Virus record (IMG/VR): IMGVR_UViG_3300037465_000103
Location: 1 to 44,471 of that record
Source of the DNA: a virus
Lineage: Duplodnaviria; Caudoviricetes
Strand: one strand, 5' to 3'
DNA: 44,471 bases
How positions within the stretch are numbered: position 1 is the stretch's first letter; every line of letters starts with the position of its first letter. Under the pieces are notes generated by a model. That model ran no database searches. It worked only from the letters and a program-made list of their open reading frames with translations, and was not told where the DNA came from. The position numbers and the translations under genes were made by a program. Below, piece after piece: positions 1-44,471 of this stretch.

Positions 1-1
1 T

Positions 2-2638
2 GCCGATGAAATTACTGAAAAATCCGACAACGCCGGAAAGGAACCCGCCGCCACCTCCTCCGCCGGTCGCCCCGCCTCCGCCGAATATCTGTCGCAGCAG
101 TTTCAGGAATGTGCTGGTGAGCAACTCGGTCGCCATTTGCGAAAGCGCGTTGGCGAAGCCTGAAACGAGATTGCTGAAGAACTTCTCCGGCTCGTGAATG
201 AGATCATCGAACGCGCCCTTGACCACGCCGCGCAGATCGCGCCCGAAGTCTTCAAACAACTGGCCCGTGTCCGCCTCATTGAACAAGCCCTTCTTCAACC
301 GCTGGACGTTTGAAAGTTCTTCGCCGAGCAGTCGCAATTGTTCAAGCTCCTGTTTGATCTGCTCGACGCGGCGCGGGTCTTCAGCCAGCAGCGCCATCGC
401 AAGGTCGAGACGGAGCGACGCCTCAAGCTCCTGGCGCATCTCGCGCTGAATTTCGAGAATCCGCTGGCGCGCCTCGCGCTGCGTGATCAGGCCAAGCTCT
501 TCGTCAACTTCGATGCGAGCCGTCGCCGTGTCGAGCTTGTCGCGAATCAACCCTGTACGCCCTGCCGCCTGATGCCGGCGAATCTCTGCCGTGAACGCCT
601 CAGCCTCTTCGCGCGCCCTCCTCTCTTCGGCGGCTCGCTTGGCCAGGCTCTCAAGGTAGGCGTCGAAGTTCGATTGCTGCACATCGCCGAGTTGCCGCTC
701 CAGGATGATCTTCTCTTTTTGCAGTTTGATAAGCTCAGCGTCAATCTTCACGCGCTCCGATTCGGTCTTGGCCACGTTGCGCTTCTGCGTTTCAGCGTTG
801 ATTTCCTGATCAATGAAATCAATCGCGGCCTGCGTCGCGGCCTGCTCGATCCGGGATTTCTCGCGGTAGTAGTCGGTGACGGTAATCAGTCGCTGGTCAT
901 AGGACGCCCTCAGTTCGCGCAGTTCCCGGTCGAGGCGATCTTTTTCGAGGGCGAAGGCGCGCTCATCTTCGGCTTTGCGCAGAGTCGCGAGCGCATCGGC
1001 CAGGGCCTTCGCTTCGCGTTCAGTTTCACGCGCGGCGCGATCTACCGCGCCCTTTTTACCCTCCGTCGCCGTCCTGCCGCGCGGCGTGATCTTGATGCCG
1101 GAAGTCGCCGTGGCAGTGATAGGCACGGGCCCCCGGTCAATTGATTCCAGTAGCGCCAATGCGCTCGGCTTGATCGGGCCTATGGCCGCCGCCCGACGCG
1201 ACGCCTCAATCTGCTCTCCCGTGCGGCGCAGATTGAAGAATCCTTGATCCAGTCGCGTGTCTGTCTCCGCGATCAGTCCCTTTATTTTGGCGATGTCATC
1301 AGTCAGGGACTGAATCTTGATACCAAAGAAATCCAGCGCGCCCGCAAGCCCTTCCTCTATCGCCAGCGTGATCGTGTGCAAACCGCGTAAGAAGGCGGCC
1401 ACGAATAACTCAACCGTGTCTCGCGCGCCGTTGATGGCCAGGTTGATGAAGTTGATGATGTCGCGGAGGTCTTCGAGTTCCTGTTTGAGACTGAAACTGC
1501 CCGTGGTGGCGTCATCCAGGATGCGCGCGATAGAGTCACCCAGATCGGTGAAGGCGGATTCGACTTCATACACCAACGCCCGGTTGGCACGCAGGAAGTC
1601 GCCGAGGTCTTTGAGCGCTTCGAGAATATCGTCAATCGTATCGAAGGCCCGCGACGCCGCGCCCGTAGCCAGATCATCGAAGAATTCCGCAACCGGCTTG
1701 AGCCTGGCGTCAATGTCCAGGGCCTGCGTGTCAATCACCTTATCAAGCACGCCCTGCAATCGCGTGGTAATTGTAGCGAACGCCCGGTCGGTACTCGCGC
1801 CGGCGAACACATCGAACGCTTCGCGCGCGTTGCTGGTCACGCCAGCGAAGGTCTTGGCCACACGCTCGCCACTGGCCCGGAAGACTTCAAGCCGCTTGTT
1901 CAATTCTTCAGCCAACGTGCCCTGCTCTTTCCAGTTCGCCACCATCGCATTCGTGATGCCGAGAGCCTTCGCGATGCGGGCGTTCTGGTCAATCGTCCCC
2001 TCCAAGATCGTGCGGACTTCCTGGCTGATCTGTTGATAGGGGACTTTGAGCGCGCCCGCGGCCTGTACGATGTCAATCGTGAAGCCCCTGATCTGATCGA
2101 GCGTCAGCCCCGCCGCCGATCCCGCGCCGATGGCCTGTTGGAAGGCGTCAACAAGAGTCTCGGTCGTTGCGGCGGTTTGCAGACCAGCGATCCTCAGCTT
2201 CTGCATTTGCTCCGTGGCGAGAGGGATCGCGGCGTTGAGGGCATCCACGCCCTTCAATTCGACATCGCCCTGCTTCAGCGTGTTCAAGCTGGCGATAAGC
2301 GCGGCAATGCCGAGCGTGGAAGATTCGAGAGTTGAATTGACCTCAATACCCCGCTTGGCGAGCAATACCATCGCCCCGGCCAGCGTGCCCAATGCGGCCC
2401 CGGCGGCAATGGCCACACCTTTAACCAGATTGAGGCTGGTGGCGAATTGGGCCGTGGCGCCGTTGGCGTTCATCAGATAGCCTGAGACGAGCGACGCCGA
2501 ACCGCCGACCTTGTTGAACGCCACGACGGTTGAATCAGCCTGCTTTTCGAGGCGATTCAAGAGCGCCAGCATCCGATTGGCGTTGGCCTCGGCTTGCCTG
2601 GACTCAATTGCGAGGCCAATTACAATGAGGTCTGCCAT
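2..2638 (-). CDS. Tail tape measure protein (3' part runs off the left edge)
   Basis: ATG at 2638 with GGAGG RBS (MADLIVIGLAIESRQAEANANRML...). The same frame reads ...IFGGGGATGGGGGGGFLSGVVGFFSNFIG at the window edge. Long Ala-rich helical protein, absent from the ORF track because it has no stop in the window. Confidence 0.85.
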   Translation of the reverse strand, partial: MADLIVIGLAIESRQAEANANRMLALLNRLEKQADSTVVAFNKVGGSASLVSGYLMNANGATAQFATSLNLVKGVAIAAGAALGTLAGAMVLLAKRGIEVNSTLESSTLGIAALIASLNTLKQGDVELKGVDALNAAIPLATEQMQKLRIAGLQTAATTETLVDAFQQAIGAGSAAGLTLDQIRGFTIDIVQAAGALKVPYQQISQEVRTILEGTIDQNARIAKALGITNAMVANWKEQGTLAEELNKRLEVFRASGERVAKTFAGVTSNAREAFDVFAGASTDRAFATITTRLQGVLDKVIDTQALDIDARLKPVAEFFDDLATGAASRAFDTIDDILEALKDLGDFLRANRALVYEVESAFTDLGDSIARILDDATTGSFSLKQELEDLRDIINFINLAINGARDTVELFVAAFLRGLHTITLAIEEGLAGALDFFGIKIQSLTDDIAKIKGLIAETDTRLDQGFFNLRRTGEQIEASRRAAAIGPIKPSALALLESIDRGPVPITATATSGIKITPRGRTATEGKKGAVDRAARETEREAKALADALATLRKAEDERAFALEKDRLDRELRELRASYDQRLITVTDYYREKSRIEQAATQAAIDFIDQEINAETQKRNVAKTESERVKIDAELIKLQKEKIILERQLGDVQQSNFDAYLESLAKRAAEERRAREEAEAFTAEIRRHQAAGRTGLIRDKLDTATARIEVDEELGLITQREARQRILEIQREMRQELEASLRLDLAMALLAEDPRRVEQIKQELEQLRLLGEELSNVQRLKKGLFNEADTGQLFEDFGRDLRGVVKGAFDDLIHEPEKFFSNLVSGFANALSQMATELLTSTFLKLLRQIFGGGGATGGGGGGGFLSGVVGFFSNFIG

Positions 2639-2728
2639 GGATCCTCCGTTCTCACGCGCCTTGACATCGCGGAATAACCGGGCTGAGAATGCGCGCGCCG
2701 CAGCCCCCATCTATTCAAGGAGAGTGTT

Positions 2729-3157
2729 ATGAAAATTCTTGTCGGCGTCATTCTCGGCTTCTTCTCCGGCTTTCTGATTTATCTGATGGGCGCGATGATC
2801 GTCATCGGCCCGGGGCGCGCTTCAAATACACGCGCCTGGCCCGCGCTCGTCTTCGTCCTGCTCATCGGCGGTTGGATCGCATCGAGCTGGCTCTTGATCC
2901 GTGGCGCGCAATCAACCGCCAAGGTCTGCGCTCGCGGGTTTCTGCTCGGCGCCGCCGAATGGCTGGCGATGATCTTCATCGGCGCGGTCTTTATGGGGCG
3001 CGCCGCGAGTGAGACCGCAGGGGCATCAGCACCGACTGCGGGCGGGATTGCTTCGATCATCACGGGGGCTTTTTCGTTTGCGATGGCGATCATCTGTCTT
3101 ACCTGCTACGCCATCACGCGTCTGCTCGCGCGCGAGATGAAGCCTGAGCGGTCTTAA
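2729..3157 (+). CDS. Small multi-pass membrane protein (moron-like, opposite strand)
   Basis: 142 aa with about 4 hydrophobic segments and an AAGGAG RBS. Oriented against the late operon. Confidence 0.75.
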   Translation: MKILVGVILGFFSGFLIYLMGAMIVIGPGRASNTRAWPALVFVLLIGGWIASSWLLIRGAQSTAKVCARGFLLGAAEWLAMIFIGAVFMGRAASETAGASAPTAGGIASIITGAFSFAMAIICLTCYAITRLLAREMKPERS

Positions 3158-4866
3158 TATACAAAGACCGATGCGCGCAAAGTGCCGCTTCCCAAATCAA
3201 GCGTCGAGCCGGTCTTATTGAACAGTGTTACCGTCGCCGTGCCTGATGCCGTCACGGAACACGATAGGATTGCGCCGGCGGGCACGGCGACACTGAAGCC
3301 GGCTATGCACGGATCGCCCACTGATGAGGTAATCGTAAGCGTGGTGGAGGTCATCGCGCCATCAGCAATACTCGCCGGGTCCCAAGTGGTGGTAACTGAC
3401 CAATGCCTCTTGATATAGGTATTGCCGCTTGTGCCAATATCAACCCAGCCGAAGCGGGACGCCATCGTTGAGTCAGCGGCATAGAAAGCAAAATTGTTCG
3501 TAGTATCGCCATCGCCCTGCTGAGCGTAGAACCCATAATAATTGGTAAGCGCGCCGGGGCTGACCGCAGGCGTCTCCGCCTTGAAGCCATAGTAATTCGT
3601 CGTCGTACCGGCGGAGAACGTCGAGGTTGAATTGAAGGAGACCGTGTCTGCGACCGTGCCCGTATTCGTCACAGAGATGTTGCCGGTCGCGCCGCCCATC
3701 ACCGTAATATTGCCCGTGCCGGTCTTCGATGCGGAACTGAATAGTCCGACCGGCGCTAAGGCCGTTCCCGATCCCGCATGTGTTGAGATGAAGTTGCCCG
3801 CATAATCGACGCCGTTGTAATTCTGCGAGCCTGCCGACGTGAGACTGGCGGAGACAGCAGCATGGTTGTTGTTTGTCGCGGAGCCGAAATTCAGCGTGTA
3901 GGCGTGTTGCGTGCCTTTCACCGAAAGCGAATTGTCAGTGAAAGTCTCAACAAAGTTGGCCGTGATATAGGGAAAACCGACCGACGAGCCTGACCCAGCG
4001 GCGATGCGCGATGATGCGCGCAATGAGCCAGCCGCCGTCACCGCCCCTGCCGATTCGCTCAGGATGGAGTTGCCGACGGACGTGGCGCCGGTGAACCGCG
4101 GCAAGTTGCCGGTCGTGCCTGAGCCGAATATCCCACTCGTTCCCGCCGCGATGTCAAACCAGTTCGTCCCGTCGTTGCTGTATTGAACCGTCAGCGTTGA
4201 GCCGTTCCACCGGATGCCCGGCTTGTTGGAGTCATTGCTGAACAAGAGCGTCATCGTATTGCCGCTCTTCGCTGTGCCATTGCCGATGTTGAAGCTAAGG
4301 CCATTGATGCCCGTCAGAGCCTGCCACGCGCTCGTACCCGTGCCAGTGCCGACAAGGAAGGTGTTTGCCGTGGGCGTCGAAGACGCCGAGCCTATCTTCG
4401 TCTGCGTCGCTATGATCGCGTCGCGGAGTGATTGTTGATGGCAACTGATGATGTTGCCACGGACGACCGAGCCGTTCGACTGCGCGCTCGCCGACGTGCC
4501 GCACTGCCCACGGATCAGGCCCGTCAGAGTGTTCATGCTCTTCCCTGTGTAATAGATAATCTCGGCGTTGATCGTGATGGCGCCACTGCTGGGGAACGTC
4601 GCGCCGCTGGTCAGCACGAGAGATGTGTCGCCTGAACCGATGCCGCCGTTGAGCGTAGACGTGGAGCGGTTCGCAGTCTCAAAAAGCGACACTGATGTGT
4701 CGAGGTTCGTCGGGAATCTAACTGTTCCGGGTGTTTGAGCATAGACAGGTTCGGCAATGGCGCACAGCGCGAGAATCAGGAATCCCTTGATAAGCGCCCG
4801 CCGAACAAAGGCCACCATCAGCCCGGCGCCCGCCAGTACCGCAAGAATCGAAACAATCACTTTCAT
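3154..4866 (-). CDS. Tail fibre / receptor-binding-like protein with hydrophobic, signal-like N-terminus
   Basis: 570 aa, G/S/T/N-rich beta-type sequence directly after the tail hub gene. GGAGGGAG RBS. Confidence 0.7.
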   Translation of the reverse strand: MKVIVSILAVLAGAGLMVAFVRRALIKGFLILALCAIAEPVYAQTPGTVRFPTNLDTSVSLFETANRSTSTLNGGIGSGDTSLVLTSGATFPSSGAITINAEIIYYTGKSMNTLTGLIRGQCGTSASAQSNGSVVRGNIISCHQQSLRDAIIATQTKIGSASSTPTANTFLVGTGTGTSAWQALTGINGLSFNIGNGTAKSGNTMTLLFSNDSNKPGIRWNGSTLTVQYSNDGTNWFDIAAGTSGIFGSGTTGNLPRFTGATSVGNSILSESAGAVTAAGSLRASSRIAAGSGSSVGFPYITANFVETFTDNSLSVKGTQHAYTLNFGSATNNNHAAVSASLTSAGSQNYNGVDYAGNFISTHAGSGTALAPVGLFSSASKTGTGNITVMGGATGNISVTNTGTVADTVSFNSTSTFSAGTTTNYYGFKAETPAVSPGALTNYYGFYAQQGDGDTTNNFAFYAADSTMASRFGWVDIGTSGNTYIKRHWSVTTTWDPASIADGAMTSTTLTITSSVGDPCIAGFSVAVPAGAILSCSVTASGTATVTLFNKTGSTLDLGSGTLRASVFVY

Positions 4867-4880
4867 AAATCTCCCTCCAA

Positions 4881-6848
4881 CTATCCGCCCGGCGTGAATG
4901 CGACGCTGAGCGCGTCGTCAACATCCTGCCCGAACGTTACTGCTTTGAATTGATAGGTCGTGCCGAGTTCGTTCGCGTTGATTTGCACGCGGCGCACTGC
5001 CGCATCCACCAAGACGAACCGCTCACTGATCTGATGACTGCCCGCTTGCCCCGACGTGGAGCGTAAGCCCCTGTCGAGGTAGGACAGTCTGTAGAGATTT
5101 GGCCTTACCTCCGGATCTGGCCGCGTCACGTCGCGGAACTGAATCGCCTCACCGCCGAGCACGCACAGATTGACCGTCTCGGTCGCGTCAAAGTCGTCCT
5201 GCGTGATGCTCGCAAGCGTCCCGTTCGTCAACTCCACATCCACCGTATTTGTCTGATCAACGCCCGAACCCGCCGCAAGCTGCGTCACGGCGCGTCCGAT
5301 CGTTGCGGGCGCCGTGGCCGACAGCAGGGCTTGATACTGCCCCTCGTCTCCCAACTGCCTGTAGAGAGTGAAGCCCTCCCATGTCTCGTTATTGCCCATC
5401 GGCGCTCCCGCCGCGTAAAAGCCCGTCGTGCCGGAGTCGGCGTCAACAAGCGCGGGAACGTGCGAGAGCCATAGGTCTGTATCGTCGGGCGCGTAAACAG
5501 TGTTCGCCGTGACCGGGCCACCCTGTCCAGGATCGCCCTCGCCGTCCTGGTCGTAAGCCTCTGCAATCTGGCGCGCGCCCTTGATCGTGATCACGCCCGG
5601 CGCCGGAAACTCCATCTCCGCAATATGAATGTCGAGCGTCGCGCCCGCTGGCGTCGTGATCGTTACGACATCGCCCGGAGAGAGCCACAGGTAATCGCTC
5701 GGCAGGGTGAACTGAACCGGCATCCGCTCTGTCCAGGCGGTGATGGCTTCGATCTTTGCGATGCGGTCGGCTGTGTCGGCGTCGAGGGCGAGTTGCAAAC
5801 TGATCGTCGCCACACTGTCCCCGCCGTAGACCTCACGCCCGAAGCCTTGCGTGTTCGGTTCGTAATTGCGCGCGATGTCGTGATACGTGACCTCGACGCG
5901 GCGCGCAATCTCCTGATCTTGACGGCGCGACATCTGAAGGCGAGGGGCCTGCCCCTGATCACGCCCTTCCTGATACGAACCGAGATCGTCATACGGAATG
6001 ACCGCGACGGCGGTATGAGGTCTTTGCAGCGCCTTCACCTTGCCGTCAACTTCCACGAACTCCAACTGAAACGCCGTGGCCAGTTGCTCAAGAGATGATC
6101 GTGGCTGCGTGACCGCCTGAAACCAGCATCCGTGAAGCGTGGCGTCAACCTCGCTCACATCAATCTCGTCTTCGGTCAACCCGCCGAAGATCATCTCCGC
6201 CCGGATAATCTCGCCGACATCGGTTGTCGGATGAACAACCCTGCACGTGAAGTTCGGGATGCGGTTCCCGTATCTGTCGAGCACAAAATCCCACAACTCG
6301 AAACCTGCGAAGCCTCGATGCGCCGTCGCGTTACCCGCGCCCCGCTCCGCCTCGACCTTTGCGCTCGGCTCCTGCGTCTCCGTGCCGAGGAAGATGCGCC
6401 CGCCGGAAGCTCCGGCGATGTTGATCGTGACTTCGTTGCCCGTCGCGGCGCCGGAATAGATCAACTCATCATCAGCGTAGATTTCCGTGATGCCGGAGAT
6501 TGGCCCCGTCGCCGCGCAGTCCGAAACCAAGACCATCAATGAACAGGAATAACTGTAGGAGATGACATCGGGGGTGCGGCGTTTGCCGCCCTGGCCGCGC
6601 TGGACGGTCTGCGTCTCCTTGATGTCGGTCGCCCAGACGACCTGACCTGCGACATTGCCCATCGTTCCGTAGATACGGGTGAATGGCTGGCCGTATTCGG
6701 AGAGCTGGACGCGGATGTCTTGTTGCTTGTTGATCTCCTGCGCCTTGGGCTTCGGCGCAAGTTTCGCGGCAATAATGGACAGGCCAACACTAGCCGCCGT
6801 CGAGATGGCAGTTACAATCAAAGCTCCGACTAAGGTCTCAATGCCCAT
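4881..6848 (-). CDS. GTA-like tail tip/hub (host-specificity) protein
   Basis: 655 aa with motifs YGQPFTRIYGT, AHRGFA, YGNRIPNFT and LSPGDV typical of GTA/siphophage tail-tip proteins. Follows NlpC/P60. Confidence 0.85.
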   Translation of the reverse strand: MGIETLVGALIVTAISTAASVGLSIIAAKLAPKPKAQEINKQQDIRVQLSEYGQPFTRIYGTMGNVAGQVVWATDIKETQTVQRGQGGKRRTPDVISYSYSCSLMVLVSDCAATGPISGITEIYADDELIYSGAATGNEVTINIAGASGGRIFLGTETQEPSAKVEAERGAGNATAHRGFAGFELWDFVLDRYGNRIPNFTCRVVHPTTDVGEIIRAEMIFGGLTEDEIDVSEVDATLHGCWFQAVTQPRSSLEQLATAFQLEFVEVDGKVKALQRPHTAVAVIPYDDLGSYQEGRDQGQAPRLQMSRRQDQEIARRVEVTYHDIARNYEPNTQGFGREVYGGDSVATISLQLALDADTADRIAKIEAITAWTERMPVQFTLPSDYLWLSPGDVVTITTPAGATLDIHIAEMEFPAPGVITIKGARQIAEAYDQDGEGDPGQGGPVTANTVYAPDDTDLWLSHVPALVDADSGTTGFYAAGAPMGNNETWEGFTLYRQLGDEGQYQALLSATAPATIGRAVTQLAAGSGVDQTNTVDVELTNGTLASITQDDFDATETVNLCVLGGEAIQFRDVTRPDPEVRPNLYRLSYLDRGLRSTSGQAGSHQISERFVLVDAAVRRVQINANELGTTYQFKAVTFGQDVDDALSVAFTPGG

Positions 6849-7038
6849 TACTTCTTTTCTTTCGGTTCTATAACTACGCGCACGGAATCTTCGGTCTCAT
6901 CCTCGAAGCGCAGCCGGTGCTTGCGCTTGTTGAGTGTGAACTCTTTGAGGATGCCAGCGTCAATCGCCCGCTCAGCCTCTTTGTTTCCACGTTCGGCTGA
7001 GCGTGGCTCCATTGAAGCTCCGTTTTGGTGATAATCAT
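6848..7038 (-). pseudogene. Small gene interrupted by a CRISPR repeat (reconstructed 51 aa MIITKTEKEAERAIDAG...)
   Basis: GGAGGTGA SD then ATG at 7038. The downstream frame KEAERAIDAGILKEF...KEKK ends in TAA overlapping the hub ATG (TAATG). Removing 35 nt of the repeat restores the frame. An alternative in-frame ATG lies inside the repeat at 7012. Confidence 0.5.
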
Positions 7039-7093
7039 TTGTTGTCACCTCCGGGGCGTTTCCACGTTCGGCTGAGCGTGGCTCCATTGAAGC
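6983..7093 (+). CRISPR. Minimal CRISPR array: two identical 36-bp repeats and one 39-bp spacer, type I-G(I-U)-like repeat, no cas genes
   Basis: GTTTCCACGTTCGGCTGAGCGTGGCTCCATTGAAGC at 6983-7018 and 7058-7093, with internal hairpin CCACG..CGTGG and an ATTGAAGC 3' end. Spacer 7019-7057. Confidence 0.85.
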
Positions 7094-7527
7094 TCCACTC
7101 CTCGGAAGCGCCAAGCGGAGACGATCCGCTCGCGGAAATAATCATCGAGCCTGTGTTCCACCACGCGCGCGATGTCGCTGTGCGGATGCACGTGGCAGAG
7201 GCCGAAGTCGGTTACAAAGCCCATATGCTGGGGCGTTCGAGTCTTCAGGCTGAAACAGAAAATCAGGATGTCGCCGGGTCGGGCGTCTTCGACGGGGATT
7301 TGATCAAGATGCTTTGTCAGTTCGGCGAAGATGCGCGGATGCGGTCGCGGCGCGTGCGCGGGAATGTTGAAATCCGGCGCGACGTAGCCGAGCGCGACGG
7401 CCACGGCGATGATATGCTGTGAACAATCCACGCCGGCGCCTTTGGCGCGCCCCAGATGCTCGTATGGCGTGCCGATCCACGATCTGGCCTCAGTGACGAT
7501 CTGTTGTCGCGTGATTCGTTGCATCAT
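7045..7527 (-). CDS. NlpC/P60 family tail-associated peptidase
   Basis: ARSWIGTPY, GVDCS, PGDIL and HMGF...VH motifs. The C-terminus reads through CRISPR repeat 2 in frame. Confidence 0.9.
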   Translation of the reverse strand: MMQRITRQQIVTEARSWIGTPYEHLGRAKGAGVDCSQHIIAVAVALGYVAPDFNIPAHAPRPHPRIFAELTKHLDQIPVEDARPGDILIFCFSLKTRTPQHMGFVTDFGLCHVHPHSDIARVVEHRLDDYFRERIVSAWRFRGVELQWSHAQPNVETPRR

Positions 7528-7643
7528 TTAGGGCATTTACAACCGCACTGCCAACAATGTTTGCATTTTGCGCATCTGCCGGGAGCGCCACATTTAACAC
7601 AGAAGCCCCCTCGCCCAATGAGATTGAATAATCGTTTCAACAT
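7524..7643 (-). CDS. 39-aa cysteine-rich peptide (MLKRLFNLIGRGGFCVKCGAPGRCAKCKHCWQCGCKCPK)
   Basis: GAAAGGAG RBS, 8 Cys, and an ATGA overlap with the NlpC/P60 start. Below the ORF-track length cutoff. Confidence 0.65.
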   Translation of the reverse strand: MLKRLFNLIGRGGFCVKCGAPGRCAKCKHCWQCGCKCPK

Positions 7644-7654
7644 TGATTCTCCTT

Positions 7655-7864
7655 TCATAGTTCTATCGGCCATTGCTCATCATCCTTAGCGCTCTCTGGT
7701 TTGTTCTGCGCGCCCAGCGCCTCTACGCGCCGATTCGCTCGCGCTTGTCGCTCCCACCATAGCGCCCGCTCGCTTGCCACGCCGGCGATATGCCCGACAC
7801 AGCAACCGATACTGAAGATGATCAGAAAGATGGCCATCAGATAAACGCAGTCAGCCCAGTTCAT
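7655..7864 (-). CDS. Small protein with N-terminal TM helix
   Basis: 69 aa with hydrophobic N-terminus and GAGGT RBS. Tightly packed in the operon. Confidence 0.6.
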   Translation of the reverse strand: MNWADCVYLMAIFLIIFSIGCCVGHIAGVASERALWWERQARANRRVEALGAQNKPESAKDDEQWPIEL

Positions 7865-7866
7865 AG

Positions 7867-8742
7867 TTACCTCACAGTTAGTAACTTCCGCATCCCGATG
7901 ATAAATGGCTCAAAACGCCCATTCAGCACATTGCGATATTCTTGGCACTTCCCATAAGTCCGCGAACATCCGGCCTGCACTGTGAACACATCGCCGACCG
8001 CGAAGGGCGCGAGCAACGGCTCTTGCACGATGATGACGCCCGACGCCCCGCCACTGTCCAGCGTGTATCGCTTCACTTCAATCGAAAGCCCCGCATTATT
8101 TCCACCGGTGAACGCAAGCTTGCCATTGTCGAAGAAGCCAGACGGATGCGGGCACGTGAACTGAAAACTCAGATTGCCAGTGATCGCTGTAATGGCCTGC
8201 CCTGAGAGTGTGAGTGGTAGGCCATTGGCGGGATGATTGCCGCTTAAGTCCAGTCCGCATTGCGCATCGCCAAATTGCTTGACGCGGCAGCGCGGCGACG
8301 TGACCGCGCCCACCTGACGCCCAAGCAGCGCGCTAAGGCTGCCCAGTTGCGCCGTGAAGACCTGATCTACAAGGCGAAGCTCATAGACCCGGCCCGCGAG
8401 CAGAATCATCTTGCCGTAGTCCAGACGCTCGTAATCAACGATGAAAAGTTCGTGACGGGCAGAGTCATATTTGCCGCCAATCACATCGCTCTCCGTGATC
8501 ACCTGATCGTCAAGCAGGCCACTGGCGTCGAGATTGTCAACGGAGAGGCCGGTCTTCGATTGAAGCGCCGTGACATGCATTCCGGGCGAAGCGCGATAGG
8601 TCAGGCCGTCGAAGTCCAGATCGAAGGGATGGCGCGTGAAGCCGAGCATAGCGCCGGCCTTCGGCGTAACTTTGAGCATCAACGTGACGGTCGCCATCTC
8701 GCTCTGAATGCTCGCCTTCAATCTGTCGTCAATGCTTCTCAT
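7867..8742 (-). CDS. DUF2163 / BR0599-type tail (baseplate hub) protein
   Basis: LGFT..DL.FDG.TY, LSVDNLD, CR..FGD..CGLDL and GD.F...AGC...C motifs. Confidence 0.9.
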   Translation of the reverse strand: MRSIDDRLKASIQSEMATVTLMLKVTPKAGAMLGFTRHPFDLDFDGLTYRASPGMHVTALQSKTGLSVDNLDASGLLDDQVITESDVIGGKYDSARHELFIVDYERLDYGKMILLAGRVYELRLVDQVFTAQLGSLSALLGRQVGAVTSPRCRVKQFGDAQCGLDLSGNHPANGLPLTLSGQAITAITGNLSFQFTCPHPSGFFDNGKLAFTGGNNAGLSIEVKRYTLDSGGASGVIIVQEPLLAPFAVGDVFTVQAGCSRTYGKCQEYRNVLNGRFEPFIIGMRKLLTVR

Positions 8743-8774
8743 ATGATCATATAAATAGCATCAAATTTAACCTA

Positions 8775-9467
8775 TCAACGTTGGCGGATTTCCAAAATCG
8801 GCACTGCCGCGTTATAGACGCTGAAATCTTCATACGTGACTTCCAGATGATCCACGTCGAAGCGGACGGCCACATCAAATTCAAACGTCGCCAATAGCGT
8901 GTCGCCCGGCCCCGGAATCGACGATGAGAGCCAGGTGATGATGCCTGTTGTGTAGTCAAGCACTACGCCAGCATCGCCCCCGCCCCACAGTTCGTCATCG
9001 AACATCTCCGTATCCCACTGGCCGCCGGTCACGCTCACTGACGCCGCGTCAAGCACAGTCACCGGATTACCGTTCAGCGTCATCGTGACTGTGCCCGTGA
9101 CCGGCTTGTAGATTCGACGCTGAAAAGAATAGGAACTAAAGGTGTAGGTCTTGCGCAGGTAATAGACGCCGGAAGCCTCGCTCGTGTCCAACTGCTGCCC
9201 GGTCGCGCTGAAGTCCGTCGGGTCTTTGTAGCGGAAGCCGAAGGCGCGTCCTTCGGCCACGGCCAGAAAGAAGGCGAGCAGTTCCTGATAGGTCGTCTCA
9301 TCTACGATCCCCTTGCGCGCGTCGAAGCGCCATAACGGCGACGGCCATTCCTTAACGCGTTTTTCCGCCCCGTTGCCGCGCGTCTCAACCGCCGTGCGCC
9401 ACTCCGGGCCGCCCGTCGAGCCGTAACTGATTCCCTCTGGAAAACGTTGCTCCCGAAAGCCGGACAT
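8775..9467 (-). CDS. DUF2460 (TIGR02217) distal tail protein
   Basis: FPEGISYGSTGGPEWRT, GFRYKDPTDF and FEFDVAVRFD motifs. Confidence 0.92.
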   Translation of the reverse strand: MSGFREQRFPEGISYGSTGGPEWRTAVETRGNGAEKRVKEWPSPLWRFDARKGIVDETTYQELLAFFLAVAEGRAFGFRYKDPTDFSATGQQLDTSEASGVYYLRKTYTFSSYSFQRRIYKPVTGTVTMTLNGNPVTVLDAASVSVTGGQWDTEMFDDELWGGGDAGVVLDYTTGIITWLSSSIPGPGDTLLATFEFDVAVRFDVDHLEVTYEDFSVYNAAVPILEIRQR

Positions 9468-9471
9468 TCAT

Positions 9472-9822
9472 TTACTTCCTCGCTGCGCTTGCCGCAGCAG
9501 CCCTCAAAAACGCGGCGTCAATCGCCTTGATCAGCCGCATCCACCAAGGGCGGAGTCGCCGGCCCGTCAATCGCTGCCACGCCTCGATCTCCTGATAGAG
9601 GATGGGGCAAGCGTTGAACCCAGCCTGCCGCGACAGGCTCAATTCGCCGAAGACCTCAGACAGGTAATCCACTTCGGCTACCGGATGCGGCGGGCGATCA
9701 CGCGCCGCAACGGGCTGGCCTTCCGCGAGCATTTGCAGGATGTCGGGCAAAGCGTCTTTGCCGCCGACGCCGCCGAACATCAGGCGGAATCGCCACTCAG
9801 CCCAGCGGATTGCGCGTTTCCC
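9472..9822 (-). CDS. Tail assembly chaperone C-terminal part (gpT-like, reached by -1 frameshift)
   Basis: The -1 frame from the slippery site reads GKRAIRWAEWRFRLMFGG... into ORF 9472..9780 (YQEIEAWQRLTG...LIKAIDAAFL). Confidence 0.8.
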   Translation of the reverse strand, partial: GKRAIRWAEWRFRLMFGGVGGKDALPDILQMLAEGQPVAARDRPPHPVAEVDYLSEVFGELSLSRQAGFNACPILYQEIEAWQRLTGRRLRPWWMRLIKAIDAAFLRAAAASAARK

Positions 9823-10286
9823 ACTTCGCTCGCGTAAGCGTCCACGCTCTGAAGCGACATGATCTCGGGCTCCGGTATCGGTTCCTTCGCCTTCGCCTCA
9901 GGCGGCAGGAAGTTGCGGCGGTCGCCGATGAACACATCCACCTGCTCGCGCAGCCAGGGGAAGTTGAGATAGACGTGACGCGCCGTCAGCTTGTTGCAGG
10001 CCAGCGCCTGGCCGTCCATCTCGACATTGCGCCAATCGAGCGTGCAGGCGACCAGTGTCGCCAGCCTCTGATTCTCTAACTCGTCGGCTGTCGGCAAGCC
10101 CGCTCCCTTCTCCAACTTGTCGCGCCGCTTGTTTTCCCAATTTCGCCTGGCCTCGCGGAAAGACTCGCTGTCTACTCCGGCCAGCAGAATCTCGATGTCG
10201 GTCTCTTCGCCCGTGGCGATATTGATGACGCGCATCCACGCGCCGTCATTCGCCAGTTTCTTCGTGTCGAGTCTGTTCAGTTCCAT
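9780..10286 (-). CDS. Tail assembly chaperone (gpG-like)
   Basis: 168 aa after the tail tube, with GVDS..FR and PWLREQVD.FI.DR.NFL motifs. Confidence 0.85.
   Translation of the reverse strand: MELNRLDTKKLANDGAWMRVINIATGEETDIEILLAGVDSESFREARRNWENKRRDKLEKGAGLPTADELENQRLATLVACTLDWRNVEMDGQALACNKLTARHVYLNFPWLREQVDVFIGDRRNFLPPEAKAKEPIPEPEIMSLQSVDAYASEVGNAQSAGLSGDSA
9816..9822 (-). other. -1 ribosomal slippery site G GGA AAC
   Basis: In-frame X XXY YYZ heptamer near the end of the chaperone gene. The -1 frame is open into the next ORF. Confidence 0.85.
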
Positions 10287-10324
10287 GCGTTCTTCCTGTC
10301 GGTTAGTGGTTGATCGCTTCGGCC

Positions 10325-11698
10325 TTATTTGTTCGGGCGCCAGTGAACGATCATCTTGGTCAGTAGCGTCGGGTCTTCTTCGGCGTAGGCCGTGGCCTGT
10401 TGAATAACGACATTCGCGTCATTGGCCTTCGGCGCTTCCTGGAAGACGCAGCGCGGGAACTCAAACCAGAATTCGTGGCCGTCGTTCTGGTCTTTCGCCT
10501 TCGACAATAGGCTGAATCGAGTGCCCGCCTGAAACTTCGACGCCTGCGTCAGATCGGACAGATAGATGCCCATGCCAATCGTCGCATCGAAGTCGCCCTC
10601 ACCAACGCCGTAGGCCGTATCAGAGCCGACCTGGAAGAAGTTAGCCCGACCGTTGTCAATCTGGATCGAAAGATCGCGCACGCCCTGAAGCGCTGAGCCA
10701 TCCTGTTCAAGCGACGTTCCCGTGATGCTCCCGGCCATCGGCGTTCGCCCCTTGGTCGCCACATACGACGCGCCGCCCGGTTCCGTCGTCGAGAAGCCCA
10801 CGCCGACGAAGGCCGTTTCCATCGTGCATTCGCCCGTCGTGGGGATGTTGACGGTTAGCGTGTTGATTTCCTCGCCCGTGAAGAATTCACCGACAGCGAT
10901 GTCGGTGTACTTCTGCGCTACGCTGAAGAATTTGCGCGTCGTTCCAGCCACAGCGCGGTATCGGTTGCTCGTGATCGTCGCCGCGAATGAGGCTTCGGTC
11001 ACTACAGTGTCATTGGCGAAGGTCAGATCGGTCGCGCTGATCGCCGTGATCTCGCGCGCGGGCGTGATCGTCGCGCCGCTGGAGTGCGTCGCCGCCGTCG
11101 TGCCGAAAGCCCCACGCGTCACTCCGTTCAGGTTGCCGCCTGACGCCGACGCATACGTCACCCATTCGCTGTCAATCTTCGCTGCGCCGCCGCCCGCATT
11201 GAAGGCCGCAATGGACGTGACCGGGATCGTCGTTTCGGTCGTGCCCAGGGCGCCGGTTGTTGTCGTCTTGTTGCTCGCGCTCCCGTCAATGACCACCTTA
11301 TCGCCGACCTTCAGCAGGTTCGCCGCAGGGTCAGTCAGGAAGCTGCCAGAGGCGCGCGTAAATATCTTCGTGCCACTGGTGAAGGTTCCATTGAAGCCGG
11401 TCAATGTGACCTGTGTGAACACGCCACTAACCGCGGACTCAAATACATCCTTGACGGAATCCTCATTGACGAGGGAGAGCGTGACGCCGCCCTGCGCGTC
11501 CTTCGTCCCGCCTACCTGCTTGCCGCCCATCCGGTTCGGGCGCTTGACGCCGGAGCGCTCATAACGGCGGTTGGCCTGAAAGAAGCTGCCTTCGTGAATG
11601 GGCAACTCTTTGTATGCGGGACTGACCGGCGTTGTGCCGCGCGTACTCTCCGCGATGATCGAGATTTGAAGCTTTGATACACTTGCTACTTCAGGCAT
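10325..11698 (-). CDS. Major tail tube protein with inserted beta-domain
   Basis: 457 aa, N-terminal EST.GTTP motif, position between the terminator and chaperone genes. Confidence 0.85.
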   Translation of the reverse strand: MPEVASVSKLQISIIAESTRGTTPVSPAYKELPIHEGSFFQANRRYERSGVKRPNRMGGKQVGGTKDAQGGVTLSLVNEDSVKDVFESAVSGVFTQVTLTGFNGTFTSGTKIFTRASGSFLTDPAANLLKVGDKVVIDGSASNKTTTTGALGTTETTIPVTSIAAFNAGGGAAKIDSEWVTYASASGGNLNGVTRGAFGTTAATHSSGATITPAREITAISATDLTFANDTVVTEASFAATITSNRYRAVAGTTRKFFSVAQKYTDIAVGEFFTGEEINTLTVNIPTTGECTMETAFVGVGFSTTEPGGASYVATKGRTPMAGSITGTSLEQDGSALQGVRDLSIQIDNGRANFFQVGSDTAYGVGEGDFDATIGMGIYLSDLTQASKFQAGTRFSLLSKAKDQNDGHEFWFEFPRCVFQEAPKANDANVVIQQATAYAEEDPTLLTKMIVHWRPNK

Positions 11699-11709
11699 TG
11701 CCTTCCTCC

Positions 11710-12165
11710 TTAAACCTGCTCGTAAAAATAAAACGTTCCGGTCACTACGCCGGACATCTGCCCCGCGTCTTGTTGCGTAACGGGGCCGGAGACCGAGACG
11801 AACTCAAGACCATTGCCAAAGAACCTGGAGAAGATCGCCTTCGCCTTCCCCGCTAGTTCGTCCATCTCCCCGGCCCCCTCAGCCGCCGGGATGAAGATCG
11901 TCAACTGTAAAAGACCGACGTTGCGGTTGAGCTTGACTGTGCTGATCGTCACCGGCTGGTTATCGCCGATGAAGATGTCCACCTTGAGCCACGGATCATT
12001 GCCCGGTAACTGTTCGCTCCATCCCGAAGCCGTCTCCCAGCCTGCGGCGTTCGGCCATTGAATCGGCGTGAGCAACTGGCCTCCGCCCGTCACCCACTGC
12101 GCGCGAAGTCGCGTTTCGATTGCGCTCCGGGCCGCTCTCACCGCATTGGCTACTGTCTCTGCCAT
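11710..12165 (-). CDS. Tail terminator-like protein
   Basis: 151 aa, I.WPN and GLLQLTIF.PA..G motifs, plus position. Confidence 0.7.
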   Translation of the reverse strand: MAETVANAVRAARSAIETRLRAQWVTGGGQLLTPIQWPNAAGWETASGWSEQLPGNDPWLKVDIFIGDNQPVTISTVKLNRNVGLLQLTIFIPAAEGAGEMDELAGKAKAIFSRFFGNGLEFVSVSGPVTQQDAGQMSGVVTGTFYFYEQV

Positions 12166-12554
12166 CGCCGGATGATGATCTCCTGCATTCGCGTTCTCAC
12201 GTCGGCCACGGCGCGCGCCGTGATCGCTCGCGGCGCCGTCTTCACCGTTCCCAGATCAACGAATGGGCCGTAGAAGACGCGATTGGCCAGGTTGATCGTC
12301 TGACCGAGCTTGAAGTCTTTCAGCCCAGCGTTGATCGCCTGAAGCGTGGAAGCGCCGATCTTGTCAAACCGATCGGTCTCTCCCGGCAGTTCGTTCATCC
12401 GAACCGACCAGCCGCCGCGCAGGTATCCGGTGATGACCGGCGTGTAAAGGATCAATCGAGACGCCGCGTAATCGGCCACGTCGCGCACGCCGTCCGTCAG
12501 GCTTAGAAGGCGCTTGCGGGCGCGGGCGAAACCTGCGGCATGGTTGCTCGCCAT
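12150..12554 (-). CDS. HK97 gp10-like tail completion protein
   Basis: TPV.TG.LRGGW and N.V.Y..FVDLGT...APR motifs. Confidence 0.75.
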   Translation of the reverse strand: MASNHAAGFARARKRLLSLTDGVRDVADYAASRLILYTPVITGYLRGGWSVRMNELPGETDRFDKIGASTLQAINAGLKDFKLGQTINLANRVFYGPFVDLGTVKTAPRAITARAVADVRTRMQEIIIRRWQRQ

Positions 12555-12557
12555 CGC

Positions 12558-12740
12558 TTACTGCGCCTCAAGCGCGGATTCTCTCCACCACTGCTCAACC
12601 TGCCGCCCGTCTCCGGCCTTGTACAGCACCAGGTACGTCGGCTCGGAGGCGATGAATTCCGCGCGGCCAACCACCGTGCCTGTTTCGCCGGATTCCACCA
12701 AGCGAACAATCAGCTTTAAATCAAACTTGAATTTGTCCAT
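12558..12740 (-). CDS. Small hypothetical phage protein
   Basis: 60 aa with AAAGG RBS, fills the operon gap. Ends with the YKAGDGR..EQWW.ESAL pattern. Confidence 0.65.
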   Translation of the reverse strand: MDKFKFDLKLIVRLVESGETGTVVGRAEFIASEPTYLVLYKAGDGRQVEQWWRESALEAQ

Positions 12741-12755
12741 ATCAACCTTTCAGTC

Positions 12756-13133
12756 TCACGCTCTGTCGAGCGTCAGGGTGTATGCCATCGCCGTGGCGCC
12801 TATCGCGTGCGCCTCAACATCGCTCACCTTGAAGTTCTCGGTGAGGATCGTGATGCGATCATTCACGGCAGGCTTCACGCTCAGCGCATCACCCGCGATT
12901 GTGAATTTTCGGTGCCCCGTGCGCGGCCTCGCTTCGCCCTGGCCAACGCCAGCCATCAGGAAATCGTGGGCGTTGACGAACGCGCCCTTGATCGCCGTCG
13001 AGACCTCGCTGCGCGTCGTCTTGCCCGTTGAGGTGTCATAACCGGTCGTGGCGCTCCGGTAATAGGTAGCGTCTACGCCGTTCGCCGCGAGAAAGGCCGT
13101 GAGTTGCGCGCTGAAGGATCCGCAGGCCATCAC
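12756..13133 (-). CDS. Head closure / head-tail joining protein
   Basis: 125 aa, YD.STG and P..NDRI motifs, plus position. Confidence 0.65.
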   Translation of the reverse strand: MMACGSFSAQLTAFLAANGVDATYYRSATTGYDTSTGKTTRSEVSTAIKGAFVNAHDFLMAGVGQGEARPRTGHRKFTIAGDALSVKPAVNDRITILTENFKVSDVEAHAIGATAMAYTLTLDRA

Positions 13134-13609
13134 GCTACCTCAAAGGGCTTCGTCAACTCCGCCATTCGCAGACAGTGTTGAAAGACCTGATCGCTGGAGT
13201 TTGAAATCCCTCCGGCTTTCCAATCCGTGCAGGATTGGGCCTTCGCGGTTTTGAGCGCCCATACAAGATGGATGGCCAACTCAACGTGATAGGCGCTGTA
13301 GTCGGGGCCGTCTTCGATCCAGATAACCGCGCCGTCTCGGATGCGCGCGCCCTGGCCCGTCGGCCAGACAGGTTCGGTCGCGCCCGCGACGCCGCCAACC
13401 GATGCGCGGTAACGGTGGCCGTTGAGCGTTGTGGGCATCACAACATCGCCCGCCTGATATGTGGCGCCGGCCAGCCAATAAGTGGCGCGGCGACATTGAT
13501 CAACGATGCGCTCGACCTCTTCATTGTTAATGACCGGTTCGACATCGCACTGCGCGGCCTCTTTGACCAGCAGGATCGCTTCCGCTTTTTGTTCGTTGAT
13601 GTCAGGCAT
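13130..13609 (-). CDS. Head-tail adaptor-like protein with internal carbohydrate-binding-like module
   Basis: Helical N- and C-termini flank W.AGATYQAGDVV...NGHRYRA...EP.WP...DG.V.W. Confidence 0.6.
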   Translation of the reverse strand: MPDINEQKAEAILLVKEAAQCDVEPVINNEEVERIVDQCRRATYWLAGATYQAGDVVMPTTLNGHRYRASVGGVAGATEPVWPTGQGARIRDGAVIWIEDGPDYSAYHVELAIHLVWALKTAKAQSCTDWKAGGISNSSDQVFQHCLRMAELTKPFEVA

Positions 13610-13929
13610 TAACTTACCAATCCGCCGGAGGTCTTATAGAACTTGGAGTCCGCGACTGTGAATGATGATTCGCCCGCGCCCTTGTTGCTCAACTTGCCCT
13701 CGAAGCGCCAGAACCAAACGCCCTCCTTCGTGGCTTCAATGTCCAGGCGGTATTTGCCGGTCGCGTCCCTGATCAGCGCGGCGTCTACTCCATAGGTGTA
13801 GACCGTGATCGCGCCCAACGGATCGCGCACACGGGCGACAATCTGGCCGGGATCAACGTAGGCTCCCGCCGTGTCCTTGAACTCCGCCGAGAGCCTGATG
13901 ATGTCCCCGATGTCGAATCTGTCGGCCAT
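13609..13929 (-). CDS. Ig-like virion accessory protein
   Basis: 106 aa, beta-rich (TGKYRLDI...GVWFWRFEG), translationally coupled to its neighbours. Confidence 0.6.
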   Translation of the reverse strand: MADRFDIGDIIRLSAEFKDTAGAYVDPGQIVARVRDPLGAITVYTYGVDAALIRDATGKYRLDIEATKEGVWFWRFEGKLSNKGAGESSFTVADSKFYKTSGGLVS

Positions 13930-13931
13930 CT

Positions 13932-14630
13932 TTATCCGCCAGCGCTGAAGGTCAGATCGTAGGTCGTCTGCAAACTGTCGCCGTTGGCCAGGTTGATCAC
14001 GCTGAATACTGAGCGGTCGAGTAGCGTGCCGCCGCCCGTCGCGGCCTGCGAGAAGATGCCGTGCTCAGTCACAGCCGCCGACGCATCCACGGTGTTCGTC
14101 CCGACCGTGCGGTAGACATTGGCCGCCGCGCCCTCGGTGGTTGAACCGGTTGCGCGCGTGTTGTTCGGGTTATACTCGGTCGTCAACTCGGTTTGCAGCG
14201 CGGTATCACCCGACGCCTCAGCGTTCGTTCCGGTTCCTAAGCCGTGATACTTCAGGTTCTCGACCTCAAAAGAATTTTGGAACGCGTCAACGATGGCGTT
14301 GACGCCTGCGGTCGTAACCACGCGCAGGCTGGCCAGCCCGTAGTCAATCACCCGGCCGTCCGCCTTGATAACCGCGAGCGAGACCTGTCCGTAGAAATGA
14401 CTCAGGTTGAAGAATCGCGCGACATAGACGCGCCACAAGCCACGCAGCAGATTGGGAATATTCCCCAGCCGCCACAACGCGACTTCGCGCGCGAGGCCGA
14501 AGTGCGGGAATCCGAGCCGCAGAATCTCCCAAAAGGATAGTTGGCGAGGCGGAACAGAGGAGTAACCGCCTCCTCGCAATACTCTGAGATGAGTGGCGCC
14601 CGACGGCGCCAGGGTTCCTTGTCTGTGCAT
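13932..14630 (-). CDS. Putative virion structural protein
   Basis: 232 aa with VVTTAG, GLGTGT.AE..GDTALQTE and AVTEHGIF motifs seen in phage structural proteins. GGAGG RBS. Confidence 0.65.
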   Translation of the reverse strand: MHRQGTLAPSGATHLRVLRGGGYSSVPPRQLSFWEILRLGFPHFGLAREVALWRLGNIPNLLRGLWRVYVARFFNLSHFYGQVSLAVIKADGRVIDYGLASLRVVTTAGVNAIVDAFQNSFEVENLKYHGLGTGTNAEASGDTALQTELTTEYNPNNTRATGSTTEGAAANVYRTVGTNTVDASAAVTEHGIFSQAATGGGTLLDRSVFSVINLANGDSLQTTYDLTFSAGG

Positions 14631-17282
14631 TTAACCTCCAAGATCAGCCTGTACGCTGACCACTGTTTGTTCCGTCGCCGTAAGCGACGCGTCTATGACC
14701 GCCACTTCGCTGAGTGTCGCATCCGTAACCGATGCCGCCTTCAGCGTCACAGTTACCGGAGCGCCTCCGCCAAGCAGCGCCTTCAAGAGAGAGCCAGCGA
14801 GAGCGAGAGCGCCCGCCAGCGCCTTGCCTACCGTCTTTACCACCGCGCCCGATGAGATGATCGCGCCTGTCAGAGTCTTGCCGGCCAATCGCGCCAATGA
14901 TCCCGACAAAGAGATAGTTCCGGCGAGCGCCAATAACACAGTCCTGAGCGCGCTTACCGCGCCGGAAGAAGCCACAGAACCATCCAGGCTCTTGAAGGCG
15001 TCCTTCATGACGGCAGCCGCCGACGCGATAGAGCCGGCAAGAAGCTTCTGCGGTTGTTTAAGAATCGCGCCCGCCATCGTGACGCTGCCCGCAAAGCTGC
15101 GCAGTACAGCTTTAAGCGTTGAGAGCGCGCCGGAAGACGCAATCGAGCCGGAGAGTAGATTCTGAGCCTGTTTAATCAGCGCGGCGGCGGACGTGATTGA
15201 GCCGGCCAAGACCTGTTGCGGCTGTTTGAGCAATGCGGCGGCGGAAGCGATGGAGGCGGTTAAAAGCTTCTGTGATTGATTGACCAGCGCGCCTGCGGAA
15301 GTGGCGACGCCCGCCAACTCTTTCCGCGTCTCTCTCAATAAAGCGGACGCGGATGAGACAGAACCAGCGAGTAACTTTTGCGACTGTTTAATCAACGTAG
15401 CCGATGAAGTGATTGCGCCATTCAACGCCTTCGCAGTCTCTCGGCTCAATGCGCCGGCGGAGGCTATGGCTCCGTCGAAACTCCGCAGAAAGGTCTTGAG
15501 AGATTCGAGCGTCGCGGCGGATGTGATCTGGCCGGCAATTGTTTTCTGCGCCTCTTTCAGCAACGCGGCGGCGGAAGAGATGGCGCCGGCCAAGACCTTC
15601 TCAGCTTGTCGTATCAATGCGCCCGCTGACGCAATGGAGCCGGAGAGGGACAGAAGAACAACTCTGACCGCTGTGAACACAGCGGAAGACGCGACTTGTC
15701 CGGCCAGGGTTTTCTGCGCTTCTTTCAGCAATGAAGCAGCGGAAGAGATCGAACCGGCAAGCGCCCTCTGTGTCTCTTTCAGTAGCGAGGCGGTGGGCGA
15801 GACTGCTCCCGCCAGCGCGCCCCGCGCCTCTTTCACTATGGTAGCCGTTGATGCGATCGCGGCGCCGAAGACTTTCTGCGGTTGTTTGATCAATGCGCCG
15901 GCGGATGTAACCGCGCTCGCCAGCAGTTGCCCCGATTGCTTGATCAGCGCGCCGGCGGAGGCTATGGCTCCCTCAAAACTACGCGCTACGGTTCTAACTG
16001 AAGAGAGAACGGCGGATGACGTAACTTGTCCGGTCAAGGCCGCCTGCGCTTCTTTCAGCAATGAAGCCGCAGATGTGATCGAGCCGGCAAATAACTGGCG
16101 AGCCTCCTTTGTCAGCGTGGCGGCGGGAGAGACGGAGCCGGCCAGCGCCTTCTGCGCCTGGTTGATCAATGCGGCGGCGGATGTGATTGAGCCGGCCAAT
16201 GTCTTCTGCGCCTGGTTGATCAACGTGGCCGTGAGGGAGATCGCGCCGGAGAGGCTCTGGAGAACCACTCTGGACGCTGAAAGCGTAGCGGAAGACGCAA
16301 TCGAGCCTGAGAGTAGATTCTGAGCCTGCTTGAGCAACCCGGCGGCGGATGTGATTGAGCCGGCTAAGACCTGTTGCGGCTGTTTGAGCAACGCGGCGGC
16401 AGCAGTAATCGCGCCCGTCAGGATATTCTGCGCTTGCCTGACCAGTTCAGCAGCGGAGGCGATAGAGCCGCTAAACGTCTTCTGCGGCTGATTGAGCGCC
16501 GCAGCAGATGGCGTAATTGAGGCTGCAAATGCCCTCTGCGTCTGATTGATTATGGTTCCGGGCGGCGCGATCTGGCCCGTCAGCGTCTGGTTGACCAGTT
16601 TGAGCAAGGTCGCCGAAGGCGCTACGGCGCCCGCCACCTCCTGCGCAAAGAAATTCCCTGCCGCGCCGAACAATTGCATTGACCAGACATCCGCCTGATT
16701 GCCTGTCCTCACCCAGATCGGAAGTTGCTGCCACTGGATGTCGTTGTCGAAGTGCGGCGCGATCTGCTCGAAATTCCCAGAGCCGGTCTTCTTGTGGAGG
16801 CCGATATCATTGCCCAGATGCCACAGCCCCGCAGTTCGGCTTCGACGCGCGCCTCTACCTGCTCTTAGGGGGGCGTTGCTTCCGAAGAGATGCCTGCCCA
16901 CTGCCGTGGCGCTGCCCGTGGTGGTCACGAATCCGATAAACTCATTCGCGCCGCCTTGATTGACTGGCGCGTAGCGCGGATGAGGAATAAAGGAGAACCG
17001 ATTGAATCGCTGCCCGCCGAGTCGCACTAGGTATTGGCCTACAACGCCGACGTTCCCTCCGGCCTTGATGTCTACGTTGGAGCGAGTATTGAGCGGTTCT
17101 TGAGAGAAGTCGGAACCGACGGTCACATCTCTCGCCAAGTCAGTGCGGGTGACGCTGGCTGTCGTATCCCCGAAGAATATACGCGCAGAGATCAGGATGA
17201 TCTGCCGATTATCGTTGTTCGCATTGCCCAGGGAGATTCCCGTATTATCCGTGAATAACCCCGCTCCCGGCGTGCCTAACAT
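14631..17282 (-). CDS. 883-aa repeat protein (about 30 imperfect 21-22 aa repeats), putative head/neck fibre
   Basis: About 210-aa N-terminal domain followed by tandem units like QK.LAGSITSAA.L.K. Coupled to neighbouring genes. Confidence 0.75.
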   Translation of the reverse strand: MLGTPGAGLFTDNTGISLGNANNDNRQIILISARIFFGDTTASVTRTDLARDVTVGSDFSQEPLNTRSNVDIKAGGNVGVVGQYLVRLGGQRFNRFSFIPHPRYAPVNQGGANEFIGFVTTTGSATAVGRHLFGSNAPLRAGRGARRSRTAGLWHLGNDIGLHKKTGSGNFEQIAPHFDNDIQWQQLPIWVRTGNQADVWSMQLFGAAGNFFAQEVAGAVAPSATLLKLVNQTLTGQIAPPGTIINQTQRAFAASITPSAAALNQPQKTFSGSIASAAELVRQAQNILTGAITAAAALLKQPQQVLAGSITSAAGLLKQAQNLLSGSIASSATLSASRVVLQSLSGAISLTATLINQAQKTLAGSITSAAALINQAQKALAGSVSPAATLTKEARQLFAGSITSAASLLKEAQAALTGQVTSSAVLSSVRTVARSFEGAIASAGALIKQSGQLLASAVTSAGALIKQPQKVFGAAIASTATIVKEARGALAGAVSPTASLLKETQRALAGSISSAASLLKEAQKTLAGQVASSAVFTAVRVVLLSLSGSIASAGALIRQAEKVLAGAISSAAALLKEAQKTIAGQITSAATLESLKTFLRSFDGAIASAGALSRETAKALNGAITSSATLIKQSQKLLAGSVSSASALLRETRKELAGVATSAGALVNQSQKLLTASIASAAALLKQPQQVLAGSITSAAALIKQAQNLLSGSIASSGALSTLKAVLRSFAGSVTMAGAILKQPQKLLAGSIASAAAVMKDAFKSLDGSVASSGAVSALRTVLLALAGTISLSGSLARLAGKTLTGAIISSGAVVKTVGKALAGALALAGSLLKALLGGGAPVTVTLKAASVTDATLSEVAVIDASLTATEQTVVSVQADLGG

Positions 17283-17965
17283 TACAGTTCCTCGAAAATT
17301 CCCGTGGCGGAGACGGTTGACGTGCCACTGGCGGAGCGAAGTGAGATCACTTCGCTGTTGACGTAGTACATTTCCTCGCCCGGCGCAGCAACCCAGCGAA
17401 TGAAACCGCCGAAGGCGTTAAAAGCGAGAGACAGCATCGGATTGCCTGATAAGGACTGTGTTCCGCCCTTGCCGTAGGTGCCTGCCGCCGATGGCGAGCG
17501 CGTATTGAACTTCTCTGGTGTGATGGCCGTGTTGCCCGTGATCGAAGTGCCCGCGCGCTGAACCGATACGCGATTGACCGCGCTTGATGTCGCTTCACCG
17601 CCGATGATCAATTCGAGAATGCGGCCCTGGCCAGCGCTCGCGGCTTGAAAAGTGAGCGTATCGGCGCTGGTCGAGAGCGCGACACCAGCATTGATGATTG
17701 AATAGACCGGATCAGCCGGGTCAAGAATTCGGTTGATCAATTCATAGAGCTTCCAAAACCGCCCACTGCGCTCCCGCACGCGGCGCAAGTCGGATGGCGT
17801 ATAACGGTTTTCGACCTCGAAGTATTTCTTGCGGAATGACGCCTTCAATTCCTCCGCTATTTCGACACAGAACGGCTTATTGGCTTGCTTGATGGCCCGC
17901 AATGCGGATGCGAAGCCGCGCGGCGTCAGGTCGTAAGGATCCAGTGTGGCGATCAGGCTGGACAT
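17282..17965 (-). CDS. Hypothetical virion protein
   Basis: 227 aa with AAGGAG RBS. Charged N-terminal half and beta-rich C-terminal half. Confidence 0.65.
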   Translation of the reverse strand: MSSLIATLDPYDLTPRGFASALRAIKQANKPFCVEIAEELKASFRKKYFEVENRYTPSDLRRVRERSGRFWKLYELINRILDPADPVYSIINAGVALSTSADTLTFQAASAGQGRILELIIGGEATSSAVNRVSVQRAGTSITGNTAITPEKFNTRSPSAAGTYGKGGTQSLSGNPMLSLAFNAFGGFIRWVAAPGEEMYYVNSEVISLRSASGTSTVSATGIFEEL

Positions 17966-17985
17966 AACAGACTCCTTATAGGACG

Positions 17986-18327
17986 TTAGCGACTACCGCG
18001 TTTTCTCTTCGCGCGCGGATTGGCCGCGGGGAAGATCGCCTTGTTTTCTCCCGGCTCGACAGCCTTATGCTCCGGCAAGCTTTCAGCCTTCTCTTCAGCC
18101 GATGTCGGGTCTGCCCCCGACGAATGATCGCCGGAGGCAGACGAGGCAAGCGGGGCCGAGGCTGCGGTCAACGAGGCATCCTTGATCAGGCCATACTTGC
18201 GCGCCGTGGCGTCATCAAGCGAACCGCCCGCGCCGACAAGTAGAAACGCGGCGCCAGGGTCGCTCTCTTCAACCACGCGCGAACGGGCGGAATTGAGATA
18301 GAGTCTGCGATCACTGATGAAAGCCAT
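17986..18327 (-). CDS. Hypothetical protein (post-capsid gene)
   Basis: 113 aa with GAGGA RBS, DRRLYL...VVEE.DP.AAFLL motif and a low-complexity ENKA tail. Confidence 0.7.
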   Translation of the reverse strand: MAFISDRRLYLNSARSRVVEESDPGAAFLLVGAGGSLDDATARKYGLIKDASLTAASAPLASSASGDHSSGADPTSAEEKAESLPEHKAVEPGENKAIFPAANPRAKRKRGSR

Positions 18328-18336
18328 AAATCCTCG

Positions 18337-18870
18337 CTATGTTTGCGTTCCGACTTTCGTCCACGTGGGGGCAAGAGCGCTCCCCGTGTTGATGTAATCA
18401 ATCGCGTTGGTCACATCTATCAGCTTGCGGCCCTTCAGCGCGCCCCGGAATGTCGCGGTCACGCCCGGCGTCGTTTCGGCGATATCCAGCGTCGGCGCTG
18501 TGCCTGTGAGGGCGTTCGTATGGACGCTGAACGTCTCTTGCACGGCCAGTTTCGTCAGATTGCCGCCAGCGGTCAGCAGAACCGTGCCGATGCCGGCAGT
18601 GAGTGAACCCGCTGAAGCGATGAAACCATTCGTATTGATGTTCGCCATCGCATCAAGCGCGGCCTGAATATTGGCGAGCAACGTGGCGTTCGTGCTTGAC
18701 CACGTGATGGCGCCCGACACGAACGGGCCGAATTTCAGTTTGAACGTGCCGCCCGTTGGCGTGCCGCCGATGGTCAGCGTCCAGACCTCATCAGTTCCAG
18801 CGACAGGCGCGCCAGCGTTCCTGAGCGGCGCGGCGTTGGAGTCTTCGATCACGTTTTGCGTTTCGATCAT
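18337..18870 (-). CDS. Capsid decoration-like protein
   Basis: 177 aa after the major capsid gene with AGGAG RBS. T/G-rich, with GTPTGGTF.L and YINTG...PTW motifs. Confidence 0.65.
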   Translation of the reverse strand: MIETQNVIEDSNAAPLRNAGAPVAGTDEVWTLTIGGTPTGGTFKLKFGPFVSGAITWSSTNATLLANIQAALDAMANINTNGFIASAGSLTAGIGTVLLTAGGNLTKLAVQETFSVHTNALTGTAPTLDIAETTPGVTATFRGALKGRKLIDVTNAIDYINTGSALAPTWTKVGTQT

Positions 18871-18898
18871 TGATTGCTCCTATTGATTCTTGCGAGGC

Positions 18899-18953
18899 GC
18901 GTCCGGCGGTTGGCGCCCCCGACTCCCTTTGCTACACACCAACCGCCGGACGC
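18899..18953 (-). terminator. 15-bp perfect stem-loop downstream of the capsid gene (stabiliser/attenuator)
   Basis: GCGTCCGGCGGTTGG (18899-18913) pairs with CCAACCGCCGGACGC (18939-18953), 25-nt loop, no U-tract. Confidence 0.5.
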
Positions 18954-19014
18954 TTCGGCCAGACAAATGGGGGACTGGCAATCTCAATTGCCCATACGGG
19001 CGTTGAATGCGTCA

Positions 19015-20301
19015 TCAAATGCCAGTGGCAGTTCCGAACGCCGCTGCGCGATAGATCACCAGACTGATTCGCCCAGTCACGCGGATCGTTTGCTTGACCT
19101 TGATGAAGTCGTCATTGATCAGACCGACCTCAACGCGAATCTGCCGCTTGCGGTACAGCTGCGAGAACAGCATAAAGTCGCCGGTCAACCCCGTGCCTTC
19201 GCTGATGGCCGTGGTGGGAACAACGGGCTTGCCCCACATCCGCTCCGGCCCAGCTTCGGCGGGACTGCCCCACAGGTAATTACCATTAGCGTCTTTGAGC
19301 AGGCGCACTTCCTGCCAATCATTGGGATGAGTGATGATCAGACTCGGCTCAACGAATCCTGCGCCGCCGCCGCCGCGCAGTTTAGTGATGAGCTTGTACC
19401 ACGCGTCAGGAATCGGATCAGCGCCCTTCGCTTGCGTCTGAAGCCCCGACTTGTTAAGGAAGCCAAGGATGTTCGGCGAGATGCCGTCGCCGTTAAGCAA
19501 CTGCGATTCTTCGCGCAGCCGGTACATCGTCACCAGACGGTTATCAATGATGGCCTGCGTGAATTCCGGGACTTCCAGTTGCTGTTCAGTGACGGGAATG
19601 TACGTGCCGATCAGCTCGACGGCCTGCGACCGCTCAGTGTAAGCCAGCGCGCTCTCAGGAATCGCCGCATTCTCCGCCGTCTCCACTGCGGCGTTGGTAA
19701 AGGTCGTCTCCTCCATAAACCGGATGGAGTCGAGGTCGGTAGGCGTCTCAGGGATGTAATCCTGAATCACCACGCGGCGCAGCGCGAACGGGACAACGAT
19801 GTCTGTGCGGTCGTTCGCGGGCGCGAAACCGGCGGCGCGCGTCATTGTCGTCTTTACGTCGTGCTCGACTTCGGCGCCAAAGCGGGTGTCCGCGCCGAAG
19901 CCTGACTCTCTCGCGGCCCGATACTGTTTCGTCTCGGTGAAGAGTTCGCCGAGCGTCTTGCGCGGGCCACGGTCGTCGCGGAGGCCATCGGCGTCTTGCG
20001 GCCTCATCGCGAAGGGCGGGCGCTTGACGGATTGCTCCGCGTGATCTGCGGCGGACTTGGCGTCGGAGGCGATCTTCTCGACCTCGCGCTGGGCGTCCAG
20101 AGCCTTGCCGATGTCGGTCAGTTCGTCGTTGCGTTTGCGAACATCCTCGATCTGCTCAACGGTGAAGTCATAGGTCTTCTGGCCTTCGACCTCGACGGTG
20201 TGCTCCTCGAAGATGCCATTCAGTTCTTTGCTCTTCTCGCGCAACATCTCTGTGAGTTGCGCGGCGTTCTTGCCTTTGAGCGGATTCACTACTTCGGGCA
20301 T
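19015..20301 (-). CDS. Major capsid protein, HK97 fold
   Basis: 428 aa with N-terminal coiled-coil delta domain and EESQLLNGDG..PNILG, HPNDW, KDANGNYLW motifs. Confidence 0.95.
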   Translation of the reverse strand: MPEVVNPLKGKNAAQLTEMLREKSKELNGIFEEHTVEVEGQKTYDFTVEQIEDVRKRNDELTDIGKALDAQREVEKIASDAKSAADHAEQSVKRPPFAMRPQDADGLRDDRGPRKTLGELFTETKQYRAARESGFGADTRFGAEVEHDVKTTMTRAAGFAPANDRTDIVVPFALRRVVIQDYIPETPTDLDSIRFMEETTFTNAAVETAENAAIPESALAYTERSQAVELIGTYIPVTEQQLEVPEFTQAIIDNRLVTMYRLREESQLLNGDGISPNILGFLNKSGLQTQAKGADPIPDAWYKLITKLRGGGGAGFVEPSLIITHPNDWQEVRLLKDANGNYLWGSPAEAGPERMWGKPVVPTTAISEGTGLTGDFMLFSQLYRKRQIRVEVGLINDDFIKVKQTIRVTGRISLVIYRAAAFGTATGI

Positions 20302-20345
20302 TGCTTGCTCCTTCGGCGCGCCATCACCCTCTTGCCGAGAGGATG

Positions 20346-21209
20346 CTACGCGGCCAGGGAAAGAGAATGAGTCAGGCGCAGATGGCGCGCGACCTCATTC
20401 AGGATTGCTTGCTGTTCGGCTTTGACCGGCGGAGCGGCAGGCGTCTCCTCGCTGGCTTCGGCTGATTTCCTGGGCTTAGGTTCGGCCATTGCGACCAGTC
20501 CGGCGAGTTCGTCGTGCGCCCATCTCATCGCGTCCATCGTCTCGTTCAGACGGTCGCAACAGTGTTGCAGGCGTTCGCGGCTCGCGGCGCTGATCACGCG
20601 GCCTTCTTTGGCCCTCAGTTCTGATAGGGATTTGATGCGCTCCGTGTACTCCGTCAGGCAGGCAAGCACCTCATCGGAGTGAGCGGCCAGAGGCAGACCG
20701 GCAGGCTGATCTCCCTTGACCGAAAGCAACGCGGTCGCCGGGTTCATCCCAACTAACACCGGCGACCATTCGTAAAGCTCGACTTCGATTAACTCCCGCG
20801 TGTCGCTCTCTTCGTCGTATTGAACCTTGACTGCGCGGTAGCCAATCGAGAATTCGTCAATGATGCCAAATTGGATGTCGCTGAAGGTCTCCTTGCCTCG
20901 CTGAGTGGTCAGGTTGAATTGGGCCTTGATGTAGAGGCCGCCCAGGTCTGTGAGTTGCGGCGGTAGCATTGGATCGCCCGGCGGAAGCTCACGAGCTTCA
21001 ACCGTGCGCGCGACCGGCATATCCCACTTGTGATACCACACGCCTTTCGGCAGCTTGCGCTTCAGGCTTTCAGCGAACGCGCCCGGACGAATGATGTCAT
21101 CGCCACGATCGCGGTTGCTGAAGACCGCGACAATGGCTTCAATAATCCCTTGCTGGTCGTCGGCGTTGACACCGGATGTTGAAAAGGCTTTTCGTTCGAT
21201 CTGTGGCAT
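20346..21209 (-). CDS. HK97-family prohead protease
   Basis: F.N.D.GDDII.PGAF, WYH, FSIGY and ELYEWSPVL.GMNP motifs. Confidence 0.93.
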   Translation of the reverse strand: MPQIERKAFSTSGVNADDQQGIIEAIVAVFSNRDRGDDIIRPGAFAESLKRKLPKGVWYHKWDMPVARTVEARELPPGDPMLPPQLTDLGGLYIKAQFNLTTQRGKETFSDIQFGIIDEFSIGYRAVKVQYDEESDTRELIEVELYEWSPVLVGMNPATALLSVKGDQPAGLPLAAHSDEVLACLTEYTERIKSLSELRAKEGRVISAASRERLQHCCDRLNETMDAMRWAHDELAGLVAMAEPKPRKSAEASEETPAAPPVKAEQQAILNEVARHLRLTHSLSLAA

Positions 21210-21220
21210 AGGCTTAAAAA

Positions 21221-21259
21221 GAAAAAAGCCCGGCAAACCCCTTTCGAGGTCTGCCGGGC
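21221..21259 (-). terminator. Intrinsic terminator-like hairpin with U-tract directly upstream of the protease gene
   Basis: On the minus strand, GCCCGGCAGACC..GGTTTGCCGGGC is followed by TTTTTTCTTTTT. Confidence 0.55.
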
Positions 21260-21342
21260 GCTCAACCCCGGCTGCGCTGTCACCCGTTACCAGCCAGCCA
21301 AACTATCAGGAGGTTCCAGTTTGATGAAGACCAAACCGCTAT

Positions 21343-21573
21343 TTATGATTCTACTCCCTGCGCGCCGGTTTGCGCAATATGTTTTGATGCTACATCGCGA
21401 ATCAGGGAGATTTTTAGCGCGGGACGCCATCTCACCGTGCGCTTACAGAGCAGGCATTCCATCGTCACGGCCAGCACGAAGCGCACTGCGCCGACGATCA
21501 GCGCGGCGTCTGTCTGCGCGCCGATGGGGGCGCCGCAGTGTTTGCAGCGGAAGATCAGTGTTTCCTGTTTCAT
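21343..21573 (-). CDS. Small Zn-ribbon (Mu Com-like) protein
   Basis: 76 aa with CKHC and CLLC. Overlaps the stop of the upstream gene. Confidence 0.55.
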   Translation of the reverse strand: MKQETLIFRCKHCGAPIGAQTDAALIVGAVRFVLAVTMECLLCKRTVRWRPALKISLIRDVASKHIAQTGAQGVES

Positions 21574-22169
21574 CGGAATTCAAAATGACAGTGGCAGTTA
21601 CTGCGACATTGCGAATCGCCAATCTGAGGCAACGTTCCAGCGGGTTGCCATCCGGTCGCCGCGTAGCCAACACAATCGCTACAGTGTTCAGCGGAGGAGA
21701 GAACTCTGCGCTCCTCGCTCATCCTCGCGTTCTGTTCGCGCGCCCTCACCTGATTCTCGTAGCTCAATCGAACCGCTTGGCCGTACATCTTCGCCCTCGC
21801 TCGTAGCTTGCCGTCGAGCGCGACTTCACCGTTTTCAATCTGTGAAGATAGGCGAGTCAAATAATCATATTGCGCGCGCACCGTTGCGCCCAGTCGCCCC
21901 AGCGTCGAAGGCGTCATCTTGCCGCCGTTCGCCAGCATCGCAGCCGCGCGATGGCCTGAGCGAATCTCCTCGCGCATTCGGAGCGTCCACTCCGCCGTAT
22001 TGATCTTGCCCCCGATGAGCGCGTCTGTCGCGTCGCCGATGCGTCGCTTCGACGTGTCAATCGCCGATTGCAGGCCCTCGCGGATGCGAGCGTCGGGCAC
22101 GGCGCGCCCGTTTGAGGCATAGATATAGCGCCGACGGGACTCTGACCAGTTGAACTTTGCTTTCGCCAT
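21570..22169 (-). CDS. Minor head morphogenesis protein (Mu F-like)
   Basis: QYDYL, RARAKMYG and AEHCSDC...GWQP.GTLP.IGDSQC..NC.C motifs. Follows the portal. Confidence 0.75.
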   Translation of the reverse strand: MAKAKFNWSESRRRYIYASNGRAVPDARIREGLQSAIDTSKRRIGDATDALIGGKINTAEWTLRMREEIRSGHRAAAMLANGGKMTPSTLGRLGATVRAQYDYLTRLSSQIENGEVALDGKLRARAKMYGQAVRLSYENQVRAREQNARMSEERRVLSSAEHCSDCVGYAATGWQPAGTLPQIGDSQCRSNCHCHFEFR

Positions 22170-22170
22170 A

Positions 22171-22464
22171 TCACGTGCACGGGGGACAGGTACACCACTT
22201 CGGAAAGCAAAACGACTTACACCTGCGATCCTCATCGCGGCCTTCAGGGTCGCAGTGTTTCATACATTTGCATCCCACCTGCCCCGGCTTCGGACGATGG
22301 GCGCAGGATTGCGTAGGCTCCTTGTGGCCGGGATTCCCCTCTTCTTCCTGCGCTGAGACCGCGTGGCAGCCGCGCAGAGCGTGATTGAGTTCCGGTCCGG
22401 CAACAAACCAGCCGAACGCGATCATCAGCGCGAAGAAAATGATCATTGCTATTTTCTGCTTCAT
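22171..22464 (-). CDS. Secreted/membrane-anchored cysteine-rich protein
   Basis: 97 aa with AGGAG RBS, signal-like N-terminus and Cys-rich C-terminal half. Confidence 0.65.
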   Translation of the reverse strand: MKQKIAMIIFFALMIAFGWFVAGPELNHALRGCHAVSAQEEEGNPGHKEPTQSCAHRPKPGQVGCKCMKHCDPEGRDEDRRCKSFCFPKWCTCPPCT

Positions 22465-22476
22465 AACATTCTCCTG

Positions 22477-23979
22477 CTACTCGACTTCTTCGGCGTCCAT
22501 CAGTCCGACAAGATCATCCGGCGCGCCTCGCTCCCACCAGTCGCGCGCCTCTTCGTCCGTGCCCGTGTCCATTTCATCAGGAAGGTATTTGAAGATGCGC
22601 CCCTTCCCGCCACGCGAGCGCGCAAGGGTGTCGCCATTGTCATTACCCTTATCAGGCTCGGCGCCCGCATCGGGATCATCATCAGCCTTCGACGCGCCCA
22701 TCGCCACGTCGAAGTAATAGACATCATCAATCACATCATCAACCGGTAATCCAGCCTTCGCCCGCGCCTCGCTCCGCTTGAGCCATCCAGCCTGAAACGA
22801 TTCATCGAGCCGCTTGTGGAGCGCATCCTGATCTTCCTGCAACGCTCTGACCTTGCTGCAGTCGACGCGAACCTCGCGCGTCGGCTCATCGTCGCGGCGC
22901 GCGCTCTGGCTGTCGTAGTCAGGCAGGAGTTGCGCGGTCAGTTCATCGGCGAAGTATTCCCATAAGGGCACGGCAAAGCCTTCGTAAGCCATCTCGACGG
23001 CCTGCGCGAAGTTCTCGAACGTGCCGTGCTCAAGCCCCGCGCCGAAGCCGAGCACGATGGCCGGAATGCCAAGCACGCCGGCGAGCCGCTCCTCAGGCAC
23101 GCGGCGCAGCATATCGAGATTCATATCCTTCGGAGAGAATCCGAACTTGACGACTTCAACCTCGCCCGTGAAGATGACCGGCTTGCCGCGTTCGTCGCCG
23201 CCAACTTTACGCATCACTTCGTCTTTGATCTTCTGCGTGTCAATGCGGACGCCGGGTTGCGACTTGGGGATTACGCCGAAGGGCGGGACGCCTGAGTTTT
23301 TAGCCATCAGCGCGGAGTATTGCGCATACTCGTTGTCGGTGAAGATTTCGCGCAGGAGCGCGCGGACGCCGGACATTCCGAGCATATCATCGGCAGGGTC
23401 AACGCCGTCGCGGAAGTGAATCACATCTGCGGGGTCAAGGTAAGAAGGCACACCATCAACGCGATATTCGTAATAGCTCACGAAGTCATCCGCGCTCTCG
23501 CGCTTCGGAGTGACCATCCAATGAGGCAGCCACCAAAGCTCTTTCACGCGCATCCCGTTCCGAGCTTTGAACCAATAGACGTTGCCGGAAAGAATCCAAC
23601 TCATCGCCGAAGCCTTCCACATCCGGGCGCCGGAGAAATAAGGATTCGGTCGGCGGAGTCGCCAGTTGAGAGGATGCTTAGGCAGGGGCTGGGGCTGATC
23701 GCCTTTCAGGTCATAAACGCAGAACATCGCCTGTGGTAGCGTGCGCCCTGCCCAGTTCACGGCCGCCATCACCAGCGACGATTGCGTCAGATCGCCGACT
23801 TCCTGGCGGTAATCAATCTGAGTGTTACGCAGGAACAGCCAGGGCGTGTTGATGCGGAAGGTGTCGTCCAGGTAGGTGTAGCCGCCGATGCCGCCATAGC
23901 GGGAGAAGGTCATCGCGGCTTTTTCGTCGCGGCGGGTGAGCGCGGCATATGCCGCGCCCAATCGCTCTTTCAAGCTCAT
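22477..23979 (-). CDS. Portal protein (HK97 family)
   Basis: HPL..LRRPNP, GNVYW, DVIHFR and G.SPKDM motifs. GAGGTGA RBS before ATG 23979. Confidence 0.93.
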   Translation of the reverse strand: MSLKERLGAAYAALTRRDEKAAMTFSRYGGIGGYTYLDDTFRINTPWLFLRNTQIDYRQEVGDLTQSSLVMAAVNWAGRTLPQAMFCVYDLKGDQPQPLPKHPLNWRLRRPNPYFSGARMWKASAMSWILSGNVYWFKARNGMRVKELWWLPHWMVTPKRESADDFVSYYEYRVDGVPSYLDPADVIHFRDGVDPADDMLGMSGVRALLREIFTDNEYAQYSALMAKNSGVPPFGVIPKSQPGVRIDTQKIKDEVMRKVGGDERGKPVIFTGEVEVVKFGFSPKDMNLDMLRRVPEERLAGVLGIPAIVLGFGAGLEHGTFENFAQAVEMAYEGFAVPLWEYFADELTAQLLPDYDSQSARRDDEPTREVRVDCSKVRALQEDQDALHKRLDESFQAGWLKRSEARAKAGLPVDDVIDDVYYFDVAMGASKADDDPDAGAEPDKGNDNGDTLARSRGGKGRIFKYLPDEMDTGTDEEARDWWERGAPDDLVGLMDAEEVE

Positions 23980-24004
23980 AGAAATCACCTCATCCTGTCC
24001 ATCA

Positions 24005-25345
24005 TTACGCAACAGATAAGATCGGAGTGTTCGCCGCCGCCTCCCACGCGAGGCAACGCGCAATCACTGTGTCATCATGTCCCCCCTCCGGCGCGGAAAA
24101 CGTCGCGCGCCCGGTGAGGCGTGAAAGCTTCTGTTCAAAGGCCAGCAGTTCCGCTTTAGCTACCGCATCGTCCAGCCATTTCGCTTCTTCCTTCTCGAAA
24201 CAAAGCGCGAGAGACCGGACAATCATCGACTTGCTGGCCGCCGTCGTGACGAAGGCCCGGAGCGGGAGCGAGGTCATCAGTGGCTTGATCTCCGCCTCAG
24301 ACGTTCGTAGTTTCAACGCGGCGCGGTCGTGCGCTGCGGCGCGCGCGAGGTCTTCATCATCCTCATCGAACTCGATGGCCATCTCTTCTTCCCATAGGGC
24401 TTCAAGGTTCGGGCCGCCGACCGAGTTGGCTTCGACCAGGATATCTTCCACCTGCCATTTCTCAGCCATTGCAACGAGCCGCCCGCGCTGCAACGACCAG
24501 GAGATTTGGTTGAAGCGATCAAGCTCCAATTCCCGCATGCAGGTCGCGCAAAAAACACAGAGAACGGTGAAATCCCCGATCTGCGCCCAATCAACGCCCA
24601 TCACCTTCCGATGACCGCGATGCTCGTCCGGGCGGGTCTTGACACTGGTGAGGCACGCCTCGACGTTGCGAAAGACCGCGCCGGCGTTTTGCACAAACAG
24701 TGCCTCATATTCCTGCTGGAATGTGAGTTCGGCTAGGTCGCGCTTGGCCATCTCGACTTCGGACGCAGGGATATAGGGATTGGTCAGCGTCGGACGTTGC
24801 CAACTCGCCCATAATTCGTCGGCTGGGTCTTGACCACGGTTGAAAAGATCAAAGTAATAATTCAGGCCGCGCGGCGTCGAGAGGAGCCATCCGTCGCCCT
24901 GGTAGTCGGTGAGTGTCGGGCGAATGATCGCCTGCCAGACCGTTTGTAGGTCGCGCACCATCGCCGCCTCATCAATCACCACACGCTTGTATTTGCGCCC
25001 TCGCGCGGTGTCTGGCCGATCCAAAGACCAGAACTCAAGAGCGCCGCCGGTGATCAATTCAATGCGCTTCCCTTGAGTATTCTTCGCGGCGATAACCGGC
25101 TTCAAGAGCCGGTTTGTCGTGCGCCAGACTTCCGCGAGCATCCGGTAAGTCGGCGTGAAGTAGGCGACGGGGAACGCCCTCAACGCTGGTTGAGCGAGCC
25201 GATCTACGGCCAGCATCGTCTTTCCCCAGCGTCTTCCACATGTTACAACCGAGAATCGTCGCGCGTTGGCGATGATCTCGCGCTGGCCCGGATGCGGGCG
25301 CGGAAGCTCAAGCCTGAGCGTTTTCGTCGGGCGGTTGCTCGACAT
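24005..25345 (-). CDS. terL: Terminase large subunit
   Basis: Walker A CGRRWGKT, Walker B VVIDEAA, LSTPRG, QEYEA.F, and nuclease GVDWA...HDD motifs. Confidence 0.95.
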   Translation of the reverse strand: MSSNRPTKTLRLELPRPHPGQREIIANARRFSVVTCGRRWGKTMLAVDRLAQPALRAFPVAYFTPTYRMLAEVWRTTNRLLKPVIAAKNTQGKRIELITGGALEFWSLDRPDTARGRKYKRVVIDEAAMVRDLQTVWQAIIRPTLTDYQGDGWLLSTPRGLNYYFDLFNRGQDPADELWASWQRPTLTNPYIPASEVEMAKRDLAELTFQQEYEALFVQNAGAVFRNVEACLTSVKTRPDEHRGHRKVMGVDWAQIGDFTVLCVFCATCMRELELDRFNQISWSLQRGRLVAMAEKWQVEDILVEANSVGGPNLEALWEEEMAIEFDEDDEDLARAAAHDRAALKLRTSEAEIKPLMTSLPLRAFVTTAASKSMIVRSLALCFEKEEAKWLDDAVAKAELLAFEQKLSRLTGRATFSAPEGGHDDTVIARCLAWEAAANTPILSVA

Positions 25346-25730
25346 AGACGACCTCAATCTTCTTAACGTCGGGGGTTTTCACTTCGTACCGCTCGCGGTA
25401 TTTCTCCGGCCTTCCTGCTTTGAGAATGAACATCAGCAAACTGTCGCTGTATTCGGTGATCGAACCGCATTCGACGCCCTGATAAAAGATGGGCTTTTGA
25501 ACGCCTTCATAGGCGCGCCGGCGAGCTTCAAATTCGAGATCATCAAGCGCCGCCTCGACGATGTTGTCCCACTGGTCTGCAAATTCCGGGTCTTCATCGC
25601 GCCATTCATAAGCAGTGGTTCGACCGATCTTTACCGCCTTACAAGCGTTCGCCACGTGGCCGTTGTTTTCAACTAAGACCTTCAGGAATTTCTCTACGCG
25701 GCGTCGTGTTCGCTTTGTGCGGTTTGCCAT
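25308..25730 (-). CDS. terS: Terminase small subunit
   Basis: HTH-like N-terminus (ACKAVKIGRTTAYEWR..DPEF), LE.EARRRA.EGV and YSD.LL.F.LKA.RPEKY. Directly upstream of terL. Confidence 0.85.
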   Translation of the reverse strand: MANRTKRTRRRVEKFLKVLVENNGHVANACKAVKIGRTTAYEWRDEDPEFADQWDNIVEAALDDLEFEARRRAYEGVQKPIFYQGVECGSITEYSDSLLMFILKAGRPEKYRERYEVKTPDVKKIEVVYVEQPPDENAQA

Positions 25731-25743
25731 TCGATTCTGTTAA

Positions 25744-26031
25744 TTACCTATGATGCTGATTGCGCATCGTCTCGCGGATCGCGGTCAACTCCTTCGTGAT
25801 CGCCTCCAATGCGCGGAGCGTCTCGCGCTGGCTTTCGGAGAGCAACATGTGATATTGCCGGATCGTTTCTACAAACTTATCAATCTCCGCCTTGCGCGCG
25901 GCTTGGGCTTCTTCGATCTGCCCTTTGACAAACGGCCAGACGTGGCACAGCAGAAAATACGCCGCGCCGCCCAAGCCTACGACCGGCAGGCCGAATTTAC
26001 TTAACAGTTCAACCCATTGATCTATCGTCAT
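25744..26031 (-). CDS. Holin-like membrane protein
   Basis: 95 aa, one N-terminal TM (FGLPVV) followed by coiled coil. Confidence 0.5.
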   Translation of the reverse strand: MTIDQWVELLSKFGLPVVGLGGAAYFLLCHVWPFVKGQIEEAQAARKAEIDKFVETIRQYHMLLSESQRETLRALEAITKELTAIRETMRNQHHR

Positions 26032-26276
26032 TGCTGCGAGGCGCGGTATTCGGCGATGTGGGCGGCCAGCGCATTACCGTTGCTTGTGAAAAGCTCTTCC
26101 GCCCGGTTGAAAATCGTGGTGCGGTCGAACTCGCTCACGCTCTGATCTTCCAGCAGGAACGCAAGGCCGATGCTCGCAAGGAAACTCATCAGGGCCAGCC
26201 ATTGCGCGGGCGTCAGACTCGTATGAGTCGCCAGAAGCTCGCGCGCTTCATTCGCTGTCAATATTCGTTCAGCCAT
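26028..26276 (-). CDS. Hypothetical protein with hydrophobic segment
   Basis: 82 aa with GAGGT RBS, coupled to neighbours. Confidence 0.55.
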   Translation of the reverse strand: MAERILTANEARELLATHTSLTPAQWLALMSFLASIGLAFLLEDQSVSEFDRTTIFNRAEELFTSNGNALAAHIAEYRASQQ

Positions 26277-26905
26277 TCGATTACCTCAGGAGAGTGAAAA
26301 GTCCGTATTACCGCGCCAGTAAGATGCGGCTGCAAATCTGCCCCTTCGTCGCTTTCACGGGTTGAGCGTAGAGGACATCCTTTGCTGTGGGCGTTAATAG
26401 TGGAAGTCGCTGGCGCCGGAGTCGGCGTAGGTGCAGGCTTCGCCGCTCTGACCAGTAGCACGACGCTTGAGAAGGCGTCATAAGCCGCGTTGATAACCGC
26501 CCGCCATTCCGCGCGCGCCCTTTCGTCTTTGATCCGCGCGGAGCCGTCGTTGATCCGGGCGAGCAGGTAAGCGCGCGTGTCTGTCGCCAGCCGCAGGATG
26601 TCGGCCTTCGCGTTCCCGTCAAAGACCTCATAGCCCCTGGCCTTCTTCTGGAACTCGAGGGCCGCCGTGTTGATGTCGTAAAGGACGATTGAGACCTCTT
26701 CCGCTTCTTCGCCGTCAATCGCGCCAACGAGAAAAAAGCGATAGGTTACTTCGTCGGCTCTCGCCGTCGCGTTCGCCACGCGATGAAGCGCGCGCGCAAT
26801 CTCCCGCAGGGTGTCTTGATTTTCCTTGGGACAAGCGCACAAGCAGAGGGTTATGGCGAATACGATGAACGTGAGAGTAATGCGTATCACTGTTTGCTGA
26901 ATCAC
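26258..26905 (-). CDS. Putative lipoprotein
   Basis: 215 aa, hydrophobic N-terminus ending LCAC (lipobox-like), helical body. GGAGG RBS. Confidence 0.6.
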   Translation of the reverse strand: MIQQTVIRITLTFIVFAITLCLCACPKENQDTLREIARALHRVANATARADEVTYRFFLVGAIDGEEAEEVSIVLYDINTAALEFQKKARGYEVFDGNAKADILRLATDTRAYLLARINDGSARIKDERARAEWRAVINAAYDAFSSVVLLVRAAKPAPTPTPAPATSTINAHSKGCPLRSTRESDEGADLQPHLTGAVIRTFHSPEVIEWLNEY

Positions 26906-26925
26906 AAATCCTCCGGGTCAAACGC

Positions 26926-27761
26926 TCACTGGATTACCAGTTCGGTGGAATTCGCAGTGATGCCGCTTGCTGAAACAATCACGGTAACCTGACCTGCGCC
27001 GGCCAGGCTTTGAGGAATGACGCAATTGATCTGATCCAGGCCGTCGAGCGACGGACGCGGGGCGCGCCAAGTCCGCGAAATCCGGTTCCAAACAAGACAA
27101 GATAATTCGGTCGCGTTGGCGTGCCGGTTGAGACAGGGATTGGCCGGCCTTGCGCGTCTGTCACGGCAAAGTAAGTTCTGCCGTCGAACGTTGTGACCGC
27201 CGCCGCATATCCCTGCCCGTTTGCCGAAGCGGTGAAGATGCCGGGGTTGGGGTTGGCCTGAAAACCTTCAGATAGGTTCTGACCGCCGCTCCCGATCACT
27301 TGAATGCTCGACGTGCCGAAGAAGTCGGGCATCAGGAAATTGATCTGGCCCGGCGACACGTAGAAGAGAGGAACGGCTTGGCCGGATATGAGCACCTGAG
27401 CGCCGCCGAGCGTAGTCGGCAGTGGGCGGGTTGTCGCCGTCGCCGTCGTGGATGTCAGCGACTGGCCGGTTGCGGGGAAAATCGCCGCGATAGATGAGGG
27501 GGCCGCTGGCGCCGTAAATGACGCGGCGGATACCACGGTGAATGACGCCGATCCGCCTCCTCCTCCACCGCCTCCGCCGCCGGAGCGCAGATCGCAGGGT
27601 TTCGTATGCGGCGGGTTGCGCACACTTTGCGCTTCAACCGTAGGGGCCTTCGTCGCGCCCGCTATTGTTAAGCCGATGATCAGCGCAAGAAGTGTGAGCA
27701 AGAATGCCCATAAGACGATGGGCCAAAGAATCAATTTCAATTCGTCTTTCGCTTTCATCAA
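26926..27761 (-). pseudogene. TIGR03437 (Solibacter C-terminal domain) family protein with internal deletion/frameshift near 27060
   Basis: VVSAASF, LPTTLGG..V, PLFYVSPGQINF, PGIFTA and LVLFGTG motifs. The conserved end GLDQINCVIPQSLAGAGQV...IQ* lies in another frame and stops at 26926. Confidence 0.8.
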
Positions 27762-28105
27762 TCGTCTCCGGTGAAGGCGCGCGTGATGCGCGGTGTGAAG
27801 GCAGGCTGCAGGCGACCCGTCTGATCTTGCTCACGCCCTGAGCGTTCCATTCGATCAATGTCCGATTGAAGCGTCTGGATGGCTTCGGCGCGGATCGTCG
27901 TTTCACGTAGGAACGTGGCTTCAAGCGCTCTTTTCTCCGCCTTGAGTTTGAGGATTTGGGCGTTGATTTTGCCGAGCGCCTTTTCGTGCGCCGCCTGCGC
28001 CATCGCATCGCGGTCGCGCAGTTCGTGGATTTGCAGCCGGGAGAGATAGAGCGCCTGCTCTGTCGGCGTGAGCAGACCCAACTTACGTTTAAGCCATTCC
28101 CACAC
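27758..28105 (-). CDS. Coiled-coil hypothetical protein, first gene of the late operon
   Basis: 115 aa with AAGGAG RBS, overlapping the next start. Confidence 0.65.
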   Translation of the reverse strand: MWEWLKRKLGLLTPTEQALYLSRLQIHELRDRDAMAQAAHEKALGKINAQILKLKAEKRALEATFLRETTIRAEAIQTLQSDIDRMERSGREQDQTGRLQPAFTPRITRAFTGDD

Positions 28106-28268
28106 TTGCTTCTCCTTGCCAGTGAAAAACAGCGTGGGCGTCGTCCGCCCGCGCCCATCAAGATTTCCAAAGACACTCTTACCTCACTAAAAGAGTGTAA
28201 CACTCTCTGATGCATCTTGTATAGTGAGATGTGGCAGGCCGCCGGGATGATAAAGCCGTATTTATGTG

Positions 28269-28296
28269 TTGACATCAGAGCGGTGAGTCACATAAT
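28269..28296 (+). promoter_or_regulatory. Sigma70-like promoter for the Kelch gene
   Basis: TTGACA-N16-CATAAT in an intergenic AT-rich region. Confidence 0.6.
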
Positions 28297-28444
28297 AGCC
28301 GCCGACACACACGCCGGCCCTCAACCTTGATAAAAAAAAGAATAAGCAACTACTGCGGCGACGCCTTTCGCCAAGCACGCCTGCCCGTCACAGTTCCCCG
28401 ATAGTTTCATCCACAGTCCCCCGATCAACAGAAAGGAAATCCAG

Positions 28445-29038
28445 ATGCATCACCATTCAGCCAGGATCGCGGCCCTATCCGCCATCTTCATCGCTCTTGC
28501 TCTTGCAGCGCTCTCTGCCGCCGACGCTCAGCAACAGTTATCAGCAAAATGGTCAAACACCGTCAGTTCATCGAGGTATCTTCACGGAACCTACACAAGG
28601 CTGCATAACGGCAGCGTGCTTGCTGTCGGAGGCTCCGTCGCCCCGACGGCTGAGGAAGCCAGAAGCGCGGAGATTTACAATCCAACCACGGGCGTATGGC
28701 GAGAGACCTCGCCGATGAATTACCAGAGACAATTCCACGAAGCTCACCTGTTGCCGGACGGCAGGGCGCTGGTCATCGGCGGCTATACGCCGAACGTCGG
28801 CCCCGCGCCTGTCTACGCCGGCCCGCCGGAGGTCTTCGATCCCGCGACCGGGAAGGTGAGAGTCGCATTGATCAAAAGCTTGGTAAATCTCATATTCATA
28901 AACCTTCTCCTTCTTGTAGCAGCAACATCAAATGATGTTGCCTATTTATGCGCGATTCGGCCCAGCGCGCAGCCGGGGCCGCGTTCAAAGTCAAGATGGC
29001 CGGAACGCCGATGCGATCCGGTCAAGTGTGCTTGTTAA
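28445..29038 (+). pseudogene. Truncated secreted Kelch-repeat protein
   Basis: Signal peptide then two Kelch repeats (L.NGSVLAVGG...AEIYNP.TG.W and LLPDGRALVIGG...EVFDPATGK). Similarity stops near 28856. Confidence 0.75.
28922..28941. promoter_or_regulatory. Operator family A, perfect copy GCAACATC-AAAT-GATGTTGC
   Basis: Palindrome recurring at 33842, 33984, 35010, 37044, 38766, 39804 and 21374. Confidence 0.7.
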
Positions 29039-29383
29039 GTGATTGTCCCCATTCGCCCTCGCGACTCCCTACGTCTTAGAGGACTGAGGAGTTACCGAAC
29101 GGGGCGTCCGGCAACTCCTCTTTGGGACGTATGGAGTTGTTGATCATTGGTGATCTGCTGACGAATCTAGGGTAGCAAATGATGTGACATTCCGCAACAG
29201 AATAATATACAATCAAGACTGAGGCGAGAAACGCCCCTGCCCGCGCTACTGCGAGGCGGCGCGGGCAGGGGCCAACCATCAACCGCATCGAGCGCGGCCA
29301 ATGGCTGTTAGTCCGATTCTGATTGACTCGTTTTAGGAAGTCCAGCCTTGACTACGCTCATCACTCAACCGAGGAGATGAGAT

Positions 29384-30175
29384 ATGAATTCCGGGAAAAA
29401 GGAATCCCTGCTCTCACAGCGCGGCCAGATGGCGTTCTGGGCGATTGGCCTGTGGGTCTTTCTGGCGGCGTGGTCGCTGTCTGCCTTCTGGCAGCACATT
29501 GACACGCTAAAACCGACGTATCAGTTCGCGGCGAAGTGCGGCGCGGGCGGCGGGGAATTTGCCCTGCTCGCCTTCATCATCCTTCACTGCTTCAACAAGC
29601 ACATCGGCGTCCGCAAATGGGCGCTGATTCTCGGCTTCGTGCTGGCCGCCGTGATCGCGGCGCATTCCGGCGCGCTGCGTGGCTTGAACGAGTCCGAAGT
29701 GCGGCAGGCTGATACGGAGCAGCGTCTGGCGGAAACGCTCACGCAGATGAGCGCAGAGCAGAGCGGCAATGTCGCCGCGACGAGCGCGAAGACTGGCGAG
29801 AACCGCAGCCAGCGCGAAAGGCTGGCACTGGCTTTGTTAGCCAGTGCGCAGCAGGGGAAGATTGCGGCGAGCGCCCAGGAGATCGTCGCCAAGGAGATCG
29901 CGGGCAGGTCTGAGAAGATCAAAGATGACTCGATCTTCCCGCGCTGGTACCTGGATGGGTGGATGTATTCCGTGATCTTCATCCTGGCGCTCGCCTTCTC
30001 AGCCTGGGTTTTCTACTGCATGATGAACCGCGAGGATATTGACGCGGACTTCGACGGCGTGCCGGATCATCAGGCAGGGCAGGGAAGCGGACGGCAGATC
30101 GGGCCGGGTTTTCGCTCCGCTTCGACGGTTGCCGCATCCGCGCCGACTCAGGACAGGCAACACCCAAAAGACTGA
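29384..30175 (+). CDS. Membrane protein (3 N-terminal TM, coiled coil, 1 further TM); short form of a probable -1 frameshift gene
   Basis: 263 aa with GAGGAG RBS. Ends CAC CCA AAA GAC TGA. Confidence 0.8.
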   Translation: MNSGKKESLLSQRGQMAFWAIGLWVFLAAWSLSAFWQHIDTLKPTYQFAAKCGAGGGEFALLAFIILHCFNKHIGVRKWALILGFVLAAVIAAHSGALRGLNESEVRQADTEQRLAETLTQMSAEQSGNVAATSAKTGENRSQRERLALALLASAQQGKIAASAQEIVAKEIAGRSEKIKDDSIFPRWYLDGWMYSVIFILALAFSAWVFYCMMNREDIDADFDGVPDHQAGQGSGRQIGPGFRSASTVAASAPTQDRQHPKD

Positions 30176-30231
30176 CGCCCCAGACGCAGGGCGCCGGCGG
30201 GGAAGAGGAGATCGCCTACCCGCCGCGTCTG
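30163..30231 (+). other. Programmed -1 frameshift signal: C CCA AAA plus H-type pseudoknot
   Basis: Slippery heptamer 30163-30169 and 6-nt spacer. Stem 1 CGCCC (30176-80)/GGGCG (30189-93). Loop CAGACGC pairs with GCGTCTG (30225-31). Confidence 0.7.
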
Positions 30232-30906
30232 GCGGCGGAACCTGCCGACAACGCAAAAGGGAAGACCTATGAGCAAGTCGAAAACACCAATGACCGCGCA
30301 AGAGCGGGCAGCGGAGATGTTCGGCCCGGAGCGACTGGCCAATTGGATCAGGCCGGCGCTGGGGCTGGGGCTGGTAATCATCGGCAGTCTGTCGCTGCTA
30401 GCGGTGATGAGGCGGGGCTGAATGGGCAGACTGAGTACTCAGTCTCGCTCGCTGAGTGCGCTGTCGAATCGGGCGCTTGCCGCTCAGCGCCGCCAGTCAG
30501 TCAAACCTCAAATGACCACTCAGTCACACCGCAGACTGAGTACTCAGTCTCGACTCAGACTGAGTACTCAGTCTCCGGTGAGCCGCGCGAAACCGCCGGA
30601 GCACAACTTTATGACCTCGCGGAGTTTAGAGCCAGGCTGAGTACTCAGTCTGCCGCTGTCTATGATAAGAAAAAGTGGAAGCGCAGCCGGGAGCGTCCGG
30701 GCTTCCTGATCAAACGAATTCGCGGCTATAATGCCGTCGAAGATAAGTACGGAGTTTCTTATCTTTACGTACTCAGTCGGAAGCCAGACCGCATGTCAGG
30801 CGACTATTCAGTCTATCCGTTCGCAGGATTTTTCAACTGGCAGGCCCTGGAACTGAGCGGTTTGCTCGTTAAGGAGAGGAAGCAATATGCAAAACGCCAA
30901 CGCTGA
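30163..30906 (+). CDS. -1 frame extension: disordered linker with palindromic repeats and a basic/aromatic C-terminal domain
   Basis: The frame of ORF 30343..30906 is open back to the slippery site. Its only annotated start is a TTG with no clear RBS. Confidence 0.65.
   Translation, partial: PKRLTPQTQGAGGEEEIAYPPRLAAEPADNAKGKTYEQVENTNDRARAGSGDVRPGATGQLDQAGAGAGAGNHRQSVAASGDEAGLNGQTEYSVSLAECAVESGACRSAPPVSQTSNDHSVTPQTEYSVSTQTEYSVSGEPRETAGAQLYDLAEFRARLSTQSAAVYDKKKWKRSRERPGFLIKRIRGYNAVEDKYGVSYLYVLSRKPDRMSGDYSVYPFAGFFNWQALELSGLLVKERKQYAKRQR
30269..30421 (+). CDS. Nested 50-aa peptide with C-terminal TM helix
   Basis: MSKSKTPMTAQERAAEMFGPERLANWIRPALGLGLVIIGSLSLLAVMRRG, purine-rich AAAGGGAAG upstream. 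Overlaps the -1 frame. Confidence 0.4.
   Translation: MSKSKTPMTAQERAAEMFGPERLANWIRPALGLGLVIIGSLSLLAVMRRG
30428..30651. repeat. Cluster of 18-bp palindromes AGACTGAGTACTCAGTCT
   Basis: Perfect copies at 30428, 30533 and 30557, a one-mismatch copy at 30634, and half sites at 30518 and 30769. Confidence 0.92.
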
Positions 30907-31135
30907 ACTATCCGAGTCGGCGACCATCGCGCTCGCTCATCTGGGGATGCTCTCTCAGATCGCCAATGGAACCCACAGGCCGCAGCCCGGTGAAATTGAC
31001 AAGCGAACGGCGCTGATCGTGTCATTCATCCGTACCGGTCAATGCGTTGCTTCGGATGAGGATCGGGCGATGGTCCAAGCCATCAAGGAATTCACCAAAC
31101 AGCCAGAGGCGCCCAAGCGTGAGGCTGTAGGTTAA
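30887..31135 (+). CDS. Hypothetical protein
   Basis: 82 aa with AAGGAGAGG RBS, overlapping the preceding frame. Confidence 0.65.
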   Translation: MQNANAELSESATIALAHLGMLSQIANGTHRPQPGEIDKRTALIVSFIRTGQCVASDEDRAMVQAIKEFTKQPEAPKREAVG

Positions 31136-31159
31136 GGAACGCCGAACGCGCGCGACCCC

Positions 31160-31187
31160 TTGCCATCTAAAACAGCAAGCGTATAAT
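31160..31187 (+). promoter_or_regulatory. Sigma70-like promoter
   Basis: TTGCCA-N16-TATAAT. Confidence 0.55.
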
Positions 31188-31193
31188 CCAATC

Positions 31194-31303
31194 AATTCGC
31201 ATCGGTTAATACCCTAATGGCTGAGGACGATGCGGAACGGCGGAGCGAAAGCGCCGCCACAGATGTAAAAAAGCCGGCCAGTTTAACCACCGGTCGGCTT
31301 TTT
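31194..31303 (+). ncRNA. Candidate ~110-nt small RNA
   Basis: Promoter upstream, hairpins CGCATCG/CGATGCG and GGCGGAGC-GAAA-GCGCCGCC, then a terminator. Confidence 0.45.
31267..31303. terminator. Bidirectional intrinsic terminator
   Basis: AAAAAAGCCGGCC...GGTCGGCTTTTT between convergent transcription units. Confidence 0.8.
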
Positions 31304-31312
31304 AATTTCGCC

Positions 31313-32665
31313 CTATTCATCCCGCCGCCACGCCAATTCCTCAAACCGCGAAAACTCCCGCGCGAATCGCAAATTGAACCGCCCCAACGGCCCATTCCTC
31401 TGCTTCGCTTGAATGAACTGAATGATCGAATCCTCGCGCTTCCCGTGGAGAAACCAGACCAGATCAGCGACGAATTCCAAATCGCCGCTCTCTCGCAAAT
31501 CTCTCAATGTCGGCTCGTGATCTTCAGCCTCACGTCCCAGCGCGCAGACCGCAATCACCGGACAGCCGAAGTCCTTACCCATCGCCTTCAGGTCTTCGGC
31601 GATCAGTCCAAGCTGGCGATACCTCTGCTCGCCTCGCGCCGTTGATCGAATGATTTGCAGGTAGTCCACGATCAGTAGGTCGAGACGGCCAGCGCGTTCA
31701 CGCAGTCGCCGCGCCAGCGCGCGCATCTCGGTCGTATTCAAGCCCGCCCTATCTTCGAGGAAGATGCGCCCCGGATCCTCCAGGCTCAAGACGCTGGCCA
31801 GCGACCGCCAGTCTTCCTTGCGAAGTGGCCTTGTGCGGAAGACGGCTGAGTCAACCGAACTGCGCATCGCCAGGTAGCGCCCGACGTATTCTTCCGCGCT
31901 CATTTCGAGCGAGAAGATGCCGATCACCGCGCCAGTGTTGTAGGGATCGCGCGCGGCGCCGTCGGCCAGGTTGAGAGCGAATGCAGATTTTCCAGCAGAC
32001 GGTCTTGCGGCCAGGATAGTGAGCGTTCCCGATTGCAGGCCGCCGGTTATATTGTCGAGCTTGGTGAAGCCGGTAGCGAGACCGGTCAAGGGGCGATCCT
32101 GTTGAGCGAGCGTTTCCAGTTTCGTCAGGTACGCGTCGCCCAATTCGGCCATTGATTGCCAGCGATCTTTCCGGCCCACCGGCTGAAGCGCCATTACCTC
32201 GCGCTGCGCCTTGTCGAGCAACTCATCCGCCGTATGCTCGCTGCGGACGGCCAGATGCATATACTCGTTGAAGACAGAAACCATTCGCCGGCGAAGACTC
32301 GCTTCGGCGACGATCCGGCAGTAATTTTCGATGTGGGAGAAGCGCGGCACTCCGTCGAAGAGGGAAGCGAGATAGGCGGGGCCGCCTGCGCGCTCCAATT
32401 GGCCGCGCTGTCGCAATTCCGCCTGAACCGTGAGGGGATCAATCGCGCGATTCTGCCGCGCAAGCCCCACCATCACGTCATAGATGGCGAGGTTACTGGT
32501 AAGGAAGAAATCTTCAGGCGTCAACCACTCCTCAGCGACCTTGATCAAGCCGTTGTCGAGCAGGATGCAGCCCAGGATCAGCCGCTCCGCATCGAGGTTT
32601 TGCGGCAGAGGGTATTTCAGCAGCAGATCATCATCGTAGATTGGTTGATCGAAGGGTTCGTCCAT
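31313..32665 (-). CDS. dnaB: Replicative DNA helicase DnaB
   Basis: N-terminal P.N.DAE..ILG, AARPSAGKSA, FSLEMS, IVDYLQ, DLRESGDLE and KQRNGP motifs. AGGAG RBS before ATG 32665. Confidence 0.95.
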   Translation of the reverse strand: MDEPFDQPIYDDDLLLKYPLPQNLDAERLILGCILLDNGLIKVAEEWLTPEDFFLTSNLAIYDVMVGLARQNRAIDPLTVQAELRQRGQLERAGGPAYLASLFDGVPRFSHIENYCRIVAEASLRRRMVSVFNEYMHLAVRSEHTADELLDKAQREVMALQPVGRKDRWQSMAELGDAYLTKLETLAQQDRPLTGLATGFTKLDNITGGLQSGTLTILAARPSAGKSAFALNLADGAARDPYNTGAVIGIFSLEMSAEEYVGRYLAMRSSVDSAVFRTRPLRKEDWRSLASVLSLEDPGRIFLEDRAGLNTTEMRALARRLRERAGRLDLLIVDYLQIIRSTARGEQRYRQLGLIAEDLKAMGKDFGCPVIAVCALGREAEDHEPTLRDLRESGDLEFVADLVWFLHGKREDSIIQFIQAKQRNGPLGRFNLRFAREFSRFEELAWRRDE

Positions 32666-32685
32666 AACAACTCCTGTCGGCCCTG

Positions 32686-33564
32686 TCAGTTCAAGCGGCC
32701 AGTTCCATCGCAGGTCTCGCATTTAATACCGTAACTGCGCTTGCCTCCGATGATCTTCATCACCGTCTTCGCGCCGCCGCATTCGGGGCAGTATTGCGGG
32801 GCGGGGGATTGAGCGCTGTTCCTGTCACGCTGACGCGCTGCGAGCCACGCTCCGAAATCCTCGGCGATGAATGCGATTTTGAATGATCGTTTGGATTCGG
32901 AGGTCACATACTCGCGGAGGAGTTCAACTGAGCCACCGATGCTGGCGATGGCGACAGCGGCGCGCTCAAGTTTCAGGGCGGAGCCGTTGACCGGAGCGAC
33001 GCCACAGACTTTACTTAGTTCGGCTTTGAGGATTTCATCGGGTAGAGGTTCGGAGAAATCATCAACCGGACTGGAAGGTAAAGGGGGCTTGTTTCCCCTT
33101 TTTTCTTCTACATGGTTTTCTTCCTTCCTTATAGGTTGTCCATTTTTTGAACAGCAGTGATGTCCATTTTTTGAACAGCAGTGATGTCCATTTTTTGAAC
33201 CACAGGGCGCGGCGTCGAAAGGTTCCCATTCGATCCTGACGGCTCGATTAAGCCCGTAACTTTTCGGCGACCACTGGTCGTCTCCCTCGTATTCGATAAT
33301 CAACGGCGCCGGTCGGTCGTCTTGCGTGAAGGATCGCAACTCCTTCAGACCTTCAATGACCGTCGTGCGGCTCTTGATCCCGGAGAGGTCGGCGATAGTC
33401 GCCAGACTGAGGCGGCATACCTCGCGTTGCCACCCTTTAGTTTGCCGGACGATGAAGCAAAGGATCGTCCACGATGTCGGCTTGATCTGTGGCATTACCA
33501 CATCCAGCAGCGCGTTGTGAATCTCCGTGTAATAGCCTTGATGCTTGAATGGGGCTACTTGCAT
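32686..33564 (-). CDS. Phage replication initiator (lambda O-like)
   Basis: YTEI.N.LLD and I.RQT.GW...SL..IA..SG wHTH N-terminus, internal iterons, upstream of dnaB. AAGGAGG RBS. Confidence 0.8.
   Translation of the reverse strand: MQVAPFKHQGYYTEIHNALLDVVMPQIKPTSWTILCFIVRQTKGWQREVCRLSLATIADLSGIKSRTTVIEGLKELRSFTQDDRPAPLIIEYEGDDQWSPKSYGLNRAVRIEWEPFDAAPCGSKNGHHCCSKNGHHCCSKNGQPIRKEENHVEEKRGNKPPLPSSPVDDFSEPLPDEILKAELSKVCGVAPVNGSALKLERAAVAIASIGGSVELLREYVTSESKRSFKIAFIAEDFGAWLAARQRDRNSAQSPAPQYCPECGGAKTVMKIIGGKRSYGIKCETCDGTGRLN
33137..33200. repeat. Iteron-like tandem repeats (probable replication origin)
   Basis: 24-bp unit TGTCCATTTTTTGAACAGCAGTGA twice plus a 16-bp third copy, next to an A/T-skewed tract inside the initiator gene. 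Confidence 0.8.
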
Positions 33565-33581
33565 GTCGTGCCTCCTTCGCT

Positions 33582-33824
33582 TCAATCTTCGGTTGATTCT
33601 TCTGGCTCGTCGGTGTCTGGAATCGAAACCACAACCGGACGCCGTTTCAGGTGACGATCCGCGATGTCCACGTTCTGCGGCAACCGCCAGTTATCGCCCA
33701 TATATGCGCGCGACGCGCAGAGCAGTTGCCGCTCCTGCATCTGCAACAGAAACCGCTCGACGTTCACGCTCGCGGAGATTCGAGAGAAATTCGGATAGGT
33801 CACTTCTGACCGTGGATTGTGCAT
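33582..33824 (-). CDS. Hypothetical protein
   Basis: 80 aa with AGGGAG RBS, first gene of the replication operon. Confidence 0.55.
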   Translation of the reverse strand: MHNPRSEVTYPNFSRISASVNVERFLLQMQERQLLCASRAYMGDNWRLPQNVDIADRHLKRRPVVVSIPDTDEPEESTED

Positions 33825-34038
33825 GATCAACTCCCTGTTATAAAGCATCAAATGATGCTACGTCCCGCGCCCAAAAAAGAGGGCGCATAGTCGCGTCCCG
33901 CAATTGCATGTATCTACGCCCAAGCGCGCGCGCCTGTCAATAGCCTTTCTCCGATTTTTCAGGATAAAATAGCTTTTACACGGGCAACCTTTTTTGATGT
34001 TGCGGGTTAAGCAGTCAAAGAGAGGCGGGCAACAAACG

Positions 34039-34527
34039 ATGCGACAAGAACAAGCGATGGTAGGCCAGTATCTGGCGAAGCGAGACTTGCATCCGAATCC
34101 GACCGCGCGCAGGCCCGCGCAGGATGAACTGCGCCAGCTCGCGGATCGAGCGCGACTGCTCGCCGAAAGCCATGGCGACCTGACGGACGTGGCTATTGAT
34201 CTAGCCGCGCTGCTCTATCAGATCAACGCCGTCGCCAGCTTGAACGGCATTGATCTTGAGCCGTTCGTGGATTGTGAGCATTCATTTCAACTCGGATCGC
34301 GACTCGACCTCGCGCAATTGCAAACTGATGTCGCACTGATGACCGCAGTGAGCGAGAAAGAGCAGATTCAACGCCTGCTCGACCGTGATGACCTCGGCCC
34401 GGATGAGCGCGGCCAGGTCGAAACCTGCGCCCATCTCCATCGCGCCGGAATCCCCCTGCGCTGGCCGCAACGCGTGGCGCTCGCGCGGATCGAAAGCGTC
34501 TGTGTACCACGCGCGGCAGGAGCGTGA
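34039..34527 (+). CDS. Degenerate MazG/PRA-PH-like protein
   Basis: DLTDVAIDLAALLYQ...GIDLEPFVDCEHS resembles the all-alpha NTP pyrophosphatase helix pair but lacks several acidic residues. Confidence 0.4.
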   Translation: MRQEQAMVGQYLAKRDLHPNPTARRPAQDELRQLADRARLLAESHGDLTDVAIDLAALLYQINAVASLNGIDLEPFVDCEHSFQLGSRLDLAQLQTDVALMTAVSEKEQIQRLLDRDDLGPDERGQVETCAHLHRAGIPLRWPQRVALARIESVCVPRAAGA

Positions 34528-34566
34528 CGGCGCCATCACCGTTCGGAGGACTTCGCTATTTCTCTC

Positions 34567-34595
34567 TTGAAACGATTACGCGGCTTGCGTATTTT
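34567..34595 (+). promoter_or_regulatory. Promoter for leaderless HTH gene with operator family B
   Basis: TTGAAA-N17-TATTTT with ATG 6 nt downstream. TACGC-GGCTT-GCGTA at 34577-34591. Confidence 0.6.
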
Positions 34596-34601
34596 AGAAG
34601 T

Positions 34602-34904
34602 ATGACTCCGAATGAACTGACAGAACTGAGGGGGCGCATTTTCCACACGCAGCGCGAGTTCGCTGAACTGCTCGCCGAACTGCGCGGCGCTAACGTGTCC
34701 GTGCGCACGGTGGAGGGCTGGGAGGCGGGCAGGCGAGAACGGGCAATCCCGATCTATCTGACCGACGTGGCCGTGATCCGGCAGGCGACAAGGCCGATAG
34801 GGCGGCAATGCGAGCAGTGCGACGATGGCGCGGTTGTGCGGAAGAAGGATTTGGATTTATGCGCCGACTGCGCTGCGCCTTATCACAACGGCGGGCGCGG
34901 TTGA
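34602..34904 (+). CDS. XRE/Cro-type HTH regulator with C-terminal Zn finger
   Basis: MTPNEL..LR....TQ.EFAELL...VSVRTVEGWEAGRR, then CEQC and CADC. Confidence 0.8.
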   Translation: MTPNELTELRGRIFHTQREFAELLAELRGANVSVRTVEGWEAGRRERAIPIYLTDVAVIRQATRPIGRQCEQCDDGAVVRKKDLDLCADCAAPYHNGGRG

Positions 34905-34979
34905 TCTGGTTGCCCTTCCCCTTGCCCGCCTTCGATTTACCCGCCTGAACATTTTTTGATACAAAATGCATCTTCACGC

Positions 34980-35029
34980 TTGACACGGTACGCAATCGAC
35001 GTATGATGCGCAGCATCAAATGATGTTGC
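34980..35029 (+). promoter_or_regulatory. Early promoter with both operator families
   Basis: TTGACA-N16-TATGAT. Family B site at 34989-35003 and family A site at 35010-35029. Confidence 0.75.
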
Positions 35030-35082
35030 GGCTTGGGGACGGGCCGCGAGCTTTCACAAACAGTAAACAAGGAGTTGAAACA

Positions 35083-35463
35083 ATGTGTCAGAAAGCAAGA
35101 GTCGCAAAAGCCCCTTTCACTTCTCAAGTTTCGACGGGGACGACCTGGATCAATGACGCTGATGGCCTGCCAGTCGCAGTGGTAGCGGCGCCGCGCGAAG
35201 ACGCGCGCGGGCCGCTCAGTGTCAACGAGATGAAGCAGTGGATCGCCGATAACACGGCGTTGTTCGTCGCGGCGCCAGCGATGGTTCGATACATCCGCGC
35301 CAAAGTGATCGCGGCGGTTTATCACGGCGACGATCAAGAGGATTGCTTGCTCGCGCTGTCGTTGCTGGCTGATGCGTCCAACACATCAGTCGAATTTGAA
35401 TGGGAGCAAATCCGGCGCGCGATTGAGAGTGAACGGCAGGCCAACTTGAAGCGCGCCGCGTAA
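35083..35463 (+). CDS. Hypothetical early protein
   Basis: AAGGAG RBS before ATG 35083, N..LFVAAP.M motif. Confidence 0.65.
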   Translation: MCQKARVAKAPFTSQVSTGTTWINDADGLPVAVVAAPREDARGPLSVNEMKQWIADNTALFVAAPAMVRYIRAKVIAAVYHGDDQEDCLLALSLLADASNTSVEFEWEQIRRAIESERQANLKRAA

Positions 35464-35538
35464 GTGATACGTGAAAGCGGGAGCGATTGCCCAATGAGTT
35501 CAATCGTTCCCGCTCAGTAACACACAAAGGGGGACATT

Positions 35539-35838
35539 ATGGAGTTGACGAAAGAGACAATAGGCAATGAGACCGCGACGCTCTGGGCTTGTGGCCGGAC
35601 GCTGGCGGAGGCCGGCAAATCGCTGGTGATCGGCAGGCTGATCCGGCGCGGGGCGACAACCGACCGGCTTGAAATCGGCGCCGATCAATTCGAGATACCA
35701 AGCCATCTCTGGATATTCGCGTTCCGCGAAGATGCCCGCGCCGTGGCTTATGGCCAGGAGAGGATGCTGGCCATCAACACGGAATTCCTGCGGCTGATCG
35801 GCGTCAGCGCCTCAATGCCGGTACCGCACGAAGATTGA
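35539..35838 (+). CDS. Hypothetical protein
   Basis: 99 aa with AAGGGGG RBS. Confidence 0.6.
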   Translation: MELTKETIGNETATLWACGRTLAEAGKSLVIGRLIRRGATTDRLEIGADQFEIPSHLWIFAFREDARAVAYGQERMLAINTEFLRLIGVSASMPVPHED

Positions 35839-35862
35839 TTAACAGGACTGAAAGGAGTTGTT

Positions 35863-36453
35863 ATGCGTGACGAGAAATTAACAGAACTGATTCAATACTC
35901 AATCGAGCAGACCGAGGCGCGAGAACGCGAAGCGAAGGTTCTCGCTGAAGCCGAACAAATCGAGTTTAACTCGCTGATGGCCTGCGCGCTCGCTGAATCA
36001 CTGGCCGACATCGTGGATATGCCGCAGGCTTTGATTCCATATTGTAATTACGCGCGCGGGCCGGGTTGCTGGGATCGCGCGCAAGACATCGAGACGTTGA
36101 AGAAAGGCTGGCGCCCAAGCGAATTCATTATCAGGGCGCCGGCACTATCCGAGATGCGCTTCAGCATTCATAAGGCGCCGGCGGACATCAATGACGTGGG
36201 GCGCATTAGATGGCGCATTCGCAGCATCACCGTCGAGGAATGCTCTAATTCCTATCATTGCTGGTCTGCCGCCATCACCGAAGCCGCGCGCATTCATCGC
36301 CGGATCGAGCAATGGAGACGGGAACAGGAACAGGAGCGCGCAGACCGCGTCGAATCACAACAGACCGCATCGGCCCCGACGGACGCCGAACAGTTGGCCG
36401 CGCTTATTGAGCAGATCGTCATCCGCAAGGTCAGCGATCTGATGGAGGTTTGA
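35863..36453 (+). CDS. Hypothetical protein
   Basis: 196 aa with AAAGGAG RBS. Confidence 0.65.
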   Translation: MRDEKLTELIQYSIEQTEAREREAKVLAEAEQIEFNSLMACALAESLADIVDMPQALIPYCNYARGPGCWDRAQDIETLKKGWRPSEFIIRAPALSEMRFSIHKAPADINDVGRIRWRIRSITVEECSNSYHCWSAAITEAARIHRRIEQWRREQEQERADRVESQQTASAPTDAEQLAALIEQIVIRKVSDLMEV

Positions 36454-36454
36454 A

Positions 36455-36679
36455 ATGGTAAAAGTCAAAAAATCAGTGACGCGAGAATCAGAGGCGACGC
36501 ACTGGGAGAGGGGTGAACGACCGATCATTATCACAATTGAGCCACGTCTGATCGGCTTTCGGTTGAAGGGCGCACGACGCAATTATACGTTGCCGATTGC
36601 GGAGCTTTACACGCTGGCAGTCAATACCGCGCTGCACGATGAGCGGAAGCGACAGATCGGGAAGAAGAAGAGGAGATAA
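36455..36679 (+). CDS. Small basic hypothetical protein
   Basis: 74 aa with GGAGG RBS and IGFRLKG.R..Y.L motif. Confidence 0.65.
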   Translation: MVKVKKSVTRESEATHWERGERPIIITIEPRLIGFRLKGARRNYTLPIAELYTLAVNTALHDERKRQIGKKKRR

Positions 36680-36681
36680 CG

Positions 36682-37029
36682 ATGGCTGAACAGACTCAAT
36701 CGCAACCAATCAACGGCAATGCCGCGCAGACGCCGCCGACCGAGTTCACGCTGTCCGTGATCTATCGCGGTTTTCCCGTCACGATCACGACCTATGGCAA
36801 GGCGGACGCGCTGGATACTCTCATCACGAAACTTGAGGCGATGGGCGCTGGGCCGGCGCCCGTGAAAGAGCAGGCGCAAGCGTCAACGTCCGCGACGCCG
36901 CGCGCATCGGACGGGCCGCCGCGCTGCCCCGTGCACGACAAACCGATGAAGGAATCGCGCAAGCCGGGAAGCTATTACTGCTCGGCGAAGACGCGGAGCG
37001 GGTATTGCGAGGAAACGGCGGATGTTTAA
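36682..37029 (+). CDS. Hypothetical protein with C-terminal Zn finger
   Basis: 115 aa with CPVH...YYC...GYC and AGGAG RBS. Confidence 0.7.
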   Translation: MAEQTQSQPINGNAAQTPPTEFTLSVIYRGFPVTITTYGKADALDTLITKLEAMGAGPAPVKEQAQASTSATPRASDGPPRCPVHDKPMKESRKPGSYYCSAKTRSGYCEETADV

Positions 37030-37036
37030 TTGTGTC

Positions 37037-37070
37037 GAGGCGCGCAGCATCGTTTGATGTTGCGCGCCTC
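37037..37070. promoter_or_regulatory. Hairpin containing an operator family A site
   Basis: GAGGCGCGCAGCATC-GTTT-GATGTTGCGCGCCTC, intergenic. Confidence 0.6.
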
Positions 37071-37135
37071 AGGTTATTTCGACTCGCTCAGCGCGAGACT
37101 CAAGGCCGAGAGAACGGCCAGAAGGGAAATGATCA

Positions 37136-37363
37136 ATGGCTAAGCAAACACCTTCGCAGATGGGCAAACAGGAGAGCTACCCGGCGTTTAGTGAATGGCT
37201 GCGATCAGGCGAAGCGCCTGATCGCCTCACGTCCGAAATATTGTTGGCGGCCTGCGAAGCCCTGATCCGTGACGCTGGAGTTGTTGAAGAGTACAGCGCG
37301 CAGCTCGCAGGTATGCGCGCCGCCATCGCCAAAGCTCGCGGCCAGGAGGTCTCCAATGGCTGA
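37136..37363 (+). CDS. Hypothetical phage protein
   Basis: 75 aa with LLAACEAL...AAIAKARG pattern. Confidence 0.6.
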   Translation: MAKQTPSQMGKQESYPAFSEWLRSGEAPDRLTSEILLAACEALIRDAGVVEEYSAQLAGMRAAIAKARGQEVSNG

Positions 37364-37619
37364 GAAGTTCAAGATCGAAGACGAACACCGCGCGGGCGTC
37401 CGCACCTATCGCCTGCTCGCTGGTGACCGGATCATCGCGCGCGACGTGTGCGCGGAGTTCGTTGATTTGCTGGCAAGCGCGGGCGTGTTGAAGGACGCGC
37501 TCTACGCGATCCTATACACCGATCAAGACAATCTGATTCCAGACGATCTGCACGCGCAGGCCCGCGAGGCCCTCGACGCGGCGCGCGCGTTACGGCGGGA
37601 GGTCATCGGCTTCGTATGA
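37356..37619 (+). CDS. Hypothetical phage protein
   Basis: AGGAGG RBS before ATG 37356, coupled to neighbours. Confidence 0.6.
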   Translation: MAEKFKIEDEHRAGVRTYRLLAGDRIIARDVCAEFVDLLASAGVLKDALYAILYTDQDNLIPDDLHAQAREALDAARALRREVIGFV

Positions 37620-38814
37620 TCTACCTGAGCGGCAGACTACAGGCGGCGCAGATCGGCGCCAGACCGGACATCGGCATTATGCTGGGGTACCGCGCTGGCT
37701 CGCTCTCGCACGGCAAGCGCCATTTGGAAAAATGCCTGTCGCCGGCTGCAATTCAACAGATGGCACTCAATTGGCCTTTGCCCCGGATAAGCGGCTTGAG
37801 CCACGCGGCCATTCGGGGCGATCTGAAGCGGCATCTGGGCGTTGATCGGGAGGAGATCAAAGGCGAGCGGTTCACGCTCGTTCGCAATGATTGCGTGGGC
37901 GAGGTCAAGCGACTGGCCGATAACAGCGCTGGACTGATTCTAACCTCGATTCCGTTCGGCAATCATTACGAGTATTCGACGCAGCATGAAGACTTCGGCC
38001 ACAATCGCACCGACGGAGACTTCTTCAGGCAGATGGACTTCCTGATTCCTGAACTCTATCGAACTTTGAAGCCTGGCCGCGTCGCGGCGATTCACGTCAA
38101 GGACCGCATTCTCTACGGGCATCAAACCGCATCCGGCTTCCTTGAGGTCGAGGAATTTAGCGACGATACGGTGAAAGCATTCAAGAGGCACGGTTTTCTT
38201 TACGCAGGCCGTCGAACAATCGTCACTGACGTTGTGCGCGAAAACAATTCCACCTACAGGCTCGGCTGGTCAGAGATGGCGAAGGACGCCTCAAAAATGG
38301 GCAGTGGTTTGCCCGAATACATCCTGCTCTTCCGCAAGCCGCCGACGAGTCGCGCCCAACAATACGCCGATGAGCCTGTCACGAAGAGCAAAGAAGATTA
38401 CACACGCGCACGCTGGCAAATAGACGCGCACGATTTTTGGCGGAGCGACGGGAATCGGCTTCTGACGCCAGCGGAATACGCGCAGCTGGAACCAGCGCAG
38501 GCCGTCGCGGTCTGGGCGGCGGAGCAGTTAAACGAGCCTTACAGTTATGAGCGCCACGTCGCCATCTGCGAGGCAATGGAAGCCGCTTGATTGTAGAGCC
38601 GTTCGCGGGACTCGGCACGGTGATCTATCGCGCCATCGCGCTGGGACGCATCGGTTATGGCGTGGAGTTGGCGCAGGATTATTTCGATGCGGCAAGGCGA
38701 TACTGTCAGCAAATTGAGAGGGAAGTGACGGCGCCGACGTTGTTTGATTTATTGTCGGCGATTGAGCAGCATCAAACGATGCCGAATGAAAACGCGATTG
38801 AGGTTACGGCGTGA
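37616..38814 (+). pseudogene. Split / internally deleted N4-N6 DNA methyltransferase
   Basis: Catalytic-type TSIPF and RTLKPGR motifs in 37616..38590. SAM motif EPFAGLGT in the separate ORF 38587..38814. The N-terminus looks unrelated. Confidence 0.7.
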
Positions 38815-39267
38815 ATGAGGCAGTTGCTTTTTAAATGGGGGGGGGTCTGGCGCGAAGTGAAAGACGGCAATGATACCGCGCGCACGATCTTTGATGGCCA
38901 CTACTCGCGCATTCACTACCGCGACGGGCGACGCCCAAAACTGTTTGTTGGCCCCGGCGAAAAGATGGTGTTAGTCACCGCCGAAGCTGACGCCCTGTTT
39001 ATCTGGCGCAAGTTCCTGAGCAACAACGGGCAGCAGGGAGTGAATTGCGCCGTCTTCCGCAATGAGAGCCGATTCTTGAGCAGCGATCTTATCCGCGAGG
39101 TGTCGCGGCTGGCGTGGGAACGCTGGCCGGGAGAAAGGCTTTATACCTATGTGAACCCGCGCAAGGTGAAGTCGAGTAATCCGGGTTACTGCTTCACGAT
39201 GGCCGGATGGCGCAGGTGCGGCGTTACAAAATGTCACAAGCTGATCATTATGGAGTGCGTGAAATGA
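38815..39267 (+). CDS. Conserved phage protein, possible Mom-like GNAT-fold DNA-modifying enzyme
   Basis: HYSR, FRNE and RLYTYV.....NPGYCF..AGW motifs. Adjacent to the methyltransferase. Confidence 0.45.
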   Translation: MRQLLFKWGGVWREVKDGNDTARTIFDGHYSRIHYRDGRRPKLFVGPGEKMVLVTAEADALFIWRKFLSNNGQQGVNCAVFRNESRFLSSDLIREVSRLAWERWPGERLYTYVNPRKVKSSNPGYCFTMAGWRRCGVTKCHKLIIMECVK

Positions 39268-39313
39268 AGCGAAGGCGACGGGCTTACGAAAAGCTACTCA
39301 GGGAGAGGCGGAT

Positions 39314-39778
39314 ATGAAACCTGCTAAACGATATTGCATCGGCATTGATCCCGGCGTCCATTGCGGCGTCGCCGTCTTCGACCGCTGGATAGATCAGATC
39401 ATCCTCGCGCGCACGGTCGGATTCTGGACGCTCTTCCGCGAGGTCTTGCCCGCCTATCCGCCTGATCAGGCCGACGTGATTGTCGAGGACGCCCGACTCA
39501 ACAAGCCTACCTTCGCCAAAGACAGTGACCAGGGCGGGCGCAAACGCGAGAAGATCAGCCGCAACGTCGGCAGTGTCCAGGCCGAAGGCCGCCTGATCAT
39601 CGAGGGCCTGCGACTGCTCGGCTACACTGTGGCGCCGATCAAGCCATCGGGCGGGAAGTGGGACGCCTCAACCGTCGCGCGGATCACCGGTTACACCGGG
39701 CGCGCGAGCGAGCACGCCCGCGACGCGATCCGGTTCTGCTATGGCGTGAAAGCGATTCGCGCCGAAATAAACGCTTGA
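39314..39778 (+). CDS. RuvC-like Holliday junction resolvase
   Basis: IGIDPG, VIVED and EHARDA acidic motifs. Confidence 0.75.
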   Translation: MKPAKRYCIGIDPGVHCGVAVFDRWIDQIILARTVGFWTLFREVLPAYPPDQADVIVEDARLNKPTFAKDSDQGGRKREKISRNVGSVQAEGRLIIEGLRLLGYTVAPIKPSGGKWDASTVARITGYTGRASEHARDAIRFCYGVKAIRAEINA

Positions 39779-39823
39779 CGCGTTACGCGGATTGCGTATA
39801 CTTGAAACATCAAATGCTGTTAC
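39775..39823 (+). promoter_or_regulatory. Early promoter with both operator families
   Basis: TTGACG-N16-TATACT. Family B site at 39784-39798 and family A variant at 39804-39823. Confidence 0.7.
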
Positions 39824-39854
39824 AACAGCAAGGGACAAAGGAAGGAGTTGAGCA

Positions 39855-40295
39855 ATGCCTGAAACTATTTTGACCGAACCCGAACCGCTTGACGAAGACA
39901 TCATCGGAGTGTCGCTCCGAATGGCCGCGCACGTTTACGAATGCAAGGCGGGCGGTTGCGTCCCTGGATGCCACAAGGGGCGCAATTTCTCCCTGATGGC
40001 CGATGGCGCGCTGAATGGCCGCGTGACGGATCGAGCAACGGCGCGGGCATTCGCCTGGGGCATCTCCGCGACGATGGCGCCGATGATCGTGATTGCATCC
40101 GCGCTCCCGGAGAATCTGACGGTCTATTACGCATTCTTGACCGTAGAGGTTTTACGGCGATGCGGCGATGTCACGGAAGAGCGGATCGAAGAGGCGTGCG
40201 CGAGCTTCCGCGAGCGAAAACGACGGGCGGCGGCGCGCGACTGCGAGAGTGTTGACGATTTCTCTGTTGTGGCTGAATTAGCGACCGGGTTCTAG
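39855..40295 (+). CDS. Hypothetical protein
   Basis: 146 aa with AAGGAG RBS and an H..EC...C..GC cluster. Confidence 0.65.
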   Translation: MPETILTEPEPLDEDIIGVSLRMAAHVYECKAGGCVPGCHKGRNFSLMADGALNGRVTDRATARAFAWGISATMAPMIVIASALPENLTVYYAFLTVEVLRRCGDVTEERIEEACASFRERKRRAAARDCESVDDFSVVAELATGF

Positions 40296-40390
40296 TTTCA
40301 GCGCCCCGTTCAGGGATGCTGATGAAGCGGGCGGTTGCGATGCTTTTGGGGGAGGCCGCGACCGCCTGCCGTAAGTTAGAAGGAAAGACG

Positions 40391-40924
40391 ATGGAAGTCA
40401 TAGAAGAATTCCCAGCCGACATTTGCATTTCGCGCAACCAGGGCAACTCCGAATCCGCCGCCGCCCACGCCGCGATCCTGCCGCGCAAGACGATCCGGCG
40501 CGAGGCGGTCTTTGAATTCATCCGCGAGCGAGGAACGAAGGGCGCGAACAACTGGGAGATCGCGCAGCGCTTCGGCGTCGAATCGAACGCCATATCTCCG
40601 CGCGTCACAGAACTGCTCATCAAGCAAGCCGTCGCCGACTCCCACATCCGCAGGCCAACGGCTTCGGGGCTGATGGCGCGCGTCGTGATCGCGGTCGAGC
40701 ATCGCGGCGCGCTGATTGCGGAGTTGAAGGCGAAGGCTGAGACCGCGGCGGATGAAATGGAGCGGCGATATTTGCTGGGGATTGCGGGGAAGTTGGAAGC
40801 GGACGAGAAGCGGGCAAACGGCGACGACTGGGAAGCCCGGATTGATGAAAGCTATTTCGATTCCCGAGTGGGCGCGATTCGGCGACCGTCCGACGAAGCT
40901 AAAAATCTCGTGAGGTATGACTGA
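40391..40924 (+). CDS. Winged-helix DNA-binding protein
   Basis: VFEFIRERG.KGAN.WEIA..FG...NAISPRVTEL. Start assigned at ATG 40391. Confidence 0.65.
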   Translation: MEVIEEFPADICISRNQGNSESAAAHAAILPRKTIRREAVFEFIRERGTKGANNWEIAQRFGVESNAISPRVTELLIKQAVADSHIRRPTASGLMARVVIAVEHRGALIAELKAKAETAADEMERRYLLGIAGKLEADEKRANGDDWEARIDESYFDSRVGAIRRPSDEAKNLVRYD

Positions 40925-41340
40925 TGGCAACCTGGCGTGATAAAGCCGCGCCGATCATCGCGCGCGTTATCAAAGAGAAGGGAACCGATGACTTGCCGAA
41001 GCTTCGCGCGGCATTGCGCGAGGCATACCCGTTTGGCGAACGCGCATATCACCCTTACAAGATTTGGCGCGACGAGATCAAGCGGCAACTTGGCGAACCC
41101 GCGCCGACGATGAGCGTGGCTTCGGCGCTACAGATGGAGCGCGATATCTGGTCAGGTAACACGCTGGCCATCAACGAGCAGGACTGCGCGCGGCTCTCGA
41201 AACTGGGAACAGAACTGCAAAAGAGCATCATACTGCTCAACGCCGAAGATGTGATGATCCGCGAGGCGGACGCGCGGTTTCTGAGGCGTCTACATAAGGC
41301 GGCTGTCGCAGAGGATGAATCGCCGAAGGTGGCGCAATGA
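40924..41340 (+). CDS. Hypothetical phage protein
   Basis: 138 aa with ALREAYPFGER.YHPYKIW.DE motif, coupled start/stop. Confidence 0.7.
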   Translation: MATWRDKAAPIIARVIKEKGTDDLPKLRAALREAYPFGERAYHPYKIWRDEIKRQLGEPAPTMSVASALQMERDIWSGNTLAINEQDCARLSKLGTELQKSIILLNAEDVMIREADARFLRRLHKAAVAEDESPKVAQ

Positions 41341-41582
41341 ACGTGATGGGGCCAAGACGTTGCCACTGCTGCGGAGAGGAAGAGCGGACATCAGGCTGCG
41401 TGCTCGGTCTGACCTGTGGTTGCCGGGGCTACACCGATTGCCTGGTCTGCCGATTCTGCCTCAAACACTGCAATTGCACGGAGCAAATGAAAAGCGAGGC
41501 GTCTGCGGCCAGGCTTCAATATCACGAGACGTTGCGGCAGATCGGGGATCGCAATCCTGGTCAAATCAACAAACGGTGGTGA
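41337..41582 (+). CDS. Cysteine-rich (Zn-binding) small protein
   Basis: 81 aa, many Cys including CLVCRFCLKHCNC, ATGA overlap. Confidence 0.6.
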   Translation: MNVMGPRRCHCCGEEERTSGCVLGLTCGCRGYTDCLVCRFCLKHCNCTEQMKSEASAARLQYHETLRQIGDRNPGQINKRW

Positions 41583-41800
41583 GGGTGAATGGGATACGGC
41601 GCGAGAGATTTACTGCGAATCAAATTCAGTATCTGTCTTGATTGCCAGGAGCAAGGGTCGGGGAGTTACCGCCGATGCGCCAAATGTCGCCGTCGCCGCG
41701 CTCCGAGGCGCCCCACAGAGGCCGCGACGAAGCGCGCCCGACTCGACTCCGGGAGATTGTCATATACGTTCCTGCAATCGCGGGGACGGGGGGATAAGCG

Positions 41801-42112
41801 ATGGAAGGCAAACCGAATCCTGAACTCTACGAAAGGCTGAGCGCGCCTTTCGAGTCCGCAGACGAAGCCCGCGCCGCCGTTGACGCGTTTTGCGAGAAGG
41901 TCGCGCAACTCCGGGAGCAATACAAGATGCCGAATGTTACGCTCAACATCTGCCTGACAGTGAAGGCCAACGGGGAAGTCCAGCAGATGACCGGCGGTTG
42001 CACGTGGGGCGATAACGCGAAGGCGCTGATGATGGCCAAGCGGGAATTCGACAGGCTATTTGATTACTGGCGCGGCGCGGTCATCGAAATAGGGCGCGCC
42101 ACGGAGGGCTGA
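41801..42112 (+). CDS. Hypothetical protein
   Basis: 103 aa with GGGGGA RBS. Confidence 0.6.
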   Translation: MEGKPNPELYERLSAPFESADEARAAVDAFCEKVAQLREQYKMPNVTLNICLTVKANGEVQQMTGGCTWGDNAKALMMAKREFDRLFDYWRGAVIEIGRATEG

Positions 42113-42165
42113 GAAACAGGCAGAGACAGCATCCGCCGCTGGCGCCTCTTGAGCGAAATAAATCT

Positions 42166-43128
42166 ATGTCTGAAGCTCTGATTACAACTCAATCCACCAT
42201 CGTGTTGGCGCGCAACTTCGTCGCCGAGTGGGAAGCCTATCTTGACCTGCTTGCCAATACCGAAGAGATCAGCGCGGACACCGCCGCCGTCTACAAGCGC
42301 GGCGTTGCGCGCTTCCGCGAGTGGCTGGAACAGAGAGCGCCCGGCGCGAACGGGATGCAAGAGCAGGTCGTCAGGGAGTGGGTTGCGGCGATGCGGGAGA
42401 AGGGATGGACGGTCTCCACGCGCCAGGTAATGCTGGCCTCGCTCCGGTCATTCTGCGGTTGGCTGAAAGCGCAGGGTCTCGCCTCGACTGACCCGACGGC
42501 GGGCGTCAAGGCAGGGAAGCAGAGCAGGGCGAATCGCCACAAACGCGACAGCCTGACCGATGAGCAGGCGGGGAAGTTGCTGAGATTGGCCAGTCTCACC
42601 GCGCGCGACCGCGCCCTGGTCTGGCTGATGCTTCACACCGCTGCGCGAGGAATCGAGCTTTGCCGCGCCCGGATCGAAGACCTCCGCGAGGAAGAAGGCG
42701 ATCTTGTCTTATACGTCCAGGGCAAGGGCCGAACCGAGAGCGATAAGGAACCGCTCTACATCGCTTCGCCGGACGCGCAACGAGCCATCCGCGATTACCT
42801 GGCTGAACTCGCGGAGCGCGGCCACCGCTCCGGCGCGCTGTTTGTGACTGAGCGCGAATTCGGCGGAAAGCCGCGCGGCATCTCGCGGCGGACGCTGCGC
42901 CAGATCGGGAAGGGCGCTTTGCGCGCGGCGGGGATTGATGAGGCAACGGTTACAACTCACAGCCTCCGGCATAAGGCCATCACGAAGGCGCTTGAGAACG
43001 GCGCCGAACTGCGCGACGTGCAGACGATGGCGAGGCACGCCGACATCAACACGACGCTGATCTATGTTCACGAAAGTGCGCGGCGGGAGCGCGCGGCGGA
43101 AAGGATGATCAGCTATGACCGAGATTAA
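42166..43128 (+). CDS. Tyrosine recombinase / integrase (XerC/D-like)
   Basis: SAM-like N-terminal domain. Catalytic R (TAARGIE), K (QGKG), HSLRH, RH and Y (TTLIY) all present. Confidence 0.92.
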   Translation: MSEALITTQSTIVLARNFVAEWEAYLDLLANTEEISADTAAVYKRGVARFREWLEQRAPGANGMQEQVVREWVAAMREKGWTVSTRQVMLASLRSFCGWLKAQGLASTDPTAGVKAGKQSRANRHKRDSLTDEQAGKLLRLASLTARDRALVWLMLHTAARGIELCRARIEDLREEEGDLVLYVQGKGRTESDKEPLYIASPDAQRAIRDYLAELAERGHRSGALFVTEREFGGKPRGISRRTLRQIGKGALRAAGIDEATVTTHSLRHKAITKALENGAELRDVQTMARHADINTTLIYVHESARRERAAERMISYDRD

Positions 43129-43164
43129 CTGGTAAGCGCCAGAAATTGAAAGGATGAAGTCGGA

Positions 43165-43296
43165 ATGGCACGCAAACTAAACAACCCTGAGATGCCGATG
43201 CTTGCCTACAGATACGATGTTCGCATCATTGGCGAGATACCTAAGACGGTGGAGGGAGGGATGGTGAGATGCTGCGCGTCCATAAAATCAAGTTGA
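43165..43296 (+). CDS. Short ORF / possible gene remnant upstream of tnpB
   Basis: 43 aa MARKLNNPEMPMLAYRYDVRIIGEIPKTV..., overlapping the tnpB start. Confidence 0.3.
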   Translation: MARKLNNPEMPMLAYRYDVRIIGEIPKTVEGGMVRCCASIKSS

Positions 43297-44459
43297 ATCC
43301 AACTGAGGCGCAAGCGTCCTATTTCGCGCAATGCGCTGGCGTCGCGCGCTACACCTGGAATTGGGCGCTGGCGCGATGGAAGGCGATTAAAGCGACCGGC
43401 GCAGAGGCAAGCTTTAACGCGATCAAGAGCGAGTTTCGCGCAGACGTAGACGGCCAGCATCCTTTCTTCAAGGATGTGGCGTCGTGCGTGATTGATGAGG
43501 CCATCGGCGATCTGTCACGCGCCATCTCAACCTATCACAAGTCGAAGCAGACCTATTTGGAATCCGGCAATGCGACAGCCGTCGCGCGCCTGAAGTTCCC
43601 AAAATGGCGCAAGCGCCGCGAAGGCCAGGGCGGGTTCGCTTACACAAACACGCGGTTTAAGGTTGACGGTCATTCACTCAAACTGAGCCGGGGCGGCGTG
43701 GTGAATATGGCCGAAGAGTTGCGGTTCACGGGTAAACTGATGTCGTGCCGGATCGTGCAAGAGGCGGGCGAGTGGTTCGCAGCAATCAGCGTTGAGGCCG
43801 AAGCGCCCGCGCCCTCCACGGGCAAGGGCGTAATTGGCGTGCATTTCGGATTGCGGCATTTTGCGACGATGAGCGATGGCCAACAGATCGAATCGCCACG
43901 CGCTTACATCGCTGCGCAAGACAGGCTCGCCAGAGCGCAGCGCCACCTAAGCCGGAAGCAGAAGGGGAGCGCTCGATACAGGAAGCAGCGCGCAAAGGTC
44001 GCGCGCATCCATCAGCATATCGCCAACCAACGCGAACACTTTCAACACGGTCTAACGACGGCGCTTGTGCGAAAGAACGCAGTGATCGTGTATGACAAGT
44101 GGGATATTCAAGGGTTGATTGATCTACCAGACCAACGATGGGCGAAAGGGTTTTACGACGCGGCGATTGGAGAGACTGTGAGGCAATTGGAGTACAAGGG
44201 CAAAATGTACTCAGTCACGGTTCACGGCGCAAAGATCAAAGCATCGAAGACCTGCCACAAATGCGGCGCGGTCAATGAAGGACTGACGCTTGTTGAAAAA
44301 ACCTGGAACTGTCCGAATTGCGGCGCGATGCACGACCGAGAGCGTAACGCCGCAATGAACAATTACCTGATAGGGGTTGCCCTGTCCGCCGGTACTAATC
44401 AGGTCGGCGTAACGCCTGTGGAGCCTGGGGCCTCTGATTCTGATTCCGATCAGGATTAA
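43269..44459 (+). CDS. tnpB: TnpB-family RNA-guided protein with substituted RuvC catalytic residues (TldR-like)
   Basis: K..LNPT..Q...F....G..RY.WN N-terminus, FPKWRK, LSRKQKGS and Zn finger SKTCHKCG..CPNCG. RuvC motifs read GVHFG, YDKW and DRERNAA. Confidence 0.9.
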   Translation: MLRVHKIKLNPTEAQASYFAQCAGVARYTWNWALARWKAIKATGAEASFNAIKSEFRADVDGQHPFFKDVASCVIDEAIGDLSRAISTYHKSKQTYLESGNATAVARLKFPKWRKRREGQGGFAYTNTRFKVDGHSLKLSRGGVVNMAEELRFTGKLMSCRIVQEAGEWFAAISVEAEAPAPSTGKGVIGVHFGLRHFATMSDGQQIESPRAYIAAQDRLARAQRHLSRKQKGSARYRKQRAKVARIHQHIANQREHFQHGLTTALVRKNAVIVYDKWDIQGLIDLPDQRWAKGFYDAAIGETVRQLEYKGKMYSVTVHGAKIKASKTCHKCGAVNEGLTLVEKTWNCPNCGAMHDRERNAAMNNYLIGVALSAGTNQVGVTPVEPGASDSDSDQD

Positions 44460-44471
44460 GTTGCGGGCGCT
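44380..44471 (+). ncRNA. Probable 5' part of the omegaRNA scaffold overlapping the tnpB 3' end
   Basis: AACGCCTGTGGAG (TPVE) pattern commonly seen at tnpB 3' ends. The guide is probably beyond the window. Confidence 0.45.

Follow-up and report, generated by a model that had tools for sequence, protein, structure and literature searches.

A type I-G CRISPR repeat-spacer-repeat unit inside a phage tail operon, read as a likely escape scar

Introduction

How does a CRISPR repeat-spacer-repeat unit come to lie inside the tail operon of a phage, and is it a working device there or the scar of an encounter with host immunity? Viral CRISPR mini-arrays have been described (Medvedeva et al., 2019, PMC6858448; reviewed in PMC11656645; Faure et al., 2019, as cited in both). 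The question arises here for the window, which is the whole linear record of a virus of the Caudoviricetes (IMG/VR record IMGVR_UViG_3300037465_000103; 44471 bases, 61% complete). An original prediction, made from the letters alone, proposed that the spacer is the phage's own gene junction, framed in place by host repeats, and that the framed unit might serve kin exclusion; it noted that phage mini-arrays and solitary repeats (Racr) can co-opt or jam host Cascade. We analyzed the locus, its host and similar loci computationally, and weighed the explanations for its origin.

Results

The unit and its setting in the tail operon

The window encodes a terminase, portal, capsid, GTA-like tail module, DnaB and an integrase, the last of which indicates that the phage is probably temperate. 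The unit lies between an NlpC/P60 gene and a hub gene, and interrupts coding DNA on both sides. The features of the locus, together with the integrase gene, are as follows.

4881..6848, minus strand: baseplate hub / GTA megatron-like tail gene, downstream of the unit, without a clear Shine-Dalgarno (SD) sequence
6848..6982, minus strand: remaining 44 codons, from the 3' side, of a small coding-like ORF, its own start missing, ending in TAATG at the hub start
6874..7038, minus strand: 54-codon frame from the spacer ATG in the DNA as it stands, running via repeat 1 into a non-coding-like frame
6944..6946, plus strand: TTT 36 nt upstream of repeat 1, a weak hint that the left flank may end in a 36-nt protospacer
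6980..6982, plus strand: TTT adjoining repeat 1 on its left, likely what survives of the spacer's TTN PAM, with the repeat now in between
6983..7018, plus strand (crRNA orientation): repeat 1, exact type I-G CRISPR repeat of Blastocatellia
7019..7057, plus strand: spacer of 39 nt, which reads as a gene junction on the minus strand and folds into a 9-bp hairpin
7045..7527, minus strand: NlpC/P60 tail peptidase (160 aa), with a C-terminus about 15 residues longer than in relatives of 62-81% identity
7058..7093, plus strand: repeat 2, identical to repeat 1, read through in frame by NlpC/P60 as 12 extra codons
42166-43128: integrase gene

The two identical 36-bp repeats and the 39-nt spacer of the original prediction were re-derived at the same coordinates; a repeat finder returns 39-nt repeats because TCC follows both copies. 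No further piece of the repeat or the spacer, at a length of at least 12 nt, was detected elsewhere in the window. As had been predicted, the unit stands without cas genes: a Pfam scan found none among 56 ORFs, and the IS605-type TnpB (window:43269-44459) sits at the far end, directly after the integrase gene at the end of the contig.

Other repetitive elements were observed in the window. A perfect 18-bp palindrome occurs three times (30428, 30533, 30557) with a near copy at about 30630, an operator-like arrangement (window:30428-30654); three 24-nt tandem copies within a replication protein O-like gene (window:33137-33208) are likely origin iterons; and a late protein of 883 aa (window:14631-17282) without a Pfam family carries many 54-nt (18-aa) repeats.

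The repeat and the probable host

Type I-G systems are characterized by a 36-nt repeat, an 8-nt handle and a TTN PAM located 5' of the protospacer (10.1101/2022.08.08.503147). The phage repeat has 36 nt and a 5' hairpin on the plus strand, and the leader position together with the hairpin assigns the crRNA to the plus strand. The exact repeat is present in 31 metagenome stretches and in a Blastocatellales MAG (L033), in which it adjoins cas3g, cas8g2, cas7g, csb2, cas4g/cas1g and cas2; the cas8g2 match falls under its curated cut-off, and the other cas matches exceed theirs. Both the predicted assignment of this GTTTCC-type repeat to type I-G and the host I-G array with the same repeat that had been proposed as a check were thus found. 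As the repeat is that of Blastocatellia I-G systems, the sequence points to a Blastocatellia as the likely host.

No spacer matching this phage was found among 1378 spacers from 92 loci, and none of the other viral contigs searched carries the exact repeat. Rfam returned only a weak group II match below threshold.

Support from a second assembly

The locus occurs in one public run only (X1), which probably represents the source sample. In the Logan assembly of that run, a contig of 4660 nt begins at 2353 and reaches 30 nt into repeat 1 (depth 15), and a contig of 21267 nt starts within the last 29 nt of repeat 2 (depth 14). No repeat-free joint across the site was present among the Logan contigs of the run, and, besides those of the phage, only two repeat-adjacent contigs occur there. 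The depth of the repeat node, 2336, indicates that large arrays with the same repeat exist in the same sample. Contigs running from flank to repeat on both sides would not arise from a phage that had nothing but a spacer in common with an array, which supports the unit.

It is very unlikely that the unit is an artefact, either as a host spacer threaded between true phage-repeat junctions or as a chimera of the whole unit with a host array. In favour of an artefact, the spacer is on no Logan contig (the 5% of words that are missing correspond to the 66 of 1271 words overlapping it), the host repeat is very deep in the run, and only a single sample is involved. However, the second assembly places both junctions within long contigs free of branches, a spacer threaded in at random would seldom suit the site, and nearly all host spacer loops are missing from the Logan contigs as well. 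We read this as the pruning of short spacer loops, although the spacer sequence itself then rests on one assembly; the missing cover over the spacer was counted neither for nor against. The repeat-spacer-repeat unit is therefore, in all probability, real.

The run also contains low-depth variants about 87-90% alike, from related phages or strains, at window:2259-2381, 8398-8541 and 12331-12481, and its contig has A at position 8151 where the window has G.

Fit of the spacer to the site

Read on the minus strand, the spacer contains the stop codon of NlpC/P60, an in-frame TGA inside GGAGGTGA, and an ATG follows six bases on, at 7038, forming a GGAGG-ATG start. Removal of 35 nt of repeat 1 yields a 51-codon frame that ends in TAATG at the hub start, whereas removal of exactly 36 nt fails to open it. 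The stop, SD and ATG within the spacer, and the 51-aa ORF coupled by TAATG after a 35-nt deletion, had all been predicted and were recovered. Stop, GGAGG-ATG and frame together were passed by 2 of 1564 host-spacer orientations and by 12 of 12650 phage 39-mers; without the stop, 5 of the 1564 host-spacer controls pass with a strong SD and 37 with a looser one. This null test and its criteria were set after the sequence had been seen.

The flanks are also informative. TT stands on the PAM side of the unit against a background of 5%, and 14 of 782 host spacers start with TCC. The PAM orientation of the TTT at 6980..6982 was taken from I-G PAM data and from the loci homologous to a parallel case (L006, below). 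In the present DNA, AGC directly precedes the spacer on its 5' side, matching the host array, and the claim that framing abolished the PAM position is supported, the repeat now separating TT from the spacer. The more specific claim that TTC would stand 5' of the spacer after the deletion holds for the TT only. Taken together, the sequence makes it quite probable that the spacer is native or homologous to this site.

The repeat-free relative with a contiguous junction that was to settle the matter did not turn up at the DNA level. Viral contigs, searched with NlpC/P60 (including an alignment of ten NlpC/P60 proteins), the hub and the small ORF, gave no close repeat-free relative, the best being about 40% identical. 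Among Blastocatellia genomes, the hub was found in 10 of 251 at 24-37% identity and NlpC/P60 in 1 of 87, again with no close repeat-free relative. The spacer had no target in INPHARED, PLSDB or 365 fetched loci; blastn-short against these loci, which include the I-G locus L033, returned one 14-nt chance match.

Consequences for the two interrupted genes

The nine close relatives of NlpC/P60 (62-81% identity) are known as proteins only. In 8 of the 9 the stop comes five residues after W-R-F, 7 of them ending on Asp, and none ends in Pro-Arg-Arg. Repeat 2 comprises 12 whole codons, so that the frame of the TGA does not depend on its presence, and the proposal that the native NlpC/P60 end returns once repeat 2 is deleted was not confirmed. 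The differing ends suggest that the right join lost the native last codon and stop, or that the end was remodelled in the lineage when the small ORF was gained; one or the other probably took place. The claim of a protospacer framed in situ accordingly stands for the spacer fit, the repeat and the loss of the PAM position, and is unsupported as regards a clean insertion on the NlpC/P60 side.

The 44 codons of the small ORF score like true phage genes, a score reached by 0.3% of 609 out-of-frame windows. No homolog of the ORF was found by protein searches (including Atlas) or in viral contigs; in a distant Blastocatellia prophage (L177), too, NlpC/P60 and hub have a coupled small ORF between them. 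Translation of the hub appears to be coupled through the TAATG. An ATG at 7012 within repeat 1 (minus strand), with GGAG 5 nt upstream, opens the frame of the small ORF (54 aa). As the hub is without a clear SD, this ATG could keep it translated, and the predicted rescue of the interrupted gene is thus possible.

Repeats inside genes at other loci

The same repeat was observed in repeat-spacer-repeat form within a host TonB-receptor-like gene (L006:812-920, PJQE01002911.1), in the order flank, repeat, 37-nt spacer, repeat and resident spacer copy, of which the first 26 nt are identical. The motif was matched in 109 of 120 homologous proteins, all of which have 13 residues where L006 carries the repeat. 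The protospacer was recovered in 20 of 23 homologous loci, preceded directly 5' by TTC in 16 and TTT in 4 (a conserved Phe codon). As all 20 of these protospacers follow TTY, the PAM and 39 nt have been replaced by the repeat in L006, with TTTC microhomology at the left join. Sequence comparison thus shows the same repeat in place of the PAM beside a native protospacer. The case is clear for the PAM-side join only; the inner spacer-repeat unit could be an assembly loop, and the gene has a 1-nt frameshift upstream of the unit.

A possible third case is a single I-G repeat that immediately follows TTC and lies in frame near the 3' terminus of a cro-like HTH gene in a prophage (L245:1507-1542, G088:C38), the exactness of the insertion being without a homolog to confirm it. 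It was the one clear intragenic case among 15 genomes with few repeat matches, and cas7g was not found in its MAG.

A loose repeat motif gave 120 matches in viral contigs, mostly by chance, and a two-repeat motif gave 28 viral loci (L213-L240) with at least two I-G-like repeat ends. Inspection of the frames around 14 of the 28 established no second phage case.

Several other arrangements came to light. One-spacer mini-arrays with half a first repeat occur among the 28 loci (L222-L224, L239). Another IMG/VR phage (L235:1974-2081) has a degenerate repeat-spacer-repeat that an open frame reads through, and whose spacer, on the opposite strand, holds an SD and ATG; a search for relatives of this phage locus gave none. 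A single I-G-like repeat lies between phage-like ORFs and an IS200 transposase fragment (L251:1501-1536, G082:C111) in a genome where cas7g was not found. Four prophage records (L035, L072, L085, L086) share a solitary 36-mer with I-G-like ends and a hairpin, and one array has an 860-nt coding-like stretch between two perfect repeats (L253:199-1060).

Discussion

Origin of the unit

We somewhat favour the explanation that the unit is a recombination scar, in which repair copied host-array repeats onto the protospacer and thereby removed its PAM. A Blastocatellia host would have acquired the phage junction, located next to a TTN PAM, as a spacer, and Cascade-Cas3 would have broken the DNA of the phage or prophage at this site. 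The non-target strand is where Cas3 is loaded, and it travels along it in the 3' to 5' direction (10.1101/2022.08.08.503147), from which we infer that the PAM side was removed and a spacer-homologous end left. This broken end may have paired with the array through the spacer and been extended into the flanking repeats, after which the ends would have rejoined phage DNA. On the PAM side rejoining would have been nearly exact, with one base lost or shared; on the NlpC/P60 side it probably involved a short deletion, for which the repeat plus TCC offers 4-5 nt of microhomology with a flanking TCC. The right repeat may have been added by a second event, aided by the now longer homology. Such pairing, copying and rejoining accounts for L006 and for the left join in the phage. 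That spacers can recombine with phage DNA is cited as established (10.1101/2020.10.09.333658), and recombination with host arrays has been suggested as the source of leaderless phage mini-arrays (PMC6858448).

After these steps AGC stands before the spacer, which is the arrangement of the host array, and the site would be safe from attack. Expression of the operon would probably still be possible, NlpC/P60 gaining an in-frame tail and the ATG of repeat 1 keeping the small ORF and the TAATG coupling. Several observations weigh against a recombination scar: the lack of a repeat-free DNA relative and of a match among the 1378 host spacers, a small ORF without homolog, NlpC/P60 relatives that end unlike the repeat-deleted reading, and a spacer on no Logan contig and from one run only. 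In addition, a two-sided frame needs two non-homologous joins while L006 is clear for the PAM side only, the null test was designed after the sequence had been seen, and L245 is without a confirming homolog.

Two other origins were weighed against these data. The unit could be an ordinary leaderless phage mini-array, a block that replaced the junction and carries a spacer from another element, the SD, ATG and stop being coincidental. The unrestored NlpC/P60 end, the need for a 35-nt rather than 36-nt deletion, the controls that pass with a loose SD and the absence of the junction from any relative fit this origin. Its probability is nonetheless low, since so few controls pass with a strong SD, TT stands on the PAM side and a TCC match on the other, INPHARED, PLSDB and the 365 loci yielded no other target of the spacer, and the unit lies inside coding DNA whereas the mini-arrays described in PMC6858448 are intergenic.

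The adaptation machinery offers another route, in that the Cas4-Cas1 fusion and Cas2 may have added repeats to a protospacer that had not been separated from its flanks, or the array may have carried this spacer directly beside a primed neighbour (6947-6982), in which case a double crossover would have set the repeat exactly at the PAM boundary. The complete 36-nt repeats, the loss of no more than one base on the PAM side, the apparently exact insertion after TTC in L245, the Cas4g/Cas1g fusion of the host system and the TTT 36 nt upstream of repeat 1 (6944..6946) are in line with this route. We consider it improbable. Cas1 strand transfer is known to give cointegrates or spacer-repeat-spacer, products that differ from a repeat-spacer-repeat in place, and L006 lost 39 nt at microhomology. 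As regards the primed neighbour, the upstream TTN is present at 21% of window positions, and the right flank has no PAM for a 34-40 nt spacer in either orientation; a template of three contiguous spacers was rejected on the right side for want of a PAM.

Guide or decoy activity

A selected device, whether the plus-strand crRNA guides Cascade against unframed relatives or titrates Cascade, is highly improbable as the explanation of the unit. Both repeats are perfect, the predicted crRNA keeps the repeat hairpin, and phage mini-arrays and Racrs act in this manner elsewhere (PMC6858448, PMC11656645, PMC10651486). On the other hand, other phages show no conservation of the unit, and late transcription is antisense to the crRNA strand. 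The left flank is without the leader motif of six array flanks (compared by eye), and a consensus scan of 3000-7900 gave no promoter-like site, none on the plus strand. The fold of the spacer, at -13.9 kcal/mol, is stronger than that of 93% of 782 host spacers and pairs across the seed. Kin exclusion is unsupported because leader and promoter are missing and the late operon is transcribed from the strand opposite to that of the crRNA; together with the failure to find a target, this leaves the kin-exclusion or Racr role of the original prediction without backing, and such action is possible at most. Thus, the unit likely reads as an escape scar, and its status as a working mini-array is unsupported.

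Relation to known systems

The unit resembles the viral mini-arrays of PMC6858448 in its single spacer, host-identical repeats and lack of cas genes. Those mini-arrays are intergenic, with target loci elsewhere in related viruses, whereas the phage unit cuts two coding frames, has its spacer apparently at the original position and is without a promoter. It differs from a mini-array on both counts, position (repeat 2 lies in the NlpC/P60 frame and repeat 1 heads a coding-like frame) and leader or promoter.

Similarly, spacer-target homology joins an array to phage DNA in the work of Varble et al. (2019; cited through 10.1101/2020.10.09.333658), but there recombination boosts the transduction of whole CRISPR systems, whereas this phage keeps only two adjacent repeats. 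Like the solitary repeat units and Racrs (Camara-Wilpert et al., 2023, PMC10651486), the unit is a host repeat in a phage without cas genes; unlike them, it has two repeats and a full spacer and is intragenic. Their promoter lies within about 250 bp upstream, and none was found for this unit; the main text of that paper makes no mention of I-G. Integration of the prophage phiAP1.1 into repeats (10.1101/2020.10.09.333658) illustrates that phages can gain repeat-spacer units, but it works at attP, whereas the present unit (6983-7093) is in the tail operon, with about 35 kb between it and the integrase gene. The regulatory mini-arrays of Shmakov et al. (2023, 10.1101/2023.03.03.530964) likewise consist of repeat-spacer-repeat in phages, and match cas promoters, the spacers of the phage copies being shortened; the spacer reported here is of full length and has no match to the fetched I-G loci.

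Within the literature searched, with most subscription journals outside its scope, no report of an in-place framed protospacer was found. Escape through replacement of the PAM by a repeat was likewise absent from that literature and from the parts covered of a review on self-targeting (PMC6990116).

Implications

The source of leaderless mini-arrays and solitary repeats in phages is open, recombination with host arrays having merely been suggested (PMC6858448). An in-place framed protospacer is the intermediate predicted by the idea of a recombination origin, and framing adds a mode of escape, in which the PAM is replaced by a repeat. Intragenic repeats of this kind get dismissed as false positives or chimeras, and the present locus is a warning in this respect. 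The question of origin becomes testable, through sequencing of escapers and through database screens for repeats at positions where homologs carry a PAM. That repeat framing is a general escape from type I-G immunity, with the repeat written at the PAM boundary whether the target is viral or chromosomal, is a tentative and rather doubtful extension of these findings. If it were true, leaderless viral mini-arrays and solitary repeats would be born at the spacer's own locus, and the phage described here would be a two-sided snapshot of this process, which could already arm its host against unframed kin.

Follow-up and report, generated by a model that had tools for sequence, protein, structure and literature searches.

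A tailed-phage TnpB with a clade-conserved H/D/E RuvC triad is probably a very small type V silencer without nuclease activity

The 44,471-nt stretch of viral DNA analyzed here (the window) ends with a tnpB gene that, judged from its sequence, likely belongs to a tiny nuclease-dead type V silencer. In the reading to which we give somewhat better than even chances, this TnpB, its own scaffold RNA and the spacers of a predicted downstream array would together form a programmable, non-cutting DNA binder that blocks transcription or replication of rival mobile elements. We directly observed the altered RuvC triad of the protein, the conservation of this triad over eight proteins, the scaffold, and, at the related locus L002, a CRISPR array which fits the scaffold at both expected positions. 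A preliminary description of the same DNA had proposed a non-cutting RNA-guided binder, and this still holds as a prediction. The system is real, under selection, and more interesting than a lone TldR.

The tnpB gene (positions 43269-44459, plus strand) is an uninterrupted open reading frame of IS607-type descent, encoding 396 aa. In Pfam, the domains HTH_OrfB_IS605, OrfB_IS605, and Cas12f1-like_TNB were all above their cut-offs, and the NCBIfam model guided_TnpB scored 216.6 bits (cut-off 100). As had been described, the frame is open and the zinc finger intact, with both CxxC pairs (C329/C332 and C348/C351; 44253-44321, plus strand) kept. The AlphaFold model of the protein reached a pLDDT of 85, with low confidence at residues 287-295, and its top fold match was ISDra2 TnpB (8H1J, TM 0.76). 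Alignment to ISDra2 TnpB (PDB 8BF8, E 2e-50) placed H192, D276, and E358 on D191, E278, and D361, which we take to be the catalytic residues of that enzyme, confirming the three triad substitutions noticed earlier. A D-E-D triad rule for TnpB is given in the published TldR work (10.1101/2023.11.30.569447). The substituted codons, all on the plus strand, change Asp to His in RuvC-I (H192, 43842-43844), Glu to Asp in RuvC-II (D276, 44094-44096), and Asp to Glu in RuvC-III (E358, 44340-44342). From this H/D/E triad we predict that the window TnpB does not cleave DNA. Contig X1, a contig from a sequencing run and perhaps the one from which the window DNA derives, has the identical three triad codons; a single base differs between the two, G->A at window position 44344, corresponding to R359H directly adjoining E358.

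The phage origin of the DNA, also proposed in the preliminary description, is borne out by genes for a terminase, a portal, a major head protein, tail proteins, DnaB, and an O-like initiator. The record represents a linear virus fragment, estimated to be 61% complete, of a tailed phage with an integrase. The Acidobacteriota host suggested in that description was not confirmed; homologs of the integrase bore no informative names. No terminal repeat or circular overlap of at least 8 nt was found at the window ends, a comparison of run X2 with the window gave short partial matches only, and the contig stops 12 nt after the tnpB stop codon. Several other elements were seen along the window. A minus-strand open reading frame of 883 aa in the head-tail region (14631-17282) contains many 54-nt (18-aa) repeats, and a palindromic motif occurs in several direct and inverted copies inside a putative open reading frame at 30417-30654, where the copies are possible operator or iteron sites. 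Three tandem 24-nt repeats within the gene for the O-like replication initiator (33137-33208) are likely origin iterons. At 37616-38814 lies a DNA methylase-like frame with a weak Pfam N6_N4_Mtase match; it is overlapped by a 75-aa frame with a methyltransferase-like motif, and the two are possibly one split or frameshifted gene.

No tnpA was found upstream of the window tnpB. In agreement with the preliminary description, the nearest long gene upstream encodes a phage tyrosine integrase (42166-43128, plus strand), recognized by Pfam and NCBIfam. A putative 43-codon open reading frame (43165-43296, plus strand) lies between the two genes and overlaps the tnpB start; its middle part (LAYRYDVRII) resembles the N-terminal strand of TnpB and may be a remnant. 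Since the integrase gene is adjacent to and co-oriented with tnpB, and inactive TnpBs beside tyrosine recombinases are described as having arisen at least three times (PMC10691335), the TnpB might serve as a targeting partner of the integrase in RNA-guided integration. We regard this as very improbable, given that a temperate phage is expected to have an integrase anyway and that small open reading frames, but no integrase, lie upstream of tnpB in L002. The link to the integrase drawn in the preliminary description was thus not upheld at this relative, and the integrase is probably a neighbor outside the tnpB module.

The H/D/E triad is shared by a group of related proteins. Among the best 120 protein matches, the query included, seven carry H/D/E, 112 D/E/D, and one D/G/D, and P0123 joined the clade through a profile search. 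Over 270 proteins, 242 have the D/E/D triad and 10 have H/D/E, the latter comprising eight distinct clusters plus two near-copies; a further profile search gave no ninth member among 14 matches at E 1e-90. In a quick tree of 56 rows, picked from the 270 proteins by identity and redundancy, the eight H/D/E proteins form a single branch with a support of 100, nested among IS607-type TnpBs with the D/E/D triad. Identity within the clade is 50-70%, with pairwise values as low as 46%. His, Asp, and Glu occupy the three triad positions in all eight clade members, whereas all 13 sister proteins have Asp, Glu, and Asp. In total, 107 of 396 positions are invariant in the clade, and 31 of these are unlike nearly all of the 13 sisters. 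These 31 positions take in the triad, the likewise invariant W278, and a clade-specific lid segment after RuvC-II (residues 284-289; 44118-44135, plus strand), which includes a short insertion and in which I284, D285, L286, P287, and Q289 are identical in 8/8 members.

A single clade locus was found in metagenome contigs, L002, which encodes P0005 (60% identical to the window TnpB) and is the sole clade member found with DNA. We found no further clade loci in viral contigs, none among 79 loci from GTDB genomes (best 43%), none in 250 genomes from the class to which G003 belongs, and none in phage or plasmid records (best 33-35%). The absence of a transposase and the clade-wide conservation of the triad changes go together, with genomic context coming from two of the eight members. 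Concerning the origin of the lineage, L003 (43%) is the nearest locus with DNA that encodes a D/E/D relative; read by eye, its sequence shows the remnant of a tnpA-like gene as well as an end of the IS607 type, and IS607 transposases adjoin the best plasmid matches of the window TnpB.

These data bear directly on the possibility that the gene is a stranded IS607 copy in neutral decay. The missing transposase and the many broken TnpBs among the fetched loci fit this possibility, but the same three residues recur in eight proteins down to 46% pairwise identity, and 107 of 396 positions are invariant. A comparison of the window gene with that of L002 over 364 codons yielded a dN of 0.35 and a dS of 3.6, i.e., a ratio of about 0.1, which is rough because dS is saturated. 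The identical triad in eight proteins together with this ratio argues against decay, whose probability we consider close to negligible, and supports the earlier proposal of domestication rather than decay.

Conservation of three residues that are all able to bind metal also raises the question of whether the site is rearranged but active. The H/D/E site, perhaps together with D285, which is invariant in 8/8 members, might still cut DNA or process RNA, and conserved rearrangements of this kind are often read as active in the published survey (PMC10691335). D285 is not placeable in the active site because the model is unreliable at 287-295. In its residues, the site resembles the DNA-binding pocket of Cas12m. 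Cas12m2, with an H-D-D site, is described as binding one Mg ion, not cutting, and using the site to help hold the non-target strand (PMC10442227). The combination of a RuvC-I His and a RuvC-II Asp in this enzyme is reported to lose the second Mg (PMC10442227), and H-D-D and N-D-D variants of Cas12m reportedly do not cut double-stranded DNA (PMC11013384). We therefore judge an active nuclease decidedly improbable and retain the prediction of a non-cutting protein.

The guide RNA scaffold could be located in part. We built a covariance model, R1, on 23 omegaRNA regions from array-free loci; it matched the window at 44382-44471 (plus strand) with model positions 1-86 of 144 and an E value of 0.019 in 1472 bases. 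The match appeared only in the 1.5-kb search, and in a search over 92 kb the window was not reported at E up to 1. The Rfam search gave nothing relevant. The matched segment represents the 5' part of an IS607-type omegaRNA scaffold, overlaps the end of tnpB, and aligns with the L002 scaffold. Because the contig ends inside the scaffold, the guide is missing from the window. The 5' hairpin of the scaffold (44387-44409, plus strand) bears the loop 5-mer ATCAG (44398-44402) at the pseudoknot position. In the 23 array-free loci, the loop of this hairpin pairs with the bases before the final RG, with 100% of cells paired and with two-sided changes, a result that is partly circular because the ends were chosen by pseudoknot score. 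By the same rule, the loop ATCAG predicts the guide-proximal end CTGAT-RG for the window RNA. The first pseudoknot pair is G-C in 23/23 array-free loci and A-T in L002, and the window loop also has A at this position. Since the D/E/D sister P0008 has the GTNQ scaffold loop of the dead clade, this loop is not tied to inactivation. P0008, located on a 34.6-kb contig, is the closest D/E/D sister (48%) and has a terminal scaffold-encoded motif, AGTNQVG, in common with the dead clade.

In L002, the scaffold lies 3' of the tnpB stop codon (R1, E 1e-4), and an array begins 161 nt past the stop, with four 29-nt repeats at 5078, 5139, 5201, and 5262, the last one cut by the contig end. The repeat, which we take to be type I-E-like by its length and hairpin, is separated by spacers of 32, 33, and 32 nt. 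A repeat of 29 nt and spacers of I-E-like length (31-33 nt) agree with those described for the Thermus phage system discussed below (10.64898/2026.04.20.719267). A scan for omegaRNA 3' ends, applied alike to every locus, put the end of the L002 omegaRNA at 5106, where repeat 1 has its final base. There, the pseudoknot forms 5 of 5 pairs between the loop ATCAC and GTGAT-GG, and the 7-bp terminal stem is formed with the arm following GAAGCAGG, a layout as in L003. In a test with fixed positions, the last 14 nt of the L002 repeat supply both the terminal stem and the pseudoknot of the omegaRNA; the score of 14.5 was matched by 2 of 2000 shuffles and by none of 1480 window tiles, the geometry having first been spotted by eye on L002 before testing. 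The 14-mer predicted by the scaffold occurs within 3.38 Mb only in the three complete L002 repeats. Two position-free anti-repeat tests were not significant, with 85/1000 shuffles and 59/476 tiles reaching the L002 value in one and 491/2000 shuffles and 197/552 tiles in the other. Our reading of the sequence is that the L002 repeat replaces the omegaRNA 3' end, as in a TranC-type split guide; with the repeat in this place, the spacers would therefore be the guides. Exact 20-mers from two of the three L002 spacers had 0 matches in viral contigs, and when phages and plasmids were searched with the entire array, nothing better than matches at E 2-8 and no spacer target emerged.

The I-E length and hairpin of the L002 repeat would also fit a decoy or anti-CRISPR, in which the inactive TnpB, together with its tracr-like RNA, sequesters crRNAs of a host type I-E system or is aimed at host cas or defense promoters; such a mode of action is proposed for a phage-encoded Cas9 whose tracrRNA is directed at the repeats of the host (PMC10910872). 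However, L002 has its own array, and foreign I-E-like repeats fit the scaffold less well (10.5 and 7.5, n = 2, versus 14.5 for the L002 repeat), so that we consider a decoy improbable.

At the window locus itself no array was seen, and no CRISPR array or repeat was found elsewhere within the window; three hints bear on the DNA just past its end. Contig X1 extends 94 nt past the window end and then stops, and 94 nt is also the distance in L002 from the point matching the window end to the last base of repeat 1; X1 is not independent evidence because it is perhaps the source of the window DNA. Assemblies tend to break at CRISPR arrays. A second hint is the A in the window's pseudoknot loop, which sets it apart from the array-free loci and is shared with L002, although the D/E/D protein P0008 has this loop too. 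Using a detector that requires three exact 18-mers, we tallied arrays over 113 open reading frames with at least 400 nt downstream, with L002 admitted at 366 nt and near-duplicates kept in. Arrays follow 2/2 His-type frames, 1/80 D/E/D frames, and 0/31 others, which are mostly fragments. We infer an array just past the contig end of the window; the case consists of one relative in a sister sub-branch and one length coincidence.

The same evidence weighs on the main competing reading of a single-guide TldR, i.e., one unsplit omegaRNA with a fixed guide, used to repress a promoter of the host or of a phage, with arrays confined to the L002 sub-branch. In an IQ-TREE quick tree, the sub-branch of the window (P0001-P0003) is sister to, not within, the one containing L002, which leaves room for such a difference. 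The window has a scaffold, TldRs on prophages exist, and at least two triad changes agree with the TldR screen as described (10.1101/2023.11.30.569447). Against a single guide speak the arrays at both His-type loci with downstream DNA, the 94-nt match between the X1 overhang and L002, and the whole fold and zinc finger of the protein, compared with the progressive decay described for TldRs in the same source. A single-guide TldR hence appears unlikely to us. Of the earlier label "TldR-like", the part that stands is the clade-conserved change of at least two triad residues without a transposase, whereas the single fixed guide does not fit L002, where the array repeat completes the scaffold.

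For the CRISPR-programmed silencer that we favor, the following course of events can be proposed. Pairing between the tracr-like scaffold RNA and the 3'-terminal 14 nt of every repeat would make the start of the spacer the guide. Scaffold and crRNA would load the dead TnpB, and the complex would bind matching DNA and block transcription or replication. By analogy to the H-D-D site of Cas12m2, H192 and E358 may bind a single metal ion and keep hold of the non-target strand. The array may be fed by a type I-E Cas1-Cas2 of the host, as has been proposed for Cas12r, and the targets would be competing phages or integrative elements.

We compared this arrangement with the known systems. IS607-family TnpBs share the fold and the omegaRNA scaffold with the window protein, and the nearest D/E/D proteins are 40-48% identical to it. 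Unlike in this family, the triad is replaced and tnpA is missing in the clade, and the right end is replaced by a repeat in L002; neither the D/E/D triad nor the tnpA of an active IS607 TnpB is present at the window locus. TldRs linked to fliC, oppF, or csrA are likewise derived from TnpB, have at least two triad changes and an omegaRNA-type scaffold, and are described on prophages in one clade. They differ in having one adjacent fixed guide, and a link to a CRISPR array was not found in the passages of the TldR literature searched, whereas in the H/D/E clade the zinc finger of the window protein is whole and the relative L002 has an array.

Cas12m (subtype V-M) shares the RuvC-I His and RuvC-II Asp of Cas12m2, is described as linked to CRISPR and located on plasmids and prophages, and silences by binding. 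The two triads, H-D-E in the window protein and H-D-D in Cas12m2, are both non-canonical and of the His type. However, Cas12m is described as having about 600 aa, a REC2 insertion, and crRNA only, with no tracrRNA (PMC11013384, PMC10442227). The window protein has 396 aa, TnpB as its best fold match, and a retained omegaRNA-type scaffold, and its size and RNA place it outside Cas12m; Cas12m fold matches to its model have 10-13% identity. The likeness to Cas12m is convergent. The window protein is TnpB-sized and without the REC2 insertion, which has been called crucial for Cas12m (PMC10442227).

Cas12r of the Thermus phage Lalka resembles the clade in that a TnpB-like effector gene of a phage precedes I-E-like repeats of 29 nt with spacers of 31-33 nt and, as described, no adaptation genes are present (10.64898/2026.04.20.719267). 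The same source proposes acquisition by the host I-E system and conflict with other mobile elements, but characterizes Cas12r as an active nuclease with no tracrRNA and an array 15 nt past the gene (10.64898/2026.04.20.719267). TranCs are alike in architecture, being described as TnpB-sized effectors of IS607/IS605 descent with the omegaRNA split into a tracr-like RNA and a crRNA and with no cas1/cas2; one of them, CauTranC9, is phage-borne (PMC13565253, 10.64898/2026.03.27.714800). The TranCs characterized in these accounts are nucleases, and the clades listed have repeats of 32-38 nt, in contrast to the 29-nt repeat of the H/D/E clade (L002). The clade may be one of the uncharacterized TranC clades. 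By analogy, the system likely works like Cas12m and is built like TranC. In the passages covered by our literature search, we found no TnpB-sized H/D/E effector with an I-E-like array. TnpB is reported to have joined CRISPR about 50 times and to have lost cutting many times. Altered sites are described for V-U24, V-U43, and V-U44 (PMC10691335). Since CRISPR joining, loss of cutting, altered V-U sites, and dead TnpBs beside recombinases have all been reported already, published tables may include the clade without a name of its own.

A His at RuvC-I is not confined to this clade. Other TnpBs found by the profile search likewise have a RuvC-I His, together with an aromatic residue at the second position past RuvC-II and, in many cases, a RuvC-III Glu. 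Within this set, a RuvC-I His arose at least three times: its label requires 5 changes in a FastTree of 94 rows and 6 in an IQ-TREE quick tree (49 rows), where at least 3 are forced, in trees that contain several long rows and derive from a profile that favors His-type matches. P0127, P0131, P0169, P0184, P0225, P0237, P0244, P0265, and P0266 have His, Asn, or Glu at RuvC-I; they fall on separate branches, and an aromatic residue follows RuvC-II in most of them. The loci encoding P0131, P0225, and P0266 were not found. In the literature, other Cas12m clades are described as carrying HEK or HQK (PMC10442227).

Two viral loci combine such proteins or their relatives with arrays. L115 (9971-11811) encodes an H/E/E TnpB of 428 aa (24% identity to the query) with six 29-nt I-E-like repeats directly after the gene and an omegaRNA-type scaffold downstream of the array. 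Its anti-repeat test was not significant (73/1000), and a search for targets of its array gave 0 in phages and nothing convincing in 3 records. By eye, a tRNA-like sequence is visible just upstream of the L115 gene. L109 (10001-11512) encodes a D/E/D TnpB followed by a scaffold and then four I-E-like repeats; it groups with the H/Q/E proteins P0244 and P0290 and is a candidate active precursor. These loci lead us to a tentative proposal, which we hold at a little under even weight, of a repeated phage route. An IS607 TnpB would become a CRISPR-programmed silencer of 380-430 aa by using an I-E-like repeat as its omegaRNA 3' end, after which the RuvC pocket would change to a His-x-Glu form that grips DNA. 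Phages would have taken this route three times independently, in the H/D/E clade, in L115, and in the H/Q/E proteins that are sisters of L109, and the products, fed by host Cas1-Cas2, would be the smallest natural nuclease-dead type V effectors.

If true, the finding would join two paths of TnpB domestication that have been described apart, namely CRISPR capture, represented by TranC and Cas12, and loss of cutting, represented by TldR and Cas12m. A natural dead effector of 396 aa with array-programmed guides would also be a candidate for a compact scaffold in CRISPRi and base editing. The repeated appearance of His at RuvC-I makes it testable whether selection maintains the dead pocket for binding DNA, and the small size of the protein suggests that silencing is able to arise in an effector no larger than TnpB, ahead of the domain gains considered necessary in Cas12m.
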